From an uncultured Candidatus Saccharibacteria bacterium (GTDB lineage Bacteria; Patescibacteriota; Minisyncoccia; Minisyncoccales; GWA2-38-27): DNA of 53,662 nucleotides. Every line of letters starts with the position of its first letter. The stretch's first letter is position 1. A program made the position numbers and the translations under genes. Below the pieces are notes generated by a model. That model ran no database searches and was not told the DNA's origin. It worked only from the letters and a program-made list of their open reading frames with translations. The DNA lies in the NCBI GenBank assembly GCA_964493085.1, contig CAZBLV010000014.1, positions 1 to 53,662 of the forward strand. Reading direction: 5' to 3'. This document shows positions 1 to 53,662 of the stretch, one piece after another.

Positions 1-106
1 TGGATTAAAAAAATCGTTAATTTTAACAGCGAGTTCCATAAGTTACGGATTATTCATTGCGGGATTAATAGGAAAAATAATTAAAATTTGGTATGTGGGC
101 GATTGA
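1..106 (+). CDS. 3' end of a membrane protein gene (partial, runs off window)
   Basis: Frame 2 open from the edge: GLKKSLILTASSISYGLFIAGLIGKIIKIWYVGD*, hydrophobic helix; TGA 104-106. Confidence 0.4.
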   Translation, partial: GLKKSLILTASSISYGLFIAGLIGKIIKIWYVGD

Positions 107-185
107 AACAAAAAACCTGACCAAAGAATTCAACGGACTGAAAGCAGTTTTGCCGTTCTTCGGAAATAATTTCTCTTATAAATAG
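93..185 (+). pseudogene. N-terminal fragment of ABC transporter ATP-binding protein
   Basis: MWAIETKNLTKEFNGLKAV is a typical ABC ATPase N-terminus; similarity lost before Walker A, stop at 183-185. Confidence 0.6.
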
Positions 186-351
186 CATCCCTGCAGAGGG
201 CTGGTGTCACTCTGAGGACGAAGGCTGGATCTTAACAGCAAAATATCAAGCCAAAGAGGGATATATTTGTATTGATTCTAAGGGAAATAAAACACATATC
301 CACAACCCCCTTAAAGAGCCCCCCTCTCAAGCGATTTGTCCGGAAAAATAA
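142..351 (+). pseudogene. C-terminal fragment of pilin-like protein, no start codon
   Basis: FCRSSEII..GWCHS..W..YICIDSKG..ICPEK*; four Cys and CIDSxG motif; in-frame TGA at 139-141 upstream. Confidence 0.45.
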
Positions 352-824
352 TGAGAAACAACCAAGAACCAATTTTTATTGCTACTGAGACTGATGCGCC
401 TCGTAGTAATATGCCCCTTGTAGAGCGCGAAGCAATCACTGCCATTGTTCGCGATCCTGGAACTAATAAATATCTTGGATTACGATGGAAAGAAGTAGAT
501 TGGGAAACCTTTATCACCGGAGGCGTGGAAAAAGGTCAAACTCCCGAAAAAGCTGCTCGTGTCGAGATTAGAGAAGAAAGCGGATACAAGAATCTTCGTC
601 TTGTATCAGAATTACCAAGATATCATTCTAAGTTTTATCATGCCCCAAAAGGCGTTAATCGTTTTGCCCACTTTCATTCTTTTCTTTTTGAATTAGAAAA
701 CAACGAACGAGAGCAGATTTCGTTAGATGAGAAGAAGAAACATGAATGTGTATGGCTTGATAAAGCAGAACTTAAACAGTTTCGGCTTCCAAAAGGGCAA
801 CGCTTTTTAATAGATTTGGTCTAG
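351..824 (+). CDS. NUDIX hydrolase
   Basis: Nudix box GGVEKGQTPEKAARVEIREESG; ATG 351 overlaps upstream TAA. Confidence 0.85.
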   Translation: MRNNQEPIFIATETDAPRSNMPLVEREAITAIVRDPGTNKYLGLRWKEVDWETFITGGVEKGQTPEKAARVEIREESGYKNLRLVSELPRYHSKFYHAPKGVNRFAHFHSFLFELENNEREQISLDEKKKHECVWLDKAELKQFRLPKGQRFLIDLV

Positions 825-845
825 CATTGTTTAATCCGCGGAGCT
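818..845 (+). repeat. Putative recombination site copy 1 (degenerate)
   Basis: GGTCTAGC-ATTGTTTAATCCGC-GGAGCT, same 8-14-6 spacing as other copies; overlaps NUDIX stop. Confidence 0.55.
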
Positions 846-898
846 ACGATTCCCTTTGAAATATGAGGGTCTTGTTTTTCTTGTGAAAGAAGTAAGTA

Positions 899-968
899 TT
901 GACAGTAGGTTTTGGTTTTGATAACATAACAATAGACACGCCTCAGCCAGCCGCAAGGTCCGCTGAGG
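899..968 (+). promoter_or_regulatory. sigma70 promoter and 5' leader hairpin of NYN gene
   Basis: TTGACA(899)-17-TAACAT with TGn; hairpin CCTCAGC(941-947)...GCTGAGG(962-968) ending 10 nt before ATG. Confidence 0.6.
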
Positions 969-978
969 TTCTGTTTTT

Positions 979-1575
979 ATGAAAACGATACTTTTTATAG
1001 ATGGACGTAATTTTATAGGTAAAATCAATTCTATTCTTAATCCTAAAGATAAAAAGGATAAGGAAATTGATTTCTCTATTTATGATCTTGAAGGTCTTTT
1101 GAATAAGGTGTTATCAGATATTAAAGTTGATCGGAAAATATTTTATATAGGTAGACTTATTAAACACAAAGAGACAAAAGAAAAATCTATTGAATTGATA
1201 GAAAAGCAAAGAAAATTAAAGAATCATTTAGAGAAGCAAGGATTCGAAGTTATCTATGCTGGTAGAGTTAGGGGTCATAGGGAGAGCTGTCCTAAGGGGC
1301 ATGAATTCCTAACGTTCAAAGAAAAAGGCGTAGATGTTAAGATTGCAGTTGATATGACTGCTTTAAGCCATAAGAAAGAGTTGAAGAGAGCCATTATCGG
1401 GAGCTCCGATTCTGATCTTCAGCCTGCAGTTAAGGAATTGAAAAACCAGGGTATAGAACAAATTTATCTTGGCTTCGAGACGCTACCCAATAAGGGATTA
1501 ACATATACTACCAATCGTACTATTTTAATTAGAAATTCTGAATTATCCGAATTCTTAGAGAAAACTCTACTTTGA
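979..1575 (+). CDS. NYN domain protein (LabA/DUF88 family)
   Basis: FIDGRNF, EKGVDVKIAVD, SSDSDLQP motifs. Confidence 0.9.
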   Translation: MKTILFIDGRNFIGKINSILNPKDKKDKEIDFSIYDLEGLLNKVLSDIKVDRKIFYIGRLIKHKETKEKSIELIEKQRKLKNHLEKQGFEVIYAGRVRGHRESCPKGHEFLTFKEKGVDVKIAVDMTALSHKKELKRAIIGSSDSDLQPAVKELKNQGIEQIYLGFETLPNKGLTYTTNRTILIRNSELSEFLEKTLL

Positions 1576-1588
1576 ATTTGTAAAACAG

Positions 1589-1616
1589 GTTCTAACGGCG
1601 TCCAGTACCCGGAGCA
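1589..1616 (+). repeat. Putative recombination site copy 2
   Basis: GTTCTAAC-GGCGTCCAGTACCC-GGAGCA, 13 nt after NYN stop. Confidence 0.75.
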
Positions 1617-1764
1617 GAGTGTCGGAAACGGGGCCTAAAGCCCTGTTTTTGTTTGTTTTTGTTCTAATCCTTGTTGGGTAAAAATATGTTATAATAATAA
1701 TTATAAATAGATTACATAGAGATAAACTTTTTGTTGATTTTTTTAACAAGCCTATTGTAATGTT

Positions 1765-2502
1765 ATGATAAATTTTTTGTTGATTTTTTTGATCGGTCTT
1801 GTTTCCGGTTTTTTAGGCGCAACTGTCGGTGGCGGAGGATTTATTTCTATTCCGGCCTTGATTTTTTTAGGTTTTACTCCCCAAATCTCTATCGCCTTGA
1901 ATAAAGTTGGGGATATCGGCACCTTTATTTCCGCTGTGAGTAAATATTGGAAATTTCATAAAATAGATTGGAATGTGGCTGGTATAATTATTGCTATTTA
2001 TTTTGTGGGCAGTTTAATAGGTACTCAAATTATGATTAATTTAAGTACTAATATTTTAGAAATATTAATAGTAATATCAATTTTATTAGCATTGCCTTTT
2101 ATTTTCATGAACAAAAAATTAGGCATTAAAGAAATAAAAGTTTCAAAAACCAGAAAAAGAATCGGTTTTATCCTTTTGTTTTTTCTATCAATTCTTGGCG
2201 CTATGATTGGCGCAGGAGGGGCAGTTCTTAGCACTCTAGTAATGATGTTATTTTTGGGTTATAAAATTATTGATGGTCACGCTACTACCACTCCTTCAAA
2301 ATTTTTTTCTGCCCTTATTCCTTCAATAATTTATTATTTTTATGGTTTCATAGAAGTATTACCGGCAATAATTATATTCATTGGCATGTTGATTGGCGGT
2401 TTTTTTGGAGCCAGAACGGCAACTTTAGAGGGTAATCGTTGGATAAAAAAGCTGTTTTTAGTAGTATTTGTATTTTTAGTTATAAAATTGATATTTTTTT
2501 AA
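1765..2502 (+). CDS. Sulfite exporter TauE/SafE (TSUP) family membrane protein
   Basis: GFLGATVGGGGFISIP and GAMIGAGG internal repeat; multi-TM; very AT-rich. Confidence 0.85.
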   Translation: MINFLLIFLIGLVSGFLGATVGGGGFISIPALIFLGFTPQISIALNKVGDIGTFISAVSKYWKFHKIDWNVAGIIIAIYFVGSLIGTQIMINLSTNILEILIVISILLALPFIFMNKKLGIKEIKVSKTRKRIGFILLFFLSILGAMIGAGGAVLSTLVMMLFLGYKIIDGHATTTPSKFFSALIPSIIYYFYGFIEVLPAIIIFIGMLIGGFFGARTATLEGNRWIKKLFLVVFVFLVIKLIFF

Positions 2503-2548
2503 TTTTAAATTTAATGAGGTATTTTGGTTTAATGATTTAAAACAAATA

Positions 2549-2576
2549 GTTCTAATCTCATCCACGACTTCGAGCA
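2549..2576 (+). repeat. Putative recombination site copy 3
   Basis: GTTCTAAT-CTCATCCACGACTT-CGAGCA. Confidence 0.7.
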
Positions 2577-2678
2577 TAATTTTTGATTAACCTCCAAAGA
2601 AGCCACTCTCTAAAGCGGTTTTATTATTTGAGAACAAAAGCACTTTTACAATATTTTCAGAAAGAAAGGATAAATAAA

Positions 2679-2723
2679 ATGGCAAAGAAAAAAAGAAAAG
2701 AAGCGATTTGGAAGAAAAATTAA
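2679..2723 (+). CDS. 14-aa basic micro-ORF MAKKKRKEAIWKKN
   Basis: SD AAAGGA in leader AGAAAGAAAGGATAAA (also present before 4067); terminator follows at 2728-2754. Confidence 0.35.
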   Translation: MAKKKRKEAIWKKN

Positions 2724-2770
2724 TATAGTTGCTGTTTTTTAACAGCGGCTTTTTGTTGTATAATTTTGAT

Positions 2771-3202
2771 ATGAGCAATAATAAGCCAAAATTAATGAGT
2801 GCCTGTCTTTTGGGTGTAAAATGTAGGTGGGACGCAAAGTTTAAACCTTGTGAAAAGGCAATTAAGCTTTTTAAACAAGGCAATGCTATTCTTGTTTGTC
2901 CTGAGCAATTAGGAGGGTTGCCTACTCCAAGAATACCTCAAGAGATTCAAAAAGACGGCAGAGTAGTAAATAAAGAAGGCAAGGACGTAACAGAGAACTT
3001 CAAAAAGGGAGCTGAAGAAACCTTGAGAATAGCGAAACTTTTGGGAGTAAAAGAGTTTATCGGAAAATCAAAAAGCCCTTCTTGCGGTTTTGGTAAAACT
3101 TATGACGGAACATTTTCTGGTACCCTAATAGATGGCAACGGGATCATAGCAGATCTTTTGTCTAAAAATGGAATTAAAGTAATAACCGAGAAAGACTTAT
3201 AG
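2771..3202 (+). CDS. DUF523 family protein (thiouracil desulfidase TudS-like)
   Basis: SACLLGVKCRWD, VCPEQLGGLPTPR, KSKSPSCG. Confidence 0.9.
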   Translation: MSNNKPKLMSACLLGVKCRWDAKFKPCEKAIKLFKQGNAILVCPEQLGGLPTPRIPQEIQKDGRVVNKEGKDVTENFKKGAEETLRIAKLLGVKEFIGKSKSPSCGFGKTYDGTFSGTLIDGNGIIADLLSKNGIKVITEKDL

Positions 3203-3254
3203 AGAGATTTTATTAAAAATATCTAAATTTTGCTGTATTTTATTCCAATCAGTA

Positions 3255-3283
3255 GTTCTAAGCGTGTCCAGTAGGGGGGAGCA
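3255..3283 (+). repeat. Putative recombination site copy 4
   Basis: GTTCTAAG-CGTGTCCAGTAGGGG-GGAGCA; one extra G in the G-run. Confidence 0.7.
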
Positions 3284-3374
3284 AACGCTTAATCAATAAT
3301 TTGCCTTGATTTGTTTGGGTTTTTATTTTTCAATGTAGGTGTGGTAGGATAAAAAAGAGATAATACGTAAACCC

Positions 3375-3815
3375 ATGAAAGGAAAAAGAAAAAATTGCTT
3401 TTTCTGTGATATCCAGAAGGAGACAAAAGACAAAAAAGTTATTGCTGACAATAAATATTTTTTCTCGAGATACGATGATTTTCCTGTAGCTTCTGGACAT
3501 TGTGAGTTGGTAATTAAAGATCATAAACCTTCTTTTTTCGATTTGACAGAAGAAGAACTGTCTTCTTTTTTTGAATTATTGAATAAAACGAAAAAAATAA
3601 TAGATAGAAAGTTTAAACCGGATGGCTATAATATCGGTATAAATGAAGGATTAGCGGCTGGCAGAACTCAGGATCATCTACATGTTCATTTTATCCCTCG
3701 TTACTTCAATGATGTTAAAAATCCTAGAGGCGGTGTCAGAAATATCATCTCCGAGAAAGCGGATTACATCCCTTTGGCGAGGGAAATGCCCTCAAGGAGG
3801 AAATACGTAGAATAA
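3375..3815 (+). CDS. HIT family hydrolase
   Basis: CFFC, GYNIGINEGLAAG, HLHVHFIPR. Confidence 0.92.
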   Translation: MKGKRKNCFFCDIQKETKDKKVIADNKYFFSRYDDFPVASGHCELVIKDHKPSFFDLTEEELSSFFELLNKTKKIIDRKFKPDGYNIGINEGLAAGRTQDHLHVHFIPRYFNDVKNPRGGVRNIISEKADYIPLAREMPSRRKYVE

Positions 3816-3852
3816 TAAAAAAAGTCTCTCTAGAATTCTTCCCTTAGATGGA

Positions 3853-3876
3853 GTCCGAGATCAGTTTGGGGAGCCA
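3853..3876 (+). repeat. Putative recombination site copy 5 (tRNA-3'-end-like variant)
   Basis: GTCCGAGATC-AGTTTGG-GGAGCCA; 17-nt offset equals tRNA G53-to-70 spacing; followed by CTTAATCAATA as in copy 4 and a hairpin at ~3890-3915. Confidence 0.5.
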
Positions 3877-3988
3877 CTTAATCAATACCAAAACCCCTGA
3901 TTTACTCAGGGTTTTTGTTTTGATCAACAGGGTGTGGCAGAATAAGAAAAAGATAAAACTTAATTATCATAAAATTACAAAAAGCGTG

Positions 3989-4017
3989 TTGACAGAAACA
4001 ACTTATCGTGATAAAAT
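3989..4017 (+). promoter_or_regulatory. sigma70 promoter
   Basis: TTGACA-17-TAAAAT with extended TGn. Confidence 0.7.
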
Positions 4018-4066
4018 ATAAAGTGTTCTTTTGGCAATAGGGACCTCAAGAAAGAAAGGATAAAAA

Positions 4067-4342
4067 ATGCCAAACGTAGAGATCCACGGTGTTGCCGATC
4101 CGAAGGCCAGAGAACTAAGGGATCGTGTTTTCGATCTCTTCTCCCAGGCGTCGTTTGTCGAAGAGATGGTGGTGACCATTTTTGCGACGGCGGTCACTGA
4201 CAGGCGGGGGTCCTGCCAGCCGTTTATAAGGTTGGTTAATTCTGATCCAGGACTTAATCTGGAAATAGTCCCCGGCCTCAAGAAATTGGGTCTGGACATA
4301 GAGGTGCTTGCCCTCGTCGCTTTTCATCCCAAGAACAGCTAA
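4067..4342 (+). CDS. Hypothetical protein, possible tautomerase-fold (Pro-1)
   Basis: Starts MPNVEIHG; strong SD; own promoter and terminator; GC-richer than flanks. Confidence 0.6.
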   Translation: MPNVEIHGVADPKARELRDRVFDLFSQASFVEEMVVTIFATAVTDRRGSCQPFIRLVNSDPGLNLEIVPGLKKLGLDIEVLALVAFHPKNS

Positions 4343-4348
4343 CCGCAA

Positions 4349-4384
4349 AGCCCTCTTAATCACAAGATTAAGAGGGCTCTTTTT
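4349..4384 (+). terminator. Rho-independent terminator (near-duplicate at 9040)
   Basis: AGCCCTCTTAATC-ACAA-GATTAAGAGGGCT then CTTTTT. Confidence 0.85.
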
Positions 4385-4395
4385 ATACCAAACAA

Positions 4396-4424
4396 GTTCT
4401 AACATCGTTCAGAGTTCGGAGCCA
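4396..4424 (+). repeat. Putative recombination site copy 6
   Basis: GTTCTAAC-ATCGTTCAGAGTTC-GGAGCCA. Confidence 0.75.
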
Positions 4425-4474
4425 AAATTAACTTTGATGTTCGCAAGATTATAACAAGGGTAGAAATATATTAG

Positions 4475-4702
4475 AAGACAAAGATATTCAAAATTGAAGA
4501 AGCAGTATCTCTTATCTTAACTTTTGTTTTCGCTTTTTCTTTTATTATTTCCGTTGTTCGCAGCACTGTTTCTTATTTCAGAAAAGGAAAACCGAAAGAC
4601 TTGTGGAAGCTCGGTTTTTTAGGATTGCTGGGGCTGCTTGGACTAGTCGCAACGCCTGGATTTTACGGCCTCGGCTTTTTTGGAGCAAGAAGCTGGAAAT
4701 AA
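4475..4702 (+). pseudogene. 5'-truncated membrane protein, paralog of 14283-14645
   Basis: KIEEAV...KPKDLWKLGFLG versus KVEEAI...MPEDIWKLGFLG; TAG at 4472 and no ATG. Confidence 0.65.
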
Positions 4703-4862
4703 TAAAATCGCTCGCCTATTAGCTTTGATTGATTAACCGTTTAAGCGCGGTAATATTTTTTATAAAACATTGACAGACAGCCATCTTTATATTATCATCC
4801 AATCGCTTGCAGCGCAGGGTTGCATTTTCAGTTCCTTTACAAAGAAAGAAGGAGAAAAAAGC

Positions 4863-5039
4863 ATGCAGATATTGGGCGCAATATTGGGCGTGATTGTGGT
4901 GACGATATTTTCGATCATTATTTCAGAAGGATATCCTCCAGAAAAACTGAAAGAGAGCAGGTGTCCCTTCTGTGGCGCTCCCGTTAGGGAAAGCGATCAG
5001 ATTTGCGGAAATTGCGGTTATCGGTTAGATTCTCAATGA
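4863..5039 (+). CDS. Small membrane-anchored zinc-ribbon protein
   Basis: SD AAGGAG, N-terminal TM, CPFCG...CGNCG; terminator at ~5056-5085. Confidence 0.7.
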   Translation: MQILGAILGVIVVTIFSIIISEGYPPEKLKESRCPFCGAPVRESDQICGNCGYRLDSQ

Positions 5040-5125
5040 ATGTTTATAATTTTAAGACCTGGGAGAATTTCCCGGGTCCTTTTTTATTTTAAAAACTTAT
5101 TCAAGAGCTCTTGGATTATTAACAC

Positions 5126-5155
5126 TTGACAGAATACCCTAAGGGGGTATATACT
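5126..5155 (+). promoter_or_regulatory. Promoter with CsoR/CstR-type operator
   Basis: TTGACA...TATACT enclosing ATACCC-TAAGG-GGGTAT (5134-5150). Confidence 0.85.
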
Positions 5156-5181
5156 TTTAGAATTGACTGACCAGCAACAAC

Positions 5182-5430
5182 ATGAGAAAAAATACAACAA
5201 TCCAGCGTCTGCATATTGTTAAAGGGCAAGTCGATGGCTTAATCAACCTTATAGAAAAGCAAGAGGACTGCCGTAAGATAACAGAACAGTTTTATGCAGT
5301 AAATGCAGGCCTAAAAACGGCAATTGAATCATATTTCAAGAAAAATCTGTCTTCTTGCTTGCAGTCCGTTAACCTAAAAAAAAGAAGAACAATAGAGTTT
5401 TTGTTAAAAGAAATAGTTAAAAATAAATAG
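5182..5430 (+). CDS. CsoR/RcnR-family repressor (CstR-like)
   Basis: RLHIVKGQVDG..EDC..NLSSC; Asn at the His ligand position. Confidence 0.85.
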   Translation: MRKNTTIQRLHIVKGQVDGLINLIEKQEDCRKITEQFYAVNAGLKTAIESYFKKNLSSCLQSVNLKKRRTIEFLLKEIVKNK

Positions 5431-5435
5431 TTTTT

Positions 5436-5762
5436 ATGTCCGAATTAACTTTAACTGACCAAAATTTTTCAGAAGAAGTTTTAAAAAGCCAAAAGCCGAT
5501 TTTGGTTGATTTCTGGGCGGAATGGTGCATGCCTTGCCAGATAATAGCCCCGATTCTTCAGGAAATTGCCGAGGAGTTTGGCGAGAAAATAATAATTGGC
5601 AAGCTTGACGTTGATAAAAACCCTTTGATTTCAGCCACTTTTTCGATAGATGCGATACCGGCCTTGATCTTGTTTAAAGACGGAAAGATAGTGCGGCGGT
5701 TTACGGGCGTTCAGGCCAGAAAAATTATTGCAGAAGCGGTCGAATCTGTTATTGAGAAATAA
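5436..5762 (+). CDS. trxA: Thioredoxin
   Basis: VDFWAEWCMPC, cis-Pro motif AIP. Confidence 0.92.
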   Translation: MSELTLTDQNFSEEVLKSQKPILVDFWAEWCMPCQIIAPILQEIAEEFGEKIIIGKLDVDKNPLISATFSIDAIPALILFKDGKIVRRFTGVQARKIIAEAVESVIEK

Positions 5763-5771
5763 GGTTGTTTT

Positions 5772-6581
5772 ATGGATAAAGAAATTAACAAGATTACTAT
5801 CTTTCCCGGAATAAACAAGTTCGGGAAAAAAGAGAATTTCGAGAAAATTCATATTAAGAAAGGGGAGGTAGTCGCTGTTGTCGGGCACACGGGGGCGGGT
5901 AAGAGCCAGCTTCTTTATGATCTTGAGAGACTGGCCCAAAAAGACACTAAAAGCAAAAGACAAATTTTAGTTAATAACAGGATTCCGGGCAAAGAACTAA
6001 GATTTAATCCGAAAAGAAAGATGATTGCCTCCCTGGCGCAAAGTATGAACTTTTTTACTGATATGTCTGTTGAAGATTTTCTGCAACTGCACCTAGAATC
6101 TCGAGGGAGAAAATCGAAAAGAGGATTAATTGAAGAAGTGATAAAGGAAGCCAATGAAATTACCGGTGAAGCCATTTCTTCTCGAATGAACTTACTTAAC
6201 CTTTCTGGTGGCCAAAGCAGAGCCCTAATGGTTTCTGATGTAGCCAACATTAGTATTTCGCCCGTTATTTTAATTGATGAGATAGAAAATGCAGGTATTA
6301 AAAAAGAACAAGCGATTAAAATTCTGGTAGAAGAAGGAAAGATTGTTTTGATTGTTACCCATGATCCCTCTTTGGCGTTAAACGCTGACAAAAGAATCAT
6401 TATTAAAGACGGCGGCATTGTTAAGGTTTTAAATACCTCTCTGAAAGAAAAAGGAATCGCCCACTATCTTAACTGGATAGAAAATTACGGTTTGGATATA
6501 AGGGAAAAAATAAGGAAAGGCCTGGAAATTAATAATATAGAAATATATTGCGAGCCGATCAAGCCAAAAAAACAAGCATGA
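5772..6581 (+). CDS. Soluble ABC-type ATPase
   Basis: GHTGAGKS, LSGGQSRA, LIDE, VTHD; no permease adjacent. Confidence 0.85.
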   Translation: MDKEINKITIFPGINKFGKKENFEKIHIKKGEVVAVVGHTGAGKSQLLYDLERLAQKDTKSKRQILVNNRIPGKELRFNPKRKMIASLAQSMNFFTDMSVEDFLQLHLESRGRKSKRGLIEEVIKEANEITGEAISSRMNLLNLSGGQSRALMVSDVANISISPVILIDEIENAGIKKEQAIKILVEEGKIVLIVTHDPSLALNADKRIIIKDGGIVKVLNTSLKEKGIAHYLNWIENYGLDIREKIRKGLEINNIEIYCEPIKPKKQA

Positions 6582-7378
6582 AATTTATAATTTTTGCAGG
6601 GACTCCGGGTTCGGGCAAAACAAGTATAATTAAACACATAATCCAAGAGCTTAAAAAAGACTTTAAATTGTTTTTTGCCAAATTTGATTGTTTGCAAACA
6701 TCAGACGACGAGCGAATCGCTGAAGAATATAAAATATCGACCGTAAAAAAACTAGCCGGAGAACTTTGTCCTGACCACTATACTGCCCTGGAAATACCGA
6801 AAATAATTAAAGAGAATCAGGACAAGGATATTATTATTTTAGAAACTGCCGGCTTATGCCTTCGCTGTTCTCCATACATTGAAGAAGGATTGGGGATTAA
6901 TGTTTTGGATACTACTTCCGGAGAGCCTTCCCGCTACGGGCCAATTTTAACCGAGGCAGACGTTATAGCTATCAGTAAAGGAGACTTGATTTCTCAAGCA
7001 GAAAGAGAGATTTTCAGGGCAAAAGTTTTAAAAGCCAACCCCGGGGCAAAAATAGCAGAAGTTAACGGGCTCACGGGAGAAGGAGCTATTGATATAGTAG
7101 AATTCATAAAAGAATCTCCAGTTGTTAAAAGCGGAAAGTTGACGCTAAAACATTCTATGCCTTCGGCGATTTGCGGATACTGTTACGGAAACAAGATAAT
7201 TGACGAAAAGGAAACGCAAAAAAGGTATTTGGCCGGCAAAGAATTGAAAAATTTGGTTCCTAATTTAAACTGCGGGAAATGCGGCTTTAAGTCGTGCAAT
7301 GAATTTATAAGGGCGGTTTTGGACGGAAAGGCTAAAAAAGAGCAATGCCCGTTCATTAAGCAGAAAATGATGAAATAA
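6578..7378 (+). CDS. HypB/UreG/CobW-like GTPase with C-terminal Fe-S domain
   Basis: GTPGSGKT, LCPDH, ETAGLCLRCSP, SKGD; C-terminal PNLNCGKCGFKSC...CP. Confidence 0.82.
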   Translation: MKFIIFAGTPGSGKTSIIKHIIQELKKDFKLFFAKFDCLQTSDDERIAEEYKISTVKKLAGELCPDHYTALEIPKIIKENQDKDIIILETAGLCLRCSPYIEEGLGINVLDTTSGEPSRYGPILTEADVIAISKGDLISQAEREIFRAKVLKANPGAKIAEVNGLTGEGAIDIVEFIKESPVVKSGKLTLKHSMPSAICGYCYGNKIIDEKETQKRYLAGKELKNLVPNLNCGKCGFKSCNEFIRAVLDGKAKKEQCPFIKQKMMK

Positions 7379-7383
7379 AGAGT

Positions 7384-7629
7384 ATGCCGTGGATAAATCA
7401 AGATAAATGCATTGGATGCGGAGTTTGTGTTGACGCTTGTCCTGTTGGGGCTATTTCAATTAAAGAAGGCAAGGCAGTTATTGATCAGGACAAATGCATA
7501 AAATGTGGAAAATGCTTAAATGTCTGTCCCCAAAAAGCCATTCGGCCAAATTCTGAAAACACCGGATTAAAAAGGCACAGATTTGGCAACAGAAGAAAAA
7601 GATTTGGCTTTGGCAGAAAAAAACTATAA
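7384..7629 (+). CDS. 2x[4Fe-4S] ferredoxin with basic tail
   Basis: Two CxxCxxCxxxCP motifs. Confidence 0.9.
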   Translation: MPWINQDKCIGCGVCVDACPVGAISIKEGKAVIDQDKCIKCGKCLNVCPQKAIRPNSENTGLKRHRFGNRRKRFGFGRKKL

Positions 7630-7647
7630 TTTAGATTATTCTAACTT

Positions 7648-7923
7648 ATGCCAGAAGACAAAAAAGCCTTTGAGCAGTTGGTTAAAAAAAGCAAGGATTA
7701 TGCAGAGAGAAACGGATTTCGTTTAAATCCAAACACTAAAATTGTAAATTATTTAATTAAGGCCTTGTTGGAACGGGAAAAAAAATACGGCAAAAGATAT
7801 TGCCCTTGCCGTCGTGTCAAGGAAAGCCAGGAAGAAAATAACAAAATTATTTGTCCTTGCGTTTATTGCAAAGAAGAAATAAAAAGAGACGGCCACTGCC
7901 ATTGTTTCTTGTTTGTAAAATAA
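7648..7923 (+). CDS. Ferredoxin:thioredoxin reductase catalytic subunit
   Basis: CPC...CPC...CHC motifs. Confidence 0.9.
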   Translation: MPEDKKAFEQLVKKSKDYAERNGFRLNPNTKIVNYLIKALLEREKKYGKRYCPCRRVKESQEENNKIICPCVYCKEEIKRDGHCHCFLFVK

Positions 7924-7935
7924 TTAAACAAAAAT

Positions 7936-8115
7936 ATGAGCAAATTTAAAATCGATAAATCAAAATGTGCCGGCTGCGGAGCCTGCCTCAATGCTTGCCC
8001 TTATGGCGCAATTAAAATCGGAGAAGACGGCAAGGCGGTTATAGATAAAGAAAAGTGCCAAGGTTGCGGGAAATGCAAGGAAATATGTCCTTTTGACGCA
8101 ATATCAGAAGAATAA
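7936..8115 (+). CDS. 2x[4Fe-4S] ferredoxin (59 aa, not in ORF track)
   Basis: [26 protein letters not shown]...[19 protein letters not shown]. Confidence 0.9.
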
Positions 8116-8141
8116 GCGAAAACAAAATCTTTGTTAAGCAA

Positions 8142-8170
8142 GTTTTAACATATCCTATTTAGCGGAGCCA
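8142..8170 (+). repeat. Putative recombination site copy 7
   Basis: GTTTTAAC-ATATCCTATTTAGC-GGAGCCA, 26 nt after operon end. Confidence 0.65.
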
Positions 8171-8208
8171 AGATCTTTTTAAGATAGGGATTTTACATTA
8201 ATGAAAGG

Positions 8209-8237
8209 TTGACAAATTAAGACCATTATGATAAAAT
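8209..8237 (+). promoter_or_regulatory. sigma70 promoter
   Basis: TTGACA-17-TAAAAT with TGn; same -35 and TGATAAAATATA as at 3989. Confidence 0.7.
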
Positions 8238-8289
8238 ATAGGCAGTTTTTTGATAATTTAAGAACTTATAGAACCTGGAAAGGAAAGAA

Positions 8290-9033
8290 ATGGACGATCT
8301 GGCAAGAAAAAAACTGGGAAAGAAGTATGAACTCGTCGGTCTTTTTTCAGAAGACTTGGCCGCGGTCAAAAAGAACGATCTGTGGTTCCATGCCCGTCCC
8401 GACGGCAAGCCTGCCTATCGGGAGAGGTACGACTTTGCCGGCCCCTTCTCCGAGGGGATGGCTGTAGCCCGAAAGAATGATCGATGGTTCCACATCCGTC
8501 CCGACGGCAAGCCAGCCTATGAGGAGAGATACGACTTTGCCGATATCTTCTCCGAGGGCTTGGCTGCGGTCCAGCGGGGCAAAAAGTGGTTCCACATCCG
8601 CCCCGACGGCGCTCCTGCTTATCAGGAAAGATACGACTTTGTCGGTCCTTTCTCCGGAGGCCTGGCTCAAGCTCGGGAGGGTATCTGGTGGTTCCACATC
8701 CGCCCCGACGGCAAGCCAGCCTATGAGGAGAGGTACGACTTTGTTAATCTCTTCTTCGAAGGTCTGGCTCCGGCCGAAAAGGGGGGCGGAAGGTTCCACA
8801 TCCGTCCCGACGGCGCCCCTGTTTATCAGGAGAGATACGACTTTGTCGATTCTTTCTCCGGAGGCCTGGCTGTAGCCCGGAAGAATGATCGATGGTTCCA
8901 CATCCGTCCCGACGGCAAGCCAGCCTATGAGGAGAGATACGACCTTGTCAGCTCTTTCTCGAGAGGCCTGGCTCCGGCCCGAAGAGACGGCCGATGGTTC
9001 TACATCCGCCCCGACGGCGTTTGGGCAGGGTGA
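8290..9033 (+). CDS. WG-repeat-like protein, ~7 tandem 34-aa (102-bp) repeats
   Basis: Unit FSEGLAxxxxxxxWFHIRPDGxPAYxERYD; TGGTTC at 8383 and 8485; GC-rich. Confidence 0.85.
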   Translation: MDDLARKKLGKKYELVGLFSEDLAAVKKNDLWFHARPDGKPAYRERYDFAGPFSEGMAVARKNDRWFHIRPDGKPAYEERYDFADIFSEGLAAVQRGKKWFHIRPDGAPAYQERYDFVGPFSGGLAQAREGIWWFHIRPDGKPAYEERYDFVNLFFEGLAPAEKGGGRFHIRPDGAPVYQERYDFVDSFSGGLAVARKNDRWFHIRPDGKPAYEERYDLVSSFSRGLAPARRDGRWFYIRPDGVWAG

Positions 9034-9039
9034 TATCAA

Positions 9040-9076
9040 AGCCCTCTTAATCTGAAAGATTAGGAGGGCTCTTTTT
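9040..9076 (+). terminator. Rho-independent terminator (near-duplicate of 4349)
   Basis: AGCCCTCTTAATC-TGAAA-GATTAGGAGGGCT then CTTTTT. Confidence 0.85.
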
Positions 9077-9087
9077 ATGCCAAGCAG

Positions 9088-9105
9088 GTTCTAATATCGT
9101 CCAGT
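9088..9105 (+). repeat. Putative recombination site copy 8 (left half only)
   Basis: GTTCTAATATCGTCCAGT, GGAGC half missing; followed by a start-less gene fragment. Confidence 0.65.
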
Positions 9106-9131
9106 AAAAAACTGAGAATTTATGTAACTAG

Positions 9132-9284
9132 GAAACGATAAAGGATGCAAGGTTTGAAGGAGTAGAATTCTATGGAAGTATCAGAGAGTTAAATGATGAA
9201 TGGTTTATTAATATTACGGTTGTCGAATCCATATGCGGAGCGCTGGTTGACAAGGAAACTGGAAAAACAACGCATTCCTTCTAG
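9132..9284 (+). pseudogene. Start-less C-terminal gene fragment
   Basis: ..ELNDEWFINITVVESICGALVDKETGK..*; TAG at 9129 upstream. Confidence 0.35.
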
Positions 9285-9439
9285 AAAGTTGAACCAGATA
9301 AAATATTAACTCGTGTTTAGATAAACTTCGAGCCTCTTTTCTTAAAAAGCTTGATTTTTTATTTATCTGTTGTATTCTAATTTTAGATGGCTAAACATGT
9401 ATTTAGCTGTGGAACTTTAAAAAACAGAAAGGGAAAGAA

Positions 9440-9895
9440 ATGGAAAAGCTAGAGCTTGCTAAAGAAGAGCTTAATGCTTTAACTAGAATGATAGAAGAGC
9501 TTTTAGGAAGCAATAGAAGTCTTGCGTTGGTGTCTGGCCATAGTATCGGCACTTTTATTCGAATTTATGAGTTTTTAGAGCGCTGGGAAAAACTGGGGGA
9601 AATATGGGAAAGTTTGGGCCTTTTGAAATTTTACGCTCCAGAATTAGTTCGAGCCGCTGAATTTTATGAAAAAGCGGGGATGTTAGAGAAGGCTCTGGAG
9701 CTTTACAAAAAAGGGGCGGAAAAGTGTATGCCGGACAGAGTTATGGTTTATGACGAAAATACTGGTGGTGGAGTGTCTGCGATGTCTTATCTCGGAAATG
9801 AAAACCTGCTGGAAGAGGCAGAAAAATTGGTTGGTAAGTGCGAAAGAAAGATAAAAGAGCTTAATTCCCGTCTAGAAAAGGAGGTGAGACCATGA
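9440..9895 (+). CDS. Hypothetical helical (TPR/SNAP-like) protein
   Basis: RAAEFYEKAGMLEKALELYKK; ATGA overlap with next gene. Confidence 0.6.
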   Translation: MEKLELAKEELNALTRMIEELLGSNRSLALVSGHSIGTFIRIYEFLERWEKLGEIWESLGLLKFYAPELVRAAEFYEKAGMLEKALELYKKGAEKCMPDRVMVYDENTGGGVSAMSYLGNENLLEEAEKLVGKCERKIKELNSRLEKEVRP

Positions 9896-10845
9896 ACGAT
9901 ATTGATTTTGATCAAAAAAGAGACCTATTGTTCGCCCTAGAGAAAGTAGTGAGAGAAACAGGAGAAGAATTGCTGACCCGGCGGGGTACTGAAATTTTCG
10001 ATACCACCGACTACAAAGGTCACGAATCTTCAATTATTGACACTTTCGCTCGCGAAAGAATGCAAGCAGCTCTTGATCGCCATTTACCCGAGCTAGAAGG
10101 AATAGTGCGGTTTGAGCTAAGGCCTTTTAGCAAGACCCTTATTGAAGCAAAAGAACACCAGAATTTTGTTTTAATTATCGACGAAATTGAAGGAACGACT
10201 AACACAAAACGCTGCTTGTCTTCAGACTTAAAGTACAGACCTCCATCTCTTGTTTCTTTGGCGCTTAGCACTAGCGAGAGCTTGAGAGATCTTGTTTTAG
10301 GGGTGGTTTTTACCCTTGATCAAAGCGAAATCTTTTCAGCGCTTTGCGTTAGCGATGGCAATTTCCTGACTTTTCATGAAGGGCAGTTAATCCAGCCCTC
10401 TTCTGTAGCGAACACAAGAGGCGATAGCCGCAAAAGAATTTTAGTAGTAGGATATTCTAACAGCCATCGTATTCTGAAAGGAGAGGTTGAACAGGCACTT
10501 TACGATAAGAGACTAAAGGTCTATGATGGTTGCCGTGCTTCCGGTATGGATATTATTAATCTGTTGCGCAACGCCACAGATGCTTACGTCGATTTAAGGC
10601 ATTATTGGTCGACCAAAGACGAAGAGGGTGAAGAAAAAGAGGCAATGCTTCAAGTTTATGATATCGCCGGGGTTATCCCCATCGCCGAAGGCTGCGGGAT
10701 GGAAGTAACTGACGCTGAAGGAAGATCTTGGCGAGAGTATAGCCTGGAAGATACCGTCCCGCTGGTTGTCTCTAGGCCCGACATACACAAGCTGATTCTA
10801 GATACCATTAAGCCGTTTGTGGAGAAATGGAAAAAATCGGGATAA
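9892..10845 (+). CDS. Divergent inositol monophosphatase/FIG-superfamily phosphatase
   Basis: IIDEIEGTTN (cf. DPIDGT), YDIAG, GMEVTDAEG. Confidence 0.75.
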   Translation: MNDIDFDQKRDLLFALEKVVRETGEELLTRRGTEIFDTTDYKGHESSIIDTFARERMQAALDRHLPELEGIVRFELRPFSKTLIEAKEHQNFVLIIDEIEGTTNTKRCLSSDLKYRPPSLVSLALSTSESLRDLVLGVVFTLDQSEIFSALCVSDGNFLTFHEGQLIQPSSVANTRGDSRKRILVVGYSNSHRILKGEVEQALYDKRLKVYDGCRASGMDIINLLRNATDAYVDLRHYWSTKDEEGEEKEAMLQVYDIAGVIPIAEGCGMEVTDAEGRSWREYSLEDTVPLVVSRPDIHKLILDTIKPFVEKWKKSG

Positions 10846-10918
10846 AGAGATTCTAGCAATTAGGAGAACCTGAAAAGAATTATTTACGTTGACGCAACCA
10901 GTTTCTATATTTTTACTA

Positions 10919-10949
10919 AATCCTTCGATGTTTATCGAGGGATTTTTTT
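10919..10949 (+). terminator. Rho-independent terminator
   Basis: AATCCTTCGAT-GTTT-ATCGAGGGATT then T run. Confidence 0.75.
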
Positions 10950-11043
10950 CTGAAAACCTAATTTGACATGGCTTTCAGCTCTTTGTTAAAGTAAAAGAGT
11001 GTCGCGTATAGAATTATAAGTAAAAATTAATAAAAGAGATACC

Positions 11044-11724
11044 ATGAATATACAAAAAATAGCATTAGCAGTTCTTGTAGCCGGATTAGTCGGAGCCGGA
11101 GCCTGGTATTTTATCTCTTCTGACAAATCTCCCGACACAGAATCTGTTGACAGAGAAAATGTTATCGCGGTTGTAAACGGAGAAGAAATATCTCGCGAGG
11201 ATTTCGAGAACCTTAGATCTCAAATGGCTGCCTTTCAGGGCTTTGATATCTCGTCTCTCGATGAGGAAACCAAGAACCAGCTTAAGGCCCAAGTTGTCAA
11301 TGAGCTTATCGCCCAAAAACTTATCAAGCAAAAGGCAGGGGAATTAGGAATAACCGCTTCCCAAGAGGAGGTTTCCGAACAAGTAGAAAACACCATAGCC
11401 CAGCTTGGAGGCGAGGAGGCGTACCGGGAATCCCTTGCCGAAGAAGGATTTTCAGAAGGAGACTTGCGAGAGCTGATAAGCATAAATCTTACGATTCAAA
11501 ACTATTTCAAGGAAAAACTGGATTTGTCTTCAATAACCGCAACAGAGGAAGAGATAGAGGCGTTTTATGAAGAAGAAGCAGCTAGAAATGAAAATCTTCC
11601 TGCCCTTGAAGAAGTGAGAAGCCAGATTGAAGGGATGATCATCCAGCAGAAACAGCAGGAGCTGAAATCCAAGCTTGTCCAGGAATTGCGGGAAGAGGCC
11701 GATGTTGAGCTTTTGATAGAATAA
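11044..11724 (+). CDS. SurA N-terminal domain chaperone-like protein
   Basis: N-terminal TM, AVVNGEEI, LREEADVE C-terminus. Confidence 0.85.
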   Translation: MNIQKIALAVLVAGLVGAGAWYFISSDKSPDTESVDRENVIAVVNGEEISREDFENLRSQMAAFQGFDISSLDEETKNQLKAQVVNELIAQKLIKQKAGELGITASQEEVSEQVENTIAQLGGEEAYRESLAEEGFSEGDLRELISINLTIQNYFKEKLDLSSITATEEEIEAFYEEEAARNENLPALEEVRSQIEGMIIQQKQQELKSKLVQELREEADVELLIE

Positions 11725-11741
11725 ATTAAAATAATAAAAAT

Positions 11742-12536
11742 ATGAACAAAAAAGCAATTATCGCAATTATTATCATTATTGCTGTCGCTCTTGCGGGAAT
11801 TGTTTTAATCAGAATGGCCAGCAGATTTACAGAAGATTCTGCGACAGAACAGGTTCCAGAAACCCCAAAAGAAATTGCTGAAAGCTGGATTATTGATAAC
11901 TCTTCCACTTATGGCTTTGACGGGTTTGATCTGGAATTGATATCCGAAAAAAAGGTGGTGGGAGAAGAGGCCTATTCGGTCACTTTCTTTTTTAACTCTA
12001 ATGCTGCCGGCTACGGAGACAGAGCTGATGAAATGGCAGCCCAAGTAATCACTCCTCATTTAATAGAAGTTGTTGTTAAGAACGGAGAGGTTGTAAGCGC
12101 TGTCACAGACGGCGTTTACGATGAGATGAAAGGAGAGATGATAGAAGGGACCAACCCTGAAACAACCGAGATAAAGCTTTATTTCGTTAAAGTGACAGAA
12201 GGACAAGAAGAGATTGTGGAGACCGAGAGGTCAATCCCCTATACAGCGGCTACGGCAAGGGCGGCAATTACAGAACTTCTTAAGGGCCCCCTTGCCGAAG
12301 AAGAAGCAGAGGGATTATCAACTGCCATAAACGAAGGGGTTGAGCTTCAGAATATCAGTATAGAAGACGGTACAGCTTTTGTTGATTTCAGCGAAGAGCT
12401 GGAAGAAAATGTTGCCGGCTCTGCCTGGGTTACGGCAATCAGAGAGCAGATTGAAAAAACATTGATGCAATTCGATACAGTGAATCAAGTGGTTATTTCT
12501 GTTAACGGGAGAACAGAAGATATTTTGCAGCCCTGA
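11742..12536 (+). CDS. GerMN domain membrane-anchored protein
   Basis: AITELLKGP, TAFVDFS, QIEKTLMQF, ILQP. Confidence 0.85.
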   Translation: MNKKAIIAIIIIIAVALAGIVLIRMASRFTEDSATEQVPETPKEIAESWIIDNSSTYGFDGFDLELISEKKVVGEEAYSVTFFFNSNAAGYGDRADEMAAQVITPHLIEVVVKNGEVVSAVTDGVYDEMKGEMIEGTNPETTEIKLYFVKVTEGQEEIVETERSIPYTAATARAAITELLKGPLAEEEAEGLSTAINEGVELQNISIEDGTAFVDFSEELEENVAGSAWVTAIREQIEKTLMQFDTVNQVVISVNGRTEDILQP

Positions 12537-12574
12537 ATATTTGACACAATTTTCTTTTAGACGATAATTAAAGA

Positions 12575-12722
12575 AGAGATCTCTAATAGAGAGGAGTGTC
12601 GAACCTCGTTCGAGGTTCTCTGCGGCGGACAGCCCCAGGGCTGAAAGCCAGAGTTAAATGGCAAAGAAAAAAACTAAGAAGAAATAGTCTTCTGATGAGC
12701 GCCTTTTCAGGCGCTCATTTTA
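12575..12722 (+). ncRNA. Candidate small RNA/leader with 9-aa ORF MAKKKTKKK (12658-12687)
   Basis: TTGACA(12541)-16-GATAAT; hairpins at 12601-12618 and ~12618-12653; terminator ATGAGCGCCT/AGGCGCTCAT 12695-12718. Confidence 0.5.
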
Positions 12723-12754
12723 TTTGATCTTTTTTTGTGGTAAAATATATTAAT

Positions 12755-13051
12755 ATGAACAATCTGCCTTCTGACAATCAAAAAGAAGTGCCTGAAAGCA
12801 ACAAAGAAATAATGTGGTCTATAAGAATTTTTGCTTTGATTATTATCGCCGTAGTCATTGTTTCCGGACTGGCTGAAGCTTGGTCTTCTAAAACGGCCCA
12901 GGTTGTAGTAATGACTATGTCTTTCCTTATCCTTGCTTGGAGCTTTCGGCCCTTGTTGGGGAAAAACGAGAAACTGAGGAAGTGGTCTCTCGCTGGACTG
13001 GCTTTTTTAGTCCTGCTGGGGATTGTATTGTTTTTTCTCTTCATGAAATAA
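12755..13051 (+). CDS. Hypothetical 3-TM membrane protein
   Basis: Three hydrophobic segments. Confidence 0.65.
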   Translation: MNNLPSDNQKEVPESNKEIMWSIRIFALIIIAVVIVSGLAEAWSSKTAQVVVMTMSFLILAWSFRPLLGKNEKLRKWSLAGLAFLVLLGIVLFFLFMK

Positions 13052-13055
13052 GGTT

Positions 13056-13148
13056 ATGGAAAACAAAAAACCCGGCTTAGGAGCGGGAATAATGGTTGTA
13101 AAGGGAACCAAGATTCTTCTGGGCAAAAGAGCCCGACGAAATTGTTGA
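13056..13148 (+). pseudogene. NUDIX hydrolase remnant (internal deletion)
   Basis: MENKKPGLGAGIMVVKGTKILLGKR abuts out-of-frame EPDEIV; Nudix box missing. Confidence 0.55.
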
Positions 13149-13246
13149 TAATCCGGACAAACCGCCGGAACCAGTATTTCCTTCGAGCAAGAGAATGATT
13201 GATAATTTTTCAGAAAGGTCGGCTTATAATTCAAGAAAATAAAAAC

Positions 13247-13450
13247 ATGAAATTATGAAAAGCTATTTCTTTAATCCTTGTTATTGTCGGAGGGCTAAAT
13301 TGGGGGATTGTCGGATTGCTTGAATTTGATCTGGTTGCCACTGTCTTCGGATCCATGACAATTGTTTCCAGGATAGTTTATGTTCTTGTGGGGTTATCTG
13401 CAATCGTTCTGGCGTTGACTTCTTACGGCAGTAAATCAAAGCAATCTTAG
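13247..13450 (+). pseudogene. DUF378 membrane protein with in-frame TGA at codon 4
   Basis: MKL*KAISLILVIVGGLNWGIVG..FDLVA..VYVLVGLSA. Confidence 0.75.
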
Positions 13451-13492
13451 CCGTTTTTAGCGCTGGCTTTTTTTAAAAATAAACAAAGGACT

Positions 13493-13537
13493 TTAAGGCA
13501 AAAAAAGCTGTTTCTAAACAGCTTTTTTTTGCCTTAA
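13493..13537. terminator. Long inverted repeat / bidirectional terminator
   Basis: TTAAGGC-A7-GCTGTTT CT AAACAGC-T8-GCCTTAA. Confidence 0.75.
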
Positions 13538-13656
13538 TAGTGCGTCTTTTGTTCTCGCCTTTCTGTTCGGATTTATTCTGTCAGTCTTGACTTTCCTTGT
13601 TTGTTATGATAAGCTTTCCTTTTGAAGATGTTCTTTGAAAACTAAGAAAGGAAAAG

Positions 13657-13842
13657 ATGCGCAGAAGAATGATCGAGATGTTTGAGATGTTTGAGGCAGG
13701 ATTTACTTCTCTTGAAATTTTGGTGCTATGGTCAAGCCAAGGGGCAGACCTTACAGAAGAAGACCGGCTTCTTTTGCAGCAATTGCCTCATGGCGCAAAA
13801 GAATCCTTTTTGCACGCAGCGCACAGGAAGAGAGATAAGTAA
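13657..13842 (+). CDS. Small hypothetical protein
   Basis: Own promoter, boxA-like TGTTCTTTGAAAACT (13629), SD AAAGGA, downstream hairpin. Confidence 0.55.
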   Translation: MRRRMIEMFEMFEAGFTSLEILVLWSSQGADLTEEDRLLLQQLPHGAKESFLHAAHRKRDK

Positions 13843-13971
13843 GTTTTTTTCAAGAAAAAGCCCTATTTACGGGCTTTTATTTTTGGAGCAATTTTTGACT
13901 TTGATCAAGCTTGAAAAATATCGGGTTTTTCTTTCAAGCGCTGTTTTGGTATAATAAAAAAGGCAATTATT

Positions 13972-14286
13972 ATGGAAAAAAACATTAAAATTTTAAGCAT
14001 AGAGGAGATTCAAGAGAAGTTAAAAGAAGTGCCAGGATGGGATTACGAGGATAACAAAATATCCAAAGAATTTGCTTTTGAAAGTTTTTTGGGAGCGTTG
14101 GGCTTTATCAACAAAATAGCTCCCTTTTTTGAAGCAAAAGACCACCATCCGGATATTCACATCTTTTACGAAAAGGTGCTTTTTGAGCTTACCCGCCACA
14201 GCGTAGGAGGAAAGGTGACAGAGCGAGATTTTTTGGTGGCCCAAGAAATAGAAAAAGCTTACAAAAAGGGGTTTAAAACAGTATGA
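13972..14286 (+). CDS. Pterin-4-alpha-carbinolamine dehydratase family
   Basis: DHHPDI, LTRHSVGG, TERDF. Confidence 0.88.
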   Translation: MEKNIKILSIEEIQEKLKEVPGWDYEDNKISKEFAFESFLGALGFINKIAPFFEAKDHHPDIHIFYEKVLFELTRHSVGGKVTERDFLVAQEIEKAYKKGFKTV

Positions 14287-14645
14287 AAAAACAGACAAAG
14301 ACAATCTATTCTGTATTTTTCGCTTTTTTAATATTTGTAATGATTCACAATTTCCTCTCTTTTTTCTGGAAAGTGGAAGAAGCGATATTTTTCTTGCTAA
14401 GCCTGGCAGCCCTCGTCCTCTTTTTAATTTTAGTTATTGTTAATTTAATAAGGTTTTTTTCTTCAAAAATGCCGGAGGATATTTGGAAATTAGGTTTTTT
14501 GGGAATTACGGGCTTTCTGGCTTTTATTTTCTGGCCCCCTAAAGCTGCTTTTCTTTTCTTCTTTCTTTTCTTCTTTTTTTTCTTGGCGAAAATAAAAAAA
14601 CAGTCTCTGGAAAAAGAAGATTATTCCAGCGGATCATTAAACTAA
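14283..14645 (+). CDS. Hypothetical membrane protein
   Basis: Multiple TM; WKLGFLG; ATGA overlap. Confidence 0.7.
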   Translation: MKKQTKTIYSVFFAFLIFVMIHNFLSFFWKVEEAIFFLLSLAALVLFLILVIVNLIRFFSSKMPEDIWKLGFLGITGFLAFIFWPPKAAFLFFFLFFFFFLAKIKKQSLEKEDYSSGSLN

Positions 14646-14655
14646 TTATTTAATT

Positions 14656-15723
14656 ATGGATTTTATCTCTATTCTATCTTATGAATTTTTTGGAAACACC
14701 ATTCAGGAGTATCTTATATCCTTGGGGGTGTTTGTTTTTTCCCTTATCGGCCTGAAAATATTTAAGGCGATTATCTTAAAAAAACTGAAAGACCTGACCA
14801 ACCAGACAAAGACAGACATAGACAATCTTCTCTTCCGCGCCATTGATTGCGTGGGATGGATGTTCTATGTTGTTTTCTCTTTGTTTTTGGCTGTGAGGTT
14901 TGTTGTTCTCCCGCCTTGGCTGGAAAGGGCAATTGACTACGCCCTTATTATTGTCGCCGTTTATTATATTGTAAAAAGCTTGCAGGTTTTCATTGATTTT
15001 GGCGTTCAGAGGACAGCGGAAAAAATGCAGGACAAGGAAGAGTCTGCCTCTTTCGACCCCTCGGTCATTAAGCTGTTAAGCAAGATAGCTAAAATAGTTT
15101 TATGGATTGTGGCTTTAGCTGTTGTTTTGCAGAACCTCGGATTTAATGTTTCCACTTTGGTTGCGGGAATGGGCCTTGGAGGATTGGCAGTGGCTTTTGC
15201 CATCCAAAATATTTTAGGGGATATATTTGCCTCTTTTTCCATTTATTTTGACAAGCCGTTTCAAATAGGCGACTTTATTATAGTAGGAGACGACATGGGC
15301 ACAGTTGTTAAGATAGGAATAAAGTCTACCAGAATGACTAGCTTGACAGGAGAAGAGCTGGTCATCTCTAACAAAGAGCTGACAGAAAGCAGAATCCATA
15401 ACTACAAAAAAATGAAAGAAAGAAGGATTGTTTTCGGCTTCGGAGTTCTTTACGAAACCCCGAATGAGAAATTGAGGAAAATTCCAGAAATTGTTGGAAA
15501 TATAATGTCGAAAATGGACTTGGCCCGGCTAGACAGGGTTAATTTTAAGGATTTCGGCGATTCAAGCCTTAACTATGAAGTGGTGTACTATCTAAACAGC
15601 GCCGACTACAATGACTATATGAACATCCAAGAAGAGATGAATCTTAAAATTAAAGAAGCCTTTGAAAAAGAAGGCATAGGAATGGCTTATCCTACTCAGA
15701 CAGTTTATCTTAAGAAAGAATGA
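14656..15723 (+). CDS. mscS: Small-conductance mechanosensitive channel
   Basis: AGMGLGGLAVAFAIQ, DKPFQIGDFI, AYPTQTV. Confidence 0.92.
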   Translation: MDFISILSYEFFGNTIQEYLISLGVFVFSLIGLKIFKAIILKKLKDLTNQTKTDIDNLLFRAIDCVGWMFYVVFSLFLAVRFVVLPPWLERAIDYALIIVAVYYIVKSLQVFIDFGVQRTAEKMQDKEESASFDPSVIKLLSKIAKIVLWIVALAVVLQNLGFNVSTLVAGMGLGGLAVAFAIQNILGDIFASFSIYFDKPFQIGDFIIVGDDMGTVVKIGIKSTRMTSLTGEELVISNKELTESRIHNYKKMKERRIVFGFGVLYETPNEKLRKIPEIVGNIMSKMDLARLDRVNFKDFGDSSLNYEVVYYLNSADYNDYMNIQEEMNLKIKEAFEKEGIGMAYPTQTVYLKKE

Positions 15724-16418
15724 CGCTTGATGATTTTCCGGAAGTGAGAATTGCTCTTTCAGAAAAGAAAGACGGGTCAATGAGACTTTCAGGCTCCAAA
15801 ACTACTGAAGAAAACCGACGAAGATTCCTCAAGAAAAAAGGGATAAATCCGGATCAAACGGTTTTTGCGGAATTAGTCCACGGCAACAGGATTGTTTGGA
15901 CAGACAGCAGCTTTAAAGGCAAAGCAATACCAAGAGCAGACGGATTAATAACTAAAGACAGCAATTTATTTCTTTGCTTGACAATAGCTGACTGTCTTCC
16001 CGTTTTCCTTTTTGACAAACAGAAAAAAGCCGTAGGCATTGTCCATGCCGGCTGGCGGGGATTGGTTGGAGGCGTTATAAGGGAGGCGGTGGAAAAGATG
16101 GACAGCTCCTCTAAAGATAATGTCTTAGCCAAGATAGGGCCCGGTATTTGCCCTGAACACTTTGAAATAAAAGAAGATGTTCTGAAAAAACTTAAAAAAT
16201 ATCCGGAGTCTGTCGTCAGAAAGAGCGATAAAATATTTTTTGACCTGAAAAAAGCAGCAAAAAACATCCTTCAAGAGGCAGGGGTTGCTGAATCAAACAT
16301 CGAAGCAGACAAAGATTGCACCTTTTGCCTTAAGCATAAATACTTTTCTTACAGAAGAGATGGAAAGAAAACAAAAACAATGATGGCTGCAATAGGCCTG
16401 ACGCAAAGGTCGGGATAA
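15720..16418 (+). CDS. pgeF: PgeF/YfiH family (laccase-domain) protein
   Basis: VHG, ADGLIT, ADCLP, HAGWRG, FSYRR. Confidence 0.9.
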   Translation: MTLDDFPEVRIALSEKKDGSMRLSGSKTTEENRRRFLKKKGINPDQTVFAELVHGNRIVWTDSSFKGKAIPRADGLITKDSNLFLCLTIADCLPVFLFDKQKKAVGIVHAGWRGLVGGVIREAVEKMDSSSKDNVLAKIGPGICPEHFEIKEDVLKKLKKYPESVVRKSDKIFFDLKKAAKNILQEAGVAESNIEADKDCTFCLKHKYFSYRRDGKKTKTMMAAIGLTQRSG

Positions 16419-16441
16419 CTAAAATATATACAATAAAAAAT

Positions 16442-17224
16442 ATGAAAATAGAAGAGAACAAGCCATGCTTTAAGGTCTTTTTCGGGCTTTGTATCGTGTT
16501 AGTTGCCGTTTTGATAGCGTATGTTGTTGTTGCTGTTTGGAATGGCGCTAAAGAAGGGAAATACATCGGCAGGGACATTGAGCAGCAGAGCACCATTTCT
16601 GTTTCGGCAACCGGCGAAGTTTATGTCAAACCGGATTTAGGGGTTATGAGCTTTTCAGTTGTTACGGAGAAAGAAACAGTAGAATCAGCTCTTGCAGAAA
16701 ACACAGAAAAAATGAACAAAGTCATTTCTGAAATAAAAAATCAGGGAGTGGAGGAAAAAGACTTAAAAACAACAAGCTTTAATATTTATCCCCGCTATGA
16801 ATACAAGCGAGAGCAAACACTTCTTCCTTCCGGAGAAAGGGTTTTGGCCGGCTACGAGGTAATTCAGAGAATAGAGGTAAAAATCAGAGACTTGGAAAAA
16901 ACAGGAGACATTGTTGCAACAGCTACTGAAGCAGGCGCTAACCAGGCTGGCCAGCTTCGGTTTACTGTTGAAAACGAAGACGAGCCCCGGAACGAAGCCA
17001 GAAAACAGGCGATTGACAAGGCCAAAGAAAAAGCAGAGCTTCTTGCCAGCCAGCTGGGAGTAGACTTAGCCAAGATAAAAAGCTTTTCAGAGGATATTTC
17101 CAATTATCCCGTTTTCTGGGCCGAAAGAGGAGACGCAGTAGGGCTGGGTGGGGGCTCTCCTGAAATAGAGACAGGAGAGAATAAGATAGAAACCTCTGTT
17201 ACTATTGTCTACGAGATTGATTAG
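16442..17224 (+). CDS. SIMPL (DUF541) domain protein
   Basis: TISVSATGEVYVKPD, AKEKAELLA, VTIVYEI. Confidence 0.9.
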   Translation: MKIEENKPCFKVFFGLCIVLVAVLIAYVVVAVWNGAKEGKYIGRDIEQQSTISVSATGEVYVKPDLGVMSFSVVTEKETVESALAENTEKMNKVISEIKNQGVEEKDLKTTSFNIYPRYEYKREQTLLPSGERVLAGYEVIQRIEVKIRDLEKTGDIVATATEAGANQAGQLRFTVENEDEPRNEARKQAIDKAKEKAELLASQLGVDLAKIKSFSEDISNYPVFWAERGDAVGLGGGSPEIETGENKIETSVTIVYEID

Positions 17225-17309
17225 TTTCTGATAAGAAAAGGGCCTCTCTCCGAGGCCTTTTTCTTTTGGGCTTTTATTTAATCTCTTCACGCGCTAGAAT
17301 ATAGTAAGC

Positions 17310-17639
17310 ATGGACTATACGGATTATCAAAAAATTGTTGGAATTATAGCAGAGGCCGCTAAAAAAAGAGAAACAGTTATGATTTACTATCCTTCTACAG
17401 AAAACACCAAAGCAGGCTGGCGGGAAGTGGAGCCTTATAATATGGCGACAGACAGCGGAGAAGAAGGAGAGATTTTAGTTTATGGGAAAGAACATATAAC
17501 CCCGGGCCACATATTCAACGGCTATACAATAGGCAGCGGAGACAAGCACTTAGACTCTTTTATTATCGGGAAAATAAAGTCGGCTAAAAGGACAGGCAAT
17601 AAATTTACTCCCCATAACGGCTGGGAAGTGAGCTTTTGA
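17310..17639 (+). CDS. Stand-alone WYL-like domain protein
   Basis: IYY..WREVEPY...SFIIGKIKSA..TGNKFTP. Confidence 0.6.
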   Translation: MDYTDYQKIVGIIAEAAKKRETVMIYYPSTENTKAGWREVEPYNMATDSGEEGEILVYGKEHITPGHIFNGYTIGSGDKHLDSFIIGKIKSAKRTGNKFTPHNGWEVSF

Positions 17640-17640
17640 T

Positions 17641-17742
17641 ATGCTGGATAAAATCATTTGGCTTTTTGTTTTTATATTCCTGATCTTCGGCATATTCTTT
17701 ATTTACTGGCTGGCAAGAAATTTAATAGGATTCTTTAGTTAA
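17641..17742 (+). CDS. 33-aa single-TM peptide
   Basis: MLDKIIWLFVFIFLIFGIFFIYWLARNLIGFFS*; exactly fills the intergenic gap. Confidence 0.5.
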   Translation: MLDKIIWLFVFIFLIFGIFFIYWLARNLIGFFS

Positions 17743-17746
17743 TTTT

Positions 17747-18340
17747 ATGGAAAACAGCCAAGAGAAAATCTGGAATTTGCCCAATTTTTTGACTTTTAGC
17801 AGAGTTATTATCGCTTTTGTCGTAATATACTTTATTTTCGCCGGATTTCCCCTTTTTTATATCGCATCTTTTTTTGTGCTGGGGATGATTACTGATTTTT
17901 GGGACGGCTTTCTCGCCCGGAGGCTTAAGCTAACTACAGAATTCGGCAGGAATTTTGACATGATAGCAGACAGATTTTTAATGGTGGGGACTGTGCTGGC
18001 TCTGATAATAAAATTTACAGAAAGCCCTCTTTTCACCAGCTATCATTTATTTCAGATATTTATTATTCTTTCCAGGGAAATATTAGTGACTCCCGTTGTT
18101 TTGACCGCTATTTTAACAGGAGCTGGAATCCCAAAAGTCAGATTTGTGGGAAAGCTGACCACCTTTATGCAGGGGGTCACCTTTCCTCTTATTCTTCTTA
18201 GCGTAGAATATCCCGTGTTTAGCTTTTCTATAATTTTTGCAATTATCACTTCTTTTATTGGAATGGCTTCTGCCCTTTATTATACCAATGACATAAAACA
18301 TTTGCTGGCTAAAAAAAGCAAGCTTCATGATTTGTCTTGA
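17747..18340 (+). CDS. CDP-alcohol phosphatidyltransferase (PgsA-like)
   Basis: PNFLTFSR, TDFWDGFLARR..FG..FD..AD. Confidence 0.9.
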   Translation: MENSQEKIWNLPNFLTFSRVIIAFVVIYFIFAGFPLFYIASFFVLGMITDFWDGFLARRLKLTTEFGRNFDMIADRFLMVGTVLALIIKFTESPLFTSYHLFQIFIILSREILVTPVVLTAILTGAGIPKVRFVGKLTTFMQGVTFPLILLSVEYPVFSFSIIFAIITSFIGMASALYYTNDIKHLLAKKSKLHDLS

Positions 18341-18367
18341 AAGCGACAATAAGGCGAATTGATCAAA

Positions 18368-19237
18368 ATGTCAAAAGTTTCTTTGGTAAAAGGAGAACAA
18401 AGGAGAAAAAATGTCTTAAATTCTCTTTTGAATATAGAAGAAGAGACAAGGAAAGCAATCGGAGAAAAGCAGGTTTTGATTAAGCCCAATTTTGTGTCTT
18501 CCAGTCTTCAGAAGGCAGCCACTCACATTGACCAAGTAAGGGGAATTTTAGATTTTCTTTCCCGGTTTTACAAAGGAAAGATAACAATTGCCGAAGGGTC
18601 TGCAAACGATACCTTTGAAGGGTATGAAAACTTCGGCTTTTTAAAACTTAAAGAAGAATATCCTTTTAAAATAGATTTCCTAGATCTTAACAGGGACGAC
18701 TATTCAGAAGTAGAGATTTTAAAAGGAGAAAAGGTAAAAGTGAGTCGCTTGGCCTTAAGCTCTGATCTTTTTATTGTCTCTGTCGCTAAAATAAAAACCC
18801 ATGATACAGTAATCGCCACCCTTTCTATCAAAAACCTTTTAATGGGCATGGTTATCAAAGAAGATAAAGCAAAAGTTCATCAGGGAATAAAGGAAATCAA
18901 CCGCAATCTCTTATTGCTTGCCCGGCAGAGAATGCCGGACTTGGCCTCAATAGACGGCTATTATAGCATGGAAGGAAGCGGGCCCACCCAAGGCGATCTT
19001 GTAAAAACTAGAGTGGCTTTGGCTGGTTTGGACCCCTTGGCTGCAGACAGGGTCGCTTTGGAAATAATGGGCATTGATCCGGAAGATGTGGGATATTTGG
19101 TTTATTGCGCAAAGAGCAACTTGGGAAAGTATAATCTTGGAGACATAGAGCTGGTGGGCGAGCGTTTGGAGTCTTGCAAAACAAGAAAATTTAAACTGCA
19201 TTCTTCAATTGAAAGGCAATTAACATGGAAAAAATAG
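18368..19237 (+). CDS. DUF362 domain protein
   Basis: VLIKPNF, KIKTH, TLSIKN, MEGSGP, DPLAAD. Confidence 0.88.
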   Translation: MSKVSLVKGEQRRKNVLNSLLNIEEETRKAIGEKQVLIKPNFVSSSLQKAATHIDQVRGILDFLSRFYKGKITIAEGSANDTFEGYENFGFLKLKEEYPFKIDFLDLNRDDYSEVEILKGEKVKVSRLALSSDLFIVSVAKIKTHDTVIATLSIKNLLMGMVIKEDKAKVHQGIKEINRNLLLLARQRMPDLASIDGYYSMEGSGPTQGDLVKTRVALAGLDPLAADRVALEIMGIDPEDVGYLVYCAKSNLGKYNLGDIELVGERLESCKTRKFKLHSSIERQLTWKK

Positions 19238-20064
19238 AAGTAATAAAATTTAATGGCGAGAGAGAGCCTTTTTCTTTTCGAAAAGTTTACAATTCTGCCC
19301 GAAGGGCAGGGGCTTCCGAAAAATTAGCAGAAAAAATCGCCAAAGAAATAGAGAAAGACGCTTATTCTGGCATAAGAACGTCAGAAATTTTCCGGAAAAT
19401 AGAAAGTATTCTTTTAAAAGAAAACCTAAAGACGGCCGTAAGGTATAATTTGAAAGAAAGCCTTAAAAAACTGGGGCCTACTGGCTTTCCTTTTGAAAAA
19501 TTTGTCTGCAAGATTTTTCAGGAAAAAGGGTTCAAAACAAAGCTTAATCCCTGGATAAAAGGCAGATGCTGCAAATACGAGCTGGATTTTTTAGCTGAAA
19601 AAAAGGGAAAAATATATGTGGGAGAATGCAAATTCCGCCACTTGCCCGACGGAAGAGTTCATTCTAGTTCAGCTCTTGCCAATTATGCAAGGTTTCTGGA
19701 CATCAAAAAGGGCTCTTGGGCCAAAGAAAAAAAGATAAAAAGCATTTTAATAACCAACAACAAGTTTACCGGGAAAGCAAAAAAATATTCAAAATGCGTA
19801 GGTGTTGATTTTTTGGGTTGGCGTTATCCCAGAAAAGAAAACCTGTCTTTCTTTATTGAAAAAGAGAAGCTGTACCCCCTTACTATTCTTCCTTCTTTAA
19901 GCAGCAAAGCTGCGAATATTTTTGCAGAGCAGAAAATACTGCTGGCAGAAGAGATTTTGAACAAGAAGCCAGAATCCCTTTCTCGGAAAACGGGAATATC
20001 TTTGAAAGTTATCAAGAAAATAATAAAAGAAGCAGAAGCATTGCTTAATGTTAGTAAAAGTTAA
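19225..20064 (+). CDS. ATP-cone plus PD-(D/E)xK nuclease-like protein
   Basis: VIKFNGEREPFS ATP cone; GFPFEKFV, ELD..ECK, ITNNKFT. Confidence 0.8.
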   Translation: MEKIEVIKFNGEREPFSFRKVYNSARRAGASEKLAEKIAKEIEKDAYSGIRTSEIFRKIESILLKENLKTAVRYNLKESLKKLGPTGFPFEKFVCKIFQEKGFKTKLNPWIKGRCCKYELDFLAEKKGKIYVGECKFRHLPDGRVHSSSALANYARFLDIKKGSWAKEKKIKSILITNNKFTGKAKKYSKCVGVDFLGWRYPRKENLSFFIEKEKLYPLTILPSLSSKAANIFAEQKILLAEEILNKKPESLSRKTGISLKVIKKIIKEAEALLNVSKS

Positions 20065-20266
20065 AGTATTTCCTGCCTCAAAAAAAAGAGAAGTTGTAAG
20101 AGATGGAGACAGGTTTAAGGTAAGAGTGAAAGAAAAGGCAGAGAACAGGGAGGCGAACAAGGCAGCAGTTAAAGCTCTTGCTTCTTTTTTGGGTATTTCG
20201 GAGAAAAAGATAAGAATAGCGAAGGGATCGAAAAAGCAGAATAAAATATTTGAAATACATGATTGA
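20048..20266 (+). CDS. DUF167 (YggU) family protein
   Basis: VKVFP..AEN.EAN..GSK..NK. Confidence 0.85.
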   Translation: MLVKVKVFPASKKREVVRDGDRFKVRVKEKAENREANKAAVKALASFLGISEKKIRIAKGSKKQNKIFEIHD

Positions 20267-21404
20267 TTTTAAAATCGTTAAGAAGTCCAAAAAAAGCAAG
20301 GCAAGACTGGGGCTGCTAAATACGCCCCATGGATCCGTGGAAACGCCTTCTTTGGTGCCTGTTGCCACCCAGGCTTCGGTAAAAACTTTGGACAGCAAGG
20401 AAGCAGAGAAGTCAAAATCTCAAATTCTAATTGCCAACACTTTCCATTTGCACTTAAGGCCCGGCGAGAGCGTTATTGAGAAATTAAACGGGCTTCATAA
20501 GTTTATGAACTGGGCAAAGCCCTTAATGACAGATTCCGGAGGCTTTCAGGTTTTTAGCCTGGGATTTGGAAAAGATTTTAATGTGGGCAAGGCCCTGAAG
20601 CATTTTCCCGGGAAAGACAGGGAGGCAGTTAAGGAAAGCCAGCAGCCCAAAGAGGTAAAAATAAAAGAAAACGGAGTCTATTTCAGGTCTCCTCTTAACG
20701 GAGAAAAGCTTTTTTTGGGGCCGGCAGAGTCTATTAAGATTCAAGAAAAACTGGGAGCCGACATAATATTTGCCTTTGACGAGTGCACGCCTCCTTTGGC
20801 CAGCAAAAGTTATGCCTCTTCAGCCTTAGAAAGAACCCATAAATGGGCCAAAATATGCTTGGACAGCAAAAAAAGCGATCAGTCCTTGTTCGGTATTGTC
20901 CAGGGGTCGAGATTTAAAGATTTAAGAAAAAAAAGCGCAGAATATATTAATTCTTTGGATTTTCAAGGATTCGGCATCGGAGGCGACTTGGGACAAAAAA
21001 AGGAGACAATGAATAAGATTTTGGATTGGACAATCCCTTATCTCCAAGAAAAAAAGCCCCGCCATCTTCTGGGCATAGGGTATTTGGAAGATATGGAAAA
21101 TATTATAAAGAAAGGAGTGGATCTTTTTGACTGCACCGTCCCCACTCATAACGCAAGAAGGGGGATTGCTTTTACCAGCCAGGGAAAGCTGAACATGAAA
21201 AACAAAGAATTCGTAAAAAGCAAAAAACCCTTGGACAACAAATGCCCTTGCTATGTTTGCCAAAATTACAGCAGAGGATATATTTCACATTTATTTAGAA
21301 GCGGGGAGATTGCAGGAATGAAGCTTCTTACTTTCCACAACCTTTTTTATTTCAATTCTTTCGTAGAGAAAATCAGAGAGAAAATAAAGGAGAATAGACT
21401 ATAA
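20259..21404 (+). CDS. tgt: tRNA-guanine transglycosylase
   Basis: TDSGGFQVFSL, FDEC, GIVQG, DLFDC, CPCYVC..H Zn site. Confidence 0.96.
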   Translation: MIDFKIVKKSKKSKARLGLLNTPHGSVETPSLVPVATQASVKTLDSKEAEKSKSQILIANTFHLHLRPGESVIEKLNGLHKFMNWAKPLMTDSGGFQVFSLGFGKDFNVGKALKHFPGKDREAVKESQQPKEVKIKENGVYFRSPLNGEKLFLGPAESIKIQEKLGADIIFAFDECTPPLASKSYASSALERTHKWAKICLDSKKSDQSLFGIVQGSRFKDLRKKSAEYINSLDFQGFGIGGDLGQKKETMNKILDWTIPYLQEKKPRHLLGIGYLEDMENIIKKGVDLFDCTVPTHNARRGIAFTSQGKLNMKNKEFVKSKKPLDNKCPCYVCQNYSRGYISHLFRSGEIAGMKLLTFHNLFYFNSFVEKIREKIKENRL

Positions 21405-21440
21405 TCTTGACGGAAAACAGAATTCTGCTAAGATTATTTA

Positions 21441-21677
21441 TAGTTCTTTTCTCGGCCAGCTAGCTGTTCAGTGAAGTGTTCTTCTTAACGGATAGTTCAC
21501 TGGACAGTTGGCAGGGCTTAAAAAAGAAACGGCGAGAGAATGGCTGTCACCGTCCTCGTTTAGACATTAAGCGCAGAAGGGAAGTCCTCTTCGAAGCGAG
21601 ATTGTGATCAATCTCCTCTGCCAACTGTCCAGGCCGCTTTCTTTTATCAAAGCCGCATAAAGTGCGGCTCTTTTTTT
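21441..21677 (+). ncRNA. Candidate structured ncRNA / RNA switch
   Basis: TTGACG(21407)-16-TAAGAT; two mutually exclusive long helices; terminator AGCCGCA/TGCGGCT + T7 at 21651-21677. Confidence 0.6.
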
Positions 21678-21745
21678 AGCCGACAAAAGGAGAGTTTACA
21701 AGGACAATGCCATTTGGCAAAATAAGATTAGGCAAAAGCAATAAA

Positions 21746-22693
21746 ATGGAGAATCCAGTTAAGCCGACAACCCTAAGAGTTGTTAAAAAGGCAAAAGACG
21801 TAAAAATAAATCGGGAGGAGATTAAGAAACTGGCAAAAGAATTAAAAAGAGAAAATCTGCCTGCTTCCGTCTGGCCGAAGGGGATTCACTACCAATCAAA
21901 AAACAGAAACTCTGTTCTAGACTATATAGTTTTGCTGACTTCCATTAATTTTTGTTTCTGGAGCCCTCAAGGGAAGCGCTGGGAGATAGATTATAACAAG
22001 AAAAAGTACAACGGATATTTTGCTTTATCTTTAGCTTTAAAAAGTTTTTTTGAAAAAGAGCCTCAGAAGGCGAATCTGGATTATTTTTCAACCATAAGAT
22101 TTGATGACTTTAAGGAAATTTTGCAGGGAGGCAATCATCTTCTGCTCTTAAAGGAGAGATGGCAGATATTAAAAAAAGTAAGCAGCATAATCTTGAAAAA
22201 ATACAACAGCTCCGCTGATTTTTTTGATTCCGCGGGCAAAAAATGCTCTGTTTTGATTGAGAAAACATACAAAAATCTTTTTTCTTTTGACGACATAAGC
22301 AGCTATAATGGAAGAAGTGTTTATTTGCTGAAAAGGCCGCAGATTATGATTGCTGACGCTTGGGGCGCAGGAGCAGCTGATTTTAAGGACATGGATTACC
22401 TGACCTGCTTTCCGGATTATAAAGTTCCCCAAGCACTGAATCACTTTGGCTGCATAGAGTACTCCAAAAAATTAAATGAAAAAATTGAAAACAGGATTTT
22501 AATTCCTCATAATTCGAAACAAGAAGTGGAAATAAGGTCTGCTACTGTTTGGGGAGTAGAGTACCTAAAAGAAGAGCTGGCAAAAACGGGAAAAAGGCTT
22601 TGTTCTTTTGAGGTGGACTGGATTTTATGGAACAGGGCCCACAAAAAGAAGATTAGAAAGCCTTATCACCTGACAAAAACCGTTTTTTATTAG
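21746..22693 (+). CDS. Queuosine salvage protein (DUF2419/QNG1 family)
   Basis: SINFCFW, KRPQI, LTCFPDYKVPQ, EVEIR, DWILW, PYHLT..VFY. Confidence 0.88.
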   Translation: MENPVKPTTLRVVKKAKDVKINREEIKKLAKELKRENLPASVWPKGIHYQSKNRNSVLDYIVLLTSINFCFWSPQGKRWEIDYNKKKYNGYFALSLALKSFFEKEPQKANLDYFSTIRFDDFKEILQGGNHLLLLKERWQILKKVSSIILKKYNSSADFFDSAGKKCSVLIEKTYKNLFSFDDISSYNGRSVYLLKRPQIMIADAWGAGAADFKDMDYLTCFPDYKVPQALNHFGCIEYSKKLNEKIENRILIPHNSKQEVEIRSATVWGVEYLKEELAKTGKRLCSFEVDWILWNRAHKKKIRKPYHLTKTVFY

Positions 22694-22780
22694 CATCTTT
22701 CTTTTGGAGAAAAAAAGGAATAATGTTAAAATAAAATACCTAAAGTCGAATAATCGATAAATACTATAAAATAAAAAACC

Positions 22781-23062
22781 ATGCTTTCCAAGCTTCCTGT
22801 TAATTTAGAAAAAACAAATCAAAAAAACATAAACAAAGAAATATTAAGGGCCGGAATCATAGCAGAGCTAGACGCTATTTCTTTTTATGAGCAGATGGCT
22901 GACATGACAGACAAAGAGGACATTAAAAAGGTTCTTTTAGATATTGCTGCAGAAGAGAAACAGCACGTGGGAGAGTTTGAAGCTCTTTTGGAGAAAGAAG
23001 ACAAAGAACAGGTCGAGAAGGCAGAAGAGGGAAGAAAAGAAGTAGAAGAGATGACTTCTTAG
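22781..23062 (+). CDS. Short ferritin-like/rubrerythrin-family protein
   Basis: AELDAISFYEQ..DIAAEEKQHVGEF. Confidence 0.85.
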   Translation: MLSKLPVNLEKTNQKNINKEILRAGIIAELDAISFYEQMADMTDKEDIKKVLLDIAAEEKQHVGEFEALLEKEDKEQVEKAEEGRKEVEEMTS

Positions 23063-23101
23063 CTGTTATATAAACAAAGCCCCTGCCGGGCGCAAATTTC
23101 T

Positions 23102-24235
23102 ATGCCGGATATAGATCCTTTGGGGAAAAAAGAAATAAAGGAATTAGCAGAGCAAAGAAAGGATAATCTTGTTTCCATTTTTATTCCTACTTTTCGGTTT
23201 GGCAACCAGACAGAGCAGAACTCGATTAGATTCGGAAACCAGATAAATAAAGCAAGGGATGCCTTGGAGAAGAAGGGGCTGAAAGAAGCTGAAATAAAAG
23301 AAATCTTAGATCCTGCTGAAAAACTCTTAAAGAGTCCTGACTTTTGGGATCATCAAAACAAGGGATTGGCTGTTTTTCTGGGTACGGGCTTTTTTAGGTG
23401 CTATAGAGTCCCCCTCGAAATCGAAGAGCATTCTCTGGTTTCCGATGTTTTTCACATTGAGCCGCTCCTTCCTCTTGTCTGGGAAAACGGCAAATTCTAT
23501 ATTCTTTCTATTAGCAAAAAAGAAGTAAGGTTTTTTCAGGCGGATAGATACAATATTAATGAAATGGAGATTGGCCCTCCTGCCAGCATGGAAGAATCCC
23601 TGGAGACAAAAGACCCGGAGAAAAATCTTTCTTTCCATACCCGTGCTTCGAGAAAGGACGCTGTTTTCCATGGCCACTCTTCGACAGAGAAAGAAAAAAA
23701 AGATCTTATTAAGTTTTTTCAGATCATAAACAGCCGCTTGCAAAAGGAGTTCTCTTCTGAAGCTTGCCCTTTGGTATTGGCAGCCGTTGATTATTTCCAC
23801 CCGCTTTTTCAAAAAGCCTGCCATTACGGCTGTCTTTCGGAAAAAGGTATTGTCGGCAATCCTGACAATATGAACGAAGAGGAAATGCACAAGAAAGCGT
23901 GGAAGGTTGTAAAGCCCTTTTTTCAGATAAAGGAAGAGGAGGCCAAAAAAGATTATCAGGACCTAAAGGGGAGCCCCAAAAGCTCCTCTGATCCCGAAGA
24001 AATAATCCGCGCCTCTTACGAGGGGCGAGTGAGCAAGCTTTTTATCAGTCTTGATAATCACTTGTGGGGGCAAGGCAAAGGCAATGTAGAGATCCACGAA
24101 GAAAGGCAGGAAGGGGACCAAGACCTTTGCAACTTAGCTTCCATACAGGTGTTTCTTAACGGAGGAGATGTTTACGCTTTTCGTTTTGAGAACATGCCTG
24201 AGAAAGCTAAAATGGCCGCAATTTTCCGCTACTAG
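23102..24235 (+). CDS. Bacterial archaeo-eukaryotic release factor (baeRF) family protein
   Basis: VSIFIPT, GLAVF, GRV..LF, AAIFRY C-terminus. Confidence 0.8.
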   Translation: MPDIDPLGKKEIKELAEQRKDNLVSIFIPTFRFGNQTEQNSIRFGNQINKARDALEKKGLKEAEIKEILDPAEKLLKSPDFWDHQNKGLAVFLGTGFFRCYRVPLEIEEHSLVSDVFHIEPLLPLVWENGKFYILSISKKEVRFFQADRYNINEMEIGPPASMEESLETKDPEKNLSFHTRASRKDAVFHGHSSTEKEKKDLIKFFQIINSRLQKEFSSEACPLVLAAVDYFHPLFQKACHYGCLSEKGIVGNPDNMNEEEMHKKAWKVVKPFFQIKEEEAKKDYQDLKGSPKSSSDPEEIIRASYEGRVSKLFISLDNHLWGQGKGNVEIHEERQEGDQDLCNLASIQVFLNGGDVYAFRFENMPEKAKMAAIFRY

Positions 24236-24259
24236 CTTAAACTGGTATAATAAAACAAT

Positions 24260-24928
24260 ATGATAAAGCTCGAAGACGTAAAAGAAAATTCTCAGATAAA
24301 AGAGTTTATTTCTCAGACAGAAAAGGCCCTGGCTGCTCTTTCTTATACTGGCCATGGCTTCAGGCATTCCAGTTTAGTGGCAGAAAGGGCAAAAAACATT
24401 GCTTCTGGCATAGGATTGCCGGAGAGAGAGGGGGAGCTGGCTGCTATTGCCGGGTTTTGCCATGATATGGGAAATTTTCTGGGCAGAAATTACCATAATT
24501 ATCTCGGCGCTCTTCTTTTCCACCAGGTGTTCCAGAAAGATTTTAAGCCGAAAGAGCTGGCAATTGTTATTCAGGCCATATCCATGCACGACGAAAGGAT
24601 CAGGGAGATCGCTTTTGCCAGTCCGGTTGCCGCTTTAGTTGTTTTAGCCGACAAATCAGATGTTCATCGGTCCCGAGTGGTTCAAGACACTATGGACGAG
24701 ATAAAATCAGATATCCACGACCGGGTTAATTACGCTACCACTTCCAGCGTTCTGAAGGCAGACAAAAAGAAAAAAAGAATAACCCTTTCTTTAAAGATTG
24801 ACACCAAATTCGTGCCGGTAATGGAATACTTTGAGATTTTTACCCAAAGAATGGTAATGTGCCGGAAGGCAGCAGAGTACTTAGGGTACGATTTTGGATT
24901 AGTAATCAACAAATTCACCTTGCTTTAA
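24260..24928 (+). CDS. HD-domain phosphohydrolase
   Basis: HGFRH, HDMGN, LADKSD, IHDRVNYA. Confidence 0.88.
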   Translation: MIKLEDVKENSQIKEFISQTEKALAALSYTGHGFRHSSLVAERAKNIASGIGLPEREGELAAIAGFCHDMGNFLGRNYHNYLGALLFHQVFQKDFKPKELAIVIQAISMHDERIREIAFASPVAALVVLADKSDVHRSRVVQDTMDEIKSDIHDRVNYATTSSVLKADKKKKRITLSLKIDTKFVPVMEYFEIFTQRMVMCRKAAEYLGYDFGLVINKFTLL

Positions 24929-24932
24929 AATT

Positions 24933-25130
24933 ATGCAGGAAATTATGTTGCCGCCGGCTTGGCTCTTGTTGCTTATAGTCGCCTGGACTCTTCCTTGGAA
25001 AGGCGTGGCTTTATGGAAAGCTTCCCGCAACAGCCAGAAAAAATGGTTTATTGCCATATTAATACTGAATACTCTTGCTTTGCTTGAGATAATATATATT
25101 TTCTTTTTCGAAAAGAAAAAGGAAGAATAA
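24933..25130 (+). CDS. DUF5652 family membrane protein
   Basis: WKGVALWKA..WF..LNT..LEIIY. Confidence 0.85.
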   Translation: MQEIMLPPAWLLLLIVAWTLPWKGVALWKASRNSQKKWFIAILILNTLALLEIIYIFFFEKKKEE

Positions 25131-25131
25131 C

Positions 25132-25596
25132 ATGAAAGAGGCTACATTGTGTTTTCTTTTAAAAGGAGGCAAAATTCTTCTTGCAATGAAGAAAAGGGGG
25201 TTTGGAGCAGGAAAATGGAACGGCGTAGGAGGCAAGATTGACTCTGGCAAAGGAGATTTAAGCCCGGAGCACGCTACTGTCCGGGAAACAAAAGAGGAGA
25301 TAGGGGTGAGGGTCAGCCATTTGGAAAAAGTAGCTTTTCTAAATTTCTCTTTTCCCCATAAAAAAGAATGGAGCCAAATCGTCCATGTATATTTATGCAG
25401 GGAATGGGAGGGAGAACCCGGAGAGACAGAAGAAATGAAGCCTGCCTGGTTTGACCTCAAGAAAATTCCTTTTAAAAAAATGTGGAGCGATGATCCTGTC
25501 TGGCTGCCCAGAGTGCTTGAGGGGAAAAAAGTAAAAGCGGACTTTACCTTTACTCCGAAAGAAAAAATAGATAAATATAAGATTAAGGAAATTTAA
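25132..25596 (+). CDS. NUDIX 8-oxo-dGTP diphosphatase (MTH1-like)
   Basis: KKRGFGAGKWNGVGGK, RETKEE, MWSDD. Confidence 0.88.
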   Translation: MKEATLCFLLKGGKILLAMKKRGFGAGKWNGVGGKIDSGKGDLSPEHATVRETKEEIGVRVSHLEKVAFLNFSFPHKKEWSQIVHVYLCREWEGEPGETEEMKPAWFDLKKIPFKKMWSDDPVWLPRVLEGKKVKADFTFTPKEKIDKYKIKEI

Positions 25597-25602
25597 AATA
25601 AT

Positions 25603-26118
25603 ATGGATATTTTGGAAGCAATAAAAACAAGGAAAAGCGTGAGAGATTACAGGGAAGATCCAGTTTCCGAGAACTCTGTCAATAAAATAATGGAAGCTGC
25701 CCGCCTTGCGCCCTCTGCCCATAACGCCCAAAACTATAAGTTTGTAGTGGTCCGGGACAGAAAAAAAGTAAAAGAGCTGGCAAAAGCCGCCAACCAGAGC
25801 TTTATAGAGAAAGCCCCTGTTGTCATTGTCGGAGTATCCTTAAAACCGGATGTTAATATGAGCTCCGGGGTGCCGGCCTATTCCCTTGACCTGGGCATTG
25901 CTTTAGATCATATGACTCTGGAGGCCGTAGAGCAGGGGCTGGGGACCTGCTGGATAGGCGCTTTTTATCAGGAAGAAGTAAAAGAGGTTCTTGGAATTCC
26001 CCAAAATTACAAAGTAGCGGCTATGCTGACTTTGGGAGTGCCTCGCGATACTTCTATCGGACCAAAGTCCAGAAAAGACATTGCTCAATTGGTCTGCAAA
26101 GAAAAATTTATGGAATAA
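25603..26118 (+). CDS. Nitroreductase family protein
   Basis: RKSVR, APSAHNAQ, GLGTCWIG. Confidence 0.92.
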   Translation: MDILEAIKTRKSVRDYREDPVSENSVNKIMEAARLAPSAHNAQNYKFVVVRDRKKVKELAKAANQSFIEKAPVVIVGVSLKPDVNMSSGVPAYSLDLGIALDHMTLEAVEQGLGTCWIGAFYQEEVKEVLGIPQNYKVAAMLTLGVPRDTSIGPKSRKDIAQLVCKEKFME

Positions 26119-26370
26119 ATGCTTATGTTTGACAAACTAAACCAGATTAGAAAAATCAGGGAAGTGCAGAAGCAGCTTGCCAAAGAAAGAAGCGAGATAG
26201 AGAAAGAGGGAACGAAAGTGGCAATTAACGGAAATCTCCAGATAGAAGAAATTTCCCTGAACCCGGAGCTAGACAAAGAAAAACAAGAAGAGATTTTAAA
26301 AGAATGCCTTAACGAAGCAGTAAAAGAAATGCAACAGAAAATGGCTCAGTCCTTGGGAGGGCTGATGTAA
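26119..26370 (+). CDS. YbaB/EbfC nucleoid-associated protein
   Basis: Size and V.ING...I.L...LNEA pattern. Confidence 0.8.
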   Translation: MLMFDKLNQIRKIREVQKQLAKERSEIEKEGTKVAINGNLQIEEISLNPELDKEKQEEILKECLNEAVKEMQQKMAQSLGGLM

Positions 26371-26485
26371 AAAGGCGGGGGGAATGTTTCCCCGCTTTTT
26401 TGTTTTGGCCTTGACAGAGCGTTGTTATGGGTATATATTTAAAACAGAAAGGTCATTTCAAGACAAAATAAAATTATTAAAAATT

Positions 26486-26749
26486 ATGCCGTTTCGCGAT
26501 GGAACCGGCCCAAGAGGCCAAGGTCCCCTGACAGGAAGAGGTTTGGGATATTGCTCGGGCGATCATGCCAGGCCTTCTTTCGGCGGAGGAAGAGGATATA
26601 GAAATTGGTACAGAGCCGCAGGATTAACTGGCTGGCAACGAGCAAATGCATCCTCGCAGGGAGAAGACGCCCAGAGCCAAATAGACAGCTTGCGGGTTCA
26701 AGTAAGAGAGCTAGAAGAAACAATAAAGAGCCTGAAAAAGAAAAAATGA
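26486..26749 (+). CDS. DUF5320 family protein
   Basis: MPFRDGTGPRGQGPLTGRGLGYC; C-terminal coiled coil. Confidence 0.85.
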   Translation: MPFRDGTGPRGQGPLTGRGLGYCSGDHARPSFGGGRGYRNWYRAAGLTGWQRANASSQGEDAQSQIDSLRVQVRELEETIKSLKKKK

Positions 26750-26790
26750 TTCTTTTTGTCCTCTGGCTTAAAAAGTGATAGAATAAAAAT

Positions 26791-26964
26791 ATGGAAAACC
26801 AAAAACAAGGCCAGCAAGGGCGCCAGCCTGAAGGAGAGGGATTAGGACCTGACGGAATTTGCCTTTGCCCCGAATGCGGAGAAGAAAAGATTCACCAGAG
26901 AGGCATCCCCTGCTATCAGGAAAAGTGCCCTGTCTGCGGGGCCAAAATGATCAGAAAGAGTTAA
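26791..26964 (+). CDS. Small Cys-rich zinc-ribbon protein (57 aa, not in ORF track)
   Basis: GPDGICLCPECG..HQRGIPC...CPVCGAKMIR. Confidence 0.85.
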   Translation: MENQKQGQQGRQPEGEGLGPDGICLCPECGEEKIHQRGIPCYQEKCPVCGAKMIRKS

Positions 26965-26968
26965 ATGT

Positions 26969-27361
26969 ATGAAAATTTGCGTTACAAGTTCAGGGCCCAA
27001 ACTAGACTCTTTAGTTGATCCTCGTTTTGGGAGGTGTGCTTACTTTGTTTTTATTGATACGAAATCAAAGGACAAATTTGAGGCAGTCCCCAATGCCGGG
27101 GTTAACGCTGTCAGGGGAGCAGGGGTTCAGGCTTCCCAAGCCGTGTTAGACCAGGGATCAGAGGCTGTTATTACGGGAAATATGGGGCCCAATTCTTTTT
27201 CTGTGCTGTCTGCGTCTGATGTCAAAGTTTTTCAGATCGAGGCAGGCATGGAAGTTAAAAAAGCTGTAGAAGAGCTGGAAAATGGAAATCTTTCAGAGAT
27301 CAGCCGCTCTTCTGGCGGTTTCGGACCGGGAAGAAAGGGGTTTGGCAGAAGAGGAAGATAA
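26969..27361 (+). CDS. NifB/NifX family (IssA-like) protein
   Basis: DPRFGRCAYF, GAGVQA, ITGNMGP; Gly/Arg tail. Confidence 0.88.
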   Translation: MKICVTSSGPKLDSLVDPRFGRCAYFVFIDTKSKDKFEAVPNAGVNAVRGAGVQASQAVLDQGSEAVITGNMGPNSFSVLSASDVKVFQIEAGMEVKKAVEELENGNLSEISRSSGGFGPGRKGFGRRGR

Positions 27362-27366
27362 AACAC

Positions 27367-28608
27367 ATGAAAGCTAATATATTTAAACAAGGACAAAAGG
27401 CCACTATTATAGCAGGATTGGTAACGTTTTTTTTCGCCGGAGCCAAAGCAATAATAGGGGTTTTTTCTGGCAGTATTGTTTTAATGGCTGATGCCGTCCA
27501 TAGCGCCGCTGATTCTTTTTCTACTTTTGCGGCTTTTTTCGGTTTGACTATTGCCAGAAAAAAACCTACCAAGAAATTTCCTTACGGGTTTTACAAAGCA
27601 GAAAACCTGACTGCCCTTATAATCTCAGGGCTTATTTTGTTTGCAGGATACAGCATAATAAAAGAGAGCATCAGCAAGATTTTTTCAGACTACCAGCTTA
27701 ATATTCCTCTTTTAGCTGTAGCAGTTGCAGTTTTGGACGGGATTTTTATGGTTGCTGTCGGCACCTACGAAGTCAGAGTGGGAAAAAAGATAAATTCTCA
27801 AAGCTTGGTGGCAGACGGAAGAGAATCCAGAATGCACCTGCTTTCTTCTTCTGTGGTGCTGATAGGACTGGTTTCTGTTTTGCTTGGGATCCCCTATATC
27901 GAAGGGGCAGCAGGCATTATAATATCCTTTTTCATTTTCCAGGCAGGCCTTGAGTCAGCGAAAGATTCTGTTTTTTCTTTAATGGATGTTTCTCCAAGCA
28001 AGGAAATGGAGAAAGAGATCAAGAAAATTTTAAAGAATATTTCAGGCATCAGAGGATTTAAAAACCTGAAATTGAGGAAGTCAGGCCCTTTTGTTTTCGG
28101 AGAAGTTGACGCCAAGATCGGAAAAAGCCTTAGCGTGGACAAAGCCACTGAAATATCAGGAAACATAGAAAAGGAGATCAAAAAAAGAATTTCTTTGATT
28201 GATTCTTTTAATGTTAAAATCCAGCCCTATCAGGTCCAAAAACAGAAGGTCTGCATTCCGGTTAAAGAGGATAAGGGCCTAAAGTCTAAGGTTTCAAATC
28301 ATTTTGGCAGAGCCCGAAAATTTCTGTTTGCAGAAATTGACAAAGGAAAGATAAAAAACTATTACCTGAAAGAAAATAGATACAAAGAAAAAGAAAAAAG
28401 AGCGGGGTTAAACGTTGCCCTTTTTGTGGTGGAGGAAAAAATAGATTCTGTGATTACCCAAGAAATGGGCCCTATTTCTTTTCATGCCTTGAGAGACAAC
28501 ATAGTGGAAATTTACGAAACCAAGGGAGACACTGCCGAAGAAGCAATAGCTAACTTTTCCAGAGGGAAAAAGAAATTATTAAAAGAGCCCACCAAAGAGA
28601 AAGTCTAA
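27367..28608 (+). CDS. Cation diffusion facilitator fused to C-terminal NifX-like domain
   Basis: ADAVHSAAD, FPYGFYKAE; C-terminal HFGRA..F. Confidence 0.88.
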   Translation: MKANIFKQGQKATIIAGLVTFFFAGAKAIIGVFSGSIVLMADAVHSAADSFSTFAAFFGLTIARKKPTKKFPYGFYKAENLTALIISGLILFAGYSIIKESISKIFSDYQLNIPLLAVAVAVLDGIFMVAVGTYEVRVGKKINSQSLVADGRESRMHLLSSSVVLIGLVSVLLGIPYIEGAAGIIISFFIFQAGLESAKDSVFSLMDVSPSKEMEKEIKKILKNISGIRGFKNLKLRKSGPFVFGEVDAKIGKSLSVDKATEISGNIEKEIKKRISLIDSFNVKIQPYQVQKQKVCIPVKEDKGLKSKVSNHFGRARKFLFAEIDKGKIKNYYLKENRYKEKEKRAGLNVALFVVEEKIDSVITQEMGPISFHALRDNIVEIYETKGDTAEEAIANFSRGKKKLLKEPTKEKV

Positions 28609-28609
28609 A

Positions 28610-29431
28610 ATGCCCCTTTTCAAAAAAATTGCTGTGACAGGAGGGAAAGGCGGGACTGGAAAATCGACAATAGCTGTTCTGAAAGCAAAAGAATTCTTAA
28701 AAAGAGGGAAGAAGGTTGTCTTGGTCGATTGCGATGTTGAGTGCCCCAACGATTATCTGCTTTTGGGCCAGAAAATAAAAGAAGAAGAAAAAATATACGG
28801 AGAGTTTCCAGAGCTCATAAAAGAGAAATGCCGCAAATGCGGCCTCTGCGTTAAGACTTGCAGAGAGAGCGCTATTTTTCAGAAACCCGGAGAATACCCC
28901 GTTTTCCTTGAAGACCTTTGCTCTGGATGCGGGGCTTGCTGGACTGTCTGTCCCTTCGGGGCCATTAGACCGAAAAAAGAAGAGACAGGAAAGATATGCT
29001 TGAATAAAATCGGCAACCTTTATTTGATTACGGGCGAAGCCAAGGCAGGATTGGAAGAAACGGGTCCGGTGGTGGCAAAAACCAAAGACTTTGCCGAAAA
29101 ATTAGCAGAAAAAGAAAAAGCAGATATTGTTGTTTTTGATACAGCAGCAGGGACCCACTGCCCGGTAATCAATGCTCTAATGGGGGTTGACCTGGCTTAT
29201 GCTGTGACAGAGCCTACTCCTATGGGGAAATACGATCTGACTCTTATTTTAGACCTCTGTAAAAAGATGGAAATACCTGTTAAAGTAATATTGAACCAGT
29301 CTGACCTGGGAGAAAAAAAGAATATTATAGAGGCGGCTAAAAAGTTTGGAACAGAAATTGAAAAAGAAATTCCTTACTCTAAGACATTGGCTAAAGCTTA
29401 CTCTAGGGGGAAGTTACTGAATTATGAGTGA
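28610..29431 (+). CDS. MinD-superfamily ATPase with inserted ferredoxin domain
   Basis: GGKGGTGKST, DCDVECPN, two CxxCxxC, GTHCPV, VTEPT. Confidence 0.88.
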   Translation: MPLFKKIAVTGGKGGTGKSTIAVLKAKEFLKRGKKVVLVDCDVECPNDYLLLGQKIKEEEKIYGEFPELIKEKCRKCGLCVKTCRESAIFQKPGEYPVFLEDLCSGCGACWTVCPFGAIRPKKEETGKICLNKIGNLYLITGEAKAGLEETGPVVAKTKDFAEKLAEKEKADIVVFDTAAGTHCPVINALMGVDLAYAVTEPTPMGKYDLTLILDLCKKMEIPVKVILNQSDLGEKKNIIEAAKKFGTEIEKEIPYSKTLAKAYSRGKLLNYE

Positions 29432-29744
29432 GATTGTTTTCAATGACCAAAACTTTAATCAAGAAGTTATCAAAAGTTGCCAGCCGGTTCTGGTTGATTT
29501 TTTCTCGCCCCTCTGCTCTCCTTGCCAGATTTCAGCTCCTGTCATTAAAGAGCTTGCTGAAGAATTTAGGGGAAAAGCGAAGGTTGGCAAATTAGACGTT
29601 ACAGAAAACAAAGAAATCCCTCAAAGATACGAAGTCAGGGGAGTTCCCACTCTTATTATTTTTAAAAACGGGGAAGCGGTCCAAAGAGCAACGGGCTTGC
29701 GTTCCAAAAAGGTAATAGCAGAAAAGATTAATTCTTTAATATAA
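29424..29744 (+). CDS. Thioredoxin
   Basis: VDFFSPLCSPC, GVPT. Confidence 0.88.
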   Translation: MSEIVFNDQNFNQEVIKSCQPVLVDFFSPLCSPCQISAPVIKELAEEFRGKAKVGKLDVTENKEIPQRYEVRGVPTLIIFKNGEAVQRATGLRSKKVIAEKINSLI

Positions 29745-29748
29745 TAAT

Positions 29749-30258
29749 ATGGCTATAATTTCTTCATTGGAAAAAGAAGAAGCAGGCGAAGCAGAAGAAG
29801 TTTACAATAAATTTGAAAAAGATACGGGAAAAGTCCCGGAGTGGGTTAAGGTAATGGCCCATAATCCCAAGGTGGTAAAAGAGTTTACCGAGCTTTTTAA
29901 AGTAATAATGGATGAAGGGTATATTGCTCCTCTTTTAAGGTGGAAAATAGCCTATACTGTCTCCCAAACCCTAAAGTGCCCTTTCTGCGTTGACGTTACA
30001 GAAAAGATGCTGAAAAGCCTAGGGGCAGGAGATGAGGTGATAGAAAAAGTTAAAGGCAAAGAAGGACTTGAAGAAGGGGAAAAGGAGGTCCTTAAGTTGG
30101 TAGAAAAGGTAACAAAAACCGCTCAATGCGACACAGAGCTATTTAGAAAATTAAAAGAAAAGTTTTCTGAGCCAGAGCTCGTAGAAATAGTTTCCATTAT
30201 AGGACTGTTTAATTACATAAATAGATTTAACAATGCCTTCTGCATTTTGCCTGAGTAG
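29749..30258 (+). CDS. Carboxymuconolactone decarboxylase/AhpD family protein
   Basis: CPFC, FNYINRFN. Confidence 0.82.
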   Translation: MAIISSLEKEEAGEAEEVYNKFEKDTGKVPEWVKVMAHNPKVVKEFTELFKVIMDEGYIAPLLRWKIAYTVSQTLKCPFCVDVTEKMLKSLGAGDEVIEKVKGKEGLEEGEKEVLKLVEKVTKTAQCDTELFRKLKEKFSEPELVEIVSIIGLFNYINRFNNAFCILPE

Positions 30259-30263
30259 ATTCT

Positions 30264-31388
30264 ATGAAAAAGACAGCATTTTTTTTAATCTTTCTGGGGC
30301 TGCTTTTCGGATTTTTTGATCTTGTTTCAGCAGACCAAGAGGTTGAACTGAAGTTTTTTTACAGCAGAACCTGCCCTCATTGCGCAGAGGAAAGGGCTTT
30401 TTTGGAAGGCGAAATAGCAGAAAAATACCCGGAAATAGAAATAGAAAAGTTTTCAGTTTCAGAAAACATAGAGTTTTTAAAGCTTCTCTATAAGAAATAT
30501 GAGGTGCCCAGAGAAGAGCAGGGCTTGGTTCCCGTATTATTTATCGACAATGAATATTTTTTGGGATTCAGCGAGGAAATAGGAAATAAAATAGAAAAAT
30601 GCATTGAAAGCAAGATTAAAGGAGAGGAGTCTTGCGGCCCTGAAGAAGAGGACTTGGATATCTCTCTTCCTTTGATAGGGAAAATTAATGTCAGCGATTA
30701 TTCTTTGCCTGCCCTTTCTGCTGTTTTGGGATTTTTCGACGGCTTTAACGTTTGTTCTTTGGGAGCGCTTGTTCTTATTTTAGGACTGGTCTTAGCTCTA
30801 AGGGAAAGAAAGAAGATGCTTTTATATGGAGGAATTTTTATTGGAACCACAGCCTTAATCTACGGGCTTCTGATAGTTGTCTGGCATCAGATATTTACTG
30901 CTCTCGCCTCTTATTTAAGAAGCATGGAGATAATAATAGGAGTTTTAGGAGTCTGCGGGGGCGTTTATTTCTTAAGAGAGTTTATCAGATTTAGAAAGTA
31001 CGGGCCCACCTGCCAGACACAGGGAACGGTTTCCAGGATTAATCTTAAGATAAAAAAGATCCTTCAGGAGGCAGACAGCATAATTATGGTAATAGGCAGC
31101 CTTTTGGTTTTTGCTGCCGCAATAACCATAGTGGAATTTCCGTGTTCTGCTGCTATTCCTGTATTTTTCGCAGGCATTTTAGCAGAAGCCCAATTACCTG
31201 CTGCCCTATATCTTCTCTATATCGCAATCTTTGTCCTGTTCTACATGCTGGACGAAATTATTGTTTTCCTTATAGCCTTCTTTACTATGACCATAAAGAT
31301 GGCCTCGCCCAAATTCGTTACCTGGATTACTCTGCTGGAAGCGATGATTCTTCTGGGCCTTGGGCTTTATTATCTTTTTGGGATTTAA
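30264..31388 (+). CDS. Glutaredoxin-like domain fused to CcdA/DsbD-like membrane domain
   Basis: Signal peptide, CPHC, DGFNVC, EFPCSA. Confidence 0.8.
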   Translation: MKKTAFFLIFLGLLFGFFDLVSADQEVELKFFYSRTCPHCAEERAFLEGEIAEKYPEIEIEKFSVSENIEFLKLLYKKYEVPREEQGLVPVLFIDNEYFLGFSEEIGNKIEKCIESKIKGEESCGPEEEDLDISLPLIGKINVSDYSLPALSAVLGFFDGFNVCSLGALVLILGLVLALRERKKMLLYGGIFIGTTALIYGLLIVVWHQIFTALASYLRSMEIIIGVLGVCGGVYFLREFIRFRKYGPTCQTQGTVSRINLKIKKILQEADSIIMVIGSLLVFAAAITIVEFPCSAAIPVFFAGILAEAQLPAALYLLYIAIFVLFYMLDEIIVFLIAFFTMTIKMASPKFVTWITLLEAMILLGLGLYYLFGI

Positions 31389-31391
31389 GAT

Positions 31392-31967
31392 ATGGATATT
31401 GAAAAAGAGCTTAAAAAAGTGAAAGAAGAGGTCGTGGACTGCAAGGCCTGCCCTCTCTCTCAAGAAAGAATAAAAAACAAAGTTTTTCCAGTGATTGGGG
31501 AAGGAAGCCATCAGGCAGAAATAATGTTTGTCGGAGAGGCCCCCGGTTTCAATGAAGCGAAAACGGGGCGACCTTTTTGTGGAGCAGCAGGCAGAGTGCT
31601 GGACGAGCTTTTAGAGTCTGCCGGAATAAGCAGGCAAGACGTCTATATCACCAATATTTTAAAAGACAGGCCTCCCGGCAACAGAGACCCCCAGCCCAAA
31701 GAAATCAAAGCTTGCCTTCCTTATCTTGAAAGGCAGATATCTTTAATCGGCCCCAAAGCGGTTTGCACTTTGGGAAGATATGCTATGGAGGTTATCTTAA
31801 AAAAGTTCGGAGGGAAAAAGGGGACTATCGGCCAGCTCCACGGACAGGTTTTTGAAACAGGGAAGTTTAAGATTATCCCTCTTTACCATCCGGCAGTAGC
31901 TGTTTATAACGCTGGGATGAAAGAAACCCTGAAAAAAGACTTCATGGTTTTAAAGAAAATAGCTTAA
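31392..31967 (+). CDS. Uracil-DNA glycosylase family 4
   Basis: VGEAPG, GRPF.G, RPPGNRDP, YHPA. Confidence 0.93.
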   Translation: MDIEKELKKVKEEVVDCKACPLSQERIKNKVFPVIGEGSHQAEIMFVGEAPGFNEAKTGRPFCGAAGRVLDELLESAGISRQDVYITNILKDRPPGNRDPQPKEIKACLPYLERQISLIGPKAVCTLGRYAMEVILKKFGGKKGTIGQLHGQVFETGKFKIIPLYHPAVAVYNAGMKETLKKDFMVLKKIA

Positions 31968-31968
31968 A

Positions 31969-32715
31969 ATGTTGTTTTATATCTTAACCAGCACTTTTCT
32001 TATCAGCTTGTTAGCTTTTGTGGGAGCTTTGGCTTTATTCCTTAGAGAAAAGCTTTTGGATAAAATACTTCTGGTTCTGGTCGCTTTCTCTGCCGGCGCT
32101 CTTTTTGGAGGAGCTTTTCTTCATTTAATACCCGAGGCGGCAGAAAAAGGACTTGATTCAATTGTTTTGGCCTTGTGGCTGATTTTGGGCTTCTGCCTTT
32201 TTTTTATACTGGAGCAGTTTATCAGATGGCATCATTGTTCAGGAGGAAAATGCTCTGAAAAGCCGACCCCCTTTTCTTTTCTAATTCTTGTTTCAGACGC
32301 TGTCCACAATTTCATAGATGGGCTGGTAATAGCGGGATCTTTTGCCGTGGCCTTGCCGGTCGGAATGGTCACTGTTTTGGCCGTCGCCTTACATGAGATT
32401 CCCCAGGAAATGGGCGATTTCGGAGTTTTGGTTTATGGAGGATTTAAAAAAGGAAAGGCTTTGGTTTTGAACTTTTTATCCGCTGTTACCGTAATTATCG
32501 GAGGGGTTGTAGGATTTTTACTGTCTGAAAAGATAGGAGAATCCATTGTTTTCCTTTTGCCCTTTGCTGCCGGCAATTTCCTTTATATCTCAGCTTCTGA
32601 TTTGATACCTGAAATCAAGCACAAAGAAAACACTAAAAAGTCGATAGTCCATTTTTTCGTATTTTTGACAGGAATAGGGACAATGTTGCTGATAAAATTA
32701 TTATTCAATGGTTAA
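31969..32715 (+). CDS. ZIP family metal transporter
   Basis: HNFIDG, HEIPQE.GDF, DLIPE. Confidence 0.92.
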   Translation: MLFYILTSTFLISLLAFVGALALFLREKLLDKILLVLVAFSAGALFGGAFLHLIPEAAEKGLDSIVLALWLILGFCLFFILEQFIRWHHCSGGKCSEKPTPFSFLILVSDAVHNFIDGLVIAGSFAVALPVGMVTVLAVALHEIPQEMGDFGVLVYGGFKKGKALVLNFLSAVTVIIGGVVGFLLSEKIGESIVFLLPFAAGNFLYISASDLIPEIKHKENTKKSIVHFFVFLTGIGTMLLIKLLFNG

Positions 32716-33583
32716 TTGCAAAGTAGCAGTCTGCAGCGGAAAAGGAGGAGTGGGAAAGTCAATGATTTCCTCTTCTTTAGCTATCCTTTTGTCTTCTGAA
32801 AAGAGGATTGTGGCGGCTGATTGCGATGTTGACGCTCCCAATTTGGCAGTGTGGCTGGGAGAACCTGAAAACTGGCAAAAAACAGAAAAAATAAGCGTTT
32901 CTGAAAAACCTGTTATCAGGAGCAGCGGCTTGTCTAAAGAAAAAATAAAAGAGTGCGTTGGCAAATGCAGATTCGGCGCCCTGAAAGAAAAAAACGGAGA
33001 GCTGGAATTAAGCCCTTTTCTTTGCGAAGGATGCGGGGCCTGCGAGATTTTTTGCCCAGAGGGAGTAGCTAAAATGAAGCCCGTGAAAAGCGGCGAGATA
33101 AGGATTAAAAAGAGCAAGCACGGGTTTCCTTTGGTTTCCGGCCATCTTTATCCCGGAGAAACAGGTTCAGGAAAAATAGTTTCTGAAGTTAAGTCCCGGG
33201 CGGAAAACCTAGGGAAAGAAGAAATTATGATAATTGATTCTGCTCCCGGGACAGGTTGTCCTGTTACAGCTTCTCTGCAGGATGCAGACTTGGTTTTGCT
33301 GATTACAGAACCCACCCCTTCTTCTTTTTCTGACTTGAAAAGAGTGCTCAAGGTAGTGGAGCATTTTAACATTCCCTGGCATGGCGTTATTAACAAGTGG
33401 GACGTTAACCAAGAGCTAAGCGGAAGAATAGAAAAATGGCTTGGAAAGAGAATGCTTGGCAAAATTTCTTATGATAAGGGGATATTTAAAGCCGTTTCCC
33501 AGCTTATTCCGATAGTTGAAACAAACTTGAAAGCAAAGAAAGAAATAGAGCAAATATTTAACAATTTTGTAAGGATAATTTAA
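32708..33583 (+). CDS. MinD-superfamily ATPase with inserted ferredoxin domain (second paralog)
   Basis: SGKGGVGKS, DCDVDAPN, CEGCGAC, PGTGCPV, TEPT. Confidence 0.88.
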   Translation: MVNCKVAVCSGKGGVGKSMISSSLAILLSSEKRIVAADCDVDAPNLAVWLGEPENWQKTEKISVSEKPVIRSSGLSKEKIKECVGKCRFGALKEKNGELELSPFLCEGCGACEIFCPEGVAKMKPVKSGEIRIKKSKHGFPLVSGHLYPGETGSGKIVSEVKSRAENLGKEEIMIIDSAPGTGCPVTASLQDADLVLLITEPTPSSFSDLKRVLKVVEHFNIPWHGVINKWDVNQELSGRIEKWLGKRMLGKISYDKGIFKAVSQLIPIVETNLKAKKEIEQIFNNFVRII

Positions 33584-33585
33584 TT

Positions 33586-33870
33586 ATGGTCAGGCCGATA
33601 AAAAAAAGAAAAGTATATATCCACCCCAATGCAGTGTATTTTAAGCCCCGGGCCGTGCCCTTGACCGAATTAAAGGAGGTGAGCCTGGAGAGATCAGAAT
33701 TGGAAGCCCTAAGGCTTTGCGACTGCAAGAGAATGGGGCAGGTCGCTTCAGCTAAAAGAATGGGAGTTTCTCAGAGCACCTTGCAAAGGATCTTGGCCAA
33801 TGCCAGGAAAAAAGTAGCTTCCGCCCTTGTAAAAGGAGAAGCCATTAAGATAGAAAAGGAAGAAAAATAA
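33586..33870 (+). CDS. DUF134 family HTH protein
   Basis: RP.K.R..FKP..ELEALRL.D..MGVSQST..ARKK. Confidence 0.9.
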   Translation: MVRPIKKRKVYIHPNAVYFKPRAVPLTELKEVSLERSELEALRLCDCKRMGQVASAKRMGVSQSTLQRILANARKKVASALVKGEAIKIEKEEK

Positions 33871-33897
33871 TTGATCATGTGTTAGCATAAAAAAAGA

Positions 33898-35484
33898 ATG
33901 AGCAGAAAACTTATTATAATTATAACTGTTTTAGCTTTGTTGCTGGGAGTTGCCATGCATCAGATCTTCTTTAAAAAAAACGGGGAAGACCTGTCTTTGT
34001 TTGAAATAAAAAAGACTGAAATTACCAACGAGATTTCCGAAACAGGAGTGGTTAAGAAAGAAATAGAAAAAACGGGGCTTGGTTTTAATAATTCGGGCAG
34101 AATAGAAGAGATTTTTGTTAAGGTGGGAGAACAAATAAAAGCAGGCCAGGAGCTGGCAAAGCTAGAGACAAAAGAAATCCAATTTCAGCTGAGGGAGGCA
34201 GAGGCCGCTCTTTCCGGCGCTAAAGCCGATTATGAAAAGTTAATAGCAGGATCTACTCCGGAAGAAATAAGGGTGGCTGAAGCCGAGGTAGAGAAAGCGA
34301 GAATTTCTTTAGAGGGGGCGAAGCAAAACCTGGAAGACGTAAAAGAGGGCGCCCAAGAGGAGCTGGATAACGCTCTTCAGAGCGCCTTAACTACTTTGGA
34401 TGACGCTTATCTTGAGCTTTACGATTCCTATAATCTGACAAGCTATCTCCAGAGAACCTACTTTGCTTCAGGCGGCGAGCAGGATTCGGTCGAGATAAAA
34501 TACAAGATAAAAGGATATTACGAGAAGCTGGCAGACCTTATTGACGCAGCAGAGGAAACCGTTTCCGAAGAAGACATTGATTCGGCTTTATCTAAGGCAA
34601 AAGAGTTCCTTAACAAGGTTTCAGACTACATGCAGACATTAAGAGATCTAAGCGATTCTTCTGCTTACGTTGACAGGGTTACCAGCTCGGATAAAAGCTC
34701 TATTAGCTCCCAGAAGTCATCTCTTAACTCTGCCTACTCTGAAGTCTTGGACGCTGTTCAAAACATTTCTACCACTAAAATTGCAAACGCGGCTGATATT
34801 AATACTGCCCAAGCCAGCGTATCTTCTGCTGAAGCCTCTTTAAAGAAAGCTGAAGAGGAGCTGTCTCTTATACTGGCTGGCGCCAGGGCAGAGGATCTCG
34901 ACCTGTACAAATCTAAAGTAATCCAAGCAGAGTCAAAGATTTCCCAATTAAGGACAAAACTGGAAGAGTCCTCTTTAAAGAGTTCTTTTGCGGGCCAAGT
35001 CAGCAAGATAGGAAAGGAAGAGGGGGAGTTGGTTCAGCCCCAGGATACGGTTGTCACAGTGTTGCCTGCCAGCCCCTTTCAGATAAAAGTGGATATCTAT
35101 GAAGAAGATATTGTTGAAGTGAAAGTTGGAAATCCTGTGGAAATTAATTTAGTTGCTTTTCCCGAGGAAACCTTAAAAGGCGAGGTTTCTGCCATAGATC
35201 CTGCAGAAAAAATAGTAGAAGGAGTAGTTTATTATGAAACCACCATTATTTTCAAAGAAACCAGAGAAGGAATCAAGTCTGGCATGACAGCGGATGTTGT
35301 TATAATAACGGCCAAAAAAGAAAACGTTTTAGCCGTCCCGGAAGACGCTGTTAAAGAGGGCTTAGTGCAGGTCTTTTCTGACGGCAAAATAGAAAAAAGA
35401 GAGGTAGAGCTCGGCATGGAGGGAGAGGAGCTGATAGAAGTGATTTCAGGGCTTCAAGAAGGGGAAAAAGCGGTTATTGAATAA
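33898..35484 (+). CDS. Efflux periplasmic adaptor (MacA/HlyD-like) with long coiled coil
   Basis: Lipoyl halves, KSGMTADV, ISGLQEGE. Confidence 0.88.
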   Translation: MSRKLIIIITVLALLLGVAMHQIFFKKNGEDLSLFEIKKTEITNEISETGVVKKEIEKTGLGFNNSGRIEEIFVKVGEQIKAGQELAKLETKEIQFQLREAEAALSGAKADYEKLIAGSTPEEIRVAEAEVEKARISLEGAKQNLEDVKEGAQEELDNALQSALTTLDDAYLELYDSYNLTSYLQRTYFASGGEQDSVEIKYKIKGYYEKLADLIDAAEETVSEEDIDSALSKAKEFLNKVSDYMQTLRDLSDSSAYVDRVTSSDKSSISSQKSSLNSAYSEVLDAVQNISTTKIANAADINTAQASVSSAEASLKKAEEELSLILAGARAEDLDLYKSKVIQAESKISQLRTKLEESSLKSSFAGQVSKIGKEEGELVQPQDTVVTVLPASPFQIKVDIYEEDIVEVKVGNPVEINLVAFPEETLKGEVSAIDPAEKIVEGVVYYETTIIFKETREGIKSGMTADVVIITAKKENVLAVPEDAVKEGLVQVFSDGKIEKREVELGMEGEELIEVISGLQEGEKAVIE

Positions 35485-35486
35485 TT

Positions 35487-36212
35487 ATGGGCAAGCCCGT
35501 CATAAAATTGGAGAATGTCTGGAAGAAGTATCAGCTTGGCGAAGTAGAGCTTACAGTTCTTAAAGGAATTAACCTGCAGATTAATGCAGGCGATTTTACA
35601 AGCATAATGGGGCCTTCCGGATCTGGAAAATCTACTCTGATGTATATTATCGGATCCCTTGATACGCCGACTCAAGGGAAAGTTTTTTTAGACGGCAGAG
35701 ATATATCCAAATTTTCAGAAGACCAGCTGGCCCAAGTAAGGGGGAAGAAAATCGGTTTTGTCTTCCAGCAATTCAATCTTCTTTCCAATCTGACAGCTTT
35801 AGAAAATGTTACACTGCCGATGTTTTTCCAAGGCAGGACGGAATCTGAAAGAAAAAAAAGAGGGGCAGACCTCTTGGACATGGTGGGGTTGAAAGAAAGA
35901 ATAAAGCACAAACCAAAAGAGCTTTCAGGAGGAGAGCAACAGAGGATAGCTATTGCCCGTTCTCTGGCTAATGACCCTGAAATCATTGTAGCAGACGAGC
36001 CCACAGGCAATTTGGACTCTGTTACCGGCAAAAAAGTTATGGAGATTCTCACTGATCTTCACCAGAAGGAGGGCAAAACCATGGTTATTGTTACTCATGA
36101 CCCGAAAATTGCAGGCTACAGCAAAAACATAGTTAATATTCAGGACGGGGAAATATTATCTAATCACCATACGGCAGAAAAGTACTTATGGAAAAAGCGC
36201 TCCAATACTTAA
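35487..36212 (+). CDS. ABC transporter ATP-binding protein (MacB/LolD type)
   Basis: GPSGSGKST, LSGGEQQR, ADEPTGNLD. Confidence 0.93.
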   Translation: MGKPVIKLENVWKKYQLGEVELTVLKGINLQINAGDFTSIMGPSGSGKSTLMYIIGSLDTPTQGKVFLDGRDISKFSEDQLAQVRGKKIGFVFQQFNLLSNLTALENVTLPMFFQGRTESERKKRGADLLDMVGLKERIKHKPKELSGGEQQRIAIARSLANDPEIIVADEPTGNLDSVTGKKVMEILTDLHQKEGKTMVIVTHDPKIAGYSKNIVNIQDGEILSNHHTAEKYLWKKRSNT

Positions 36213-37408
36213 AAATAGCAGCCAAAAATCTAAGAACCAGGCCTCTAAGAAGCTGGCTGACCATAATAGGGGTAGTTATTGGAGTCTTTTTAGTGGTTTC
36301 TCTTCTTTCTCTTACAGAAGGGCTGAAGAACGCTATTTTAAAAGAGCTTCAAATGATAGGGAAAGACCTTGTAATTATTATGCCCGGAGAAATGACCAAT
36401 TTTGCCACTACTTTTGCCGGAGGCCTAGAGCTTTCGGACGAAGACTTGAGAGCTATCAGAGAGGCAGAGGGAGTGAAAAGCGTTCTGCCCTTAAATTACA
36501 AGGGAAAAGCAGTTAGATACGAAGGGGAGAAAAAAACGGTTTTTCTCAATGGAATCCCTCTTAACAAAGAAGGAATGGAGATTCTGGTTTCGGATATGGG
36601 CTGGACTCTTACGGGAGGGGAATGGCCCGAAGCAGGAAAAAGAGAGCTGGTTTTGGGGAATTTTGTTTCTCGCGACATTTTTCCGGGACTGGGCGTGGGA
36701 GACCATGTGACCATAGACGGAAAAGAGTTCGAGGTAAAAGGGATCCTCCGTTCTTTAGGAAACAAACAAGACGACACCTCTGTCACCGTAGACCTTTCTG
36801 TTTTTCAAGATATTACGGGAGAAAGAGAAGGATCCAAGCAGGCCTTAGCTAAAATTGAACCCGGCTATTCGACAGAGAAAGCAGTAGAGAATATAGAGAA
36901 CAGCTTGGAAGAAACCAGGAAAAGAAAAAGGGGAGAAGACCTTCCTTCTTTTACTGTTTTAACTTCAGAAAAAGTTATTGATATTGTCGGCAATGTTATA
37001 GGAATAATCCAGGCCGCAGTTTTCGGATTAGCTTCTATTGCTATCTTGGTTGGGGGCATAGGCATTATGAACACAATGTATACTTCTGTTCGTGAAAGAA
37101 TAAGAGAGATAGGAGTAATGAAGGCAGTGGGGGCCAAAAACAAGACCATCCGGCTCATCTTTCTTTTTGAGGCCGGAATAGTGGGGCTAATAGGCGGCGT
37201 AGGGGGCGTAATTCTGGGCATAGGTTTGGCTAAGGGAATAGAGCTTTATTTTATAATAAATCCCGTATTTTTACTTAAGGCCTCTGCCAGCCCCTGGCTT
37301 ATATTGTTTGGGCTTTTTTTCTCTTTTCTGATAGGATGCCTTTCCGGATACTTGCCCGCCAGATCAGCAGCTAAAATGAATCCGGTTGACGCTTTAAGGT
37401 ATGAATAA
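36188..37408 (+). CDS. ABC transporter permease (MacB/FtsX type)
   Basis: RSWLTIIG, GGIGIMNTM..V.ER.REIG, PV.ALRYE. Confidence 0.93.
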   Translation: MEKALQYLKIAAKNLRTRPLRSWLTIIGVVIGVFLVVSLLSLTEGLKNAILKELQMIGKDLVIIMPGEMTNFATTFAGGLELSDEDLRAIREAEGVKSVLPLNYKGKAVRYEGEKKTVFLNGIPLNKEGMEILVSDMGWTLTGGEWPEAGKRELVLGNFVSRDIFPGLGVGDHVTIDGKEFEVKGILRSLGNKQDDTSVTVDLSVFQDITGEREGSKQALAKIEPGYSTEKAVENIENSLEETRKRKRGEDLPSFTVLTSEKVIDIVGNVIGIIQAAVFGLASIAILVGGIGIMNTMYTSVRERIREIGVMKAVGAKNKTIRLIFLFEAGIVGLIGGVGGVILGIGLAKGIELYFIINPVFLLKASASPWLILFGLFFSFLIGCLSGYLPARSAAKMNPVDALRYE

Positions 37409-37426
37409 TTCTGTTATAATAAAAAA

Positions 37427-38338
37427 ATGAAGAATAAAGTTACTATTATCGGGGCTGGCATGGTAGGAAGCACGGCTGCTTACAGCCTCATTGCTTCCAA
37501 TATTACAGAAGAGATTGCTTTAATCGACATAAAAGAGGAATTGGTCAGGTCCCAGGTAATGGATTTGCAGCATTCAGTGCCTTTTTGGGGATACACAAGG
37601 GTGAAAGTAGGCAGCTATAAAGACATAAAAGACAGCAGGCTGGCAGTTGTTTGCTGCGGCGCTTCCCAGAAGCCCGGGGAAACCCGCCTGGATCTGGTTA
37701 AAAAGAACAGCGCCATTATTAAAGAGGTTGTCCCTAAAATATTTGAGCAGAATCCTGAAACGGTGATTTTGATGGTTGCTAATCCGGTGGACATTCTTAC
37801 CTGTCTGGCTGTGAAGATGTTCCCCCAGAAGAAAAAAAGCATTCTGGGAACAGGCACTATACTGGATTCGGCTCGTTTCAGACTGCTTTTGGGAGAGCAG
37901 CTGAAGGTCAATCCCCAGAGCATTCATGCCTATATAGTCGGGGAGCACGGAGACAGCGAATTGCCTCTTTGGAGTACAGCAACTATAGGGAACGCCCCTA
38001 TCAAGGGCCTGTCTGCCAAAGAAAAGAAGAGGATCTTTGAAAGCGCAAAAAACGCAGCCTATGCTATAATTGAAGGAAAGCAGGCCACTTATTACGCGAT
38101 TGCAGCAGGAATCAATCATATAGCAGAAAGCATTCTTTTTAACAAAAGAACCGTTCTTCCCCTTTCTCATTTTTTAGAAGGGGAATACGGGATAAGAAAC
38201 GTTGCCTTAAGTTTGCCTGTGATTGTCGGAAGGGAGGGAATAATTGATAAAATACAGCTGTCTGTCTCTCCGAAAGAAAAAGATTTGCTTAAAAAATCGG
38301 CTTCAAGGCTGAAGAAAGCAGGAAAATCCATTTGTTGA
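37427..38338 (+). CDS. ldh: L-lactate dehydrogenase
   Basis: GAGMVG, QKPGETRLDL, NPVD, GEHGDS. Confidence 0.92.
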   Translation: MKNKVTIIGAGMVGSTAAYSLIASNITEEIALIDIKEELVRSQVMDLQHSVPFWGYTRVKVGSYKDIKDSRLAVVCCGASQKPGETRLDLVKKNSAIIKEVVPKIFEQNPETVILMVANPVDILTCLAVKMFPQKKKSILGTGTILDSARFRLLLGEQLKVNPQSIHAYIVGEHGDSELPLWSTATIGNAPIKGLSAKEKKRIFESAKNAAYAIIEGKQATYYAIAAGINHIAESILFNKRTVLPLSHFLEGEYGIRNVALSLPVIVGREGIIDKIQLSVSPKEKDLLKKSASRLKKAGKSIC

Positions 38339-38386
38339 TAATAAGGAAAAGCCGACAATAAAAAATTAATTAACGCAAATCTTTTT

Positions 38387-38755
38387 ATGGAAGAAGAAAA
38401 AAGAGAAAAACCTTCAAAATCCGCCTCTTCTGAAAGAGAAAACGAAAATATGATGGCGATTTTGAGCTATCTCGGCATTCTCTGTCTGATCCCCTTTCTT
38501 GTTTTTAAGGACAATGATTTTGTCCAGTACCACGCCAAGCAGGGACTCACTCTTTTTATAGCAGAGATCGCCACTATGCTTGTAGGATAGATTCCTATTA
38601 TTGGATGGTTTTTTGGATTTTTGGCCTGGTTATTGTGGGTCACTCTTTCCATTATAGGGATAGTGAACGTGGTTAATAAAAAGAAGAGACCACTCCCTAT
38701 TATCGGCGTTTTCGCCCAGAAGATTTTTGACAACAAGAAGGCCGTAGAAAAATAA
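38387..38755 (+). pseudogene. DUF4870-like membrane protein with internal TAG (38588-38590)
   Basis: ILSYLG..YHAKQG; frame continues *IPIIGW...PLPIIG to TAA 38753. Confidence 0.75.
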
Positions 38756-38767
38756 CCTCTGTTATTT

Positions 38768-39853
38768 ATGAAAAGTTCTTACATAAAAACCACAGGCTTA
38801 TTTCTGTTTGGCTTCTTGCTTTTATCCGGCGGCTCTATCAATGCGGCTGCAATTCCGGAAGCAGGAAGCAGCTACGAAGAAGCTGTTCTTATCGAGCCCG
38901 GAGAGTACGGCGACTTTACTATAGAAGGACAAGAAAGCCTTTATTACAAAATAGACCTAAGAGCAGGCCAGGAATTGCGAGCCGGGTTCCAGTACAAATG
39001 CCACCCCGATGCTTCTCAATACCATTATTACGATGTAATATGGGGCCTGTATGACTCAAATAGGACTGCTGCAGTAAGCGACAGTTTCTTTGTAGACTGC
39101 AACATCGAATACCTTGGCTCTTCTGAAGTATCTTGGCTTGCCGGATCCGGAGAAGAAGATTACAATTATTATCTTAAAATTGAATGCGAAAAGCCGGGAG
39201 TAGGATTGAACATAAAAGGATTAAACGTTTCCGTTGCTGATTATTACGACGCCCAGTCTCAAACTGATGCCGGAGATTCAGTTGAAAGCGCTATGGAAAT
39301 TGCTGCCGGCGAATATAACGGATTTCTTTCCGGAGAAAAGGGTTCAGACAAAAAGGATGTTTACAAGATTTCAATTGAAGGAGGCAAGACCCTTTCCGCA
39401 AGAGTTACTCCTCCGACCGATGAGGTCCTGCAAGTAACTGTTTTAAACGGCGACAGAGAGGAAATTAGAAAAGAGAAGTCTGGCAACAAAGGAGCCATCG
39501 TTGAAAATGACGTCCCTGTTTATGGGGGAGGAAACTACTATATTGCTGTTTCTTGCAGTGATTATCCGGAGTGCGGCGGAATAGCAGAGTATGCTTTGAG
39601 CGTTTCAGAGAAAGAGGGAATTTCAGAAGAGCTTAAGAAAACAGTGCCTCCTGCTGAAGAGGTTGCCGAGCAAATAGAAAAAAACGGAGAAGAGGCCGGC
39701 AACTTCTTAAAAGAAGGAATTAAGGGGCTGATCTATTATATCGTCCTGCCGATTGCGGGGGGTATAATTTTCTTGATTGTCATAATCATAGTAGTGGTAG
39801 TTGTTCTGAAAAAGAATAAAGAAAAGGAAAAAGACGAAAACGGAGAAGAGTAA
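38768..39853 (+). CDS. Secreted two-domain PPC-like beta protein with C-terminal TM anchor
   Basis: Signal peptide; AGSS.E.A / AGDS.ESA repeats; TM plus basic tail. Confidence 0.65.
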   Translation: MKSSYIKTTGLFLFGFLLLSGGSINAAAIPEAGSSYEEAVLIEPGEYGDFTIEGQESLYYKIDLRAGQELRAGFQYKCHPDASQYHYYDVIWGLYDSNRTAAVSDSFFVDCNIEYLGSSEVSWLAGSGEEDYNYYLKIECEKPGVGLNIKGLNVSVADYYDAQSQTDAGDSVESAMEIAAGEYNGFLSGEKGSDKKDVYKISIEGGKTLSARVTPPTDEVLQVTVLNGDREEIRKEKSGNKGAIVENDVPVYGGGNYYIAVSCSDYPECGGIAEYALSVSEKEGISEELKKTVPPAEEVAEQIEKNGEEAGNFLKEGIKGLIYYIVLPIAGGIIFLIVIIIVVVVVLKKNKEKEKDENGEE

Positions 39854-39999
39854 GCTTGGCAGAGAAGGCCATTAAAGGGCCTGGTCTTCAGCCGGGCTCC
39901 TTTCTTGACGCTATTTATTTCTGCCTGCTATAATAAAAAAGGTTAATGCAGTTGATCCCGCGGGGAAAAGCGATAATTATTTTTTAGCATTCATAAAAT

Positions 40000-40257
40000 A
40001 TGAAAAACAATGAATTGCCGCCAAGTGTTTCAGAGGCTTTAGAAGTTCTTAAAAACTTTAAAGACAATGACCCAAGAACGCTTGAAAAAGCGATAAATAT
40101 TATTGATGCCTATGAAAAACCGATAATCAAAGAAATCCATAGAGACGGAAGGCCTCCTCAAGGAGTAGGCATTCAGCGCACCCGCATATACAACAAGCTA
40201 AAACTAACCATTCTTGACTTTAATTCTAAGATAATTAATGTTGTTGAATTTCAGTAA
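40000..40257 (+). CDS. Hypothetical protein
   Basis: 85-aa ORF after TTGACG..TATAAT promoter. Confidence 0.55.
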   Translation: MKNNELPPSVSEALEVLKNFKDNDPRTLEKAINIIDAYEKPIIKEIHRDGRPPQGVGIQRTRIYNKLKLTILDFNSKIINVVEFQ

Positions 40258-40319
40258 ATAAGATCTCCGCAAAGAATTAAAGGCCTTCTTGACATAGATT
40301 CTTCTTGTTTGCTACAATA

Positions 40320-40342
40320 AAACCGACGATATTAGTCGGCTT
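40320..40342 (+). promoter_or_regulatory. Rrf2/IscR-type operator palindrome
   Basis: CCGAC(40323)-N7-GTCGG(40335) just downstream of TTGACA..TACAAT promoter. Confidence 0.65.
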
Positions 40343-40366
40343 TATTTTAATCATAACAATAAAAAT

Positions 40367-40759
40367 ATGAAAGTTTCAAAGAAAACGCAATACGGAACAA
40401 GGGCGATGGTCTATCTTGCTAAAAACTCTTCTCGAGAAAAGGTGGTTTCCCTTAGAGAAATCTCGGAAGACCAAAATATTTCTTTTGATTTTTTAGAGAA
40501 GATACTTTCTGAATTGGAAAAAGCGGGTCTGGTTAAGGCAAAAAAGGGCTCTCAAGGAGGCTATTTTCTAGCAAAAAAACCAGAAAGCATTAAATCTCTG
40601 GAAATAATAGAAGCCCTTGAAGGGGAGGTTAATCCTGTCGACTGCGGAGGATGTCCCTATTCAAGAGATTGCTCTTCCAGGAGCCTTTGGGAGGAGATGG
40701 GAACCTCTTTGGAATCTAAATTAAAAAATGTTACTCTTTCAGATTTAATTAAGAAATAA
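40367..40759 (+). CDS. Rrf2 family regulator (IscR-like)
   Basis: YG.RAM, G..GGY.LA, CGGC....C. Confidence 0.9.
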   Translation: MKVSKKTQYGTRAMVYLAKNSSREKVVSLREISEDQNISFDFLEKILSELEKAGLVKAKKGSQGGYFLAKKPESIKSLEIIEALEGEVNPVDCGGCPYSRDCSSRSLWEEMGTSLESKLKNVTLSDLIKK

Positions 40760-40761
40760 TT

Positions 40762-41910
40762 ATGACTAAGATATATTTTGACTATGCAGCTGCTTCTCCT
40801 GTTGACCCCCGGGTTTTAAGGGAAATGAATTCTGCTCTTGAAAAGAAATTTGCCAATACCATGTCTCTTCACGCTTTTGGCCAAGAAGCTAAAGTTTCTC
40901 TTGCAGAAAGCAGAGAGAAAGTTGCCCGGCTAATGTCAGCTGATCCGCAAGAAGTTTTTTTTACGAGTTCTGCCACAGAAAGCAATAATCTGGTTTTGAA
41001 AGGAACAGCTTTTAAAAAGAAAAAGGGGCATATTGTTATTTCTTCCATTGAACATCCCTGCATTGCAGAAAGCGCTAAGTGGCTTCAGGCTAGAGGGTAT
41101 AAAATAACAGAGATTCCAGTGGGAAAAGACGGGATAGTCAACCCCGAAGATGTTTCAAAGAGCATAAAAGACGGAACAATCCTGGTCTCGATTATCCATG
41201 CTTCAAACGAAATAGGATCGATGCAGCCGATCGAGAAGATAGGCAAAATTTGCAAAAAAAAGAAAGTTCTTTTTCATACAGATGCTGCCCAGACTTTCGG
41301 CAAGATTCCGCTTAACGTAAAAAAAATGAATGTTGATTTTTTGACAGCAAGCTCTCATAAGATGTACGGGCCAAAGGGGGCTGCCTGCTTGTATATCAGA
41401 AAAGGTGTTGACATAGAGCCCTTGCTTCACGGAGGAGGGCAAGAAAGGGGCATAAGGTCTTCAACCGTGAACGTTCCGGCTATTGCCGGATTCGCCGAAG
41501 CCTGCGAATTAAGCGGAAAAAGCATGGAAGAAGAAAGAAAAAAGAACAAAAAACTGAAAGAAAAGCTTGTAAAAGGAGTTCTTAAGACAGAAAGGGCTTA
41601 CTTAAACGGCTCTTTTGAGAAAAGCCTTCCCAATATTGCGAACTTTAGATTCGACTTTATAGAAGGAGAATCTTTGGCAATTAATCTTGACTTGCAGGGG
41701 ATCGCCGTTTCAACAGGATCTGCCTGCTCTTCGGAAAAGCTTGAGCCGAGCTATGTCCTTCTTGCCCTAGGCCTCCGGCCAGAGCAAGCTCACGGATCTC
41801 TGAGAATTTCTTTCGGCAGGTGGACAACAGAAAAAGAAGTTGATTATTTTCTAAAGGTCTTGCCTGAGGTTATTAAGAAATTAAGAAAAATTTCACCTTT
41901 TCATGGATAA
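40762..41910 (+). CDS. iscS: Cysteine desulfurase
   Basis: YFDYAA, SSHKMYGPKG, STGSACSS. Confidence 0.93.
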   Translation: MTKIYFDYAAASPVDPRVLREMNSALEKKFANTMSLHAFGQEAKVSLAESREKVARLMSADPQEVFFTSSATESNNLVLKGTAFKKKKGHIVISSIEHPCIAESAKWLQARGYKITEIPVGKDGIVNPEDVSKSIKDGTILVSIIHASNEIGSMQPIEKIGKICKKKKVLFHTDAAQTFGKIPLNVKKMNVDFLTASSHKMYGPKGAACLYIRKGVDIEPLLHGGGQERGIRSSTVNVPAIAGFAEACELSGKSMEEERKKNKKLKEKLVKGVLKTERAYLNGSFEKSLPNIANFRFDFIEGESLAINLDLQGIAVSTGSACSSEKLEPSYVLLALGLRPEQAHGSLRISFGRWTTEKEVDYFLKVLPEVIKKLRKISPFHG

Positions 41911-42391
41911 ATACGGACCATATTCTGAAAAAGTAATAGAGCATTTTCTAAACCCCCACAATTACGGGAAAATAGAAAAAGCTGACGGAGTTGGCAAAGT
42001 GGGGAATTTGGCCTGCGGAGACGTAATGTATCTCTATATCTCCGTTGGCAAAAACGAAGAAAAAGAAGATGTGATTGACGATGCAAAGTTCGAAACTTTT
42101 GGATGCGCTGCCGCCATAGCCACCAGCAGCGTTATTACTGATCTAGCCGAAGGAAAGACAGTCAAAAAAGCTCTTCAGATAGGCAACAAAGAAGTCATTG
42201 AAAAACTGGGAGGCCTTCCTCCTATAAAAGTTCATTGCTCTCTTTTGGCAATAGACGCCTTAAGAGAGGCCATTTACAATTATTTTTCCAGGAACAATAA
42301 AGAAATTCCCGAAGCTTTGGCAAAAGAGCACCAGAGGATAGAAAAAACCAAAAAAGAGGTAGAAAAAAAGCATAAAGAATGGTCAAAATGA
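41903..42391 (+). CDS. iscU: Fe-S scaffold IscU/NifU
   Basis: HFLNPHN, ACGD, FGCAAA, KVHCS. Confidence 0.92.
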   Translation: MDKYGPYSEKVIEHFLNPHNYGKIEKADGVGKVGNLACGDVMYLYISVGKNEEKEDVIDDAKFETFGCAAAIATSSVITDLAEGKTVKKALQIGNKEVIEKLGGLPPIKVHCSLLAIDALREAIYNYFSRNNKEIPEALAKEHQRIEKTKKEVEKKHKEWSK

Positions 42392-42945
42392 AAGAAAGAC
42401 TGTCCCGCAGTTTTTATTCCCAGCCTGCTTCGGAGTTGGCAAAAAGCCTTCTAGGAAAGCGTGTTATCAGAAAACACAAAGGCAAAAAAATAAAGGGGGA
42501 AATTATAGAAACAGAGGCTTATCTCGGAGTTTCTGACAGAGCTTCTCATGCCCATAAAGGCAAGATGACAGAAAGAAACAAGGCAGCCTATATGAGAGGC
42601 GGTCATGTCTATATCTATCTGGTCTATGGGATGTACTGGCAGTTTAACATCTCGGCTTTTAAGGATGGCATTCCGGAATGCGTCTTAATCAGGGCTCTTT
42701 TTCCTTTTGGCGGGGACATTAAGCAAACCAACGGCCCGGGCAAACTTTGCCGCTATCTCTTTTTGGACAAATCTTTTTACGGGGAAGACCTTGTAACAAG
42801 CAAAAAGATTTGGCTGGAAAAAGGAGAAAGGCCCTCTAAAATACTATCTGCTCCCCGGGTGGGCATAGATTATGCAGGCCCCTACTGGGCTAAAAGGAAA
42901 TTAAGGTTCTTAGTTAAAGATTATCAGAAACACTTAGCTAAATAA
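42388..42945 (+). CDS. DNA-3-methyladenine glycosylase (MPG/AAG)
   Basis: ETEAYLG, YGMY, NGPGKLC, PRVGI. Confidence 0.92.
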   Translation: MKERLSRSFYSQPASELAKSLLGKRVIRKHKGKKIKGEIIETEAYLGVSDRASHAHKGKMTERNKAAYMRGGHVYIYLVYGMYWQFNISAFKDGIPECVLIRALFPFGGDIKQTNGPGKLCRYLFLDKSFYGEDLVTSKKIWLEKGERPSKILSAPRVGIDYAGPYWAKRKLRFLVKDYQKHLAK

Positions 42946-43988
42946 TGAAAAAAAAGGTTATAACGGCAATATCGGGAGGAGTGGACAGCGCAGTGGCCCT
43001 GTCTCTCTTGAAAGAAGAAGGGCTTGAGGCAGAGGCTGTTTATTTTAGATTATGGCAGGAAAAAAGAGAGTGTTTTTCTTGCCTCGAAGGAGGAGGATGT
43101 TTGTCTTTGCCGGAAAACAGAGCAAGGCTTGTGGCAGAAACCCTTGGCGTGCCTTTTTCTGTTATAGATCTGGAAAAAGAATTCAAAGAAGAAATAGTCG
43201 ATTATTTCTTAAAAGAGCACAAGCAGGGCAGGACGCCGAATCCCTGCGTTGCCTGCAATAAAGAGATAAAGTTTAAAGTCTTGTTTCAGGAGCTAAAAAA
43301 GAAGAAAGCAGACTATATCGCTACCGGCCACTATGCCATTAAAAAGGAGAACAAGCTTTTTAAGGCCAAAGACAAGAAAAAGGACCAGTCCTATTTTCTC
43401 TGGCAGCTTGACCAGAAGATATTAGAGAAGGCTCTTTTCCCTAACGGAAGCTATGCCAAAAAAGAAATAAGGAGGCTGGCCAAAGGGCTGCCTGTGGCCG
43501 AAACCCCTGAATCCCAGGAAATATGCTTTATTGACAGTACTTTAGAGGATTTTCTAAGAAGAAATTTTAAAGAAGAACAAGGAGAGATAATAGATTCTAA
43601 AGGAAATGTTTTAGGAAAACATTCCGGCCTCTGGCTTTATACCATAGGGCAGAGGAAGAGAATAAAGCTCTCCGGAGGGCCATATTATGTTTTGAGAAAA
43701 GATTTAGAGAAAAACCAGCTGGTTGTCACCAGAAACGAAAAAGATTTGTTGGGAAAGGAAGTCAGCGCCCAAGATATTAACTGGGTTTCAGGAAAATCCC
43801 CTGATTTTCCTTTTCAGGCAACAGCGAAGATAAGGTATAACCATGAAGGCGCTAAGGCTAAGATTTTCAGAGAAGACAAAGGAATAAGGGCTGAATTTTC
43901 AAAATCCCAAAGAGCAATAACCCCTGGCCAGTCAATTGTTTTGTACTGCAAAGAAGAACTCTTGGGCGGAGGCGTAATCAGGCCCTGA
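42945..43988 (+). CDS. mnmA: tRNA 2-thiouridine(34) synthase
   Basis: SGGVDS, TPNPCVACN, ATGHYA, KDQSYFL, ESQEICF, TPGQ. Confidence 0.95.
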   Translation: MKKKVITAISGGVDSAVALSLLKEEGLEAEAVYFRLWQEKRECFSCLEGGGCLSLPENRARLVAETLGVPFSVIDLEKEFKEEIVDYFLKEHKQGRTPNPCVACNKEIKFKVLFQELKKKKADYIATGHYAIKKENKLFKAKDKKKDQSYFLWQLDQKILEKALFPNGSYAKKEIRRLAKGLPVAETPESQEICFIDSTLEDFLRRNFKEEQGEIIDSKGNVLGKHSGLWLYTIGQRKRIKLSGGPYYVLRKDLEKNQLVVTRNEKDLLGKEVSAQDINWVSGKSPDFPFQATAKIRYNHEGAKAKIFREDKGIRAEFSKSQRAITPGQSIVLYCKEELLGGGVIRP

Positions 43989-44091
43989 CTTATTCTGCCT
44001 AATTTGATATAATCAAAAGATATTAACCATAGTGCTTAATCTTTGGTTGCGAGGAGATCGCAATAATCACTTTTCAAAAAGGAGAACAGCC

Positions 44092-44360
44092 ATGTTAGGA
44101 AAAACGGTCGTCGGGCAGACGTCTCGGGTGTCGGGCTGCCGGGACTATCACACGCGGCACTCCTGGACTTTTGTCTCCAGCGTCCCGGATATCGACTGGG
44201 CCAAGCGCTTGGTATGAGCAAAGAATGCGCCGAGTTCGAAGAGAGCTGCGAGGCAGAGGAAGACCGTAAGGGCGCAACCGGCAACAAGGTTGCCGCAGCT
44301 CTAAAGCATTGCAATTCTTACAAACTAAGAAGAAGATATAATCTTGTTATCAGAAGATGA
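44092..44360 (+). pseudogene. GC-rich small ORF(s), possibly one frameshifted gene
   Basis: Promoter, SD AAGGAG, ORF 44092-44217 overlapping ATG 44214 of a second short frame. Confidence 0.3.
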
Positions 44361-45517
44361 AAAACCAGCATAAAACAGGAATATTGATGGCGCCCGGGGA
44401 GCTGTTTTTGAAGTCAGAAGGAGTGAAAAGGATTTTTAAAAGAAAGCTAGTTTCCAATCTTTCCTCTTTTCTTAAAAAAGAGAGAGCAAATTTCAGCATA
44501 AATTCTTTTAGAGGAAGGGTCTTTGTCAGAACAGAAGACATTAACAAGGCCCAGAAAGCAGTAAGAAACTGTTTCGGCGTAGCCTGGTTTGCCCCTTCCT
44601 GGCTTTTTTGGGAAGAAGATTTGTCAGAATTCTCAAAATTTGTCCAAGAAAAAGCCAAAGAAGAGATAAAGAGGGGAGAAAGCTTTGCTATTAGAATAAA
44701 GATAGAGAAAGGAGCAATTAAAGAGGAAAAAGAAAAGGTAATAGAGAAGATAGCAGAGAAAATTAACAGAAAAGTTGACCTAGGCAATCCCGACAAGAAG
44801 GTTTTTATTGAAATCAGGAAAAACGGCTGGTTTTTGTTCTTTAAGAAGAAAAAGGGCCTTGGCGGCCTTCCTGTGGGCTCTTCTGGAAAGGGAATGGCTT
44901 TAATGTCCGGAGGCATAGACTCTCCTGTGGCCGCCTTTCTGGCTGCCAAAAGAGGATTAGAGAACGTCTGGATCCATTTTCACAGCTTTCCTCTGGTTTC
45001 TGAAAAGAGCATAGAAAAAGTGAAAGAGATTGCTGAAGTTTTCTTAAAATACCAAGCTTCTTTGAAGGTTTATTCTGTCCCTTTTCAAAAAATCCAGATT
45101 AAAATTAAAACCAGCTCCCCCCCAAAGTACAGAGTGCTTCTTTACAGAAGGTTTATGCTTAAAATAGCCCAGAAGATTGCCCGGAAAGAGAATTGCCAAG
45201 CCTTAATAACCGGGGAAAGCTTAGGGCAGGTGAGCTCTCAAACACTGAATAATATGGCTATTGCCCAAGAGGCAGCAAAAACCCTGATCTTAAGGCCCTT
45301 GGTGGGAATGAACAAAGAGGAGATAATATCTTTGGCCAAAAAAATTAAAATTTTTGATATATCCATAAAGCCCCAGGAGGACTGCTGCACCCTTTTTGTT
45401 CCCAAGGGCCAGACAGCAAAAGGGAGCTTTGAAAAAGTTAAAGAAATCGAGAAAAGCATGGACTGCAAAGAAATGATAAAGGAAGCAATAAAAGGAATTG
45501 AAGCGAAAAATTACTGA
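44357..45517 (+). CDS. thiI: tRNA 4-thiouridine(8) synthase
   Basis: THUMP domain, GGLPVG, SGGIDSPVA, GESLGQVSSQT, EDCC. Confidence 0.94.
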   Translation: MKNQHKTGILMAPGELFLKSEGVKRIFKRKLVSNLSSFLKKERANFSINSFRGRVFVRTEDINKAQKAVRNCFGVAWFAPSWLFWEEDLSEFSKFVQEKAKEEIKRGESFAIRIKIEKGAIKEEKEKVIEKIAEKINRKVDLGNPDKKVFIEIRKNGWFLFFKKKKGLGGLPVGSSGKGMALMSGGIDSPVAAFLAAKRGLENVWIHFHSFPLVSEKSIEKVKEIAEVFLKYQASLKVYSVPFQKIQIKIKTSSPPKYRVLLYRRFMLKIAQKIARKENCQALITGESLGQVSSQTLNNMAIAQEAAKTLILRPLVGMNKEEIISLAKKIKIFDISIKPQEDCCTLFVPKGQTAKGSFEKVKEIEKSMDCKEMIKEAIKGIEAKNY

Positions 45518-45632
45518 AATCTATTTGACTATTACTTTTAGTTAACCTAAGGTATAATAAGGGTGTGGAAAACTATTTTCCTAATATCGAGAAAAGGTCG
45601 TCCCTAAAAATTTATATAAAAGTCAATAAACT

Positions 45633-45803
45633 ATGGCAGAGGAGAAATATACAGGATACTGTGTTAAGTGTAAAGCCAAGAAAGAAATACAAAATCCCAA
45701 AGAAATAGAAATGAAAGGAAAGGGGGGAGTAAAAAGGAGAGCTGTAACCGGCACTTGCCCCGACTGCGGGACAAAGATGTTCAGGATTCTCGGAAAAGCA
45801 TAA
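45633..45803 (+). CDS. DUF5679 zinc-ribbon protein (56 aa, not in ORF track)
   Basis: GYCVKCK...GTCPDCGTKMFRILG. Confidence 0.88.
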   Translation: MAEEKYTGYCVKCKAKKEIQNPKEIEMKGKGGVKRRAVTGTCPDCGTKMFRILGKA

Positions 45804-45859
45804 CTTTCCACTATAAATAAATAACCCAGGTTCACCGCTTGGGTTATTTATTTTATCTA

Positions 45860-46744
45860 ATGCTTCGCAGAAAAAGAGTTTGGATTATTATTGGGATATT
45901 GGTTGCTTTGAACGTTCTGGCCTGGAGCGAAGTTTTCGATCTTAGAAGGCAAGAATTTCTTGAAGTAACCTTTTTTGATGTGGGACAGGGGGACGCTATT
46001 TTTATTGAAACCCCCAAAGGGCATCAAGTATTGATTGACGGAGGCCCCTCTAATGTGATTTTAGAAAAACTTTCCTCTGAGATGCCTTTTTATGACAAAA
46101 GACTAGATCTTGTCATTCTAACTCATCCGGACCATGATCATTACTTTGGACTTTTGGAGGTTTTAAAGAATTATAGAGTTGATAATGTTCTTTGGACAGG
46201 CGTAATAAAAGATACTGCTGAATGGAAAGAGTGGAAAAGATTATTGGAAGAAGAGGGGGCGGAAATAAGGATAGCTGAAGCAGGTCAGGAAATCAGGTTC
46301 CAGGACAATCTTTTTTTGAAGATATTATTTCCTTTAAAAAACCTGAAAGGGCAGGAAGCAGAAAACGTTAATGATACTTCTATTGTTGCCAAGCTGGTTT
46401 TTAAAGAAAGGTCCTTTCTTTTTACAGGAGACATTACTGATAGGGCAGAGCACAATATAGTGGGAGAATACGGCTCTCTTAAAGCTGATGTGTTGAAAAT
46501 TTCCCACCACGGAAGCGGAGACTCAAGCTCCGAAGGCTTCTTAAAAAGCGTTTCTCCTGTTTTCGGCGTTGTCCAGGTCGGAAAAGACAATAATTACGGT
46601 CACCCGGACCCCGAGGTATTGGCAAGACTGGAAGAATTTGGTATAGAAGTCCTAAGAACAGACGAGCAAGGAGATATTAAATTTATTTCTGAAGGAAAGT
46701 ATTTAAAATTAAAAACTGCGAGTGAAAAAATAAGCTCTTGGTAG
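45860..46744 (+). CDS. ComEC/Rec2-type metallo-beta-lactamase fold protein
   Basis: DVGQGD, THPDHDH, FTGD, HHGS, NNYGHP. Confidence 0.9.
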   Translation: MLRRKRVWIIIGILVALNVLAWSEVFDLRRQEFLEVTFFDVGQGDAIFIETPKGHQVLIDGGPSNVILEKLSSEMPFYDKRLDLVILTHPDHDHYFGLLEVLKNYRVDNVLWTGVIKDTAEWKEWKRLLEEEGAEIRIAEAGQEIRFQDNLFLKILFPLKNLKGQEAENVNDTSIVAKLVFKERSFLFTGDITDRAEHNIVGEYGSLKADVLKISHHGSGDSSSEGFLKSVSPVFGVVQVGKDNNYGHPDPEVLARLEEFGIEVLRTDEQGDIKFISEGKYLKLKTASEKISSW

Positions 46745-46749
46745 TTCAA

Positions 46750-47823
46750 ATGAAAGACTTAGAATTTCCATTATTTAAAACTAAAACCGAAGACAGCGAA
46801 ACATTTGATCTTACAAACCCCGAAGACAGAAGCTCTTACTTCCAACTAAAAGCCGGGGAAGAGATCAAGAAAATAAGAAAATACCTGAAAGAAGGCAACA
46901 GTTTTATCGCCTATCTTTTGGGCCCCAAGAGCTCGGGCAAAGGCACTTATGCCAAAATGTTTAAAGAAATTATAGACCCCGGGGACAGGATAGAGCATTT
47001 CTCTGTGGGAGACATGGTAAGAAGATTTGACCGGGTTATTGAAGACGAAGAGAAAAAGAAAGAATTCATCGCTTTTTTAAAAGAAAACTACAGAGGCTTT
47101 GTCCCGCTGGAAGAGATTATTTCTTCTTTGGAGAACAGGAGCACCGAGACTCTTCTTCCGACAGAACTGATATTGGCTTTGATCAAGAAGGAGATAGCCC
47201 GGAAAAGCAAAAAAGCTCTCTTTATAGACGGCTTTCCCAGAAACTTGGACCAGATTTCTTATTCTTTGTTTTTCAGGGATCTCGTTGAATACAGGGAGGA
47301 TCCGGATATCTTTGTCCTCATAAACGTGCCAGAATCCGTAATCGACGAAAGGATAAAATACAGAGTTATTTGCCCGCTTTGCCAGACTTCAAGAAATTCA
47401 AAGCTTTTGCCCACCAAAAAGGTAAAATATGACAAAAAAGAAGACAAGTTCTACCTGTTGTGCGACAATCCTGACTGCAGCGGAGCCAGAATGGTGCGAA
47501 AAGAAGGAGACGAGAAAGGCATAGAGCTGATCAGGAAAAGAATAGAAACAGACAGGGATCTAATTAAAAAAGCTTTTTCTCTGCACGGCATTCCCAAGGT
47601 GCTTTTAAGAAACTCTGTTCCCGTAGACAAGGCGGAAGAATATATTGATAATTACGAAATCACCCCGGCCTACAGCTATGAACGGGGAGAGGGGGAACAG
47701 GTTGAAGTCAAAGAAGACCCTTGGCAGATTAAAGACGACAAGGGCAAGGATTCTTACAGCCTAATGCCTCCCCCGGTGCTTGTTTCTTTAATAAAACAGC
47801 TTTCCGGAGTCTTAGGGCTATAA
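46750..47823 (+). CDS. Adenylate-kinase-like nucleoside monophosphate kinase (extended)
   Basis: GPKSSGKGT, HFSVGD, IDGFPR, CPLC..CDNPDC lid. Confidence 0.8.
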   Translation: MKDLEFPLFKTKTEDSETFDLTNPEDRSSYFQLKAGEEIKKIRKYLKEGNSFIAYLLGPKSSGKGTYAKMFKEIIDPGDRIEHFSVGDMVRRFDRVIEDEEKKKEFIAFLKENYRGFVPLEEIISSLENRSTETLLPTELILALIKKEIARKSKKALFIDGFPRNLDQISYSLFFRDLVEYREDPDIFVLINVPESVIDERIKYRVICPLCQTSRNSKLLPTKKVKYDKKEDKFYLLCDNPDCSGARMVRKEGDEKGIELIRKRIETDRDLIKKAFSLHGIPKVLLRNSVPVDKAEEYIDNYEITPAYSYERGEGEQVEVKEDPWQIKDDKGKDSYSLMPPPVLVSLIKQLSGVLGL

Positions 47824-47867
47824 AGAGAGAGCGTTTGACTAAAGCGTCGCCAGTGATAGAATGAAAG

Positions 47868-48007
47868 TGCCTCCACGCGTTTCCAATTAAATTCTGGACT
47901 ATAGTTTTTTAAACGGGAGTTCTATATTTGTATCCGCTGCGGCGGATACATGCGGACACCCACCTGGAATTTTTTCCTAGAATTTTCTTTAGAAACAGTG
48001 GGGGTTT
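47868..48007 (+). ncRNA. ssrS: Probable 6S RNA
   Basis: Promoter TTGACT-16-TAGAAT; rod CCTCCAC..GTTTC/GAAAC..GTGGGGG and AAATTCTGG/CTAGAATTT, central bubble with AACGGGA/ACCCACCT, apical TGTATCCGC/GCGGATACA. Confidence 0.7.
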
Positions 48008-48044
48008 TATATTAAAAAAATCTGCCCTTGAGAAGGCAGACATT

Positions 48045-48072
48045 TGCCGCAATTGCTGAACGAAGCTCGAAC
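48045..48072 (-). repeat. Putative recombination site, inverted copy at copper-island edge
   Basis: Reverse complement GTTCGAGC-TTCGTTCAGCAATT-GCGGCA; + strand reads LPQLLNEARTFFEQ. Confidence 0.5.
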
Positions 48073-48235
48073 CTTTTTCGAGCAACAATCTCTGCCGTGA
48101 ACGGCAGAAACCCGCCCGCTGGAAACCCCCAGCGATTTTTTCGGACGGTGGCAGGATTTCAAACTGGGCGGCAGGTGGAGTTAGTAATTTTATATTTCTA
48201 ATTTACCACAAACATGATAAAAAGTAAATTTGCTA

Positions 48236-48297
48236 TTGACTTAATTTTATGTGTTTGATAAATTAAAAATATAGACCTATACCTATGGTCGGGGTAT
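48236..48297 (+). promoter_or_regulatory. Promoter and CsoR-type operator
   Basis: TTGACT-17-TAAATT; ATACC-N9-GGTAT (48279-48297) with G tract. Confidence 0.65.
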
Positions 48298-48328
48298 GGA
48301 TAAATAACTAACTATTGATTTTAAAAAT

Positions 48329-48601
48329 ATGACTACCCAAAAAGAAAAAACTCTCATCAATTTCAAGAAGGCCCAAAGCTTAATATCAAAAATCATTAAG
48401 ATGGTGGAAGCCGATGAATACTGCATTGATATTATGCAGCAAAATTCGGCGGTGACAGGCCTTTTAAAGTCTGCCCATCAAATGCTGATGGAGAATCATC
48501 TTAATACTTGCTTTAAAAAAGCGATGGAAACAAAGAACGAGAAAAGAAAACAAGAGATGATCCAAGAAATTTTAAGGGTTACAAAATTATTTAATAGATA
48601 A
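48329..48601 (+). CDS. csoR: Copper-sensing repressor CsoR family
   Basis: YCIDIMQQ..ENHLNTC (C-H-C ligand set). Confidence 0.88.
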   Translation: MTTQKEKTLINFKKAQSLISKIIKMVEADEYCIDIMQQNSAVTGLLKSAHQMLMENHLNTCFKKAMETKNEKRKQEMIQEILRVTKLFNR

Positions 48602-48617
48602 AAAGAGACAAAAAGCT

Positions 48618-49412
48618 ATGTTTAAAAATACTTACTATTTATTTATTGTTGTGGTTATTCTGTTAATGACTGGGGTTGGGATATTTCTTAATCGTGCTTC
48701 TAATAAAGAGCCAGAATCCTTTGGTGAAAAATCAGAGAATATTATTGAAAGCCAATGTCAAGTTGGCGAAATGATCTTTTATTATCTCGACCAATGTAGT
48801 TGGTGCCAGAAAGTCAAAAATGAAGGAACAATTTCAAAAATTGAAGAACTGGGAGTTGAGGTAAAACAAATTAACGCTAACACTGGTCCGGTTCGACATC
48901 AATTTCGAGGGGTTCCAACTTTTGTTATAAACGAGAAAGTATATTCTGGTTATAGAACCTTTGAAGAATTACAGGAGTTACTCAAGTGTCCAGAAAAAGA
49001 AGATCGGCTTTTATCTAATGCTGAATTTGTCGGAGAAAAAGGAGAAAAAGTTTCTTTAGTGGGCGAGCAGTTAGAATTAAATGTTAAAACATATAATGAT
49101 AATTTAGTCTATTATTACAATACAAAACTTTCCAACGGAAAGATAATCTACTTTTTTATTGTCAAAGATAAAGCTGGCATTTATCGTGCCGCCGCCAACG
49201 CCTGCCAAGTTTGTTTTGACGCCAGAATGGGGTTCCGTCAAGAAGGTGATTTTATGGTTTGTAACACTTGCGGCAATAAATATCCTTTAGAGAAAATTGC
49301 CACCGAAAAGGGCGGTTGTAATCCTGGGCCGATAAATCCGAATCTAAAAGTTGAAAATGGGAAAATAATTATTAGTCAATCAGAGTTAGAACAAGTTGCT
49401 GATTTATTTTAA
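48618..49412 (+). CDS. Thioredoxin-like domain fused to DUF2318 Fe-S-like domain
   Basis: CSWC, GVPT; ANACQVC, CNTCG, GGCNP. Confidence 0.8.
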   Translation: MFKNTYYLFIVVVILLMTGVGIFLNRASNKEPESFGEKSENIIESQCQVGEMIFYYLDQCSWCQKVKNEGTISKIEELGVEVKQINANTGPVRHQFRGVPTFVINEKVYSGYRTFEELQELLKCPEKEDRLLSNAEFVGEKGEKVSLVGEQLELNVKTYNDNLVYYYNTKLSNGKIIYFFIVKDKAGIYRAAANACQVCFDARMGFRQEGDFMVCNTCGNKYPLEKIATEKGGCNPGPINPNLKVENGKIIISQSELEQVADLF

Positions 49413-49417
49413 ATGAT

Positions 49418-49780
49418 ATGCGTAAATCTATTCTTATAATTTTTATTCTTTTGACAGGTAGTTTAGTTGGTTACTCGGTTTTTAATATACAAAATCCTGA
49501 CTTTAGAAATTTGAGTCCAGAAGAAATGTATCAGAGAATAATTAAAGAAAGGGATTATGCGATTAATCAAGCAGTGGCAAAAGGAGATTTCAGATGTTGT
49601 ATAACGCCACCTTGCACGATGTGTTATATGGAAGCCAATCAATGGAATAGTTTTACTGCCGGCACTTGCGCTTGCGATAATTTAATCACCCAAGGCAAAG
49701 AACCCTGTCCTCAATGCAAAAAAGGGCTTTGTGGGGGCGGGAGTTCTACTTGTAATCACGAAACAACCAATACTCAATAA
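49418..49780 (+). CDS. Exported Cys-rich protein
   Basis: Signal/TM; CCITPPCTMC..CAC..PCPQC..C..C. Confidence 0.7.
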   Translation: MRKSILIIFILLTGSLVGYSVFNIQNPDFRNLSPEEMYQRIIKERDYAINQAVAKGDFRCCITPPCTMCYMEANQWNSFTAGTCACDNLITQGKEPCPQCKKGLCGGGSSTCNHETTNTQ

Positions 49781-49789
49781 ATAACTTCT

Positions 49790-51184
49790 ATGCTTAAAAA
49801 AATCAAAGTTCAAGTTGACGGAATTCATTGCAAAAGCTGTAAAACTTTGATTGAAACAGAGGTTGATGTTTTAGAAGGGGTGAAAGATATTGATGTTGAT
49901 TATCAAACTGGCGAGTGCTGGATAGAATTTGATGACCAGAAAATCTCTCAAAGGAAAATTTTCGAGACCATTGAAGGGTTGAATTATGAGGTATCAGGAA
50001 AAGAGACGGTCCCAAAAACCAAAAAAAGCACTTCTAAAAGATTGATTATCGCCGGCGCCTTATTGATTTTATTTGCCCTTGGTTATTATTTGATTAAGCA
50101 TTTCGGCCTTTTGGAAGTCCTTTCTAAATTGAACGAACAGCACATAAGCTACTGGCTGATTTTCTTAATTGGATTGTTGGTAAGTTTTCATTGCGTCGGG
50201 ATGTGTGGTGGATTGGTGGTTACTTATACGGCCCGGCACCATGCCGCAAACCAAGACCCCTCGGCCAAACTCGGGGCAGGCAAAAAAACAAATCACTCTA
50301 TTCCTCATTTACAATACAACGTCGGAAGGATGATTTCTTATACTCTTATCGGCGGCATTTTAGGCGGCATGGGTTCATTTTTTGGAATTAACCCGACATT
50401 TACGGGAGCAATTACTTTGCTCGCCGGCGGTTTTATGATCTTGATGGGTTTGTCTCTATTGACGCACTTTAAATGGTTAGAAAAGCTTAAATTAAAAACA
50501 CCGGCTTTTATCGCTCGTTTTCTTTACGGCCAGCGGCACACTAAAAAACCAAAAGGACCCTTTATCATCGGTCTGCTTAACGGCTTTATGCCCTGCGGAC
50601 CCCTCCAGGCAATGCAACTCTATGCGTTGGCTTCAGGAAGCATTACAAGGGGAGCCCTGTCAATGGGGATTTATGCTTTGGGTACTGTGCCTTTAATGTT
50701 TGGCTTTGGCACCTTTATTTCTTTAATCAGCCAAGAAAAAATTAAACAAGTGATGAAATTTTCAGGCGCTATTGTGATAATTTTAGGTTTATTTATGTTC
50801 AATCGCGGTTTAATAAATTTCGGCTATGGTTTTCGCGGTTTTATTCCCGAAAAATCCACCAGTCAGATCGAATATTTGGTACCTGGTGATATTAAGGAGT
50901 ACCAAATGGTAAAGATGGATTTAACATATCGCGGCTACTCCCCCAAAGTTCTCTTTATAAAAAAAGATATTCCTGTCCGTTGGGTTATTAATGTTCAGCA
51001 GATGACTGGTTGTACAGATGAGATAATAATGCCCGAATACAACATTAAAAAGCCACTTGAGTACGGCGAGAATATCATTGAATTTGTGCCTAAAAAGCTA
51101 GGCGATATTAAATTCAGTTGTTGGATGCAGATGGTTTGGGGAAAATTTGTGGTAACGGAAAAAGACATCAATCCAGAGCAATAA
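49790..51184 (+). CDS. HMA + DsbD_2/TauE-like membrane + cupredoxin fusion
   Basis: GIHCKSC, HCVGMCGG, MPCGPL, FSCWMQM; in-frame Cys-rich tail continues past TAA to 51298. Confidence 0.88.
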   Translation: MLKKIKVQVDGIHCKSCKTLIETEVDVLEGVKDIDVDYQTGECWIEFDDQKISQRKIFETIEGLNYEVSGKETVPKTKKSTSKRLIIAGALLILFALGYYLIKHFGLLEVLSKLNEQHISYWLIFLIGLLVSFHCVGMCGGLVVTYTARHHAANQDPSAKLGAGKKTNHSIPHLQYNVGRMISYTLIGGILGGMGSFFGINPTFTGAITLLAGGFMILMGLSLLTHFKWLEKLKLKTPAFIARFLYGQRHTKKPKGPFIIGLLNGFMPCGPLQAMQLYALASGSITRGALSMGIYALGTVPLMFGFGTFISLISQEKIKQVMKFSGAIVIILGLFMFNRGLINFGYGFRGFIPEKSTSQIEYLVPGDIKEYQMVKMDLTYRGYSPKVLFIKKDIPVRWVINVQQMTGCTDEIIMPEYNIKKPLEYGENIIEFVPKKLGDIKFSCWMQMVWGKFVVTEKDINPEQ

Positions 51185-51305
51185 AAATTAGAATTAGAAA
51201 AAACCAATTTGCCTCAGGACGCTTGCGGGGGCAGCGGGGCTTGCGAGGGCAATTGCGGTATTCCAACTTGTGGCTGTTCAAGAATAAAAGCTAAATAATA
51301 AAATT

Positions 51306-53564
51306 ATGACAGCAAAGATTATTCTAAAAATTTCAGGTATGCATTGCGCTTCTTGCGCCGTTAATATTGAGAACTCTCTGAAGAAAGAGAAAGGAATTAA
51401 ATTTGTCAATGTTAATTTTGCCTCGGAGAAAGCGAATTTAGAGTTTGAATCGAGTAAAATAAATATTTCCAAAATCCAAAAAATTATTGAAAAAATGGGT
51501 TATAAAGCTGAAGAAGAAAGTTTTGAGAAACAAATTAAAGGCAACCATAAAGATATAACCAGTCAAGAAACAGATCAATTAAAAAAGCGGTTTATTGTTT
51601 CCTTTGTTTTTGGCTTACCCCTCATTTATATAGCTATGGGTGGAATGCTTGGCTTGCCAATACCGCAATTTTTCAAAGAATGGGATATTTTAATTCAATT
51701 TATTTTAGCAACAATTGTAATTTTAGTTTGCTTTAATCTCTGGGTTTCTGGCTTTAAGAATTTAATACGACTGAAGCCCAATATGGATTCTTTAATTTTC
51801 ATTGGCACGGCTACCGCTTATTTTTATAGTCTTGCTGCATCTATTTCTTTTTTGCTGGGCGCCCAAGAATTACCCCCTCATTTATATTATGAAAGTGCCG
51901 TATTTATTCTTGTTTTTATTTCACTTGGTAAATATTTGGAAGCAATAACCAAAGGAAAAACAAGCGAAGCAATTAAAAAACTGATCGGTCTTCAACCGAA
52001 AGAAGCGACAATTGTAAAAGACAACGAGGAAATAAAAATTCCTATTTCTGAAGTAAGAGTCAGGGATATTATTTTGGTCAAACCCGGCGAAAAAATTCCC
52101 GTGGACGGAACCGTTATTGATGGCTATTCCGGCGTTGACGAGAAAGCCATTACCGGAGAAAGTATTCCTGTTGAAAAGAAAAAAGGCGATGAAGTAATCG
52201 GTGCAACCATCAACAAAACAGGGGTTTTGAAATTTAGAGCAACCCGGGTCGGCAAAGACACAATGCTGGGCCAAATTATAAAAATAGTTGAGGAAGCAAT
52301 GGGCTCCAAAGCGCCAATTCAGATTTTGGCTGATAGGGTTTCTTTTTATTTTGTTCCGTCCGTAATTGGTATTGCTATTTTGACTTTTGCCATCTGGTTT
52401 TTATTTGGGCAACCCCTTGCTTTTTCCTTAACGGTTTTTGTCTCCGTTTTAATTATCGCTTGCCCCTGCGCTTTGGGTTTGGCAACGCCAACGGCCGTAA
52501 TGATGGGGACGGGTCTGGCGGCCAAAAATGGCATTTTAATTAAAAGCGGCAAGGCCCTAGAAATTGCCCGCGATTTGGATATTGTTATTTTTGATAAAAC
52601 CGGGACTTTAACCAAAGGCGAGCCGAACGTTACCGATGTAGTAAAAATTAAAAATGATATTACCGAAAATTTAATTTTGCGAATTGCGGCATCTGTGGAA
52701 AAAAATTCTGAACATCCTTTGGCTCAAGCAATTATTAATAAGGCCAGAGAAGAAAAAACTAATTTTTCAGAAGTAAAAAATTTCCAAGCCATACCTGGCC
52801 GTGGCGTTTCAGCTGATTTAGAAAATAAAAAAATACTTTTCGGAACAAGAAGATTGATGGCTGATAATCAGATTGGCTCAAATTTGATAGAAGAAAAAAT
52901 GATCGCTCTAGAAAATCAAGGCAAAACAGCAATGATTTTAGCGCAGGATAAAAATATAATCGGCATTATCGTGGTGGCCGATACCCTTAAAGATTATTCA
53001 AAAGAAGCAATTAAGATGTTGCACAAAATGGGCAAAAAAGTAGCGATAATCACGGGAGACAATAAAAGGGTGGGGCAAGCTATTGCGAAGCTCGTCGGTA
53101 TAGATAGAATTTTAGCCGAGGTTTTGCCCCAAGAAAAATCAACCGAGATTAAAAAATTACAGAGTGAAGGAAATGTTGTGGCGATGGTTGGCGACGGTAT
53201 TAATGACGCGCCGGCTTTAGCTCAAGCTGATTTAGGCATTGCCTTGGGTTCGGGCACAGATGTGGCGATGGAAACCGGAGAGATAGTTTTAATCAAAGAT
53301 GATTTGAGAGATGTTGTCGCCGCCATTGATTTGAGCAAATACACTTTGAATAAAATCAAGCAAAATCTTTTCTGGGCTTTCTTTTATAACATTGTCGGTA
53401 TTCCTTTAGCGGCTGGAATTTTATATCCCTTCACTGGTTGGCTTTTAAATCCGGCGATTGCCGCCGCCGCGATGGCATTTTCGTCGGTTAGTGTTGTTTC
53501 CAATGCTCTTTTGATGAAAAGATATGAACCACAAAAGAGGAAAGGGTTTGCTCTGAAAATTTGA
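51306..53564 (+). CDS. copA: Copper-translocating P1B-type ATPase
   Basis: GMHCASC, TGES, CPC, DKTGT, SEHP, GDGIND, YN, MAFSS. Confidence 0.95.
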
Positions 53565-53575
53565 AATGTCTGAAT

Positions 53576-53649
53576 TGGTCGGGGTGCTGGGAATTGAACC
53601 CAGATCACACGCACCCCATGCGTGCATAATGCCATTATACGACACCCCG
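53576..53649 (-). tRNA. tRNA-Pro(GGG)
   Basis: Cloverleaf CGGGGTG/CACCCCG, anticodon arm CACGC-ATGGGGT-GCGTG, GTTCAATTCC, encoded CCA. Confidence 0.96.
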
Positions 53650-53662
53650 GATATCTTTTATT

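Follow-up and report, generated by a model that had tools for sequence, protein, structure and literature searches.

A candidate integron-like cassette array marked by a conserved asymmetric site in an uncultured Saccharibacteria genome

Described systems and the site

Integron cassettes end in attC, an imperfect palindrome of 57–141 nt in which the inverse core and core sites pair (RYYYAAC ... GTTRRRY). Xer-dependent modules are represented by the IMEX elements at dif and by the pdif modules on Acinetobacter plasmids. The ends of IS200/IS605 and REP/RAYT elements are strand-specific, lack palindromes, and have small hairpins close to the cut; IS200/IS605 elements are inserted in one orientation beside a fixed sequence, with no target duplication and no inverted terminal repeats. 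In ultra-small host-dependent bacteria, few mobile elements are recognizable, and the gain and exchange of accessory genes are poorly understood.

Here, we analyze a window of 53,662 nt, i.e., the whole studied stretch of contig CAZBLV010000014.1 from an uncultured Candidatus Saccharibacteria bacterium (assembly GCA_964493085.1). A row of one-gene units, each closed by the same oriented sequence of ~34 nt, was confirmed to fill its left 9 kb. The best explanation of positions 818–9106 is an integron-like mobile cassette array with a new site, no linked integrase, and a putative trans-acting enzyme, and we assign to it a probability of about 0.5. Such rows, also marked by this motif in many other ultra-small bacteria and with no integrase nearby, may represent a new way of collecting accessory genes. 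They would constitute a second, independent solution to the problem of integrons with a different site chemistry, and would point to a sequence-specific DNA enzyme that may be new, or to Xer in a novel role. The conserved site marking every unit would provide a direct handle on gene flux, as arrays can be found by one short motif.

The consensus of the site is AAAnAG-GTTCTAAC-nTYG-TYCA-N6-GGAGCM (~34 nt), and approximately 20 of 28 positions are near-invariant among 230 unique sites. Of 61 related genomes, 14 contain it (reversed-pattern control, 0), as do 22 of 401 genomes sampled across the phylum (control, 1), while the pattern of its left half was found in 23 of the 61 relatives (control, 3). 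Among species-representative genomes, the site occurs on at least 120 contigs, mostly from Patescibacteria, and viral contigs are almost devoid of it (one stretch in 2.9 million). The site is a conserved element under strict sequence constraint in lineages far outside this genome.

As proposed in the original prediction, the site is neither attC nor dif. The dyad scan of the 230 sites revealed minimal symmetry, limited to GTT-CT-AAC and TCC-N7-GGA, with the mean complementarity of 0.37–0.44 over 12 steps at the best centers, and hence the site is unlike the classical core of tyrosine recombinases. The dif identity was rejected because ~11-bp inverted arms around a 6–8-bp center are lacking and the best centers contain only GTT/AAC and TCC/GGA; dif has an 11-6-11 dyad, whereas the symmetry here is limited to TCC-N7-GGA. 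For attC, the 110 nt 3' of each site were searched for the complement of its left 12 nt, and since only 5 of 51 sites had it at p ≤ 0.05, one of them strong (11/12), the site has no pairing inverted partner and this identity was rejected as well. It is very improbable that the array is an ordinary integron remnant, i.e., an attC cluster without integrase (CALIN). Such a remnant would also look like co-oriented small accessory genes with a repeat after each, and the left octamer of the site resembles the attC inverse core RYYYAAC, but the inverted partner is missing, the units have their own promoters, and there is no integron integrase, the single tyrosine recombinase of this genome scoring 80.6 bits with the integron integrase model (cut-off 265). 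Separately, one gapped inverted copy was noticed by eye.

Two other classes were also rejected. In the scans against Rfam 15 at the gathering threshold (the window and 18 loci), only tRNAs were found, with nothing at the sites up to an E-value of 5. A CRISPR array is at odds with the site spacing (55–6730 bp, median 813 bp) and with the presence of ORFs with promoters in between.

Long arrays of co-oriented one- or two-gene units, each closed by a recombination-type repeat (139 of 140 sites in 29 loci with at least three sites are co-oriented), are shared with integrons, as are the apparent junction at the 3' edge of the repeat, small accessory genes of mixed composition (Nudix, HIT, NYN, and unknowns), and the location of arrays at fixed chromosomal places. 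In contrast to the imperfect palindrome of attC, which is conserved in structure, the repeat described here is asymmetric, ~34 nt long and conserved in sequence; most cassettes have their own promoter and a leading terminator; and the system is centered on Patescibacteria. There is no attI adjoining an integrase gene and no integrase beside the arrays: as predicted, the window contains no recombinase (no match to PF00589), and no tyrosine recombinases were found in 138 site loci (phmmer, 1129 ORFs of at least 120 aa, the tyrosine recombinase of this genome as the query).

The likeness to IMEX and pdif modules consists in short sites of ~28 bp flanking small gene modules, no recombinase in or near the modules, and a housekeeping Xer-type recombinase elsewhere in the genomes checked, G059 excepted. 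However, many copies occupy one or two chromosomal loci, whereas dif is found once, at the terminus, and these copies are uniformly direct, in contrast to the alternating orientation of pdif modules. Moreover, the site is present in just 23 of 61 relatives, despite the presence of Xer in the genomes checked (again except G059).

Units at the left end of the contig

The exact pattern GTTCTAAY-N14-SGAGCM has three matches in the window, all on the plus strand (1589..1616, 2549..2576, and 4396..4423, with PWM scores of 41.9, 25.0, and 38.2, respectively), compared to 0.00 expected by chance in 100 shuffles. The plus-strand site at 3255..3283 fits the pattern except that its variable part is longer by one base (29 nt in total), making four full sites in one orientation. 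If one mismatch is allowed, these are joined by a degenerate plus-strand site at 8142..8169, where both ends are retained, the middle has diverged, and the PWM score is below the threshold of 10. The array is closed by a left half-site on the same strand (9088..9106), retaining only positions 1–19; together with the preceding terminator, it shares 88% identity with positions 4364–4412 over a length of 49 nt.

All these copies had been listed in the original prediction, and two further ones turned out to be weak. The plus-strand site at 818..845, overlapping the stop codon of a Nudix gene, is degenerate and alone not significant: it has three mismatches, a PWM score of 14.9 (vs. 25–42 for good sites), and three-mismatch matches are not above chance (12 found vs. 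17.7 expected). The site originally placed at 3853, here 3850..3877 on the plus strand, has lost the left octamer and retains the right part, with a PWM score below 10; its support is mainly the by-eye similarity of its downstream flank to that of site 3255. Neither pattern nor PWM scans yielded comparable copies at 11–53 kb of the window, which includes the core region (11–47 kb) where no same-orientation copies had been noticed originally, or on the other 13 contigs of the 603-kb genome.

Every copy in the window is situated 0–55 nt past a stop codon, those at 4396 and 9088 also lying 18 nt 3' of strong terminator hairpins, in line with the predicted location at or after gene ends. The unit sizes also agree with the prediction, including that of the 3.7-kb unit (site-to-site spacings of 771, 960, 706, 595, 546, 3746, and 946 bp), as do the sharp differences in GC content, from 27% in the TauE unit to 59% in the WG-repeat unit, against ~40% for the contig. 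Promoter-like sites are located at 899, 3989, 4770, 5126, and 8209 (10–11 of 12 positions matched), and terminator-like hairpins at 852, 1623, 3895, 4349, 5056, and 9040, so that several units do carry their own signals.

All units are on the plus strand. The first one (846..1588) consists of a terminator-like hairpin (852–869), a promoter-like sequence (899–927), and an NYN-domain gene (979–1575). The second (1617..2548) contains a terminator (1623–1651), a lone left octamer (1661–1668), and a TauE/SafE permease gene (1765–2502, GC ~27–32%). A gene of the DUF523/2-thiouracil desulfurase family (2771–3202) and a HIT-family gene (3375–3815) occupy the third (2577..3254) and fourth (3284..3849) units, respectively. 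In the fifth (3878..4395), a terminator (3895–3911) and a promoter (3989–4017) precede a 91-aa gene (4067–4342, GC ~50%), followed by another terminator (4349–4378). The 3.7-kb unit (4424..8141), within which there are no PWM matches scoring 10 or more, starts with a zinc-ribbon gene (4863–5039) that has its own promoter and terminator and continues with an operon (5182–8115) encoding a CsoR-like repressor, a thioredoxin, an ABC ATPase, a CobW/FeS NTPase, a ferredoxin, the beta chain of ferredoxin-thioredoxin reductase, and another ferredoxin. The seventh unit (8170..9087, GC 59%) includes a promoter (8209–8237), a WG-repeat gene composed of seven 102-nt repeats (8290–9033), and a terminator (9040–9070). 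Pfam supports the names NYN, TauE, DUF523, HIT, and WG repeat given originally, whereas the 91-aa protein, named Pro-1, matches no Pfam family.

Arrays in other genomes and the 3' ends of genes

In the genome and its relatives, pattern and PWM matches are clustered in arrays at gene ends rather than spread through core intergenic DNA, and each genome has its copies at one or two loci only. The complete chromosomes G063 and G064 have arrays of 9–15 sites, with one or two small genes per interval. A gene in G064 homologous to DUF523 of unit 3 (58% identity) is followed by a site 23 nt downstream, and both this family and NYN recur elsewhere as a gene plus a site within 15–23 nt.

If these arrays are integron-like, a cassette would span from just past the GGAGC of one site to the end of the next one, and would usually comprise, besides the site, one or two genes with a promoter of their own and a terminator-like hairpin. 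A trans-acting site-specific enzyme would insert and remove cassettes, and the strand exchange would occur at or beside the variable 6–7 nt and the GGAGC block. More broadly, we tentatively suggest that Patescibacteria and some other uncultured lineages might possess their own cassette-capture system, in which cleavage and joining take place at the 3' edge of a fixed asymmetric ~34-nt site, catalyzed by an enzyme whose family has yet to be recognized as recombinases or by the lone Xer-like protein in a new role. The resulting arrays would be as large as those of integrons, contain accessory genes with their own expression signals, and often lie 3' of the dnaG-rpoD-tRNA-Asn locus.

The main rival explanation, although we consider it rather unlikely, is that the site acts in cis at the 3' end of the upstream gene, either as an RNA motif immediately preceding the terminator and serving in processing, stability, or protein binding, or as a DNA termination signal. 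It would then not be recombined, and the arrays would be ordinary islands of gene flux whose genes have it in common. Indeed, 163 of 210 sites are located 3' of a co-oriented stop codon (median distance 61 nt), and single sites also occur 3' of large ordinary genes in a chromosome with 55–58% GC. Terminator-like hairpins are present within 45 nt downstream of 85 of 230 sites, mostly at 5–15 nt, which, like the location past stop codons, fits a transcribed 3'-UTR element equally well, and the 50 nt past the site fold better than neighboring stretches (mean z of −1.8 vs. −0.9 and −0.5). Of the 230 sites, 88 belong to a subtype whose middle can form a hairpin of 4–5 bp with many G-T pairs, a fold that suits the sense strand of the gene only. 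However, covariation in this hairpin is no better than in column shuffles (93.6% of cells pair, a level reached in 364 of 500 shuffles), ~20 positions are fixed by sequence rather than structure, and no Rfam family was found at the sites. Moreover, a terminator precedes 25 of 230 sites, which hence would not be co-transcribed with the gene, and 47 of 210 have no co-oriented ORF before them. There also exist gene-less pairs of sites ~55–76 nt apart and half-sites retaining only the left 14–19 nt. All four arrangements are hard to explain if the site simply marks the gene 3' end. That most related genomes lack the element, and that those with it have it in one or two islands only, also speaks against this explanation. 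Even as an RNA or termination signal, the site would represent a previously undescribed element with conservation across phyla.

Comparison of flanks bears on both explanations. Pairs of sites from different loci with similar left flanks match in at least five of the variable 7 nt in 18 of 22 cases, whereas pairs with similar right flanks match in at most two of seven in 10 of 14 cases, like random pairs; hence the variable 7 nt travel with the left flank, which is also expected of an element belonging to the upstream gene. The units are modular, as also seen in loci L021 and L081, whose identity of 94.7% over 798 bp is confined to the downstream side of their sites; the two sites belong to different subtypes. 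Ends of homology fall near sites (−10 to +45) in 37 of 264 cases compared to 6.1 ± 2.4 at random positions, although this background was not restricted to intergenic positions and some enrichment is expected for any conserved element at gene ends. A site that merely forms the final conserved stretch of the gene 3' end would also produce such breakpoint statistics. The conserved site, the co-oriented arrays, the lack of an integrase nearby, and the homology breaks at sites partly bear out the integron analogy of the original prediction; recombination events were not seen. Relatives differing by exact site-to-site units, which it named as support, were not seen among the loci compared, which included no pair of an empty and an occupied locus; the contigs of the two runs containing the region had no read-level joints at sites, and neither excision nor circular units were observed.

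Candidate enzymes and repeat mobility

The single PF00589 match in this genome, on contig C1, is XerC/XerD-like (223 and 219 bits, respectively, below the equivalog cut-offs). Xer-type recombinases, one per genome and distant from the arrays, were also found in G019, G057, G042, G063, and G064, but not in G059 (93% complete). An Xer-like protein is thus the sole classical recombinase common to the array-bearing genomes checked, G059 again excepted, and a weak, doubtful candidate for acting on the site; it is equally possible that the enzyme belongs to an unrecognized family or is supplied by a transient element. Serine recombinases (PF00239) have three matches in this genome, on contigs C2, C5, and C13, and five in the 138 site loci; among the relatives, they occur in 15 of the 24 with the site and in 12 of the 37 without it. 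An att site of a large serine recombinase was rejected, since such enzymes are not present everywhere the sites are (none over the cut-off in G057, G059, G063, and G064).

Another explanation is that the site is the end or target of a selfish intergenic repeat of the MITE, REP, or IS200/IS605 kind, mobilized as single-stranded DNA by a HUH or similar transposase acting in trans and piling up in permissive islands with genes as bystanders. The site shares with IS200/IS605 and REP/RAYT elements the asymmetric, strand-specific, non-palindromic ends, small hairpins near the cut, one-orientation insertion beside a fixed sequence, and no target duplication or inverted terminal repeats: one subtype has its small hairpin ~8 nt before the apparent junction, and another hairpin often follows 5–15 nt past it. 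The orientation of the sites agrees with positive GC skew, so that the folding strand would be the lagging-strand template. A terminator-plus-promoter module of ~45 nt recurs 3' of sites in many genomes, and Y1 transposase genes are present in G019, G042, and G059. Nevertheless, this explanation seems improbable, as the Y1 HUH transposase (PF01797) was not found in the array-bearing genomes G000 (this genome), G057, G063, and G064, the last two being complete. In addition, the cargo of the units consists of ordinary genes, copies form clusters instead of being scattered, and the module downstream assorts independently of the site.

Finally, array regions look hypervariable, both in the GC content of units (27–59%) and in proximity to contig ends: by our own count, 13 of 20 sites in relatives are within 5 kb of one. 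Many contigs of metagenome-assembled genomes break at arrays, and hence arrays help to explain assembly gaps.

Conserved site and the units of the window

The consensus of the site that closes each unit was built from 230 unique copies and consists of AAAnAG, GTTCTAAC, nTYG, TYCA, six variable bases, and GGAGC, with approximately 20 near-invariant positions. The original prediction listed direct-orientation copies of GTTCTAAY-N14-SGAGCM, and the following were recovered in the window. Exact matches are located at 1589, 2549, and 4396, all on the plus strand, with none in 100 dinucleotide-preserving shuffles of the window; the copy at 8142 joins them once one mismatch is allowed, the copy at 3255 fits the pattern with one extra base, and the predicted half site at 9088 retains positions 1–19 and diverges thereafter. 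A position matrix made from sites of relatives yields scores of 41.9, 25.0, and 38.2 at 1589, 2549, and 4396 (plus strand), respectively, and 13.4 at 3255. The copy claimed at 818 is weak; its matrix score is 14.9, and it is not significant by the pattern alone, since with three mismatches allowed the window contains 12 matches against 17.7 expected. No further score of 10 or more was obtained anywhere in the 53.7-kb window, in line with the supposed absence of copies from the core at 11–47 kb, and no comparable copy is present in the remainder of the 603-kb genome (13 contigs). A stop codon is situated 0–55 nt ahead of every copy in the window, as had been noted for the placement of the sites. 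The terminator and left half-site at 9056–9104 are 88% identical to 4364–4412. As the window is an entire contig, the array starts at most 0.8 kb from a contig end.

The units match their original description as segments of unlike GC content, mostly with one main gene each and in several cases with their own promoter and terminator. Their genes encode NYN, TauE, DUF523, HIT, and WG-repeat proteins, plus a 91-aa protein without a family, and the 3.7-kb unit carries a redox and metal operon and a zinc-ribbon gene. The GC content of the units spans 27 to 59%, and strong promoter-like and terminator-like sites are present inside them. The WG-repeat gene (8290–9033) consists of seven tandem 102-nt units, 63–81% identical to reference copies; its GC content of 59% in a genome of roughly 40% suggests recent acquisition. 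The operon (5182–8115) encodes a CsoR-like repressor, a thioredoxin, an ABC ATPase, a CobW-type NTPase with an Fe-S domain, two ferredoxins, and the catalytic chain of ferredoxin-thioredoxin reductase, a gene set unusual for so small a genome. At 90–180, a short frame (frame 3) resembles the N-terminus of LivG-type ABC ATPases and ends after about 30 codons; it is probably a gene remnant bordering the array on the left. The array of genome G064 likewise begins after livG/livF-like genes.

Distribution of sites and arrays in other genomes

The distribution of the site is patchy. The full pattern was found in 14 of 61 related genomes (0 for the reversed control), its hits being clustered as originally anticipated, and the left-half pattern in 23 of 61 (3 control hits). 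Among 401 genomes sampled evenly over the phylum, 22 contain the full pattern (1 control hit). When prokaryotes were scanned at one genome per species, at least 120 contigs with the site were obtained. Among the matches listed, the majority belong to Patescibacteria of many classes, and the other labels are Gammaproteobacteria, Actinomycetota, Ignavibacteriales, Elusimicrobiota, Omnitrophota, Eiseniibacteriota, and Woesearchaeota MAGs, for which labels or binning may be wrong; the match labeled Eiseniibacteriota is a closed 2.7-Mb chromosome. Only one stretch in a collection of viral contigs contains the site. An 880-bp block, 81% identical between a Patescibacteria locus (L033, 7536–8397) and a MAG labeled Woesearchaeota (L118, 392–1271), adjoins a site in both, with its orientation relative to the site inverted in one; it reflects either cross-domain transfer or a binning error.

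Copies of the site are restricted to arrays of small accessory units that are co-oriented and self-expressed. In 29 loci having at least three sites, 139 of 140 sites are co-oriented, with a median spacing of 813 bp (10–90% range, 321–2133 bp). On the closed 516-kb chromosome of G063, arrays occupy 31–37 kb (minus strand) and 311–317 kb (plus strand), and on the closed 689-kb chromosome of G064, approximately 650–667 kb. These arrays contain 9–15 sites by the position matrix, separated by one or two small co-oriented genes, and are flanked on both sides by ordinary housekeeping genes. Several arrays are located downstream of dnaG-rpoD (the RpoD cluster occurs in 11 loci), and tRNA-Asn precedes several. 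Of 20 sites in relatives, 13 are by a hand tally no more than 5 kb away from the end of a contig, which fits strain-variable regions.

Unit anatomy and the nature of the site

By crude ORF calling, 163 of 210 sites follow the stop codon of a co-oriented ORF (median distance 61 nt), 36 adjoin an oppositely oriented ORF at its 5′ end, and for 11 the nearest 250 nt lack any ORF of at least 50 aa. At 85 of 230 sites, a terminator-like hairpin begins within the next 45 nt, mostly at a distance of 5–15 nt, and at 25 of 230 one ends in the 45 nt preceding the site; the 50 nt after the site fold with a mean z of −1.8, compared with −0.9 and −0.5 for the stretches before and further on. An extended −10 promoter comes next in many units. 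Thus, the typical order is hairpin, promoter, gene(s), site. At many loci (e.g., L024 8753–8800, L116 385–340, and L021 5761–5810), belonging to genomes of different families, the site is followed by a module of about 45 nt that comprises a terminator hairpin and a TGGTAGAAT-type promoter and is conserved at no less than 80% identity; this module and the site assort independently.

A role in RNA or termination, with the site read as a 3′-end regulatory or RNA element, is rather unlikely but is kept alive by its usual location between stop codon and terminator. A role at the DNA level is favored by sites not behind a co-oriented gene, by half-sites with only the left 14–19 nt, and by gene-less pairs of sites approximately 55–76 nt apart (L023 1873/1931 and 6898/6974, L055 658/713, L071 6319/6252, L159 9055/9000). 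With E-values up to 5 admitted, no curated RNA family matches at the sites, and the idea that the repeat is a tRNA or tmRNA 3′ fragment was dismissed by eye, with nothing found there by ARAGORN and Rfam. In one subtype (88 of 230 sites), a 4–5 bp G-T-rich hairpin can form in the middle of the site: 93.6% of cells pair in a 22-sequence alignment, versus 20–62% with the partner slid. Its covariation is not above chance, being equaled in 364 of 500 column shuffles. Pairing of GGAG with a distant upstream YTCC was rejected, being seen at only 63 of 230 sites and reflecting subtype flanks. The constancy of the sequence across phyla, without covariation, suggests recognition by a protein.

Sites of the hairpin-type subtype are in addition preceded by a conserved stretch of about 42 nt. 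The opposite strand of this stretch contains a ribosome-binding site followed by a frame of eight codons (MSIFTSQI-like) with a conserved stop, e.g., at L052 1268–1309, L094 2164–2205, and some 20 further loci. Codon 9 is TGA, TAA, or TAG in most loci and TGG or TGT in L157 and L110, and the frame varies mostly at second codon positions.

The original description of the site as neither attC nor dif is borne out. A downstream complement of the left 12 nt reaches significance at 5 of 51 sites and is strong at only one of them, and one gapped inverted copy was spotted by eye. An origin of the array as an integron remnant is extremely improbable. As for dif, symmetry is limited to GTT-CT-AAC and TCC-N7-GGA, and the copies are many and clustered.

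Homology breaks and candidate enzymes

Homology breaks coincide with site edges, an outcome of the kind by which the cassette proposal was originally to be judged. In comparisons of different genomes, 37 of 264 homology ends fall between −10 and +45 relative to a site, with peaks at site positions 27–28 and −5 to −7, compared with 6.1 ± 2.4 (maximum 15) in 500 random-position trials that drew on all positions, not intergenic ones alone, in loci chosen for holding sites; part of the enrichment would be expected of any conserved element at gene ends. Loci L021 and L081 share a 798-bp block of 94.7% identity that starts just past their sites, which are of unlike subtype and preceded by unrelated DNA. 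Similarly, the 91% match of L023 (6626–6893) to L155 extends from one site until 5 nt short of the next, a gene-plus-site unit of L069 is present again in L028, and the two arrays of G063 have paralogous units in common (83–90% identity). Homologues of the DUF523 and NYN proteins of the window (58 and 28% identity) elsewhere have a downstream site at a distance of 23 and 15 nt, respectively.

The variable 7 nt of the site go with the left flank. In different loci with only left flanks similar, 18 of 22 pairs agree at five or more of the seven positions; with only right flanks similar, 10 of 14 agree at two or fewer, like random pairs. The junction is hence placed at the 3′ edge of the site, on GGAGC or immediately behind it. 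We infer that the site is a recombination site, with exchange that would occur at this edge through an enzyme acting in trans, and we assign a probability of about one half to the array being a cassette system with a new site. Some explanation other than those considered here is very unlikely. Site-bounded gene-cassette arrays are a known kind of system; the literature searched, which excludes subscription journals and supplements, gave no account of this site or of such arrays in Patescibacteria.

No pairs of empty and occupied loci were found among 143 loci, and no joints at sites in Logan contigs of the two runs holding the region, both probably the source of this DNA. Joints 2697>9337 and 2707>7239 in Logan contigs were discounted for their 20–21 nt sides and A-rich sequence. 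One Logan contig extends 868 nt past the left end of the window. The same-genus genome G001 contains only the orthologue of 9892–10845, on a 5975-bp contig ending 550 bp beyond it, and a metagenome scan with this protein found no relative.

The window lacks a recombinase, as originally claimed, and clustering of 1129 ORFs from 138 site loci gave no enriched recombinase, the clusters being housekeeping neighbors (RpoD, DnaG, ABC ATPases), methylases, and Fic proteins. Each of G000 (the genome of the window), G019, G042, G057, G063, and G064 encodes a single PF00589 protein at a great distance from the arrays, and none was found in G059 (93% complete). That of G000 is XerC/XerD-like, not an integron integrase, and has no relative among these ORFs. 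Serine recombinases are present in 15 of 24 relatives with sites and in 12 of 37 without, a weak co-occurrence confounded by kinship; none above the cut-off was found in G057, G059, G063, and G064. That the site is a selfish single-strand repeat is quite unlikely; Y1 transposases are absent from G000, G057, G063, and G064. Of four genomes tested, only G057 and G063 encode a reverse transcriptase. Given these surveys, no known recombinase family tracks the arrays, the universal Xer-like protein excepted. Should the enzyme prove new, the system would be categorically new.

Genome G000 contains three large serine recombinase genes, each at a contig end beside a tRNA gene (C5:1–949, tRNA-Asn; C2:30036–31685, tRNA-Ile; C13:130351–131935, tRNA-Ala); these probably represent integrated elements at which the assembly breaks. 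Its dnaG-rpoD/tRNA-Asn locus is on contig C5, ending at a break inside the cut recombinase gene, which occupies the place, past rpoD and tRNA-Asn, where arrays of other genomes start. Joining the left end of the window to C5 is not supported, as 90–180 is LivG-like and without similarity to the recombinases. In L104, identical 58-nt inverted repeats (3482–3539 and 4368–4425) hold a site-like variant with palindromic GTTCGAAC and enclose approximately 830 bp immediately next to the gene of a large serine recombinase (1790–3367); the enclosed segment may be invertible.
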